NCBI GenBank assembly: GCA_050008495.1
Contig: JBEKMN010000087.1
Span: 1-23,911, forward strand
DNA from: Terriglobia bacterium
GTDB taxonomy: Bacteria > Acidobacteriota > Terriglobia > UBA7540
Direction: 5' to 3'
Length of the DNA: 23,911 bases
How positions within the stretch are numbered: the first letter of the stretch is position 1; each line of letters opens with the position of its first letter. The translations under genes and the position numbers were made by a program. The notes under the pieces were generated by a model. The model made no database searches. It worked only from the letters and a program-made list of their open reading frames with translations, and was not told where the DNA came from. This document shows positions 1 through 23,911 of the stretch, piece by piece.

Positions 1-148
1 GACCTTCCATGGCATCGTTCCAAATGACCAGGGGAAGATATTCTTCAACTTCGTGCCAGTACGGAATTATCCCCGCATCAATGCCATTGAAGTTTCCCCC
101 GAGTAGATTAGCCCCAAGCTCCGCTTTTGGGAGGCGGCCTGACTGCAT
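1..148 (-). CDS. N-terminal part of a hypothetical protein; the ORF runs off the left edge and is not in the supplied ORF track
   Basis: My own minus-strand translation starts at the ATG at 148-146 and reads MQSGRLPKAELGANLLGGNFNGIDAGIIPYWHEVEEYLPLVIWNDAMEG.. with no stop before position 1. It is co-directional with the AAA+ gene and 122 nt downstream of it. No convincing Shine-Dalgarno and no recognisable domain. Confidence 0.3.
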   Translation of the reverse strand, partial: MQSGRLPKAELGANLLGGNFNGIDAGIIPYWHEVEEYLPLVIWNDAMEG

Positions 149-270
149 ACCACATCTTGAACCCAGCCTGACGCCTTGAGTCTGGCAGGGACGACTGCCG
201 TGGGCGTCCCGGATCTCATGCTGTTTCAGCGGCTCCGGCAAGCCTGCCGTGCGGACCGGTCTTAGAAGGA

Positions 271-1689
271 TTAGATCGAGGGGGGATTCGCAGCCCTCTC
301 GGCGAGCTTCGTCTCTTTCCGACGGCGGTGCCACTCGACAGGGGCACCGGAGTTGATATAGTCAAGATCGAAGGCGAAACAGTTGAGACAGGCTTCGGCG
401 ACCGCCTTGGTGTCGAATCTCGGCTGCTCGCCCTGGAAGCGCGCTTTAAGGCAGATCTGTCGGACGATATCGCGCGGATAGCATTGCCGCAGTGGTCGAT
501 TGAATTCTGTGGTGACGTTGTCGATCATAAGGTCGACGACCGTCGCATCGTACTCGAGGTCGGATTCGCGGCAGACTCGCTGGCAGATTTCACGGAACTG
601 CTCGGGCGTTGCATAGTCCACTTTGATCTTGGTCTGGAGCCGGCGAAAGAACGCCTCATCACCCAGGTCGGCCAGGTCCAGATTCGTTGCAAACACAACC
701 AGCGAATCGAAGGGAACTTCGAATTTTCCTCCCCCGGCCAGAGTGAGAAAATCGATGTGGCGGTCGAGCGGAACGATCCATCGATTCAGCAACATCTTGG
801 GCGGCACCAACTGCCGGCCAAAGTCGTCCACGATAAGTACACCGTTGTTCGCCTTCATCTGGATGGGGGCACAGTAAGACCTGCTGGCCGGGTCCAAATG
901 CAAATCCAGCATTTCAACAGTCAGTTCGCCTCCTACAATTACCGATGGCCTGCGACACAGCACCCAGCGACCGTCGGTATCCTCAGGGACAGGCTCGTCG
1001 ATCCCTTTGTGGAGAGCGCCATCGTAGACACTGATAATCTGGCCGGAGACCTCAACGGCGTGCGGGATCCAGACGGAGTCACCATAGACACTGAAGAGCT
1101 TCTCGGCGATAATGGTCTTGCCGCATCCCGGCGGTCCATAAAGAAACAGCGATGCACCAGACGCGACTGCCACACCCAGCCGGGTTTGGATGCGACTGGA
1201 TAATACCAAGTCCTCTAATACTCGGGTGACGTCCTGGGGGTGCACCTCACAACGCATCACGCTCTGTGCTCGTACACAAGCCGTATAGTCGCCAAGGGAC
1301 ACTGGAGCCGGACCCACATACTGGCTCAGCGACATGAATTCCAAGGCCCTGGTCCTTCCTTCCGAGGAGAGCGCGACCCGGTGTACGAGCCCTGTCATTC
1401 CCTTAACTTCGCAAAGACGGTCCTTGCGCAATCGTTGAAAGACTTCGTCAACAACCGCAAAGCTCAGCCGGAGGTGCTTGCTCAAGTCAACGAGTGTTTG
1501 TTCCCCTTTCAAGCAAAGAATCTTCAGAGCAAGTTCTTCGAGCAAATTGGGAGGGATGTTCGTCTTCATTACCGACTGTGGCGACGGCATCGCAGGCACC
1601 ATCGGTTTCCGGCACCGAGACAAAGCGGCGCTGATGTCTTGGTTCTCGGCGTTATTCTCTATATTCACAGTTGCGCAAGCGCGATCCAT
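271..1689 (-). CDS. AAA+ family ATPase with a putative N-terminal winged-helix domain
   Basis: 472-aa ORF. Walker A is LFLYGPPGCGKT, the Walker B-like motif is GVLIVDDFGR, and a sensor/arginine region reads VVFATNLDLADLGDEAFFRRL. The N-terminal ~100 aa (LVDLSKHLRLSFAVVDEVFQRLRKDRLCEV) look like a wHTH. GGAGG lies 8 nt upstream of the ATG at 1689. The exact subfamily is not recognised. Confidence 0.7.
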   Translation of the reverse strand: MDRACATVNIENNAENQDISAALSRCRKPMVPAMPSPQSVMKTNIPPNLLEELALKILCLKGEQTLVDLSKHLRLSFAVVDEVFQRLRKDRLCEVKGMTGLVHRVALSSEGRTRALEFMSLSQYVGPAPVSLGDYTACVRAQSVMRCEVHPQDVTRVLEDLVLSSRIQTRLGVAVASGASLFLYGPPGCGKTIIAEKLFSVYGDSVWIPHAVEVSGQIISVYDGALHKGIDEPVPEDTDGRWVLCRRPSVIVGGELTVEMLDLHLDPASRSYCAPIQMKANNGVLIVDDFGRQLVPPKMLLNRWIVPLDRHIDFLTLAGGGKFEVPFDSLVVFATNLDLADLGDEAFFRRLQTKIKVDYATPEQFREICQRVCRESDLEYDATVVDLMIDNVTTEFNRPLRQCYPRDIVRQICLKARFQGEQPRFDTKAVAEACLNCFAFDLDYINSGAPVEWHRRRKETKLAERAANPPSI

Positions 1690-1729
1690 GCCATCTACCT
1701 CCGGACATTAGCATATTCTTCGACCTTAC

Positions 1730-1927
1730 TCACTGACAAGTGAATTCAAAACCCGATTCCTCGAGCACTCTTTCAGATCTGCGACACAGTGTGTCGCGTT
1801 CTTGAAATGGTGGGCCGGGATCGCTGTCTTGTATGGCCACCACATCACAATTGAGTGGCTCAACTATGGTTTTGATCACATTCAGGATGGCCGGTTCGTC
1901 ATCCACCACCAAAAGTTTCAAGGACAT
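1730..1927 (-). pseudogene. Truncated response-regulator receiver (N-terminal beta1-alpha1-beta2 only)
   Basis: The 65-aa ORF begins MSLKLLVVDDEPAILNVIKTIVEPLNCDVVAIQDS, a typical receiver start with the acidic DD pair. It then degenerates and stops. The phospho-acceptor Asp, the T/S and the K regions are all absent. Confidence 0.55.
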
Positions 1928-2007
1928 GGGTTATCTGGTCGTACCATCAGAATTGCTGTTCCGTCGTGCAAAACTACCCGCACCGGGACATTCATCTGCG
2001 TTGCTGC

Positions 2008-2358
2008 CTATTTTGGGCCTGGTAATGCATCCAACACATCGCGCACCTTGCGCGCCAGGCTATCTGGTGTAAAAGGTTTCTGCATGAAAGCCTTTCCGGC
2101 TTCCAGCCCGCCAACGCAGATTGCAGCGGCGCCCGTATATCCTGACATGAAGAGCACTTTCGCTTCGGGGTGCGCCATCTCAAGGCATTGCGCCAGAGTC
2201 CTCCCGCTTATTCCGGGCATCACCAAATCGGTCAGTAAAAGGTGGATGGTAATCTTCCCGTCGGCGCTGATGGTGACCAGCGGGTCGACGGAGGCCTCAA
2301 TCAGGCTGCGTGCATACTCGGAGGCTTGCTTCTGGGCTGTGACATCGCGGGCGGTGGC
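2008..2358 (-). pseudogene. Remnant of a PAS-containing hybrid sensor kinase: a PAS N-cap fused directly to the C-terminal half of a receiver domain, with no usable start
   Basis: I extended the 72-aa track ORF (which uses a TTG start) upstream in frame to the stop at 2359-2361. This gives ATARDVTAQKQASEYARSLIEASVDPLVTISADGKIT|IHLLLTDLVMPGISGRTL...MQKPFTPDSLARKVRDVL. The first part matches an inter-PAS linker plus PAS N-cap (compare ASAYNRSLIEASLDPLVMIAPGGKIT in the 621-aa kinase). The second part is receiver beta3 to alpha5. PAS core, HisKA, HATPase and receiver beta1-beta2 are missing. Confidence 0.6.
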
Positions 2359-2786
2359 TCATTGACCACCAGCCAGAAGAGCCCCAGTTGCTTCACTGCC
2401 CGGCGGAAGGAGTCAAAGTCCACGGGCTTTTGAACGTAGGCGTTGACCCCCAGCTTGTAGCTCTCCACCAGGTCGTCTTCTTCGCGCGAGGAAGTGAGGA
2501 CTACAACCGGAATCGTTTTGGTGCGCGGGTCGGCCTTTAGCGTGCGCAGGACTTCCAGGCCATCCACTTTCGGCAGTTTCAAGTCCAGAAGGACCAGTTG
2601 GGGCAGGTGATCGAGGCTGCGGCCTGCGAACTCGCCCTGGCAGAGAAGATAATCCAGCGCTTCTTCCCCGTCACGAGCCACCTGAAGGTTGTTGGCAAGG
2701 TTTTCCTCACGTAAAGCGTGGATGGTCAGCTTGGCATCCTTGGGGTCGTCTTCAACAAGAAGAATCTGTACATCCTTTGGCGTCAT
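2301..2786 (-). CDS. Single-domain CheY-like response regulator (receiver only)
   Basis: ILLVEDDPKDAKL, LVLLDLKLPKVDG (phospho-acceptor Asp), VVVLTSS and YVQKPVDF are all present, followed by a FWLVVNEPPP tail. The start overlaps the upstream kinase stop (ATGA at 2783-2786). The last ~15 codons read into the pseudogene remnant in another frame. Confidence 0.85.
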   Translation of the reverse strand: MTPKDVQILLVEDDPKDAKLTIHALREENLANNLQVARDGEEALDYLLCQGEFAGRSLDHLPQLVLLDLKLPKVDGLEVLRTLKADPRTKTIPVVVLTSSREEDDLVESYKLGVNAYVQKPVDFDSFRRAVKQLGLFWLVVNEPPPAMSQPRSKPPSMHAA

Positions 2787-3850
2787 TGCACACCTCCCGA
2801 TTCTGTTCGTTTTTCCCGTTCGGGACTGTCCGACGATCCCAGGGTGAAATAGAAAGTCGCGCCCTTGTCGAGTTCAGCTTCCGCCCAAACGCGCCCTCCA
2901 TGTTTATGAATTATGCGTTGGACGGTTGCCAAGCCCACTCCGGTACCTTCAAAGTCTTCCGCCCGGTGGAGGCGCTGAAACATCCGAAAGAGTTTTTGGG
3001 CATGCTTCATGCTGAAACCCACGCCGTTATCGCGCACGAAGATGGTGGCGTGTTCGTCCTGACCGGCCGCACCCACCTCAATGATGGCCGGTCTACGCGA
3101 GCGGGTAAATTTAACCGCGTTGGCGAGCAGGTTGAAGAAGACCTGTTTCATCAACCCCGGATCGCATTCGACAAAGGGTAGCGTATCAACCCTCCACTCG
3201 ATCAAGCGATCGGGGTTTGCCCGATTCAAATCTGACCTGACGGCGTCGACGAGAGAGTTCAGTCCGGTTACCTGTACGCTCAGTTGTGATCGTCCTACCC
3301 GCCCCAGATTGAGCATGTCATCAATGAGCGTACGCATCTGGAGGACCGATTCAAGAATGGTCGCGACATATTCTTGTGCTCCGGGGGACATCTCGGCCCG
3401 GTGCCGTTCGACGAGCAGCTTTGCGAACCCGTCAATTTGACGTAGCGGCGCACGCAGGTCATGGGAGACGGAGTATGTAAAAGCTTCCAATTCCCCGTTG
3501 GCGGCTTCCAATTCCGCCGTCCGTTTCTTCACCCGCCACTCCAGCTCTTCGTTGAGCTTGCGGATCTCCTCCGTCCGCCGCGTCACGCGCCCTTCCAATT
3601 CCAAAGTCGACTGAAGCAATTCCGAATTGGTCTTCTGCAGCTCGTTGTGCGCCTCCTGCAATTCCGCCGTGCGCGCATCGACGCGCTGTTCGAGTTCCAG
3701 AGCCAAAGCCACCAACCCCCTATTTGTCTCCTCCAACTCTTTCTGGAGGACCCGGATCGTGTCATAGGGGTCCGCAGGCAATTCGAGCGTCTTGATGTCG
3801 TACATAGGTTCTCTACCTAAGCCGGAGGGAGAGTCCCGGAAGTTCGCCAC
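2783..3850 (-). CDS. Sensor-less cytoplasmic histidine kinase (long coiled coil + HisKA + HATPase_c)
   Basis: H-box FTYSVSHDLRAPLRQIDGF; N-box FFNLLANAVKF; G-boxes VRDNGVGF and GTGVGLATVQRI. There is no TM segment or sensor domain. The N-terminus carries three tandem copies of the ELExRVxxRTxEL signalling-helix motif. GTG start at 3850, 6 nt after the upstream stop. Confidence 0.9.
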   Translation of the reverse strand: MANFRDSPSGLGREPMYDIKTLELPADPYDTIRVLQKELEETNRGLVALALELEQRVDARTAELQEAHNELQKTNSELLQSTLELEGRVTRRTEEIRKLNEELEWRVKKRTAELEAANGELEAFTYSVSHDLRAPLRQIDGFAKLLVERHRAEMSPGAQEYVATILESVLQMRTLIDDMLNLGRVGRSQLSVQVTGLNSLVDAVRSDLNRANPDRLIEWRVDTLPFVECDPGLMKQVFFNLLANAVKFTRSRRPAIIEVGAAGQDEHATIFVRDNGVGFSMKHAQKLFRMFQRLHRAEDFEGTGVGLATVQRIIHKHGGRVWAEAELDKGATFYFTLGSSDSPEREKRTESGGVQ

Positions 3851-3856
3851 CCGGTT

Positions 3857-4924
3857 TTACCTACCCTTCGCCATACGTGCGCGCGGCTGGGCCTCCCTTA
3901 CCACGACCACCGTCGCGTCGTCGGTGTCTCTCGCATGACGGTTTAACAGATGTTGGGCGGCGCGGGTGGCGGAGGCGTCCCGAAGTTCAGGATAATCTGC
4001 CCATTCCCAACGGGCCGACACCCCGTCCGAGTGCAACACCATCACTTGACTTGGTTCCCAATGGTGCTCGGTGATGACCGGATGGGGAGCGTTCAACCCG
4101 ATCAAGCCGCGCCGCACCAAAAAGTTCATTTTTTGTGGACACGCAAACACGCGAGCTTCGATGTTGCCGACGCTGGCAAAAATAAGGCTTTCACTCCCCC
4201 AATCGAATCGCGCTAGCGCCATCACCACTCCTTGTGTTCCACGACAGGCTCGATCCACGCCGCAGAAGAGAGTGTCCAAAGGCCGGTCGTAATGTGCCTC
4301 GACAAAGAGTTGAGCCTCTCGTGCCGCCTGAAATGCCAATTGCCCGTGTCCCACTCCGTCAATCACTCCCACCAGCGCGTTTTCACCCCACCTTTCCAGA
4401 ACGAAAGTATCGCCATTTTTCTCTTGCCCCGGATGGGGTCGAGTGGCCGCGCCCATGTCCAGGGGACAAGGCTTGAGGGTAGTGTTTTTAAGCAAATTCC
4501 AACGCTGGCAGACGATGCGCGTCCCCTTTTCTCCCACGCCCCTCGAAGAGATAATCAAGTCGTCCATGAGCCGGTTGACCGCTCCCAAGCCGCACCCCAG
4601 GCTGCCGGCAGTGGAATAGCCATCCGCGATGGCTTGCTCCACATCGCTGATCCCTGGGCCCCTGTCGACGGACTCGATTTGAATTCCTGCCCGCTCGCTC
4701 TCGCGAGTTGGGATGAGCGTCAGCCTGCCTCGACCAGCATGTTTCAGGAGGTTGGAAGCCAGTTCGGTCACCACAACCGCCACTTCTTCGCACTCCCTCA
4801 CGCCGAAACCTAGCGCCCGGGCCATCGTCCTGCCTGCCTGCTGAGCGGTACCCACGTGGCCGGCCTGAGAGACTTCAATGGATTGCTCCGCAATGTCATT
4901 GCGGCCAGTCATTTCCGCAGCCAT
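3857..4924 (-). CDS. Fusion protein: RsbT/RsbW-like HATPase (serine kinase fold) N-terminal domain plus RsbX-type PP2C phosphatase C-terminal domain
   Basis: The N-terminal half (VVVTELASNLLKHAG...DRGPGISDVEQAIADGYSTAGSLGCGLGAVNRLMDDL) aligns with the adjacent RsbT. The C-terminal half (GDTFVLERWGENALVGVIDGVGHG...VMVLHSDGV...DDATVVVV) carries PP2C/SpoIIE-type motifs. It overlaps the rsbT stop by 16 nt. Confidence 0.8.
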   Translation of the reverse strand: MAAEMTGRNDIAEQSIEVSQAGHVGTAQQAGRTMARALGFGVRECEEVAVVVTELASNLLKHAGRGRLTLIPTRESERAGIQIESVDRGPGISDVEQAIADGYSTAGSLGCGLGAVNRLMDDLIISSRGVGEKGTRIVCQRWNLLKNTTLKPCPLDMGAATRPHPGQEKNGDTFVLERWGENALVGVIDGVGHGQLAFQAAREAQLFVEAHYDRPLDTLFCGVDRACRGTQGVVMALARFDWGSESLIFASVGNIEARVFACPQKMNFLVRRGLIGLNAPHPVITEHHWEPSQVMVLHSDGVSARWEWADYPELRDASATRAAQHLLNRHARDTDDATVVVVREAQPRARMAKGR

Positions 4925-5319
4925 TTCCGCACCCTCACCGTAGTGCCCTTTCCCACTTCTGTGTGAATTTCCATTTCATCCATCAACCGTTTGACGCCGG
5001 GCAGGCCCAGACCCAGTCCGCGACTTGTGCTGTAGCCGGGCGTCATGGCCTGCTCGACATCCGGGATGCCGGCTCCGTGGTCTTCGAACGTTAGCTCCAG
5101 GCCCACTTCCCCGCTCCGGTCGAGGATGGACCACCACATAACACCCGCACCTACGTAAAGAAATACATTGCGAGCCAACTCGGATGCGGCGGTAATGACG
5201 CGCGTGACATCGGTGACTCCAAAGCATAACTGCGTAGCCAGATCCCGTACGACCCGTCGCGCGGCAACGATGTCGTTCTCGGACTTGATGGGAATATTCC
5301 CCCGTGCTAAGTCGCTCAT
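4909..5319 (-). CDS. rsbT: RsbT-like stressosome serine kinase / switch protein
   Basis: 136 aa, collinear with B. subtilis RsbT: DIVAARR...ELARNVFLY.GAG...EDHGAGIPDVEQAM.PGYSTS.GLGLGLPGVKRLMDE...GKGTTVRVRKW. The start overlaps the rsbS stop. Confidence 0.9.
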   Translation of the reverse strand: MSDLARGNIPIKSENDIVAARRVVRDLATQLCFGVTDVTRVITAASELARNVFLYVGAGVMWWSILDRSGEVGLELTFEDHGAGIPDVEQAMTPGYSTSRGLGLGLPGVKRLMDEMEIHTEVGKGTTVRVRKWLRK

Positions 5320-5699
5320 CGTATTCGCCTCCGAGGGTGCAGGTGGGTCAGCAGATCCAGGGCGCGGTCTACCGTAAGCGCCGTGAAAGTGCCAACCATT
5401 GTCAAGCCCAACTGCGTGGCGGTGATGGCGACACTCGGGCGCATTCCGGCGATCACTGTTTGTCCCCCCATCATGGTCACCATGCGGCTGGTTTCGGTGA
5501 TCGTGCGCGCGAAAAAGGAATCGAGCGTCTCGACAGCGGAGATATCCAGCACCAACCCTTTCGGCCGGTATTCTTCCATGGCCCCCAAGACCTCCTCCTG
5601 GAGGGTCGTCACCGTTACGTCGTCGGGGTCGGCGGGCATCGTCACCAGCAGCGTATTGCGCACCTTAACCAGTGAGATATTTTGGTTCGTCATTGCCAT
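5316..5699 (-). CDS. rsbS: RsbS-like single STAS-domain stressosome scaffold protein
   Basis: 127 aa. LLVTMPADPDD...GLVLDISAVETLDSFFAR...MMGGQTVIAGMRPSVAITATQLGL is collinear with B. subtilis RsbS, including the conserved phosphorylatable Ser in the DS motif. Confidence 0.9.
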   Translation of the reverse strand: MAMTNQNISLVKVRNTLLVTMPADPDDVTVTTLQEEVLGAMEEYRPKGLVLDISAVETLDSFFARTITETSRMVTMMGGQTVIAGMRPSVAITATQLGLTMVGTFTALTVDRALDLLTHLHPRRRIR

Positions 5700-5726
5700 A
5701 ACTCCTTCCGGAATAGAGGGAATGTC

Positions 5727-6590
5727 TCACAAGGAGTGCGCTCCCTTGGCCTGATCTTCCTGGGTGATAATCTTGAGGTTGAGGATGTCCAGCGCCACGC
5801 GCAGCCCGGCCGCCAGCGATGAGCGAGTCACAACATCCGCCAGGTTGATCCCCAAATGCGCGAGGGTCTGGGCAATCGCCGGCCGCACGCCCGTCAGTAT
5901 CGCCTGCGCCCCCAACAACCGCACGGAGGTGATGGTCTCGATCAGGTGTTGCGCGGTTCGCGTATCAATGGCCGGGACGCCCGTCACATCCAGGAGGGCG
6001 ACCGCGGAGTTGGTCTGCACAATCTTATCCAGCAAGCGTTCCATGAACTGCTGCGCCCGCTGGGTATCCAGCGTGCCGATGAACGGCGCGACAACCACCC
6101 CTTCCCACACTTGCAGTACGGGAGTGGAAACATCCAGGATTTCCTTGGCCCGCTCGGCCAGTGCCTCGCGCATCCTCTTTTGCTCGGTAATGTCTCGGGC
6201 CGTAGTCGAGGCTCCGATAATTTGGCCGGAGGCATCGCGGATGGGCGAGACATTCAGAGAAAGGTCAATGACCTCCCCATCTTTCGTAACCCGGGTAGTC
6301 TCAAAGTGACTTACACGTTCTCCCCGTTTCACTTTTTCGAGGATCGCGGGTACCTCGTCAGGTTTGTTGGGGGGCACCAGAACGCTGACGGGCCTGCCCA
6401 CCATCTCCGCCGCCGAGTATCCATAAATCCTTTCGGCGCCGCGGTTCCAGCTCAGGATCGTGCCATCCAGGGTTTTACCGTAGATGGCATCGTCGGAGCA
6501 CTCTACAATCGACGCCAGATAGGCCTGCGAGGCAACTCCCTCGATGTCTTCAAGGGCCGCCGTACCACTCAATTTGCTTCTATTTGCCAT
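5727..6590 (-). CDS. rsbR: RsbR-like stressosome sensor: N-terminal PAS domain plus C-terminal STAS domain
   Basis: PAS: SIVECSDDAIYGKTLDGTILSWNRGAERIYGY...ARDITEQKR. STAS: VLQVWEGVVVAPFIGTLDTQRAQQF...LLDVTGVPAIDTRTAQHL...ILTGVRPAIAQTLAHLG. I place the start at the ATG at 6590-6588, which is preceded by GAGGAGGAAAGGAAA. The track ORF extends to 6758, but those 56 extra codons are Arg/Gly-rich junk. Confidence 0.85.
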   Translation of the reverse strand: MANRSKLSGTAALEDIEGVASQAYLASIVECSDDAIYGKTLDGTILSWNRGAERIYGYSAAEMVGRPVSVLVPPNKPDEVPAILEKVKRGERVSHFETTRVTKDGEVIDLSLNVSPIRDASGQIIGASTTARDITEQKRMREALAERAKEILDVSTPVLQVWEGVVVAPFIGTLDTQRAQQFMERLLDKIVQTNSAVALLDVTGVPAIDTRTAQHLIETITSVRLLGAQAILTGVRPAIAQTLAHLGINLADVVTRSSLAAGLRVALDILNLKIITQEDQAKGAHSL

Positions 6591-6754
6591 TTTCCTTTCC
6601 TCCTCGGTCAAATTTTGATCAACTTGCTTTTGGCGCATCCTGCGGTGCACCGCCCACCTGTCTCCTGGCGCTGGTCGCGAGAGGGAAATTCTCCCGCTCC
6701 GCCGGGTTCCTCCGCCCACTTCGGCGTTTCCTTGCACCCTCACGCTGCCTCGCT

Positions 6755-8620
6755 TCAACCCTCCGCAGCACTTCCGATTTCAGCCTCCAGGCCTTCTTGG
6801 CCGCTGCCATTGAGCGTGAAGTAAAACGTGGCTCCCTGGTTCAGGGCGGCCTCCGCCCAAACCCGCCCTCCGTGTTTGTGAATAATGCGCTGGACCGTGG
6901 CCAGGCCCACGCCCGTTCCTTCAAAATCCTCGCTCCGGTGCAGGCGCTGAAACACCCCAAAGAGTTTGGTGGCATATTTCATGTTGAAGCCTACGCCGTT
7001 GTCCCGCACGAAAATGACGGCACAGCCCTCTTGTTGAGTTGTTCCCACCTCAATCACCGCCGGTTTCCGCGGGCGAGTAAACTTGACGGCATTGGAGAGC
7101 AAATTCGCAAAGACCTGTTTAATCAGAGCCGGATCGCACTCGACGAAGGGCAGGGTTTCGACCTTCCACTCGATCGTGCGGTCGGGGTTCTCGCGCATCA
7201 AATCCGCCCTGGCCTCATCCACGAGGGAGTTCAGCCCAGTCGCTTGCATGCTTATTTGCTTTCGCCCCAAACGCGCCAGGTTGAGCAGATCATCAATCAG
7301 CATTCCCATATGGAGGACTGCATCGCGAATCGTCGCGATGTCTTCTAAGGCGTCAGGGGAAAGCTCGGCGCCGTGCCGATCCACGAGGAGCTTGGAAAAC
7401 CCGTCGACGTGCCGCAGGGGGGCCCGCAGGTCGTGGGAGACCGAATAAGTAAAGGCTTCCAGCTCTTTGTTGCTGGCTTCGAGTTCTGCCGTGCGCTCGC
7501 GCACCCGCTGCTCGAGTTGCTCATTCAGACGCCGGACCTCCTGCTCCGCGCGTTTGCGTTCGGTGATATCGCGAGCCGCGGCGAAGATGCCGATGACCAC
7601 GCCCGCCTCGTCCCGGTAAACCGAAGCGTTATAGAGGACGGGGGTGAGGTGTCCATCCTGGTGCCGGATTCCCAACTCGTAATCCTGGACAAAGCCCTCG
7701 CGAAAGGTTTGTTGATATCCAACCCGGGCCTTTGCGGGGTCGGAGAAGTAATCGCAGAAGTCCGTGCCGATCAACTTCTGTCGGACGCGGCCGGTGGCCT
7801 TTTCCATGCCGGAATTGGCGTCGGTGATTTTGCCACCGGGTGCGATCATCACCAGCGGATCCAAACTGGCCTCGATCAAGCTGCGGTTATAGGCGCTCGC
7901 CCCCTTCAACCGTTCCTCGGCCCTCCGGCGCGCGGCGCTGCCCCGGAGGGCAATCCAACTTCCCGCGGAGAAGACCATAACAGCCAAGAGGCACCCGAGG
8001 ATAACCACGGCGTCCGCGGTGCGGGCGTGGGCCCGGCTCGCGGCCTCGCGGACCCGCAATAAACTGCTCTCGTTCGACTGCATGGAGTCAACAAGCTCGC
8101 GTATTTCGTTCATTAACCTGAGCCCCTCCGCCTTGTTCAGCTCTTGGCTGGCGGCCGCGAATCCTTGGTTGCGGCGCAGCGAAATGAGGTTCTGCATCAC
8201 AGCGATTTTGCGGTTGGTCAGGGACGAGAGTTTGTCCACCTGATCACGCTCGAACGGATCGTCCACGATCAGGCCGGGGAGTGCCTGGAGATGCTGGGGG
8301 ACGCGTGAGATTCCCGCTTGGTGTTGTTCCAGGAAAGTCTCGTTACCCGTGGCCACAAACCCCCTTGTGCCGGCCTCAGCTTGCTGTATCGCAGAATAGA
8401 TTTGTTCAAGTTCGGTGCGGACGACGATGGTGTGCGCTACCCAGCGGTCCGTCTCAATCAGCGCCTGAGTGGCTCGGTACTGTATCGCACCCACCGCCAT
8501 CAGAGTCGCCAGGGCCAGCCCGAAACCGGTTACCATCTTTTGTTCCAGCGAGAACGGCCGGAAGAATTTCGTCCAGTTGCTCATTCTTGTTTCATCCTGA
8601 CAGGCCATTTTCCCAACCAA
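6755..8620 (-). CDS. Membrane sensor histidine kinase: TM, CHASE3-like periplasmic domain, TM, PAS, HisKA, HATPase_c
   Basis: TM1 is GFGLALATLMAVGAI. CHASE3-like helices (WVAHTIVVRTELEQIYSAIQQAEAGTRGFVATG...) follow, then TM2 VVILGCLLAVMVFSAGSWIAL. The PAS domain is SLIEASLDPLVMIAPGGKITDAN...ARDITERKRAE and the H-box is FTYSVSHDLRAPLRHVDGF. The HATPase motifs are intact. The true start may be the ATG at 8584 (MSNWTKFF..). Confidence 0.9.
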   Translation of the reverse strand: MVGKMACQDETRMSNWTKFFRPFSLEQKMVTGFGLALATLMAVGAIQYRATQALIETDRWVAHTIVVRTELEQIYSAIQQAEAGTRGFVATGNETFLEQHQAGISRVPQHLQALPGLIVDDPFERDQVDKLSSLTNRKIAVMQNLISLRRNQGFAAASQELNKAEGLRLMNEIRELVDSMQSNESSLLRVREAASRAHARTADAVVILGCLLAVMVFSAGSWIALRGSAARRRAEERLKGASAYNRSLIEASLDPLVMIAPGGKITDANSGMEKATGRVRQKLIGTDFCDYFSDPAKARVGYQQTFREGFVQDYELGIRHQDGHLTPVLYNASVYRDEAGVVIGIFAAARDITERKRAEQEVRRLNEQLEQRVRERTAELEASNKELEAFTYSVSHDLRAPLRHVDGFSKLLVDRHGAELSPDALEDIATIRDAVLHMGMLIDDLLNLARLGRKQISMQATGLNSLVDEARADLMRENPDRTIEWKVETLPFVECDPALIKQVFANLLSNAVKFTRPRKPAVIEVGTTQQEGCAVIFVRDNGVGFNMKYATKLFGVFQRLHRSEDFEGTGVGLATVQRIIHKHGGRVWAEAALNQGATFYFTLNGSGQEGLEAEIGSAAEG

Positions 8621-8933
8621 GCAGTGGGGGCTCCGCTGCCAACAGTAACTCCATCTTGCCGGCTGAGCACCGGTGCCGATGAGGCACAGATTGCCAGCTC
8701 GTCCGCGAATCTCCTCCTATGTCCAGACGGCAGGCGAAAGAAGAACTCCAACCGCCTTGGGGTCAAACCGCCGGACGCCGCTTGAGGAGGTAGCACGGCA
8801 TGGGATGCAAGGGCATCGCAGGCTGGGAGAAACGGGCATGGCTTCTCCTTATGCCGTGGGACCAAGACATTTAGGGTTCGCCTCGATCTCAGCGCGTTTG
8901 ATCAAGGTCTCAAGCGAGCAAGGGGTCGCAGGG

Positions 8934-9260
8934 TCATACACGGATAGCCTCCTCCGCCTTGGATGTTGTGAGGACAATTACCGGGATGTGCTTGAATTCG
9001 GGGTCGCTGTTCAAGTCTGCCAGGAGCTCGCGACCATTCAATTTGGGGAGGTTGAGGTCGAGCAGAATGAGGTCAAAATGACCTGCATCATTGTATGGGG
9101 GTGTGCCGCGCAGCATTGCCAGTGCTTCCACTCCATTGGCTGCTACCGTTTGATGGTTGCCGGCCTTCACATCGCGGAAGGCTTCGATCGTCAGCCGAAC
9201 ATAAGCCGGGTTATCTTCAACCAGCAGAATTCGGGTAGGCTTTTCAAGTCCCTCGTCCAT
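8934..9260 (-). CDS. CheY-like receiver, apparently C-terminally truncated (ends after beta4)
   Basis: ILLVEDNPAYVRL, LILLDLNLPKLNG and VIVLTTSKAEE are present. The ORF then stops at ...AIRV*, before the conserved K-P of beta5/alpha5. The next frame continues YDPATPCSLETLIKRAEIEA, which looks like a shortened leftover of the missing C-terminus. Confidence 0.7.
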   Translation of the reverse strand: MDEGLEKPTRILLVEDNPAYVRLTIEAFRDVKAGNHQTVAANGVEALAMLRGTPPYNDAGHFDLILLDLNLPKLNGRELLADLNSDPEFKHIPVIVLTTSKAEEAIRV

Positions 9261-9652
9261 ACCAGCTCATTCTTCCTCCGACTCAGGGTCCTTTCGGCGC
9301 TTTCGCAGGCGCCCTTGCTCACAACGAACATCCAGATTTTCTTTCTATTCCAGGCATTATCACAATCGGCGGAATGCTTAAAAGGTTTAATCAAAATCCA
9401 AAAGTAGGCGGACCGCTTATGCGACTCTAACTAAGCGGAATCAGTGAGTTGGGAGAATGCCGGACAACCGATGCCGGGAATAGTCTTGACCGGACGTCTG
9501 GTCTTATGCCGCGGCGAGTTCCGCCGATGGGAGTGAGTGGAGGTAGCTGCGGATGACGTTGGTAACGCCGGGCCCGGAGACAAAACTGGGCTGAGGCCGG
9601 TTTGCCTTTTCCTTCGTCCTAGTCGAAGAACCATTCGCCGCAAGTAAGGCGC

Positions 9653-12193
9653 ATGAGTATTCTGCCAGACGCCAAAATCAAAACTGACGGTAATTCCGCG
9701 ACGGATGAAAAGTCGCCTAACGGATTAAGCATCTCTTCGCCTCCCTTACGCGCGCTCATCCTGGAAGATGACCCGCGCGATGCAGTGGTGACGGCGAGCG
9801 TACTCGAGGGCGGGGGGTATAAAGTGCTATTCGAGGTCACGGACGACCTGGAAGTCTTCCGGGAGCGTCTGGAAAAAGCAGAGTACGACATCATTCTCGC
9901 CGATTTCAGCCTTCGCGACTGGTCTGCGCTCGACGCGCTGGACGTCTTAAAGCACTCAAACAAGGATGTTCCGCTCATTGTCGTAACAGGCGCTCTGGGC
10001 GACGAAGCTGCGGCAGAATGCATCAAGCAGGGCGCGGCGGACTTCGTTCTCAAGGACCGCCTCGCACGATTGCCCACCGCAGTTAAACGGGCGCTGGAAG
10101 AAAGACGCCTTCGCCACGAGAACAAGCGAGCTTTGGAAGCGCAACTCCGGCTGGCCACAATTGTGGAGTCGTCGGGCGAAGGGATTGTTGGCACGACCTT
10201 GGAAGGCTTCATTACGAGCTGGAACAAAGGCGCCGAGACACTTTTCGGCTATTGCGCCGGAGAGGTTTTGGGGCACCCTATTTCCGCCCTCGAACCGGCC
10301 GAGCGAGCCGAGGAGGCTAAACAGGTCTTCGCAAGTCTTCGGCGCGGCGGGTCCATTGAGCAATTGGAGACGGCACGAGTTCGGAAAGATGGGAGCCTGG
10401 TGGATGTTTCGCTGAGTGTGTTCCCGCTCCTCGACTCCCGTGGAAAGCTGACGGGGCTGGCCACGATTGCGCGTGACATCACTGAGCGCAAGAGGGCCGA
10501 AGAGAAAGCCCAGAGCGCGGCCCGTCAGATCAAGTCGCTTCTGGAGGCCGCCGGCGAAGGAATCTATGGTGTGGACGGGGAGGGCATTCTCACCTTTGTG
10601 AATCCCACCGCCAGCAGAATTCTTGGTTATGCGGCTGGGGAACTCGTAGGCGGCGGCGCTCACGCCATCTTTCACCACAGCCATCCTGACGGAACACCCT
10701 ACCCGGCCGACGATTGCCCCCTGGTGTATTCGGTTCTGGGCACGGGCCTCCCGCTGCGTTGCGAGGATTGGTATTGGCGAAATGATGGTAGCGGCTTTCC
10801 GGTGCAAGTATCCGCCACGCCCATTAAAGAATCCGGGATTGTCGTCGGAGCGGTGGTCACTTTCAGCGATATTACTGAACGAAAGCGCGCCGAGGAGGCG
10901 CTTCGCGACCAAGCCAGCCGGGATCCACTGACGGATCTTTGGAACCATAGGTCCATTCTTGCGATCCTGGCTAAGGAAGTAGCGCGTGCCTCCCGCACCC
11001 ACACTCCCGTTGCCGTCGCCATGATCGACGTGGATCGATTCAAGACAATTAACGACACCTATGGCCACCCGGCGGGCGACGCCGTATTGCGGGAAGCTTC
11101 GCACCGCCTGCGGGCGACGATGAGAACTTATGATTCCCTCGGACGATACGGTGGAGACGAGTTCATGGCGGTGTTCCCCGGATGCGATTCTGCTACCGCC
11201 GTTGGCTTTGCCGAATCCTTTCGCACTCGCATCGACCACCAGGCCATAGAAACTCCAGAAGGTATAATTCCCATGACCCTCAGTGTAGGGGTGGCGGAGC
11301 TCGGGGACCTCGGTGAAGTAAAATCTGAGACGCTCGTCCGCACCGCCGATGCCGCCCTATATCGCGCCAAGATCGCGGGACGGAACCGCGTAGCGCTGGC
11401 TTCAGCCGAAGACATTGAGAAAGGGGTATCGAAGCGTTTCCTCGAAGGCGGTCTGCCGGGCCTTGAGACGCCCCTTACCGAACTGTCGGCCTCGCATCCT
11501 CAATGGGATCAACTCTCCGCCGCTTCTCTCGAAACGAGCGCACCGCATCCGGCGGCCGAACACGCGGTAGCCCTTAGCAATCTCGAGGCCACTTGCTTGC
11601 AAGCCATGGAAGCGCTGGTGACGGCCCTCGATGCGCGAGACCACGAAACGTTTGGCCATTCCCACCGCGTGCGCGCCTATGCGCGCCACCTGGCGCAGAA
11701 GGCGGGATACCCGGCTGAGCTTTTGCCGTCGCTCGAACGGGGCGCATTTTTGCACGACATCGGCAAGATTGCAGTCTCGGACGTTATCCTGAGGAAGCCC
11801 GGTCCGCTCACGTCCGAGGAATGGGTGGAGATGCGCAAGCACCCTGAGGCAGGGTACGATATTCTGAGGAGCTTTCCCTTTTTGCGTCCTGTCTGCGATA
11901 TTGTTCGCCATCACCACGAGCGCTTCGATGGGACAGGTTACCCCGGCGGACTCAAAGGTGCACAAATCCCACGTGGGGCACGCGTATTCGCCTTGGCAGA
12001 CACTCTTGACGCCATGACTTCCGACCGGCCGTATAGAAAGGCACTAGAGTTTGAAGCGGCCCGGAATGAAATTCTGCAAATGGGCGCTTCACAATTTGAT
12101 CCTCAGCTTGTCGAAGTGTTCCGCAAGATTCCCCTTGCCACTTGGATGCGGCTCCGAGCAGAGACTGAGAAAAACTCGGCCTTGGTGACCTGA
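9653..12193 (+). CDS. Response-regulator-type c-di-GMP turnover protein: REC-PAS-PAS-GGDEF-HD-GYP
   Basis: REC: LILEDDPRD...IILADFSLRDWS...LIVVTG...DFVLKD. There are two PAS domains, each ending in DITERKRAEE. GGDEF: DVDRFKTINDTYGHPAGD...RTYDSLGRYGGDEFMAVF, with RxxD five residues before GGDEF. HD-GYP: HSHRV...FLHDIGK...RKHPEAG...HHHERFDGTGYPGGL...ALADTLDAMTSDRPYR. Confidence 0.92.
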   Translation: MSILPDAKIKTDGNSATDEKSPNGLSISSPPLRALILEDDPRDAVVTASVLEGGGYKVLFEVTDDLEVFRERLEKAEYDIILADFSLRDWSALDALDVLKHSNKDVPLIVVTGALGDEAAAECIKQGAADFVLKDRLARLPTAVKRALEERRLRHENKRALEAQLRLATIVESSGEGIVGTTLEGFITSWNKGAETLFGYCAGEVLGHPISALEPAERAEEAKQVFASLRRGGSIEQLETARVRKDGSLVDVSLSVFPLLDSRGKLTGLATIARDITERKRAEEKAQSAARQIKSLLEAAGEGIYGVDGEGILTFVNPTASRILGYAAGELVGGGAHAIFHHSHPDGTPYPADDCPLVYSVLGTGLPLRCEDWYWRNDGSGFPVQVSATPIKESGIVVGAVVTFSDITERKRAEEALRDQASRDPLTDLWNHRSILAILAKEVARASRTHTPVAVAMIDVDRFKTINDTYGHPAGDAVLREASHRLRATMRTYDSLGRYGGDEFMAVFPGCDSATAVGFAESFRTRIDHQAIETPEGIIPMTLSVGVAELGDLGEVKSETLVRTADAALYRAKIAGRNRVALASAEDIEKGVSKRFLEGGLPGLETPLTELSASHPQWDQLSAASLETSAPHPAAEHAVALSNLEATCLQAMEALVTALDARDHETFGHSHRVRAYARHLAQKAGYPAELLPSLERGAFLHDIGKIAVSDVILRKPGPLTSEEWVEMRKHPEAGYDILRSFPFLRPVCDIVRHHHERFDGTGYPGGLKGAQIPRGARVFALADTLDAMTSDRPYRKALEFEAARNEILQMGASQFDPQLVEVFRKIPLATWMRLRAETEKNSALVT

Positions 12194-12388
12194 GAGTTCC
12201 GCCGAGCCACGCACCCTGTGCAGGTGATGGAGCGGCCGCTAAGCGTGGTGTCACACATCGGAGTACAATGCTCTTGATGGAACCGGCCGCAAGTGCCGCA
12301 GCCGCGTGGACGATCGCGCAGACCGCGGCGGTGGCTTCGAGGGCCGGGCAAGGTCTGGCGGCACACACCCGCAGGTTACGGAGGACAT

Positions 12389-12769
12389 ATGAGGCGTCTC
12401 CTGTTTGCTCTGCTTTTCCTTGTCGTCTGCTCAACGCCCCTTCGGGCAAAAGATCGGGCCTGGATAACGGGAACGCTGGTGAATGCTGACACGGAGAGAG
12501 ATTCGAGAACGGTCGGAATCCCTCCCACCATCGTAACCGGGCCGAAGGTCGCGACGCTGCGCAATGACGTGACCTACTACACCATTGACGACGGGAAATA
12601 TCGCTGGGTGGTCAGCAGGCACATGACTAAAAAAGATGATAAACCGCTCAACCTGACGATCGACGCTCCCGTAAAATTCGCCATTGAAAAAAAGACGTGC
12701 TATCTGCTCGACGAGAAAGGTGAAGAGCACAAGCTGACGGTCGAGAGGAAGAGACCGAAAATCAATTGA
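12389..12769 (+). CDS. Small secreted/periplasmic hypothetical protein (126 aa)
   Basis: Starts at the ATG at 12389, with GGAGGA 5 nt upstream. Signal peptide MRRLLFALLFLVVCSTPLRA|KD. The remainder is Lys/Thr-rich and beta-like. The track ORF starts 32 codons earlier in Arg-rich junk. No recognised domain. Confidence 0.6.
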   Translation: MRRLLFALLFLVVCSTPLRAKDRAWITGTLVNADTERDSRTVGIPPTIVTGPKVATLRNDVTYYTIDDGKYRWVVSRHMTKKDDKPLNLTIDAPVKFAIEKKTCYLLDEKGEEHKLTVERKRPKIN

Positions 12770-12803
12770 GCGCCGCGGGGCCCCGAGGGCTTGCCGGTCA
12801 ATC

Positions 12804-12960
12804 CCTAATCCGTCGGTAACGACTGGCGGAACTGGTAAGGGGCACGGCCATGGTCCCCGCGCCACATCCGGTATCACCCGGAGGGTGCTACCTGTAGGGG
12901 CGAGGCGGCGCCTCGCCCCTACTTCTCTGCCGCCGACCCGCGCGCTATCGACGGATTAGG
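12804..12960. mobile_element. MITE-like / REP-like palindromic element (157 bp)
   Basis: Perfect 12-bp terminal inverted repeats: CCTAATCCGTCG (12804-12815) and CGACGGATTAGG (12949-12960). TCAATC flanks both ends (12798-12803 and 12962-12967), a possible target-site duplication. An internal hairpin at 12894-12922 (GTAGGGGCGAGGC-GGC-GCCTCGCCCCTAC) has a perfect 13-bp stem. No ORF. Confidence 0.45.
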
Positions 12961-13025
12961 CTCAATCTGGTGAGCTTCCCTCGACCTCCAATCTGTGGTA
13001 ATAATGAAGCTGAGGGGGTTGGAAT

Positions 13026-13283
13026 ATGCTCGATTGGTCACAGTGCCCCGTGGTCGAAAGCATCCCGGGTAAACGCAGCGGCGCCTGGGTGTTCCGGGAT
13101 ACGCGGACGCCGGTGTCAGTTGTTTTTGACAACCTGGAGGCGGGCGCCTCGATCAACGAAATCAAGGAGTGGTTTCATCTCTCCCACGAGCAGGTAACCA
13201 CCGTCATCGAATTTGCCGCGCGAAGCCTTGACGCGCCGCCGCTCCAGCCCGCCGGCCCAACGCTCGATGCTCGTACTCTTTGA
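13026..13283 (+). CDS. DUF433-family protein (putative antitoxin)
   Basis: 85 aa. ESIPGKRSGAWVFRDTRTPVSVVFDNLEAGASINEIKEWFHLSHEQVTTVIEFA fits the DUF433/COG2442 pattern (G..P.f.gTR.pV..v...L..G.s..eI...f..l....v...l.fa). GAGGGGG lies upstream of the ATG. It overlaps the next gene by 17 nt. Confidence 0.7.
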   Translation: MLDWSQCPVVESIPGKRSGAWVFRDTRTPVSVVFDNLEAGASINEIKEWFHLSHEQVTTVIEFAARSLDAPPLQPAGPTLDARTL

Positions 13284-13593
13284 CAACGGCGTCCCCGCTC
13301 CGCTCCGGCATGCGCTCAAAGGCCACGTGGTGGTGGAAGCGTTCGAGCGCGGATGGGATCGGTTTCTTAACGGCGAACTGATCGCGGCTGCCGAGGCCGC
13401 AGGCTTCGAGGTTTTGGTGACCACGGACAAAAACATCCGCTACCAGCAGAACCTAAGAGCGCGGAAAATCGCCTTCGTCGTTCTCGGCGATCAGCAGTGG
13501 CCCACTTTGCGTCGATTTGTTGACAAGGTTGTGGCCGCTGTCGATGCGGCGACTCCCGGTGCTTACGTCGAAGTCGAGATACCGTTGGAGTGA
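13267..13593 (+). CDS. DUF5615/COG4634 PIN-like protein (putative toxin)
   Basis: I start it at the ATG at 13267 (MLVLFDNGVPAPLRHALKGHVVVEA...GELIAAAEAAGFEVLVTTDKNIRYQQNL). This is the typical small PIN-like/Mut7-C-like pattern found next to DUF433 genes. The track ORF starts 18 codons earlier. Confidence 0.65.
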   Translation: MLVLFDNGVPAPLRHALKGHVVVEAFERGWDRFLNGELIAAAEAAGFEVLVTTDKNIRYQQNLRARKIAFVVLGDQQWPTLRRFVDKVVAAVDAATPGAYVEVEIPLE

Positions 13594-13648
13594 AAGCCCA
13601 TCCCCTGCTCCCGGGCCAAAACGGTCGAAAACACCAACCCGCTCACAA

Positions 13649-13743
13649 GTAGGGCAGCGCAGACCTGCGTCTTTTGCAGGTCTGCGGTTCTTTGCCTGGG
13701 ACCACTCCAAAAGCAGCAGACCTGAACTTCAGGTCTGCGCTAC
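13649..13743. repeat. Pair of REP-like GC-rich hairpins built on GCAGACCTG
   Basis: Hairpin 1 (13659-13685): GCAGACCTGC-gtctttt-GCAGGTCTGC, a perfect 10-bp stem. Hairpin 2 (13716-13738): GCAGACCTGAA-c-TTCAGGTCTGC. The outer arms GTAG(GGCA)GCGCAGACCTG and CAGGTCTGCGCTAC are also complementary. It sits just after the DUF5615 stop, and hairpin 1 is followed by GGTTCTTTG, so it may also act as a terminator. Confidence 0.6.
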
Positions 13744-14030
13744 TTTGCTCAGCCCGGCACCCACCGCGTACATAGTGCCGCAGTTTGGAAAACCGCTGTG
13801 GTAGAATGGCTTCGTTATGGTGACGAAATTAGACAATGTGGGTGCCTCTCGAAGATGCGTGGAGCAACATTGCAGGAAGGAAGATGCCGCCAGCGAAGCG
13901 GGGGCAGGGTGGCGCCCCATTCACAGAGGATGGGTCTGCGCACATTGTCCGAAGGCGCACAGTTGCTTCACATGGATGGACCAACACCCGACAGAAAGAT
14001 AGTGCTTTAAGCAAGGAACGAGGATGCATC

Positions 14031-14267
14031 GTGGCTAAAATGACGTTGGAACGGCTGCACGACTTTGTTATTAAGCACGGAGAAGACATCAAAGTGATAG
14101 ACACAACCGGCAAGACTTGGATGATTCAACCAGGCCAACCAGATGCGCTTGACCTGATGATTGACAAGGCCGATAGATTTCTATTCCGCGACGTGTGGTA
14201 TACAAGAGAAGGCTTCACAAAACTGCTGGAGAAATCTGACTCATCTGAAGAGAAGTCTGCGGGTTAG
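14031..14267 (+). CDS. Small hypothetical protein (about 75-78 aa) in an AT-richer islet
   Basis: The coding-looking part is (VAK)MTLERLHDFVIKHGEDIKVIDTTGKTWMIQPGQPDALDLMIDKADRFLFRDVWYTREGFTKLLEKSDSSEEKSAG. The start is either GTG at 14031 (AGGA 6 nt upstream) or ATG at 14040. The upstream 65 codons of the track ORF look non-coding. No recognised domain. Confidence 0.4.
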   Translation: MAKMTLERLHDFVIKHGEDIKVIDTTGKTWMIQPGQPDALDLMIDKADRFLFRDVWYTREGFTKLLEKSDSSEEKSAG

Positions 14268-14520
14268 GTGCGGATTCTTCCCCAGCGTTCACGCCAACCG
14301 GCCACGTGAATTCTAACCTGGGTTGTTTGGGAATCGTGACGGCCTTGCCCTGGAATCCACACAACGGCACCTTGCAGCCCCCAGCCCAGTACCCGCGTAT
14401 AAACGGTCTCCCTCGCGCATGTCCTCAGCCACGTTTCCGAACGGGGCGGTCAAGTACATTGTGGGGTCCCCACAGGCTCTGGTGCTGGATAGGTTTAAGG
14501 GAGGAGTCTGCATTCCCGAA

Positions 14521-15543
14521 TTAGTGGCCTTGGTGAAGGTACCTCTGTGCCTCCGCGTCTCGTTGCTCTTGCAACTCAGGCGAGTCGATAAGTTCTTTCA
14601 GTTCATCTGCGGGCACGACTATCGAAATCCCGCTGTTTGCGTTTGCGGTTCCTGTCAACGTTGTCGCAACCTCTAAGCGTAAATCCTCGGTTTCATAATA
14701 ATAACCGCTGACGACTCCGAGCAAACGATAGGAAAATCCCCCGATCATCATGGTTCCATTCCTATACCCCCCTATGTTAACGAACATCGGAGACCCGCTG
14801 TTACCGAGGAAGACGTGGGCATCGGCGAGGTAAACGCGCCCCGGTTTTCCGAGTGTAGCGTTAAGCATCTCATCAGGCATCATGGCCAGAATTCCCTGCC
14901 TAATGATCGGCTCTATCTTCTTCTGACCTGGATATTGATAAAAAAAACCACAAAACAAGACGTAGTCACCCTCTGCGATCATACTCGACGCCACGACATC
15001 CTTAGTGGCAAGAAAAGAGATTGGGACAACTTGAAAGTCGAATTTGTTCAAGTCTGGTGCTAACGGCAATACAGCCAAATCAACAGCGTCATCTTTCGGG
15101 AAGTACCAGTGGGTATCCAGCGGGATGGTACCTTCTGCAGCCGCGATGCCGTTACTTTCCTTTCTTAGGTTCAGTCGTAGGGTCTGTTTCGTTACTCGAA
15201 GCTTACGGTGTTCCTTCTCTGGCTGTGCCACGTGGCGGTTTGTCACCAAGTAAACAAATTCATTCTTGCCGAGCCGAGCATCTGGGACGCCAACGAAGAA
15301 CACAGTCGCTCGGTCCTCTACCTGCTGGTTGCCGTCCATGCAGTCCAGGGTGATAAACGCAACCGTCTTCTTCAGTAAAGTTGTTTGTGGAACGGGGGCT
15401 TGCTTCTGTTGCTGCGAAGAATCAACTTTGGCCGGGTTCGCTTGCGGTTGCGGAGCAGCATTCTGTGGTGCTTGTGCTCCAAGGACTAGTGGGAAAAGAA
15501 GCACCAATAATTGAAGTTGTGCGATTTTATTGATTCTTGACAT
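14521..15543 (-). CDS. Secreted trypsin-fold (S1/Trypsin_2-like) serine protease
   Basis: Signal peptide MSRINKIAQLQLLVLLFPLVLGAQA, then a Q/P-rich linker. Catalytic-triad candidates appear in canonical order: YLVTNRHV (His), DDAVDLAVL (Asp) and FLGNSGSPMF (Ser). GGAGAGG lies upstream of the ATG. GC content is visibly lower than in the neighbours. Confidence 0.65.
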   Translation of the reverse strand: MSRINKIAQLQLLVLLFPLVLGAQAPQNAAPQPQANPAKVDSSQQQKQAPVPQTTLLKKTVAFITLDCMDGNQQVEDRATVFFVGVPDARLGKNEFVYLVTNRHVAQPEKEHRKLRVTKQTLRLNLRKESNGIAAAEGTIPLDTHWYFPKDDAVDLAVLPLAPDLNKFDFQVVPISFLATKDVVASSMIAEGDYVLFCGFFYQYPGQKKIEPIIRQGILAMMPDEMLNATLGKPGRVYLADAHVFLGNSGSPMFVNIGGYRNGTMMIGGFSYRLLGVVSGYYYETEDLRLEVATTLTGTANANSGISIVVPADELKELIDSPELQEQRDAEAQRYLHQGH

Positions 15544-15728
15544 CTCTCACCTCTCCAAACTCGCCTCCACTGGGCTGTAGATAACCTCTGTACATTGAAC
15601 GCCCAGGACCCCAGAGCTTGCAAGAAAAATGGAAACAAGGGCCACGCGTATGCTCCAGCGCCGAGGAAGAAAAGCGGATGCCGGTTCCGTGGCGGGATCG
15701 GACTTTCTGTTCTCTCCGCATTTTTCTC

Positions 15729-15757
15729 TTGACAAATAGAGTGCCATAGGCTAGAAT
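15729..15757 (+). promoter_or_regulatory. Near-consensus sigma70-type promoter pointing rightward into the gene-free repeat region
   Basis: TTGACA (15729-15734), a 17-nt spacer, then TAGAAT (15752-15757). The predicted TSS is about 15764. No credible plus-strand CDS follows for about 900 nt. Confidence 0.5.
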
Positions 15758-15866
15758 GATGCTGTGGGGTTAGGCAGGCGGCCAGGGCCTGCCGGATGCG
15801 TTATGCTGGGAAGCCTTCCTCGGGTTTCGTCTGTGGTCCCTGCCTGTGGTTCCTGCCTTCAGCGCC

Positions 15867-16531
15867 GTCAAGAAGTCGAGGAGTCAAGGAGTCGTGGAGT
15901 TGGGTGTTCGAACCCGACTGCGACTTCATCCTTCCGGCCGCAGGCCGGCAGGTGGCCGGCCTCTCCTTGCCTCCTCGACTCCCCAGCTCTTCGACTCCAG
16001 AATTCAACGAACGATCCGGGAATGTCTATGAAAACAAAGGAAGAGGTCAAAAAGTCAAGAAGTCGAGGGGTTGAGGAGTCGAGAAGCGACAGCAGCGCGA
16101 CCAAGTTTGGGGAGAAAGTCCATAGGCGTCCCGTCGGGCAGTTGCCGGACTCTCGACTTTCGACTCTTGACTCTCAACTTTCTCGGGGAACAAAGCGAGA
16201 ATGCCTATGAAAACAAACAGTCGAGGAGTTGAGGAGTCGAAGAGTTGTGTAGTTGTGGGGCCAATTGAAGAGATCGGGCCGGATGGTGACGCTTTGTCAC
16301 TCCTCGACCTTCGACTCTCGACTTCTCGACTTGAATTCGACGGAACAAAGCGAGAATGTCTATGAAAACAAAGGACGAGGTCAAAAAGTCGTGTAGTCAA
16401 GTGCCCCCTCACCTGGCTCGCTACTCTCGCCACCCTCTCCCCAACAGGAGAGGGCCGCTGATGATGTTTGTTTTCAGTATGCAGAAATCGTGGGAACGAA
16501 CCTAAGAAGTCGTTGAAAACAAAGGAGGTCA
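15867..16531 (+). repeat. Tandem mosaic array of long imperfect palindromes, each followed by a conserved A-rich box (unknown element; possible structured ncRNA or nested MITE array)
   Basis: Three units at about 15867-16040, 16041-16218 and 16219-16373, plus a degenerate tail. The left arms carry ~8-nt periodic AGTCGAG/GAGTCAAG motifs, and the right arms carry the complementary CTCGACT/CTTGACTC motifs. The centres are unique and GC-rich. The conserved box GAATGYCTATGAAAACAAAGGAMGAGGTCAAAAAGTC occurs at 16020-16056, 16199-16218 (short) and 16354-16390, with a degenerate copy at 16514-16531 and an inverted TTTGTTTTCA at 16467-16476. Confidence 0.75.
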
Positions 16532-16665
16532 CGTTCTGTAGAGTGCAAAAACGAACCCAAAACGAACCCGGAATTGCGTGTCAAATCCCGGATTGGACCG
16601 CAGAAGTGAGCTTGACGGGCGGAGAAGTGCGGCAGCGAACGGAACAGCCTGCGGATCGATGCGCG

Positions 16666-18054
16666 CTACCTGCGGCGTTGGTACGTGAACATATACTCGG
16701 TGCGGTCGGGGTTGCGCGCGAAGATCTGGGTAGTTTCGAGCGAGTCGGCGAGGCCGTCGGCGGCCGAGCCCGGCAGCCGATCGTTCGAGAGCGCGAAGCC
16801 GCCGGGGTTCAGCATCAGCGCCATGTTCAGACGGGCCAGTGCCTGTTCGAATTCCCCGAAGTAGACAAAGACATTCGTGCCGATGATGAGATCGAAACCG
16901 GTTTGCGCTGCCCGGGCGGGACGCTCGATGACGATGTTTGTATCCAAGGGGGTGATGCGAAGCACGACGGCAGGGCGAATCTTCACGGCGCGAGTCTCGG
17001 TCGCCGCCGCGGCGGCGGCAGGAACGGCGATGGGCGGCACGGGTTCGCCGATGCTCGAGCCGAGTTTCTCCCAGTACTCGGTGAAGGCCTGGCGATATTC
17101 GTCCGTCATCCGCGCCGCGGTGTTCCAGGGAAGCTGGACGACGTAGGCGCGTCCGGCAGCCGCACTTTTCCTGGCACGCGCCATGTGAAAGTTAACCTCG
17201 GAACTGATGTCCAGGGTGTAGAGTTCGACGGAGGCCGGGTTCGAGAGGCCCAAGCGGACGAGAGAATCGAGAACCGCAAAGGGCTGAATCGTCTGCCGCG
17301 GGTAGAAATCGTTCCCCATTTCCTTGTTGGCAAAATCCAGTCCCGGCCCGACCACCGCCACACGATGCACGGAACCGGGGCTCAGCAAGCCCTTCCGGAC
17401 CATGTTCGCCAGGTGCTGGTCAATCAGAAAGTCGGGCCAGAGGTTGGTATCGAGGGAAATGCCGCGGTCCTCGAAAAGCTGGAAGCGCCCGCCGGCCTGC
17501 GTCTGGCTGATGTAGCGCCGGATTTCGTCGCGCATCCGCGCCAGGTTCGCCAGCAGGTAACTCTTGACCCGCGCCCGGTCTTTCGGCGTCGCGAAGGAGT
17601 AACCCTTCTTCTCGAGGAAGGCGCGCAGGTGCGCGACGCCCTCGTTGGCGTTGCCGGACGCCATGGCGCGCACGAGATCGTTGGCTCGATTCTCCGCGAA
17701 GGCGTTGACCAGCGTGCTCTGGCCGTACTTGAAAAGGTACGGGTCGTCGATGCGGTATTCCTTGGTGAAAGTGACCCCGAAGCGAAGCAGGTTTACAAGC
17801 GTGTCCTCTTCGCCGCGGTCGAGCCGCGCGCGGATCTCCGCATCTTCCTTGTGCATCCAGTCGGCCCAACGCTGGGCGGTGAGCGGACTGGGACCGCTCA
17901 GTTCCGCAGGAAGATTCGCGGCCGCGGCGCGGAGCAGGGGCTGCGCTTCCGCGAAAGACAAGTATTGTAGGCTATTCGAGGATTCCGCCGCCGCCCCGCC
18001 CGCAGCGCACAAGGAAGGGAGGATGAGGCATAGAAGGCAGCGTGGGAGATTCAA
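16666..18054 (-). CDS. Signal-peptide-bearing protein with a class I SAM-dependent methyltransferase-like fold
   Basis: TTG start at 18054, with GGAGGAG 4 nt upstream. Signal peptide MNLPRCLLCLILPSLCAAGGAAA. The C-terminal half carries Rossmann-MTase-like motifs: HRVAVVGPGLDF (motif I-like), VELYTLDIS (acidic motif II-like), FDLIIGTNVFVYF and LNPGGFAL. Confidence 0.5.
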   Translation of the reverse strand: MNLPRCLLCLILPSLCAAGGAAAESSNSLQYLSFAEAQPLLRAAAANLPAELSGPSPLTAQRWADWMHKEDAEIRARLDRGEEDTLVNLLRFGVTFTKEYRIDDPYLFKYGQSTLVNAFAENRANDLVRAMASGNANEGVAHLRAFLEKKGYSFATPKDRARVKSYLLANLARMRDEIRRYISQTQAGGRFQLFEDRGISLDTNLWPDFLIDQHLANMVRKGLLSPGSVHRVAVVGPGLDFANKEMGNDFYPRQTIQPFAVLDSLVRLGLSNPASVELYTLDISSEVNFHMARARKSAAAGRAYVVQLPWNTAARMTDEYRQAFTEYWEKLGSSIGEPVPPIAVPAAAAAATETRAVKIRPAVVLRITPLDTNIVIERPARAAQTGFDLIIGTNVFVYFGEFEQALARLNMALMLNPGGFALSNDRLPGSAADGLADSLETTQIFARNPDRTEYMFTYQRRR

Positions 18055-18330
18055 TCGGCTCCTCCAGGGACAAGGCCGCGCCGGCCGTCGCGAACTCCTA
18101 GCATAGCGCGAACCAAGCTTGCGCGGTGATCAATTCCAGGCGCACGTGGCATCTGTGGCGTTGATCGCGTTGCGGAAGAATGCCGTGGGGCGCCTGAGGG
18201 CTCAGGTACTAGTACCCGCCCGGCACGGTCCGATTACTTTCGTAATATTGCGTGCTGAGGTGTGCCCTGAATACAATCGGGGTCAGTTAGTGCGAGGGCT
18301 CGCGCAAACGAGCCGTTAGCATTAAATGCA

Positions 18331-18396
18331 GTGAAAATCCTCGGGACAGAGGGGGGCACACCCGGGCGGGAGACCCGACCCGGGTGCGCCCCGAGG
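18331..18396 (-). terminator. Candidate intrinsic terminator / nested hairpin after the 157-aa gene
   Basis: Read on the minus strand, the outer stem is CCTCGGG...CCCGAGG. It encloses the inner stem GCGCACCCGGG-12 nt-CCCGGGTGTGC (one mismatch). ATTTTCAC follows. The structure starts 10 nt after the stop at 18406. The T-run is short. Confidence 0.35.
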
Positions 18397-18405
18397 CTTA
18401 GTAGG

Positions 18406-18879
18406 TCAGAGGTTCACGAAGTAGTCGGCCTGCAAATTCCCAAAGCCTTCCGTGCTCACGCGTTGCCCAACCACGTTGGCGAAATAATGAAGTACTGAAG
18501 CCAGCTTGAGCGTTGCCTGCTTCTCGCCCACTTTCAGACGCCGTCGCGCTGCCAGCGAAATCAACTGCCAGCGGAAGTACACCATCAGGAGGCGTTCTTC
18601 CCGGGAATAGCGCTGGCGCGCCCCTGCCGTATTCTTCAGCAGATAGGTCAGCGCGAGAAAGTCGCATTTGAGCATCCGGGGCAACCGCGAATAGTCGAGC
18701 GTGGCGCCGGAATCCGCCAGCGCCTTTTGCAGCGAGGGAAACTCCAAACGGATCACGCTGGCGATGGATTGGAAATACTCCTGCTCAAACTGCCGGCGCA
18801 GAATCTCCTGGCAGGTGGCCTGAAAGTAGAAGAAGAACATGGCCATCGAGAGCGCCAAAATGAGGCACGAGAGAATCAT
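18406..18879 (-). CDS. Small hypothetical protein with an N-terminal membrane anchor
   Basis: 157 aa. GAGGAGGAAA lies upstream of the ATG at 18879. The hydrophobic N-terminus is MILSCLILALSMAMFFFYF and the rest is helical and basic. It sits 110 nt downstream of the GH36-like gene on the same strand. No recognised domain. Confidence 0.55.
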   Translation of the reverse strand: MILSCLILALSMAMFFFYFQATCQEILRRQFEQEYFQSIASVIRLEFPSLQKALADSGATLDYSRLPRMLKCDFLALTYLLKNTAGARQRYSREERLLMVYFRWQLISLAARRRLKVGEKQATLKLASVLHYFANVVGQRVSTEGFGNLQADYFVNL

Positions 18880-18989
18880 TCGCCTGGTTTCCTCCTCTTC
18901 ACTCTTTCGCGTAAGTTATGACATCGGCAGGCAGAGAGAGCAATGGTACTGGAGTACGTTGTCGGGATCACTCAATGAAACAGCCTGGA

Positions 18990-21137
18990 TCAGTCACTCG
19001 CTCTCCGATAGAACCAGATGGCTCCGCTGCGGGCCGGAAGGCTGAAGCTGAAGCCGTTGGCCATCAAGTCTTTTCCCGCGATCTGTCTGGTTTCGCCGCT
19101 TTCGCCGTTTTCGAAAACGTACGTCGAGCTCGAATCGAGTGCCTTCGGATGGATCATGAGCGTCTCTTCCTGCGATGCCGGCAAGCGGATCGCCTGGACA
19201 AATCCTTGGCCTTTTTCGGGGCTGTCGAACTGCCAGGCGACCCATTGGTCTGGACTTCGGCGGAAAGGCGTATGAGGATAGTAATCAGCATACAGAATCA
19301 GGCCGGCAGCGCGGCGCCAGACGGCGATCATTTTTCGAGCCTTCGCAAAATCGTAATCGTCGCGCTTGATGTCCAGCCCTAAAGCCAACATCGGAGCCAT
19401 GGCGCAGTGATAGGCGTAGCTGTCGACCTGTTTGTCGAACCGGCCCGGCTTGTCAATGTCCCAGGAGAGTGTGACGTCCTTGAAATAAGGCAGCCACTCG
19501 AAGAGAGTCTGGTGGAATGAGAGTTTGATGGCGTGATACCCGTAACCGTAGTCGGAATAGTGCAGCGGCACAGCACGGCGCATAGTTTCAAGATCGTTGC
19601 GGCGGCCTCCGCTGGCGCAGGAATCGATCCACAGGCCGGGATTCCTCGCCAGCAAGTCATCCCAGTACTTCAGGTAGCCCTGCACGTGCAGGTTCTCGTT
19701 GATTCCCTGCCGGTCCTCAGCCTCATTCTCGCGCCAGTATTCGAGCGGCTCGAAATTGAAATCCTGCCGGTAGACTTTGATGCCATTCTCCTTGATGAGC
19801 CGGCACACGTGCTCGGTCAGCCATTCACGACCGTCGGGGTTGCCGAGGTTCAGAAGACTATTCTCATTGCCCTTCAGAATGAGCAGCCATTCCGGGTGTT
19901 CGCGACTAAGTTCGGTGCCCTGCCGGACTCTTTCCGGCTCGAACCAAACCAACAGGCCGGCGCCGTTCCGCGTTGCCAAATCGGATACCGGCTTGAAGCC
20001 GTGGGGGAACCTCTCAGGATCGGGTTCCCAGGTGCCAGTGTTCGGCCAGTGCCCGCCACACGGATACCACCCCGCATCGATCCACCAAATGTCAAAGTTA
20101 AAGCCGAGCCGTTTGAACTTATCCATATACCGGAGCTGGTTCTCCTCCGTCGCGCGGGTGAATTCCTCACCCTCATCCGTGGCAGCAGCAGCCAGCAGTG
20201 GCTTCAGAGGTTGACCGCTGGGCCGGGGCAGAATGTGAGCAAGGTACCAGCGGCGCCACAGGTTCACCGCTCGGGATGCGTCGCCTGACCACGTCAAGAC
20301 GGTCATGCGTGGTGTGCGGATGCGTTCGCCGGGTCTTAATCGCAGGTTGGTTTTCTGCTGACCCGCTCGTACCTGAACGCCGTCGGGCGCTCCATCGAAT
20401 TGGATGGCCCACTGTGCCGGCCAGCCGATGGCGAGCGACAGTCCCCACTTGTCGAACATGATGCGATAGTAAGGGAACGCACCGTCGCTGGGCCGGCCCC
20501 CGTTGGGCGCAAAACTGGCCGATGCTCCGTTATCCAGGCCCTTCACGGTTGGCGTGTACCCTGTCTCGCTGTAGAAATCGCCATTGTTCGAGTAGAGCAC
20601 CGGCTTGGAACCTTGGAGTTTTCCATCCAGGGCCAGAACCTCGCGGATGATCGGCGTGGGTCCGCGTCCTTCATTGCTGAACCATGCCACCCATTCCGTC
20701 ACCGGAAAGTCCTTGTACTCCGTGCACTCCACCCGAACGTGCAGGCCCGTCTTGGGATCGGTGCCCTCGAAATCTGTTTCGACGCGACTGTTGTCGATCG
20801 CCTGTCGGGATACTTCCGGGTGCCACGCGGGCGGTATGCCGTGTAGGGGTTTGCCGTCCAGCACGAAAGAGATGGGAAGATCGGCGGCGCGGGAAAAGAA
20901 CTGTTTCGCCCAGGCCCGGCTCCGCGTCATGTCCGCGGGATTGGGCGCTGCCGGTATGCCGTGCGTCGTTCTGCTTGCAACCTTGGCCTTGGTCGCCGCC
21001 TGGATAGTTCCCGCGTAGGCCGGCCGGCCAAGGAAGTCGCACATCAGCGCGCTCATCGCTAACAAAACTGCTAGTGGCGCAAGCGTGTTCTCTAATGCAC
21101 TCCATCGGTTGTTTTTGGTAGTCATGGCGCGTATCAC
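18990..21137 (-). CDS. Secreted glycoside hydrolase, GH36-like alpha-galactosidase (clan GH-D)
   Basis: 715 aa with a signal-like N-terminus (LAPLAVLLAMSALMCDFLGRPAYAG). GIKVYRQDFNFEP resembles the K.D nucleophile motif. WIDSCASGGRRNDLETM resembles the C-SGGG-R.D acid/base motif of melibiase-type enzymes. The start is either GTG at 21137 or ATG at 21125. Confidence 0.6.
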   Translation of the reverse strand: MIRAMTTKNNRWSALENTLAPLAVLLAMSALMCDFLGRPAYAGTIQAATKAKVASRTTHGIPAAPNPADMTRSRAWAKQFFSRAADLPISFVLDGKPLHGIPPAWHPEVSRQAIDNSRVETDFEGTDPKTGLHVRVECTEYKDFPVTEWVAWFSNEGRGPTPIIREVLALDGKLQGSKPVLYSNNGDFYSETGYTPTVKGLDNGASASFAPNGGRPSDGAFPYYRIMFDKWGLSLAIGWPAQWAIQFDGAPDGVQVRAGQQKTNLRLRPGERIRTPRMTVLTWSGDASRAVNLWRRWYLAHILPRPSGQPLKPLLAAAATDEGEEFTRATEENQLRYMDKFKRLGFNFDIWWIDAGWYPCGGHWPNTGTWEPDPERFPHGFKPVSDLATRNGAGLLVWFEPERVRQGTELSREHPEWLLILKGNENSLLNLGNPDGREWLTEHVCRLIKENGIKVYRQDFNFEPLEYWRENEAEDRQGINENLHVQGYLKYWDDLLARNPGLWIDSCASGGRRNDLETMRRAVPLHYSDYGYGYHAIKLSFHQTLFEWLPYFKDVTLSWDIDKPGRFDKQVDSYAYHCAMAPMLALGLDIKRDDYDFAKARKMIAVWRRAAGLILYADYYPHTPFRRSPDQWVAWQFDSPEKGQGFVQAIRLPASQEETLMIHPKALDSSSTYVFENGESGETRQIAGKDLMANGFSFSLPARSGAIWFYRRASD

Positions 21138-21340
21138 ACTACCGCGAGAGCCTGCCGTTGTCTATGGGGATCTTGCGCCAGCTCAGGAGATGGTAAACGT
21201 CGAGTCCAATGCAGAAGAGATCGATGGGAACAGAGCCAGGCTGACCCGTTCTCCTGCCAATGTTCCTTAATTCGCCTCGCAAGCTCGGCTCCCACAGCCA
21301 TCATCCGACTACGAGGCCCGCGAGGACCGGAGGGTTTAGC

Positions 21341-23512
21341 CTAGGGCTCCGCCTTCACCGTCATTCCGGTCTGCTGGGCCACGAACGCCCAGATGTCCGC
21401 AAGCTCAGCGATGCGGCGGTCGAGCGGCCGATACCCGTGGCTGCCCTGGGCTTCGATTCGAATAAGAACGGGCTTGTCGCAACCGGCAACAGCGCTTTGC
21501 ACACTTTGCAAGGTCGCGGCAAATTTGAAGGAATGGCTCGGCACGACGCGATCGTCATGGTCAGCCGTGGTGATCAGCGTGGCGGGGAAGCAGACGCCGC
21601 TCTTGATGTTTTGCAACGGCGAGTAGGCACGCAGATAGGCGAAGGCCTTGGGATCACTGGACTTTCCGTATTCGGTCGCCCAGGCCGCCCCGCCGGTGAA
21701 CTTGTCGTAGCGCAGCATGTCCATCACTCCCACTTGGGGTACTGCCGCGGCGAACAAATCCGGACGCTGAGTCATCGCCGCGCCAGCCAGAAGCCCGCCG
21801 TTCGAAGCACCGTTGATGGCCAGCTTCGCCTGCGAAGTGTACTTCTCGCGGATGAGGTATTCTGCGGCCGCGATAAGGTCATCGAAAACGTTCTGTTTCT
21901 TCTCGAATTGCCCAGCACGGTGCCAGGCCTCGCCGTATTCGCCGCCGCCCCGAATATTCGCGAGGGCGTAGACGCCTCCCTGCTCGACCCAGGCGATGAC
22001 ATCAGGACGGAAACCCGGCAACGACGAAATCGAGAATCCGCCGTAGGCGTAGAGCATCGTGGGATTCTCTCCGTTCTTTACCAAGTCTTTGCGGTGAGTG
22101 AGGAACAGCGGCACGCGCGTGCCGTCCTTGCTGTGATAAAACACCCGCTCGGTCACGAAGCCGGCAGGATCAAAGGTGAGCTTGGGCGGATCGAACGGCT
22201 GGCTCGTGTTCGCCTTGGCATCGTAGACATAGGCCGCGGTCGGGTGCAGCGGCGAAGTGAACGAATAAAGAATCTCCGGCCGGTCGAAGCGCCCCATCAA
22301 GCCCGAGGCCGATCCCAGCCCTGGCATCTTGACGTCGCGCACGAGTTTCCCGTCGACCGCATAAAGCCGTACTACCGAGGCAACGTCTTGCAGGGAGAGC
22401 AGCCCAAGCTGCCCCGCGACCAGTGACGCGTCCTCGATGGGCATAGTTCCTTCGGGGATTACCGTCGTCCAGTGCTCGGCCTCCGGCGTCGCAATCGGCG
22501 CGGCGATGATTTTGCGGTTCGGCGCATCTTTGTCGACAGTCATGAAGAGCTTGCCGTTCTCAACACCGAGCGGCCTGTAGTTCGCGTCCTGCCCTGTGAC
22601 TACAGGTCGAATCCGCGCCTGGACATTCGGATGCGTCGGGTCTCCGAGATCGGCAACGTACACTTCATTCTTGTCCGTGCCCCTGGTTGTCAGCACGAAC
22701 AAAAAGCGCCCCGTCTCGTCGACACCGCCAAAGACGAGCCACGACGGTTGGTCGGGCCGCTCATAGATTTTAATGTCGGCGGCCTGCTCAGTTCCGAGCT
22801 TGTGATAATAGAGGGTCTGGTGTTCAAGTTTGGCCTCGAGCTGCTTGCCTTGGGGCGGCTCGGGAAATCGCGAGTAGAAGAAACCCTGCCCGTCTTTCGT
22901 CCACGCCGCGCTGCTGAACTTGACCCACTTGATCATGTCCGAGGTGTTTTTGCCCGTCGCGAGATCGCGCGCGTAGATGGTGACCCAATCGGAGCCCCCT
23001 TCGCTCAGGCCGTACGTGTAGTGTTTACCGTCCGGAGAGGGCGTGAACTCGGAGAGCGCCGTCGAGCCGTCCGGTGACAACTGATTCGGATCGATGATCA
23101 TCTCTTCGGCGCCGGTGAGTGTGAGGCGTGAATACCAGACGTTCTGCTTCTGCAAGCCCGAATTCTTCGTGTACCACCAGCGCCCGCCTTCCCAGAAGGG
23201 CACGCTGGTGCGAGCATAGTTGTAAAGGGCAGTGATACGCTCCCGAAATGCATCGCGACCCGGCAGTGCGGCAAGGTAGGGCATGGTGACGGCATTTTCG
23301 GCTTTCACCCAATCCGCGACTTCCTTGCTGTCGAGGTCTTCGAGCCAGCGGTAGGGATCCAGAACTCTAACGCTCCCGTAGGTATCAACGGTGTCCACGG
23401 TGCGCGTGGGCGGATATTCAATGCGGGCCTGCTGTGAGAGAACTGTGCTCGCTATCAAACCTGCGGAGGCAAGAAGCAGGGAGAGCCGGACACGGCACAT
23501 AGATTCCTCCAT
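21341..23512 (-). CDS. Prolyl oligopeptidase (S9A family), secreted/periplasmic
   Basis: The N-terminal domain carries YPPTRTVDTVDTYGSVRVLDPYRWLEDLDSKEVADWVKAEN. A beta-propeller region follows, then the catalytic domain with INGASNGGLL (GxSxGG). The true start is probably the ATG at 23500 (MCRVRLSLLLASAGLIA), because the first three codons of the track ORF (ATGGAGGAA) form its Shine-Dalgarno. Confidence 0.92.
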   Translation of the reverse strand: MEESMCRVRLSLLLASAGLIASTVLSQQARIEYPPTRTVDTVDTYGSVRVLDPYRWLEDLDSKEVADWVKAENAVTMPYLAALPGRDAFRERITALYNYARTSVPFWEGGRWWYTKNSGLQKQNVWYSRLTLTGAEEMIIDPNQLSPDGSTALSEFTPSPDGKHYTYGLSEGGSDWVTIYARDLATGKNTSDMIKWVKFSSAAWTKDGQGFFYSRFPEPPQGKQLEAKLEHQTLYYHKLGTEQAADIKIYERPDQPSWLVFGGVDETGRFLFVLTTRGTDKNEVYVADLGDPTHPNVQARIRPVVTGQDANYRPLGVENGKLFMTVDKDAPNRKIIAAPIATPEAEHWTTVIPEGTMPIEDASLVAGQLGLLSLQDVASVVRLYAVDGKLVRDVKMPGLGSASGLMGRFDRPEILYSFTSPLHPTAAYVYDAKANTSQPFDPPKLTFDPAGFVTERVFYHSKDGTRVPLFLTHRKDLVKNGENPTMLYAYGGFSISSLPGFRPDVIAWVEQGGVYALANIRGGGEYGEAWHRAGQFEKKQNVFDDLIAAAEYLIREKYTSQAKLAINGASNGGLLAGAAMTQRPDLFAAAVPQVGVMDMLRYDKFTGGAAWATEYGKSSDPKAFAYLRAYSPLQNIKSGVCFPATLITTADHDDRVVPSHSFKFAATLQSVQSAVAGCDKPVLIRIEAQGSHGYRPLDRRIAELADIWAFVAQQTGMTVKAEP

Positions 23513-23759
23513 AACGTAGATGAACGGTCTTTGGTGCTGAGAGGAGAGTAGCTTCGGTTGCCGGCCAGTTTCGCATCCTCAACTTTGTACGCCAAATCGA
23601 TCCCTCGCCACCTGGATCTTCGAGAATGCGGGAGGGGGATACTGCTTAACCTTTCGTGAGCCGGCCCCCGAACCTTGGGTGCTGGAAATCCTCGTACTGC
23701 GATCATAGGCCGCGACCTCGGCCAAGTCAACGTTGGACGCGCTTTCTCAATACTACCGG

Positions 23760-23789
23760 AGGACACCGGTTCAAATCCGGCCGCCCCGA
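23760..23789 (+). other. tRNA-Pro-like 3' fragment (variable loop + T-arm + 3' acceptor strand) without a 5' half
   Basis: AGGAC-ACCGG-TTCAAAT-CCGGC-CGCCCCG-A matches the tRNA-Pro 3' layout (compare ...AGGTC GGAGG TTCAAAT CCTCT CGTGCCG A in E. coli proK). No complementary CGGGGCG, D-arm or anticodon arm can be folded in the 100 nt upstream. Confidence 0.45.
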
Positions 23790-23911
23790 GATAGCTGCTT
23801 TTTCTGCGGCCGCTAACAATCCTGCCGGCCTGAAGGTCGACGCTACGTCGAGCCCAGCACGGGCACGACGGCGGAGCGCACGGGGCGCGCGTCGTCGCTT
23901 AGGAGAAAGCG

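Follow-up and report, generated by a model that had tools for sequence, protein, structure and literature searches.

How does a stressosome pass on its signal when neither a sigma factor nor the partner-switching proteins are encoded beside it? This question is raised by a minus-strand operon of a soil Acidobacteriota whose genome is 96% complete. The window, meaning the whole stretch of 23,911 nucleotides that was analysed, is one entire contig, so nothing lies immediately outside it. A preliminary description had placed six genes here, and all six were re-found at the same places, downstream of a further kinase gene:

5727..6590, minus strand: RsbR, 287 aa (Pfam PAS and STAS)
5316..5699, minus strand: RsbS, 127 aa, a single STAS domain (Pfam)
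4909..5319, minus strand: RsbT, a 136-aa GHKL serine kinase (Pfam HATPase_c_2)
3857..4924, minus strand: X, RsbT paralogue plus RsbX-type PP2C, 355 aa (Pfam HATPase_c_2 and SpoIIE/PP2C)
2783..3850, minus strand: output histidine kinase, 355-aa frame (Pfam HisKA and HATPase_c)
2301..2786, minus strand: REC-only response regulator, 161 aa (Pfam Response_reg)
6755..8620, minus strand: upstream CHASE3-PAS-HisKA-HATPase kinase, 621 aa (Pfam)

A stressosome gene set and its neighbours

The observation of a six-gene stressosome operon with a kinase and regulator pair is confirmed; Pfam returned every domain expected of the six proteins, and the spacings (gaps of 6 to 27 nt, overlaps of 4 to 16 nt) are as first given. 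A gap of 27 nt separates rsbR from rsbS and one of 6 nt separates X from the 355-aa kinase frame, while rsbS and rsbT overlap by 4 nt, rsbT and X by 16 nt, and the kinase and regulator genes by 4 nt. By gene order and spacing, which relatives keep, rsbRSTX runs directly into two-component genes, and the first interpretation of a stressosome module wired to this pair instead of a sigma factor is supported.

RsbR starts at an ATG at 6590 that is preceded by a GGAGGA ribosome-binding site, and consists of a PAS sensor (residues ∼25–134, nt 6189–6518) and a C-terminal STAS domain (residues ∼157–249, nt 5844–6122). Its best PDB matches are RsbR from Listeria (1e-30) and V. vulnificus (6e-27). The phospho-acceptor threonines of RsbR are T171/T205 in B. 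subtilis and T175/T209 in Listeria; both are conserved here as Thr176 and Thr210, which align with the Listeria pair. RsbS retains the conserved serine, S59 in B. subtilis, as Ser61 within an LDSF motif. In RsbT the N-box (ELARN), G1 (DHGAGI) and G2 (GLGLGL) motifs are all intact.

A generic anti-sigma pair of the SpoIIAA/SpoIIAB type was considered and is not supported, RsbS and RsbT being far better matches. In PDB comparisons the 127-aa protein matches MtS (2vy9) and the B. subtilis (6jhk) and Listeria (6qcm) proteins with E of about 5e-19 and SpoIIAA with only about 1e-3. The 136-aa protein is 50% identical to B. subtilis RsbT (E 9e-44), a lead-grade comparison made with a reference sequence in place of an RsbT-specific model or PDB chain, against ∼1e-11 for SpoIIAB and 0.005 for the RsbW-like protein of the same genome.

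As had been described, the window contains no RsbU, RsbV, RsbW or sigma factor by Pfam and contig-wide search, and the reading also stands in that no sigma factor with RsbV/RsbW was found linked to the operon. RsbU_N (PF08673) gave no match anywhere in the genome at E≤1, and no genome hit exceeded the family cut-off for SigB/F/G (best SigBFG 129.7 bits, cut-off 234). The genome does encode one RsbW/RsbV-like pair, on an unlinked contig (C118) and with no adjacent sigma gene, as well as eight other SpoIIE-type PP2C phosphatases elsewhere. Partner switching through RsbU, RsbV, RsbW and SigB was rejected on the absence of RsbU_N, of a linked RsbV/RsbW and of SigB.

The regulator has the residues Asp13/14, Asp68, Thr98 and Lys120 and is of the Rcp1/phytochrome-associated type (PDB 5ic5 at 4e-46, also 5brj, RcpA and Rcp1), with a tail beyond about residue 147 (breakpoint nt 2345) that is unlike that of close relatives. 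On the other side, 164 nt upstream of rsbR, the CHASE3-PAS kinase has a transmitter 73% identical over 250 aa to that of the output kinase, making the two paralogues. It occupies the same position in three related loci (L001, L087 and L088) and, by gene order, is part of the conserved locus.

The fused phosphatase and the spread of the layout

X had been described as a fusion of a kinase fold with a PP2C phosphatase. The fusion is present, and its kinase fold can now be named more precisely as an RsbT paralogue, the head (residues ∼9–142, nt ∼4499–4900) being 36% identical to the RsbT of the window (E 5e-22) and matching SpoIIAB by fold (TM 0.74). The PP2C domain (residues ∼155–343, nt 3896–4462) matches MtX (3zt9) and RsbX (3w40) both by sequence (6e-16 and 4.5e-5) and by fold (TM 0.93 and 0.80). 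Residues D172, D189, D300 and D335/D336 are invariant, and none of the ATP-binding or metal-binding motifs is disrupted. X is thus encoded within the module and has the metal-binding aspartates of an RsbX-type feedback phosphatase.

Both bacteria and archaea encode the fused X, in at least 507 species genomes. Across 80 loci from many phyla it stands behind R-S-T in every case in which the contig includes the upstream flank, and most of the downstream genes overlap its stop codon by 4 nt. Histidine kinases make up about 80% of the genes downstream of X; the 79 downstream proteins include 58 with HisKA and HATPase_c, 5 kinases of other types and 10 GGDEF-EAL proteins. The kinase link is strongly conserved across relatives and the 80 loci. 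As the preliminary description had noted, the layout is an already catalogued class, and it is a very large one, so the arrangement is widespread and this locus is not rare.

A conserved helix at the start of the output kinase

The output kinase carries a HisKA domain (nt 3296–3487) with His130 and a HATPase_c domain (nt 2840–3163), with the H (SHDL, His130), N (NLLANA), G1 (DNGVGF) and G2 (GTGVGL) boxes all present; no sensor domain was found by Pfam. Codon 16 of the 355-aa frame encodes the methionine at which nearly all homologues begin, and on contigs of 97% identity gene callers chose that start too, so translation probably starts at ATG 3805, giving a protein of 340 aa and a gap of 51 nt after X.

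The N-terminus had been judged too short for a docking domain of the RsbU type. Neither Pfam nor PDB profile search found RsbU_N there, and in that respect the claim held, but a docking candidate does exist, as the first ∼50 residues form a conserved motif:

3653..3805, minus strand: ETNxG helix motif at the kinase N-terminus, MYDIKTLELPADPYDTIRVLQKELEETNRGLVALALELEQRVDARTAELQE; candidate receiver of the stressosome signal

The motif, of ∼50 residues with the consensus I..LQ.EL.ETN.G..AL.LELE.RV.ERT.EL, has no match in Pfam or the PDB. The kinase N-terminus is predicted to be a single helix of ∼120 residues that runs from the motif through S-helix (ERT) units to the DHp domain with His130; in the AlphaFold2 model the helix is continuous over residues 13–135 of the 340-aa protein. 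The S-helix, or signalling helix, was reportedly defined by Anantharaman, Balaji and Aravind in 2006. The kinase shares its ERT signature (RV.ERT.EL) and has three tandem units leading into the DHp domain, two of them after the motif and extending to about nt 3490, whereas the preceding ETNxG segment is peculiar to the outputs of fused-X modules.

Regardless of the output domain, the protein encoded after X opens with the motif in 76 of 78 evaluable loci, a count made with a model built from the same loci, for which the searches of the genome itself and of the phylum partly compensate. In its own genome the motif is unique (E 2e-25, next best match 0.89). Among 201 Acidobacteriota genomes it occurs in five, always 0–570 nt downstream of a fused X, and about 135 of the best 150 matches among 1.84 billion proteins have it at the N-terminus. 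It is missing from three Acidobacteriota modules with a single-domain X, and by this distribution the helix goes with the fused X rather than with RsbT in itself. In two Acidobacteriota genomes the output has its own RsbT-like head directly before a similar helix, a natural fusion that joins an RsbT fold and the helix in one protein. The conserved helix at the start of the kinase may be where the stressosome signal enters.

Possible routes from the stressosome to the kinase

Several characterized systems are close to this one. The rsbRSTX modules of V. vulnificus and V. brasiliensis with VvD1/VvD2 (Pane-Farre 2005; PMC9237108; PMC10014275; PMC4976288) resemble the present locus in having two-component genes after R-S-T-X, no sigma-B, RsbU, RsbV or RsbW, and an output that lacks RsbU_N. 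However, the Vibrio RsbR sensor is a globin rather than PAS, RsbX is described there as a single-domain PP2C rather than a fusion to an RsbT paralogue, and VvD1 is a PAS-containing hybrid with c-di-GMP partners, whereas the output here is a sensor-less kinase with the ETNxG helix and a REC-only regulator. Vibrio mutants lacking RSTX or D1 have phenotypes in common (PMC10014275), although Heinz et al. could not detect any binding of RsbT to VvD1 (PMC9237108).

With Bacillus subtilis and Listeria the operon shares the gene order R-S-T, the RsbS serine, both RsbR threonines, an RsbT that is about 50% identical and an RsbX-type reset phosphatase. It differs from them in that RsbU and RsbU_N, a partner-switch pair and a sigma factor are absent from the operon and a SigB-type factor from the genome, in the position of X directly after T and its RsbT-like head, and in the histidine kinase output. 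The MtR-MtS-MtT-MtX-MtG module of Moorella thermoacetica (Quin et al. 2012; 2vy9, 3zt9) likewise has an output that is not a sigma factor, and RsbS and the phosphatase domain find their closest solved structures in MtS and MtX. The solved MtX chain, of 193 residues, is the phosphatase domain only, unlike the fused X, and the output there is MtG, a GGDEF cyclase with a reported RsbU N-terminal domain (PMC12143880), where the present kinase is headed by the helix.

RsbT activates RsbU by ordering its coiled-coil linker, and the same logic has been proposed for kinases (PMC12143880). Dimeric kinases described downstream of stressosome operons and reached through a coiled-coil linker are alike in layout, but they carry a recognisable four-helix-bundle RsbU_N domain, where this kinase has only the ETNxG helix. 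On the model of Bacillus, Listeria and Vibrio, we propose that R and S would assemble into a large pseudo-icosahedral core and sequester RsbT until a cue at the PAS domain, when RsbT would phosphorylate Ser61 and Thr176/Thr210 and leave the core, and that X would reset the core by dephosphorylating it, its RsbT-like head probably recruiting it to the RsbT binding sites. Free RsbT would then dock at the tip of the coiled-coil stalk, on the ETNxG helix, and docking would alter the packing of the coiled coil and with it autophosphorylation, as RsbT orders the RsbU linker. These last two steps are inferred from conservation only; on this reading the stressosome probably addresses the kinase through the helix, most likely with RsbT docking there.

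The contact might instead be enzymatic. Thr42 of the motif, a core 'd' position, would then be phosphorylated by either RsbT or the kinase-fold head of X, and the phosphate would disrupt the coiled coil or shift its register, switching the kinase with no stable complex. This is rather unlikely. Of 75 sequences, 73 indeed have a hydroxyl residue at position 42 (65 Thr, 8 Ser), the ATP-binding motifs of RsbT and the X head are intact, and Heinz et al., having seen no binding of RsbT to VvD1, suggested that downstream kinases are phosphorylated transiently and in dependence on RsbT (PMC9237108). However, the other two sequences have Ala, Asn43 (69 of 75) is about as conserved as Thr42, as are the hydrophobic and acidic positions, which suits a binding surface, and the known substrates of this kinase family are Ser or Thr on STAS loops, not inside a helix.

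It is unlikely, too, that the helix binds the head of X instead of RsbT, in an X–kinase complex, with RsbT acting only on the core or competing with X for the helix. The association of the helix with the fused X and its absence from the single-domain-X modules would be explained, as would the overlap of most output genes with the X stop codon and the existence of one genome with R-S-[T-X fusion] and no separate RsbT. RsbT of B. subtilis touches the RsbU linker through D92 (PMC12143880); the corresponding position is Asp in 79 of 81 X heads and variable in the RsbT of fused-X loci, an essentially invariant residue that fits the X head as helix partner at least as well. Against this, nearly all fused-X loci encode RsbT as well, the output of the genome with the T-X fusion lacks the motif, and a reset phosphatase would be tethered to an output with no obvious substrate for it. 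Nor does covariation point to the X head, being no stronger between the motif and either RsbT or the X head than with control proteins.

That the kinase and regulator are mere neighbours, the helix serving dimerization or signalling for an input from elsewhere (for example a heterodimer with the CHASE3-PAS kinase) while the stressosome acts on an unlinked protein such as the PP2C phosphatases and the RsbW/RsbV-like pair, would suit the near-identity of the two transmitters and the presence of that pair and the eight phosphatases, but is very improbable given a linkage with start/stop overlap that holds across phyla and archaea, a motif found only next to X in its own genome and in the 201 of the phylum, the absence of RsbU_N from all proteins of the genome, and the failure of the single S-helix of the CHASE3-PAS paralogue to match the motif model.

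The whole reading, of a stressosome-type operon with a two-component output and RsbT docking on the ETNxG helix of the kinase, has in our judgement a somewhat better than even chance of being correct. The operon itself is a genuine stressosome gene set feeding a histidine kinase and response regulator. Once switched by RsbT, the kinase would phosphorylate Asp68 of the regulator, which the CHASE3-PAS kinase, with its closely similar transmitter, probably feeds as well. Candidates for the final target are the neighbouring REC-PAS-GGDEF-HD-GYP protein and downstream REC-kinases.

The operon and the identity of its products

The window spans an entire contig (23.9 kb) from a 6.0-Mb, 96%-complete genome of the Acidobacteriota. 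A six-gene stressosome operon including a histidine kinase (HK) and a response regulator (RR), as reported in the preliminary description, was confirmed. Pfam assigned exactly the expected domains, and the claimed spacings (27-nt and 6-nt gaps; 4-, 16- and 4-nt overlaps) are all borne out by the coordinates. The RsbR start codon (ATG at 6590) follows a GGAGGA ribosome-binding site. Promoter and terminator scans within the gene cluster gave nothing informative.

Genes of the stressosome operon, with domain content
5727-6590, minus strand: RsbR, PAS + STAS (Pfam)
5316-5699, minus strand: RsbS, STAS (Pfam)
4909-5319, minus strand: RsbT, GHKL kinase
3857-4924, minus strand: X, a 355-residue fusion, HATPase_c_2 + PP2C (Pfam)
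2783-3850, minus strand: HK, HisKA + HATPase_c, lacking a sensor domain (Pfam)
2301-2786, minus strand: RR, REC only (Pfam)

In PDB comparisons, RsbS matched the solved RsbS proteins of Moorella (MtS), B. subtilis, Listeria and Vibrio with E values of about 5e-19, against only about 1e-3 for SpoIIAA, and it retains the phosphorylated serine (Ser61). The STAS half of RsbR matched the RsbR proteins of Listeria (1e-30) and V. vulnificus (6e-27), and both phosphorylated threonines (T176 and T210) are retained. No solved RsbT chain was found in the PDB, and the comparison of the RsbT of the window with B. subtilis RsbT (50% identity, E 9e-44) is used as a lead only; its match to SpoIIAB was 1e-11, and that to the RsbW-like protein of the same genome 0.005. 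These scores favour RsbS and RsbT, as originally assigned, and the reading as a generic SpoIIAA/SpoIIAB partner-switching pair was rejected.

The phosphatase half of X is nearest to Moorella MtX and B. subtilis RsbX both in sequence and in predicted fold (TM 0.93 and 0.80, respectively; model pLDDT 85.8). The N-terminal half is a paralogue of RsbT, with 36% identity across the whole of RsbT (E 5e-22). The ATP-binding motifs and the PP2C aspartates of such fused X proteins are invariant throughout the family, some members of which are labelled "ATP-binding SpoIIE family protein phosphatase" by NCBI.

The stated absence of RsbU, RsbV, RsbW and a sigma factor from the window also holds, none being found on the contig. 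The RsbU_N domain (PF08673) had no match in the whole genome at E<=1, and the best genome-wide match to a SigB/F/G-type sigma factor (129.7 bits) falls far under the 234-bit family cut-off. Eight PP2C phosphatases other than X are encoded in the genome. A pair of RsbW-like (161 residues) and RsbV-like (129 residues) proteins is encoded on another contig (C118:10986-11790), unlinked to the operon; no sigma factor gene adjoins it, and genes for a sigma-54 activator and a kinase are close by on the opposite strand.

Genes flanking the operon

A CHASE3-PAS kinase (6755-8620), found in the same place in relatives, is 73% identical to the output kinase over the DHp-CA transmitter, and the alpha-1 specificity positions (His+7, +11 and +12) are identical in the two. 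These two kinases, one on either side of the stressosome genes, probably share a receiver, so that two inputs would converge on one regulator. The regulator in question belongs to the Rcp1 type associated with phytochromes and lacks an output domain. A divergently transcribed gene (9653-12193, plus strand) encodes an 846-residue REC-PAS-PAS-GGDEF-HD-GYP protein. Its first PAS domain is 43% identical to that of RsbR (E 7e-36), which suggests that the two proteins share a cue and that signalling from the locus may end in c-di-GMP. A 108-residue REC-like ORF (8934-9260, minus strand) covers just the first 84 of the 111 positions in the Response_reg model; this short form is not peculiar to this assembly, since the same product is called on near-identical contigs.

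Collinearity with two 97.35%-identical contigs (loci L087 and L088) ends at nt 2345, at about codon 147 in the RR tail. These relatives encode a 152-residue regulator followed by a 515-residue REC-PAS-HisKA-HATPase protein. Past this point the window (1690-2345, minus strand) has a different RR tail and then relics of two-component genes, including an ORF (2008-2226) in which a PAS N-cap peptide is joined to the C-terminal two-thirds of a REC domain, followed by a truncated REC start. The break reflects a genuine deletion or rearrangement, or else a mis-join in the metagenome-assembled genome.

Fused phosphatases and the proteins encoded after them

A search of a 5.8-billion-protein collection with fused X gave 3105 matches, and when one genome per species was scanned, at least 507 genomes had a relative. 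Eighty loci were examined, from bacteria (Acidobacteriota, Verrucomicrobiota, Planctomycetota, Methylococcales, Cyanobacteria, Chloroflexota, Firmicutes, Nitrospinota and Bacteroidales) and archaea (Methanotrichaceae, haloarchaea and Asgard archaea). Wherever the upstream flank is present, X is preceded by single genes for RsbT and RsbS and by one or more for RsbR, and the gene that follows X usually starts 4 nt before the X stop codon. Its product contains HisKA and HATPase_c in 58 of 79 cases, other kinase types in 5 and GGDEF-EAL in 10, with REC present in 21 and PAS in 38 of the 79. A rougher tally puts at 19 the number of sensor-less kinases of up to 400 residues like that of the window. 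Given this conservation, the proposed wiring of the stressosome to the HK/RR pair is well supported. That the kinase and regulator are mere neighbours of the stressosome genes is very improbable.

The class itself is known from comparative genomics and from studies of Vibrio (PMC9237108, PMC10014275, PMC4976288). The locus in the window is thus a member of a very large, catalogued class and is not rare; what the present analysis adds is the fused RsbT-like/RsbX phosphatase and, as a mark of the output protein, a conserved helix at its N-terminus. Variants of the arrangement were also seen among the Acidobacteriota. In one genome (L093, G020:C104) RsbR and RsbS are followed by a T-X fusion and there is no separate RsbT, and three loci (L094-L096, in G038, G152 and G014) have a classical single-domain RsbX with no ETNxG helix nearby.

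A conserved helix at the start of the output protein

Homologues and the gene calls on 97%-identical contigs lead us to put the start of the HK at the ATG at 3805, giving a protein of 340 residues. AlphaFold2 predicts one continuous helix in this protein from residue 13 to 135 (pLDDT 81.8), which would run from the motif described below through three S-helix units to the DHp histidine. The three tandem S-helix (ERT) units of the N-terminal helix (nt 3490-3805, minus strand) are LELEQRVDARTAEL, LELEGRVTRRTEEI and EELEWRVKKRTAEL, the first two spaced by 32 residues. The length of the stalk from motif to H-box varies widely among orthologues, and in some a single S-helix joins the two.

When the first 110 residues were aligned, nearly all output proteins had the consensus I..LQ.EL.ETN.G..AL.LELE.RV.ERT.EL right after the initiator Met, the most conserved positions being L35, E38, L39, T42, N43, L49, E52 and L53 in the numbering of the 355-residue HK. 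In 76 of 78 evaluable loci, a partly circular count, the output protein begins with a match to a model built from a 51-residue block of this alignment. Outside these starts, about 1 Mb of flanking sequence gave matches in two loci only, both times in the next gene. Because of this circularity, the genome of the window and its phylum were also searched. Among six-frame ORFs of the genome the model matched this HK only (E 2e-25; next best 0.89), with no match to the ordinary S-helix of the paralogous kinase. Five of 201 sampled Acidobacteriota genomes contain the motif, in each case downstream of a fused X at a distance of 0-570 nt. A search of 1.84 billion representative proteins found the motif in 603 clusters at E<=1e-3, and in about 135 of the best 150 of these it begins within the first ~14 residues. 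The exceptions that were looked at come from wrongly called starts or from a gene call with a frameshift; the latter accounts for P0194, a candidate X-output fusion (motif at residues 343-392) that was rejected.

The helix was also considered as a divergent RsbU_N or another known domain, and this was rejected, Pfam at E<=10 giving only sub-threshold coiled-coil noise. A PDB profile search with the motif (E<=10) matched no solved structure, RsbU N-terminal domains included. A literature text search for the motif strings returned nothing relevant, which does not prove the motif undescribed.

Candidate partners of the helix and implications

The most likely reading, within an overall account that we consider moderately probable, is that RsbT docks on the ETNxG helix in a manner analogous to the ordering of the RsbU coiled coil by RsbT. 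In two other Acidobacteriota genomes (loci L089, G199:C1, and L090, G040:C83) the order R-S-T-X(fused) is followed by a hybrid kinase with a third RsbT-like domain, in which the N, G1 and G2 boxes are present and which directly precedes an 'ETNRGV.ALYAELD' helix. This natural fusion ties the RsbT fold to the helix. Phosphorylation of the conserved Thr42 of the motif is unlikely. That the RsbT-like head of X is the partner is slightly less likely still. A point in favour of the X head is that D92 of B. subtilis RsbT contacts the RsbU linker (PMC12143880), and the equivalent Asp is invariant in the X head and variable in the RsbT of fused-X loci. When motif columns were compared by mutual information with RsbT, the X head, RsbS and PP2C over 71 loci, no partner rose above the controls.

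More tentatively, and with slightly less than even confidence, we propose that the ETNxG helix is a portable address tag, bound by an RsbT-fold domain, that plugs dimeric output enzymes into fused-X stressosomes. Any dimeric output, whether a histidine kinase, PAS-kinase, hybrid kinase or GGDEF-EAL protein, would be linked simply by starting with the helix, which would be bound in trans by either RsbT or the X head, or in cis by a fused third copy. The scope would be the large family of bacterial and archaeal modules whose reset phosphatase has an RsbT-like head, and the helix would be a second way of coupling a stressosome to its output, with no sequence relationship to the RsbU N-terminal domain.

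How stressosomes signal in organisms that lack RsbU and sigma-B is a recognised problem in the field. Most downstream proteins lack RsbU_N, and no binding of RsbT to VvD1, the Vibrio vulnificus two-component protein encoded after rsbRSTX, was found (Heinz et al. 2022; PMC9237108). The locus subtype described here, present in at least 507 species genomes, narrows the candidate interface to a small, well-delimited segment, the first 50 or so residues of the output protein, and two or three purified proteins would suffice to test it. Should the helix be the receiver, the outputs of uncharacterised stressosomes would be recognisable by sequence alone, and the model in which RsbT orders the coiled coil of RsbU would extend to histidine kinases.

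Follow-up and report, generated by a model that had tools for sequence, protein, structure and literature searches.

Intergenic repeats that form stable hairpins are known from several bacterial groups. BOX elements of Streptococcus pneumoniae and Correia/NEMIS elements of Neisseria lie between genes and are co-transcribed with their neighbours; BOX elements combine few module types in variable internal number (boxA-boxB(n)-boxC), and Correia elements can carry promoters. The STRR sequences of heterocystous cyanobacteria are intergenic tandem repeats of heptamers, of several sequence types, within a single lineage. Few groups of soil bacteria are more abundant than the Acidobacteria, and to our knowledge little is known about the control of their gene expression. 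The DNA analysed here is a stretch of 23,911 nt from a Terriglobia bacterium (contig JBEKMN010000087.1), called the window at its full length. Its repeat array is one copy of a many-copy, modular, non-coding element of peat and soil Acidobacteria and not a unique RNA gene. The reading that we favour, as the probable one, is that uncultured Terriglobia carry a composite intergenic repeat, lineage-specific and high in copy number, of which positions 15698-16535 are one copy. In this repeat a BIME/REPIN-like mosaic sits on a scaffold of promoter, leader and boxes, and the whole is probably copied into a long, structured and untranslated RNA. The parts of the array were as follows.

15698-15727, + strand: left end of the element, 5' of the -35 hexamer (CGGACTTTCTG...CATTTTTCT)
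15728-15757, + strand: promoter module CTTGACA-N-ATAGGCTAGAAT, with -35 at 15729-15734 and -10 at 15752-15757
15765-15866, + strand: 5' leader of the 'GTGGGGTT' subfamily, with a hairpin at 15773-15793 and a 13-nt tandem repeat at 15831-15858
15867-15998, + strand: hairpin module H0, with 8-nt periodic arms at 15867-15900 and 15963-15998; MFE -66 kcal/mol, z = -3.5
15999-16041, + strand: box 1, extended; core GAATGTCTATGAAAACAAA at 16019-16037; a box consensus was drawn from 174 copies
16042-16177, + strand: hairpin module H1, with arms at about 16041-16089 and at 16148-16180
16178-16220, + strand: box 2; core GAATGCCTATGAAAACAAA at 16198-16216
16217-16335, + strand: hairpin module H2, a member of a conserved hairpin family, with arms at 16219-16255 and 16299-16332
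16333-16375, + strand: box 3; core at 16353-16371; reference copy of direct-repeat family D2
16376-16483, + strand: module 3, without periodic arms, with a GC hairpin at 16433-16454 and an inverted partial box at 16465-16476
16484-16535, + strand: box 4, degenerate (TTGAAAACAAAGGAGGT), the last family-derived segment of the window array

The family showed no sequence relationship to BOX or Correia elements; its promoter module is constant and terminal, conservation is highest in the linker, and a search of unit and array ends gave no terminal inverted repeats. It resembles STRR in having 7-8-nt tandem repeats of several types in the intergenic DNA of one lineage, whereas here the repeats often form complementary left and right blocks that make long hairpins and are set in box arrays. 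Definitions of REP and BIME were taken from PMC2817692 and PMC3733652. The family is BIME- and REPIN-like in being high-copy, extragenic and lineage-specific, with tandem imperfect palindromes joined by conserved linkers and, as in REPINs, conserved arms around a variable centre. However, REPs are palindromes of 20-40 nt with a GTAG/CGTC tag, and the window hairpins are 120-140 nt long and untagged, only H0 being preceded by CGTC, by chance. BIME units alternate, whereas the units of this family are direct, its arrays are polar and joined to a promoter and leader of their own, and the palindrome arms in the window are 7-8-nt tandem repeats. The earlier note on this DNA, made from the sequence alone, had held that the array was not a known REP or BIME type. 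This was too strong, as the architecture is BIME-like and true GTAG-tagged REP doublets form another module type in sister arrays (loci L054, L010, L046 and L103).

Boxes, hairpins and promoter of the window array

Recurrence of the box TGAAAACAAA at 16029, 16208, 16363 and 16514, with spacings of 179, 155 and 151 nt, was exactly as first reported and far above chance; a search for ATGAAAACAAAGGA with up to 2 mismatches gave 3 matches against 0.27 expected, a number reached by 0 of 100 shuffles. The box had been described as a conserved junction. Boxes 1 and 3 do share a long form, ending in ...GGAMGAGGTCAAAAAGTC, but no other box in the window has it, and box 4 is degenerate (74% identity as a D2 copy, 1 mismatch in the box-motif search). 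The inverted box was present, although it spans 12 nt at 16465-16476 and not 16467-16476; it pairs with 16208-16219.

When the dimer AGTCGAGG was searched for with up to 3 mismatches, 11 matches were obtained against 0.32 expected, all inside 15866-16331 (0 of 100 shuffles gave as many), and all arms had a period of 7-8 in Tandem Repeats Finder. The 8-nt periodic arms ascribed to three long palindromes were therefore far above chance, but the fourth unit (16376-16512) lacked them. The stem given as an example, 15874-15891 with 15963-15980, was reproduced with 17 of 18 positions paired. Folding of each unit, a check that had been suggested, showed every one to be more stable than its shuffles (z = -2.5 to -3.7); the + and - strands gave -57.3 and -48.7 kcal/mol for H1 and -55.4 and -43.7 kcal/mol for H2. 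Every part of the window region had homologues in other loci except the cores of H0 and H1, which found no match among the fetched loci; H0 shares its arms and layout with L039, L022 and L056, and H1 was matched by its arms alone. The cores had all been called unique, and this did not extend to the third hairpin. The H2 core (16250-16300) was 80-86% identical to copies in loci of three other MAGs, and the whole hairpin, core included, was 73-88% identical to copies in 8 loci, with relatives in L029, L065, L031 (two copies), L079, L111, L110 and L118 (two copies). Parts of module 3 recurred in L071 (twice), L056, L083 and L111.

The 4 GAGTC and 6 GACTC pentamers between 15867 and 16320 were counted again with the same result. 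A cluster of GANTC methylation or protein sites, one of three explanations first offered for the array, was not borne out, as the arms of other copies are different 7-8-nt repeats without GANTC (CAGGATT, GGTAGGT and GAATGGT). The window as a whole is depleted of GAGTC (37 against 54 expected), and the local cluster is a by-product of one repeat type.

The array had been placed directly downstream of a strong promoter, and the follow-up agreed: TTGACA-17-TAGAAT at 15729-15757 agrees with the sigma-70 consensus at 11 of 12 positions and has the orientation of the boxes. Promoter activity at 15728-15757 is predicted from this match together with conservation. The module occurred once in the window (0 expected by chance) and in 75 of the 115 array loci listed, compared with 0 of 120 rRNA loci; for 42 of 44 strict matches a box followed downstream on that strand at a distance below 700 nt, and TTGACA was found within 900 nt upstream in 92 of the 115 arrays listed. 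The window leader was 73-80% identical to the leaders of L039, L098, L100, L083, L056, L071, L022 and L064.

Dispersal and module content of the family

The 19-nt box core GAATGYCTATGAAAACAAA matched at least 115 stretches of GTDB genomes. At least 112 loci were found in 23 Acidobacteriota/Terriglobia MAGs, with at least 13 loci in a single MAG; the query was the exact 19-mer, and the sample is biased to conserved boxes. The loci listed contained 176 exact copies of the core and 230 profile matches. Each array had one to four boxes, whose orientation was uniform within the array (profile matches across the listed loci) and always that of the promoter. Among the 115 arrays listed, 105 lay outside crude gene calls and all gene contexts were represented; when a downstream gene could be called (95 arrays), it was co-oriented in 58 and convergent in 37. 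The genes downstream of some copies were unrelated, including those for secreted enzymes, a binding protein and an oxidoreductase. Copies at so many unrelated sites were what the earlier note itself had named as evidence against a structured ncRNA specific to this locus, which is thus unsupported. No published description was found when the literature was searched for Acidobacterial intergenic repeats, ncRNA motifs and boxA strings, and the family seems to be undescribed.

The family has a fixed layout, in which a promoter module is followed by a 5' leader and then by one to four box units, and boxes were better conserved than the flanking sequence. Module number and content varied freely between copies. 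Identical boxes were separated by hairpins of different, unrelated families, namely hairpins with 7-8-nt repeat arms, GC-rich double hairpins and the GTAG-tagged REP doublets, and L010 had one additional unit of REP doublet plus box relative to its paralogues. A hairpin-free base element with three boxes at a spacing of about 51 nt was conserved over about 330 nt, and its similarity ended abruptly past box 3; in other loci the spacing ranged from 51 to 330 nt. Related hairpins also occurred without boxes and nested within each other (L014). A nested pile-up of MITEs came closest of the three explanations first offered, as the elements are MITE-like in being small, non-coding and present in many dispersed copies, and the hairpins are dispersed small palindromic families. 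However, MITEs have terminal inverted repeats, and none was found here at unit or array ends, and the orientation is fixed and tied to the promoter.

The scaffold has four parts: a short left-end segment, a strong sigma-70-type promoter module, a 5' leader and a few box units in tandem, each about 45-51 nt long. Palindromes from several unrelated families sit inside or between the box units, always at a near-constant place, giving arrays of box, hairpin and box; the window holds three or four box units, each with a hairpin, plus one hairpin in the leader. Dispersal, modularity, fixed orientation and the lack of coding constraint are shown by the data. Modules may move or be shuffled between arrays, either through site-specific insertion or because the conserved boxes recombine; no locus was found in both an empty and a filled state.

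Selfish or neutral repeats acting at the DNA level, with no role as RNA and conserved through youth, gene conversion or as sites for a transposase, recombinase or nucleoid protein, would account for copies scattered over all gene contexts and for REP doublets within arrays. A palindrome at the left end is consistent with this. Similarity between family copies starts 12-30 nt 5' of the -35 hexamer, and in sister loci the left edge has the palindromic form AGAC-N5-GTCT, which recurs inverted some 160 nt downstream; in L116 and L080 an inverted repeat of 14-18 nt encloses the promoter-leader part only. Module edges are also where short contigs of the window locus stop, two at about 15702-15714 and three at 15869-15885. 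The closest homologues of the protease (76% and 67%) also lack the array upstream, one of these MAGs having the family at another locus, but the homologues are not syntenic, which makes this a weak test. The contig ends and the array-free homologues also count in favour of the composite repeat. Nine contigs with an identical protease were 100% identical wherever the array was covered and are thus uninformative for synteny. However, the -35 hexamer and ATAGGCTA are kept across copies while the spacer between them varies freely, resembling selection rather than youth. Boxes are invariably on the promoter strand, and downstream genes are more often co-oriented than convergent (58 against 37). We consider repeats without an RNA role quite unlikely.

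The array also recalls a CRISPR locus, as a leader with a promoter precedes direct repeats of about 43 nt and variable segments lie between them, and the box could be taken for a repeat or att site with the hairpins as captured units of a CRISPR- or integron-like cassette array. In CRISPR arrays, however, repeats of 23-47 nt are regularly spaced and spacers are unique, non-palindromic and 26-72 nt long. Box spacing is irregular, both here and elsewhere, and the inserts, palindromes of 100-140 nt here and 100-300 nt over the family, are shared across loci and genomes. Cas, integrase and transposase domains were absent among the genes of the window, and Rfam families of CRISPR direct repeats gave no match. 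The units are non-coding, there is no intI integrase domain in the window, and inspection by eye saw no attC R''/R' core sites (RYYYAAC ... GTTRRRY) at the hairpin bases. Viral contigs gave 15 exact matches to the 19-mer, probably by chance as 0 had the extended box. The kind of insert, the spacing and the missing recombinase and cas domains have largely refuted such an array, which is extremely improbable, and the earlier statement that the locus is neither a CRISPR array nor an integron was upheld.

Folding, coding potential and probable transcription

Matches to Rfam at gathering thresholds numbered 0 on the window and on the arrays of 18 loci, and with E up to 10 the array and the base element gave matches at chance level only. 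In the 5' domain, 67.9% of cells were paired compared with 66.3% in shuffles, a covariation signal that was not significant (10-12 sequences), and the RNAalifold consensus was weak. Changes in the H2 family were mainly one-sided, from G-C to G-U, with double changes in 3 of 32 pairs (10-12 sequences). The sense strand folded better in 10 of 14 hairpins, which is a tendency only; two hairpins of L030 favoured the antisense strand by 8-9 kcal/mol. Covariation no higher than in shuffles suits repeats that act as DNA. It also counts against another reading that we regard as unlikely, in which the family is a multi-copy structured ncRNA acting in trans, for example as a protein sponge. Its stable hairpins would be scaffolding and not selfish insertions, and would present single-stranded A-rich boxes (ACAAAGGA) together with heptamers rich in GGA (CAGGAUU) for binding by a protein such as CsrA, Hfq or NusB/E. 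The strong conserved promoter, the defined right boundary, the lack of coding constraint, boxes more conserved than their flanks and the tendency to fold better as sense RNA are all compatible with such a molecule. L052 and L075 have unpaired runs of about 10 CAGGATT repeats after the promoter, and the 37 arrays that face a convergent gene, as the window array does, cannot be 5' leaders. Against it stand the absence of Rfam matches, the free variation of module number and content, and the same kinds of hairpin found away from boxes.

No gene was called in the array region by gene callers, and unit translations had 0 matches in Pfam. The box does contain a start codon (ATG TCT ATG AAA ACA AAG, read as MSMKTK), and a TGA can overlap the next ATG (ATGA), so that the arrays might be chains of translationally coupled small ORFs; in the window these would be 16028-16210, 16207-16365 and 16362-16505, with ribosomes translating through the hairpins. 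Both units in the window are open from ATG to TGA, with a length of 2 mod 3. Over 61 units, spacings mod 3 were 29/14/18 and the ATG frame was open in 35, compared with 17-25 for other frames; the units are related copies, so these counts are not independent. The chain of L048 ends with an ATGA overlap into a real gene, and long real ORFs begin at the box ATG in L046, L065 and L026. By contrast, L030 shows no coupling to its downstream gene, the 8-nt period of the arms is not a multiple of 3, and degenerate boxes without ATG (ATA or GTT) still have GAATGT and GAAAACAAAGG. When the 61 units were translated, homologous modules used all three frames, depending on the copy, and stops were common; coding units were rejected since reading frames are not conserved among copies. 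We consider a chain of small ORFs very unlikely.

On the composite-repeat reading, rightward transcription from about 15765 would give an untranslated, hairpin-rich RNA of about 770 nt. In the window it would run convergently into the 3' end of a 462-aa gene; at other loci the array RNA may form the long 5' leader of the next gene. The single-stranded, A-rich box would be the selected functional part, most likely a platform for binding protein to RNA.

Each genome has dozens of sites at which the family combines a near-consensus promoter with a long untranslated region rich in hairpins and a highly conserved A-rich motif. If active, the elements would amount to a major layer of promoters, leaders and antisense RNAs that annotation has so far missed. 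At the window locus contig ends fall at the elements, and in Terriglobia MAGs the elements leave long intergenic stretches unannotated; a model of the family would improve annotation.

The box compared with rRNA boxA

In gamma-proteobacteria the boxA consensus is GYTCTTTAANA, and boxA also works near start codons (PMC5725501, PMC12360218). An unbiased set of 120 Acidobacterial rRNA leaders served as reference; the boxA consensus of the same phylum is G(R)T(N)TTTGA(C/A)AAY. The box core TCTATGAAAAC resembles the rRNA-leader boxA (TCTTTGACAAY or TATTTGAAAAC), a Nus-factor site, at 8-9 of 11 positions, with A in place of a T that does not vary among the aligned rRNA copies. The setting, judged by sequence, is also like that of the boxB-boxA antitermination module (NusB/NusE site) in rRNA leaders and spacers and of boxA elements in mRNA leaders: a single-stranded A-rich motif after a hairpin, with a promoter upstream, repeated along an untranslated transcript. 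We tentatively propose the box as a candidate boxA-like Nus-factor site, which might keep RNA polymerase elongating and Rho-resistant through the untranslated hairpins. A more doubtful proposal is that the genome-wide set amounts to dozens of portable promoter-leader cassettes, in which a factor for elongation or RNA binding is recruited by the boxA-like boxes and palindromes are captured between these. The cassettes would then be arrays of a new class that insulate or regulate at the RNA level, or a titrating RNA family of Nus/CsrA type. Were this so, many unrelated genes downstream would have their expression set by the cassettes, and antisense RNAs would arise in the convergent cases. The arrays could serve as a natural system for how REPINs and BIMEs colonise transcription units without polarity, and for whether boxA-like sites serve there.

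The box and the rRNA boxA are different motifs. In metagenomes, TGAAAACAAA was sought 85-145 nt upstream of 16S and found in no rRNA leader, and the 120 leaders carry a related but distinct boxA. All aligned copies from rRNA operons have TTTGA, whereas array boxes have TATGA, ATAGA or GTTGA, which break a U tract that is invariant in those copies; the second conserved block of the box, GGAACAAAGCGAGAATGT, has no counterpart in rRNA boxA, and array boxes occupy dozens of loci per genome, unlike boxA of rRNA operons. Of the 80 Acidobacterial rRNA leaders whose coordinates were listed, 71 had a single match to the pattern TNTWTGAMAAY, on the strand of the 16S gene and no more than 300 nt from it. 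The pattern also occurred in 16S-23S spacers and in nearly every array box, although it was designed to include the box and its matches there are no independent test. When the rRNA-derived pattern was searched for in the window with up to 1 mismatch, 5 matches were found against 1.6 expected. Three of these lay at boxes, and box 4 differed from the pattern at one position.

The array and its genomic setting

The array element (15698-16535, + strand) filled an intergenic gap of 1122 nt, with the following features in and around it.

14521-15543, - strand: trypsin-like protease gene, one flank of the array
15729-15757, + strand: promoter TTGACA-17-TAGAAT, directed rightwards into the array
16552-16594, - strand: terminators of the 462-aa gene, that gene's own
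16666-18054, - strand: 462-aa gene with a weak methyltransferase match, its 3' end facing the array

Direct reading of the sequence recovered every array element listed in the earlier note. The core TGAAAACAAA of the box, the conserved A-rich junction repeat, started at 16029, 16208, 16363 and 16514, with an inverted copy of 12 nt at 16465-16476; the example stem paired at 17 of 18 positions, and GAGTC and GACTC occurred 4 and 6 times. Three descriptions were too general. The long form of the box was found in boxes 1 and 3 only, the layout of arms, core and box did not extend to the fourth unit, which lacked periodic arms and had a degenerate box, and the cores had been called unique, which failed for the third hairpin (H2), whose core had homologues in other loci. 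The box matched the window 3 times against 0.27 expected, far over chance, and the octamer arms 11 times against 0.32 expected, every one inside 15866-16331. Tandem Repeats Finder gave a period of 7-8 across all arms, and RNA folding of every unit was much better than that of its own shuffled sequences. When 15698-16535 was compared with loci fetched from other genomes or metagenomes, every segment had homologues elsewhere.

The identical locus was present in nine metagenome contigs. Several contigs of this locus, from independent short-read assemblies (L006, L009, L003, L007, L008), stopped precisely at the promoter module's left edge (~15702-15714) or where the first of the periodic arms begins (15869-15885), as is expected of multi-copy repeats. 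Upstream of the closest homologues of the protease, which were 76% and 67% identical to it, there was no array, and one of them was in a MAG carrying the family at another locus; these loci were not syntenic with the window and are therefore only weak evidence for gain or loss. Upstream of the 76%-identical homologue (L127, 5052-6000) lay a different repeat-rich region without boxes, with a 47-nt unit (CGCCCAAGCCGTGCCACCTTGGGTGGTTGACACCCCGAGGGGAAAA) three times in tandem and 8-nt TTTCCAGT-type repeats in extended runs. Other repeats in the window were an 11-nt perfect tandem duplication (AAAACGAACCC twice, 16548-16569) overlapping the terminator-like hairpins that belong to the 462-aa gene on the - strand, and two inverted repeats in other intergenic gaps, neither related to the box family (12804-12821/12943-12960, 18 nt, 89%, 121 nt between arms; 13643-13701, 26 nt, 73%, 7-nt loop).

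A dispersed, promoter-linked family

One genome per GTDB species was scanned with the exact query GAATGYCTATGAAAACAAA, which skews the sample to conserved boxes, and at least 115 genome stretches were returned. Among the matches listed, 112 lay in 23 Acidobacteriota/Terriglobia MAGs (SPRUCE peat, Microflora Danica soils); the other 3 look like chance matches. A single long-read MAG carried at least 13 loci. The loci listed held at least 176 exact copies, and a profile search of them gave at least 230 boxes, grouped one to four per array and uniformly oriented within each array, with the extended consensus aaAAttga.gGAACaAAGCGaGAATGTCTATGAAAACAAAGGa. The extended box was not found in any viral contig. 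The family is dispersed, modular, polar, promoter-linked and non-coding.

The predicted promoter is part of the repeated element. In 92 of the 115 listed arrays, TTGACA lay on the strand of the boxes and no more than 900 nt upstream of them, as part of a conserved module of the form (c)GGACTtc.TGTCTCTTGACAAAC-N-(G)ATAGGCTAnnnT, in which the -35 hexamer and ATAGGCTA were conserved and the intervening spacer was variable. Of 44 strict matches to the module, 42 had a box less than 700 nt downstream, and a looser pattern was found at 75 of the 115 listed array loci (one copy in the window) vs none of 120 rRNA loci. The downstream leader fell into two subfamilies, the window sharing its 'GTGGGGTT' type with eight other loci. 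A base form free of hairpins consisted of the promoter, a leader of ~165 nt and three boxes ~51 nt apart; ~330 nt of it were conserved among 12 loci, and similarity ended sharply past box 3. Directly upstream of the -35 hexamer, a segment (CAGACTTCCTGTCT; window 15698-15711) contained a small palindrome, AGAC-N5-GTCT, with an inverted copy ~160 nt downstream within the leader (L116 2721-2734/2896-2909, 14 nt, 100% complementary; L080 2334-2351/2505-2522, 18 nt, 78%). The two copies resemble paired operators or, alternatively, a short inverted repeat enclosing the promoter-leader part.

Crude gene calling placed 105 of the 115 listed arrays between genes; the upstream gene was co-oriented in 49 cases and opposed in 48, and for the downstream gene the respective counts were 58 and 37. 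The family would give rise to a long, structured RNA that is not translated, forming a 5' leader in many loci. The window case would be convergent and potentially antisense, with no + strand gene after the array in the window. A trans-acting, sponge-type ncRNA is a rival account of the family. At L052 (~4880-4960, - strand) and L075, at least ten CAGGATT/CAGGAGT heptamers without a complementary arm directly followed the promoter, recalling the CAGGAUG repeats of CsrB-type RNAs.

Inter-box modules and coding potential

In other copies, the palindromic modules between boxes were of at least four kinds.

window type, arms of AGTCGAGG-type repeats: ~21 loci
double hairpin, GC-rich
GGCGCAGAC... 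hairpin
GTAG-tagged REP doublets (REPIN-like units): e.g. L054 568-638

One locus (L010) had an extra REP doublet plus box relative to its paralogues. Elsewhere the arms were built from different 7-8-nt repeats (CAGGATT, GGTAGGT, GAATGGT, GCTGAGG), some without a complementary partner; short-period tandem repeats seem to be common in the intergenic DNA of these genomes generally. GAGTCGA-type arms were also found on hairpins without a nearby box: at L014 1800-2080, adjoining a gene start and with no promoter module near, (GAGTCGA)n/(TCGACTC)n arms were nested round a second long hairpin (GTCATTCCGAGCGGAGCGAGGAATC...). The hairpin modules may be small palindromic elements gathering in a scaffold of boxes, gained by recombination at boxes or site-specific insertion, and the box would be the selected part. 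A cassette-acquisition array is a further rival explanation; no cas, integrase or transposase domains were found among the window's genes. The closest known kinds are BIME/REPIN mosaics and the modular BOX and Correia elements, and there is a likeness between the arms and the STRR heptamers of cyanobacteria; a constant promoter-leader module, strict polarity and a very conserved linker set the family apart from all of these. An Rfam search of the window array matched no family, and no description of the box family was found in Rfam or the literature searched. Two divergent Acido-Lenti-1 RNA motifs in L071 (5094-5140, -; 5222-5268, +), ~3.5 kb from its array, were unrelated to it.

The box contains ATG TCT ATG AAA ACA AAG, and a chain of mini-ORFs was considered as a rival. 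Two window units were open from the box ATG to a TGA overlapping the next ATG, the ATG frame was open in 35 of 61 units vs 17-25 in other frames, and lengths of 2 mod 3 were somewhat enriched (29/14/18 across the 61 units). In L048 the chain's last unit and a real gene overlapped at ATGA. Coding units were rejected: one DNA module was read in three frames across copies (PLLIQGGEF, PPYPRRGI, PCLSKEGNS), many copies contained stops, degenerate boxes had lost the ATG, the downstream gene of L030 was not coupled, and a Pfam search of the units gave no matches. The ATG...TGA pattern is a minor signal without explanation. Long, real ORFs started at the box ATG (MSMKTK...) in a small number of loci, encoding an S1/P1-nuclease-like secreted protein (L046 4587), a periplasmic binding protein with signal peptide (L065 5183) and a membrane acyltransferase-like protein (L026 211); for the two secreted proteins among these, only the box ATG would provide the signal peptide with a charged N-terminal region.

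Level of action and resemblance to boxA

The orientation that boxes keep to the promoter favours a function in the transcript over the rival of selfish repeats acting at the DNA level only. Direct structural evidence for an RNA role is weak. The sense strand folded better in 10 of 14 hairpins, with the opposite true of two L030 hairpins by 8-9 kcal/mol. In small alignments, the right arm of the H2 family was nearly invariant and left-arm changes were mostly C/U opposite G, and hand-drawn helices of the 5' domain were no better than shuffles. The box would most plausibly be a single-stranded platform for protein binding.

boxA recruits NusB/E and prevents Rho-dependent termination in untranslated RNA, acting near start codons too (PMC5725501; PMC12360218). 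In rRNA leaders (120 Acidobacterial 16S 5' ends, at least 300 nt upstream each), a boxB-like hairpin (CCGCTCAGGCGG) was followed after ~10 nt by G(G/A)TCTTTGACAAY..AGGTTGAACGTGCCA (minor variant GATATTTGAAAACTAGATAG), and 16S-23S spacers carried GAT(N)TTTGACAACTGAATAG. TNTWTGAMAAY, designed so as to include the box and matching nearly every array box, gave a single match on the right strand less than 300 nt from the 16S gene in 71 of 80 leaders with listed coordinates (~0.002 expected per leader by chance). A strictly rRNA-derived pattern with at most one mismatch matched the window only 5 times vs 1.6 expected, boxes 1, 3 and 4 among them. The box itself was absent from the rRNA leaders searched, and aligned rRNA copies kept TTTGA where array boxes had TATGA, ATAGA or GTTGA. 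Given this limited resemblance, the box is boxA-like, not a demonstrated boxA, and a boxA-like anti-termination role is a tentative, rather doubtful proposal.

Elsewhere in the window, the rRNA boxA pattern was matched perfectly (TCTTTGACAAC, 13277-13287, +) where a DUF433 gene (13026-13283) meets the small gene after it (13267-13593), probably by chance, and with one mismatch at 13123-13133 (+). In two Acidobacterial rRNA operons, TGAAAACAAA adjoined the upstream side of the -35 hexamer, in UP-element position (L179 3284-3292; L191 1457-1465), which may be coincidence or a hint of a role for the motif at the DNA level.
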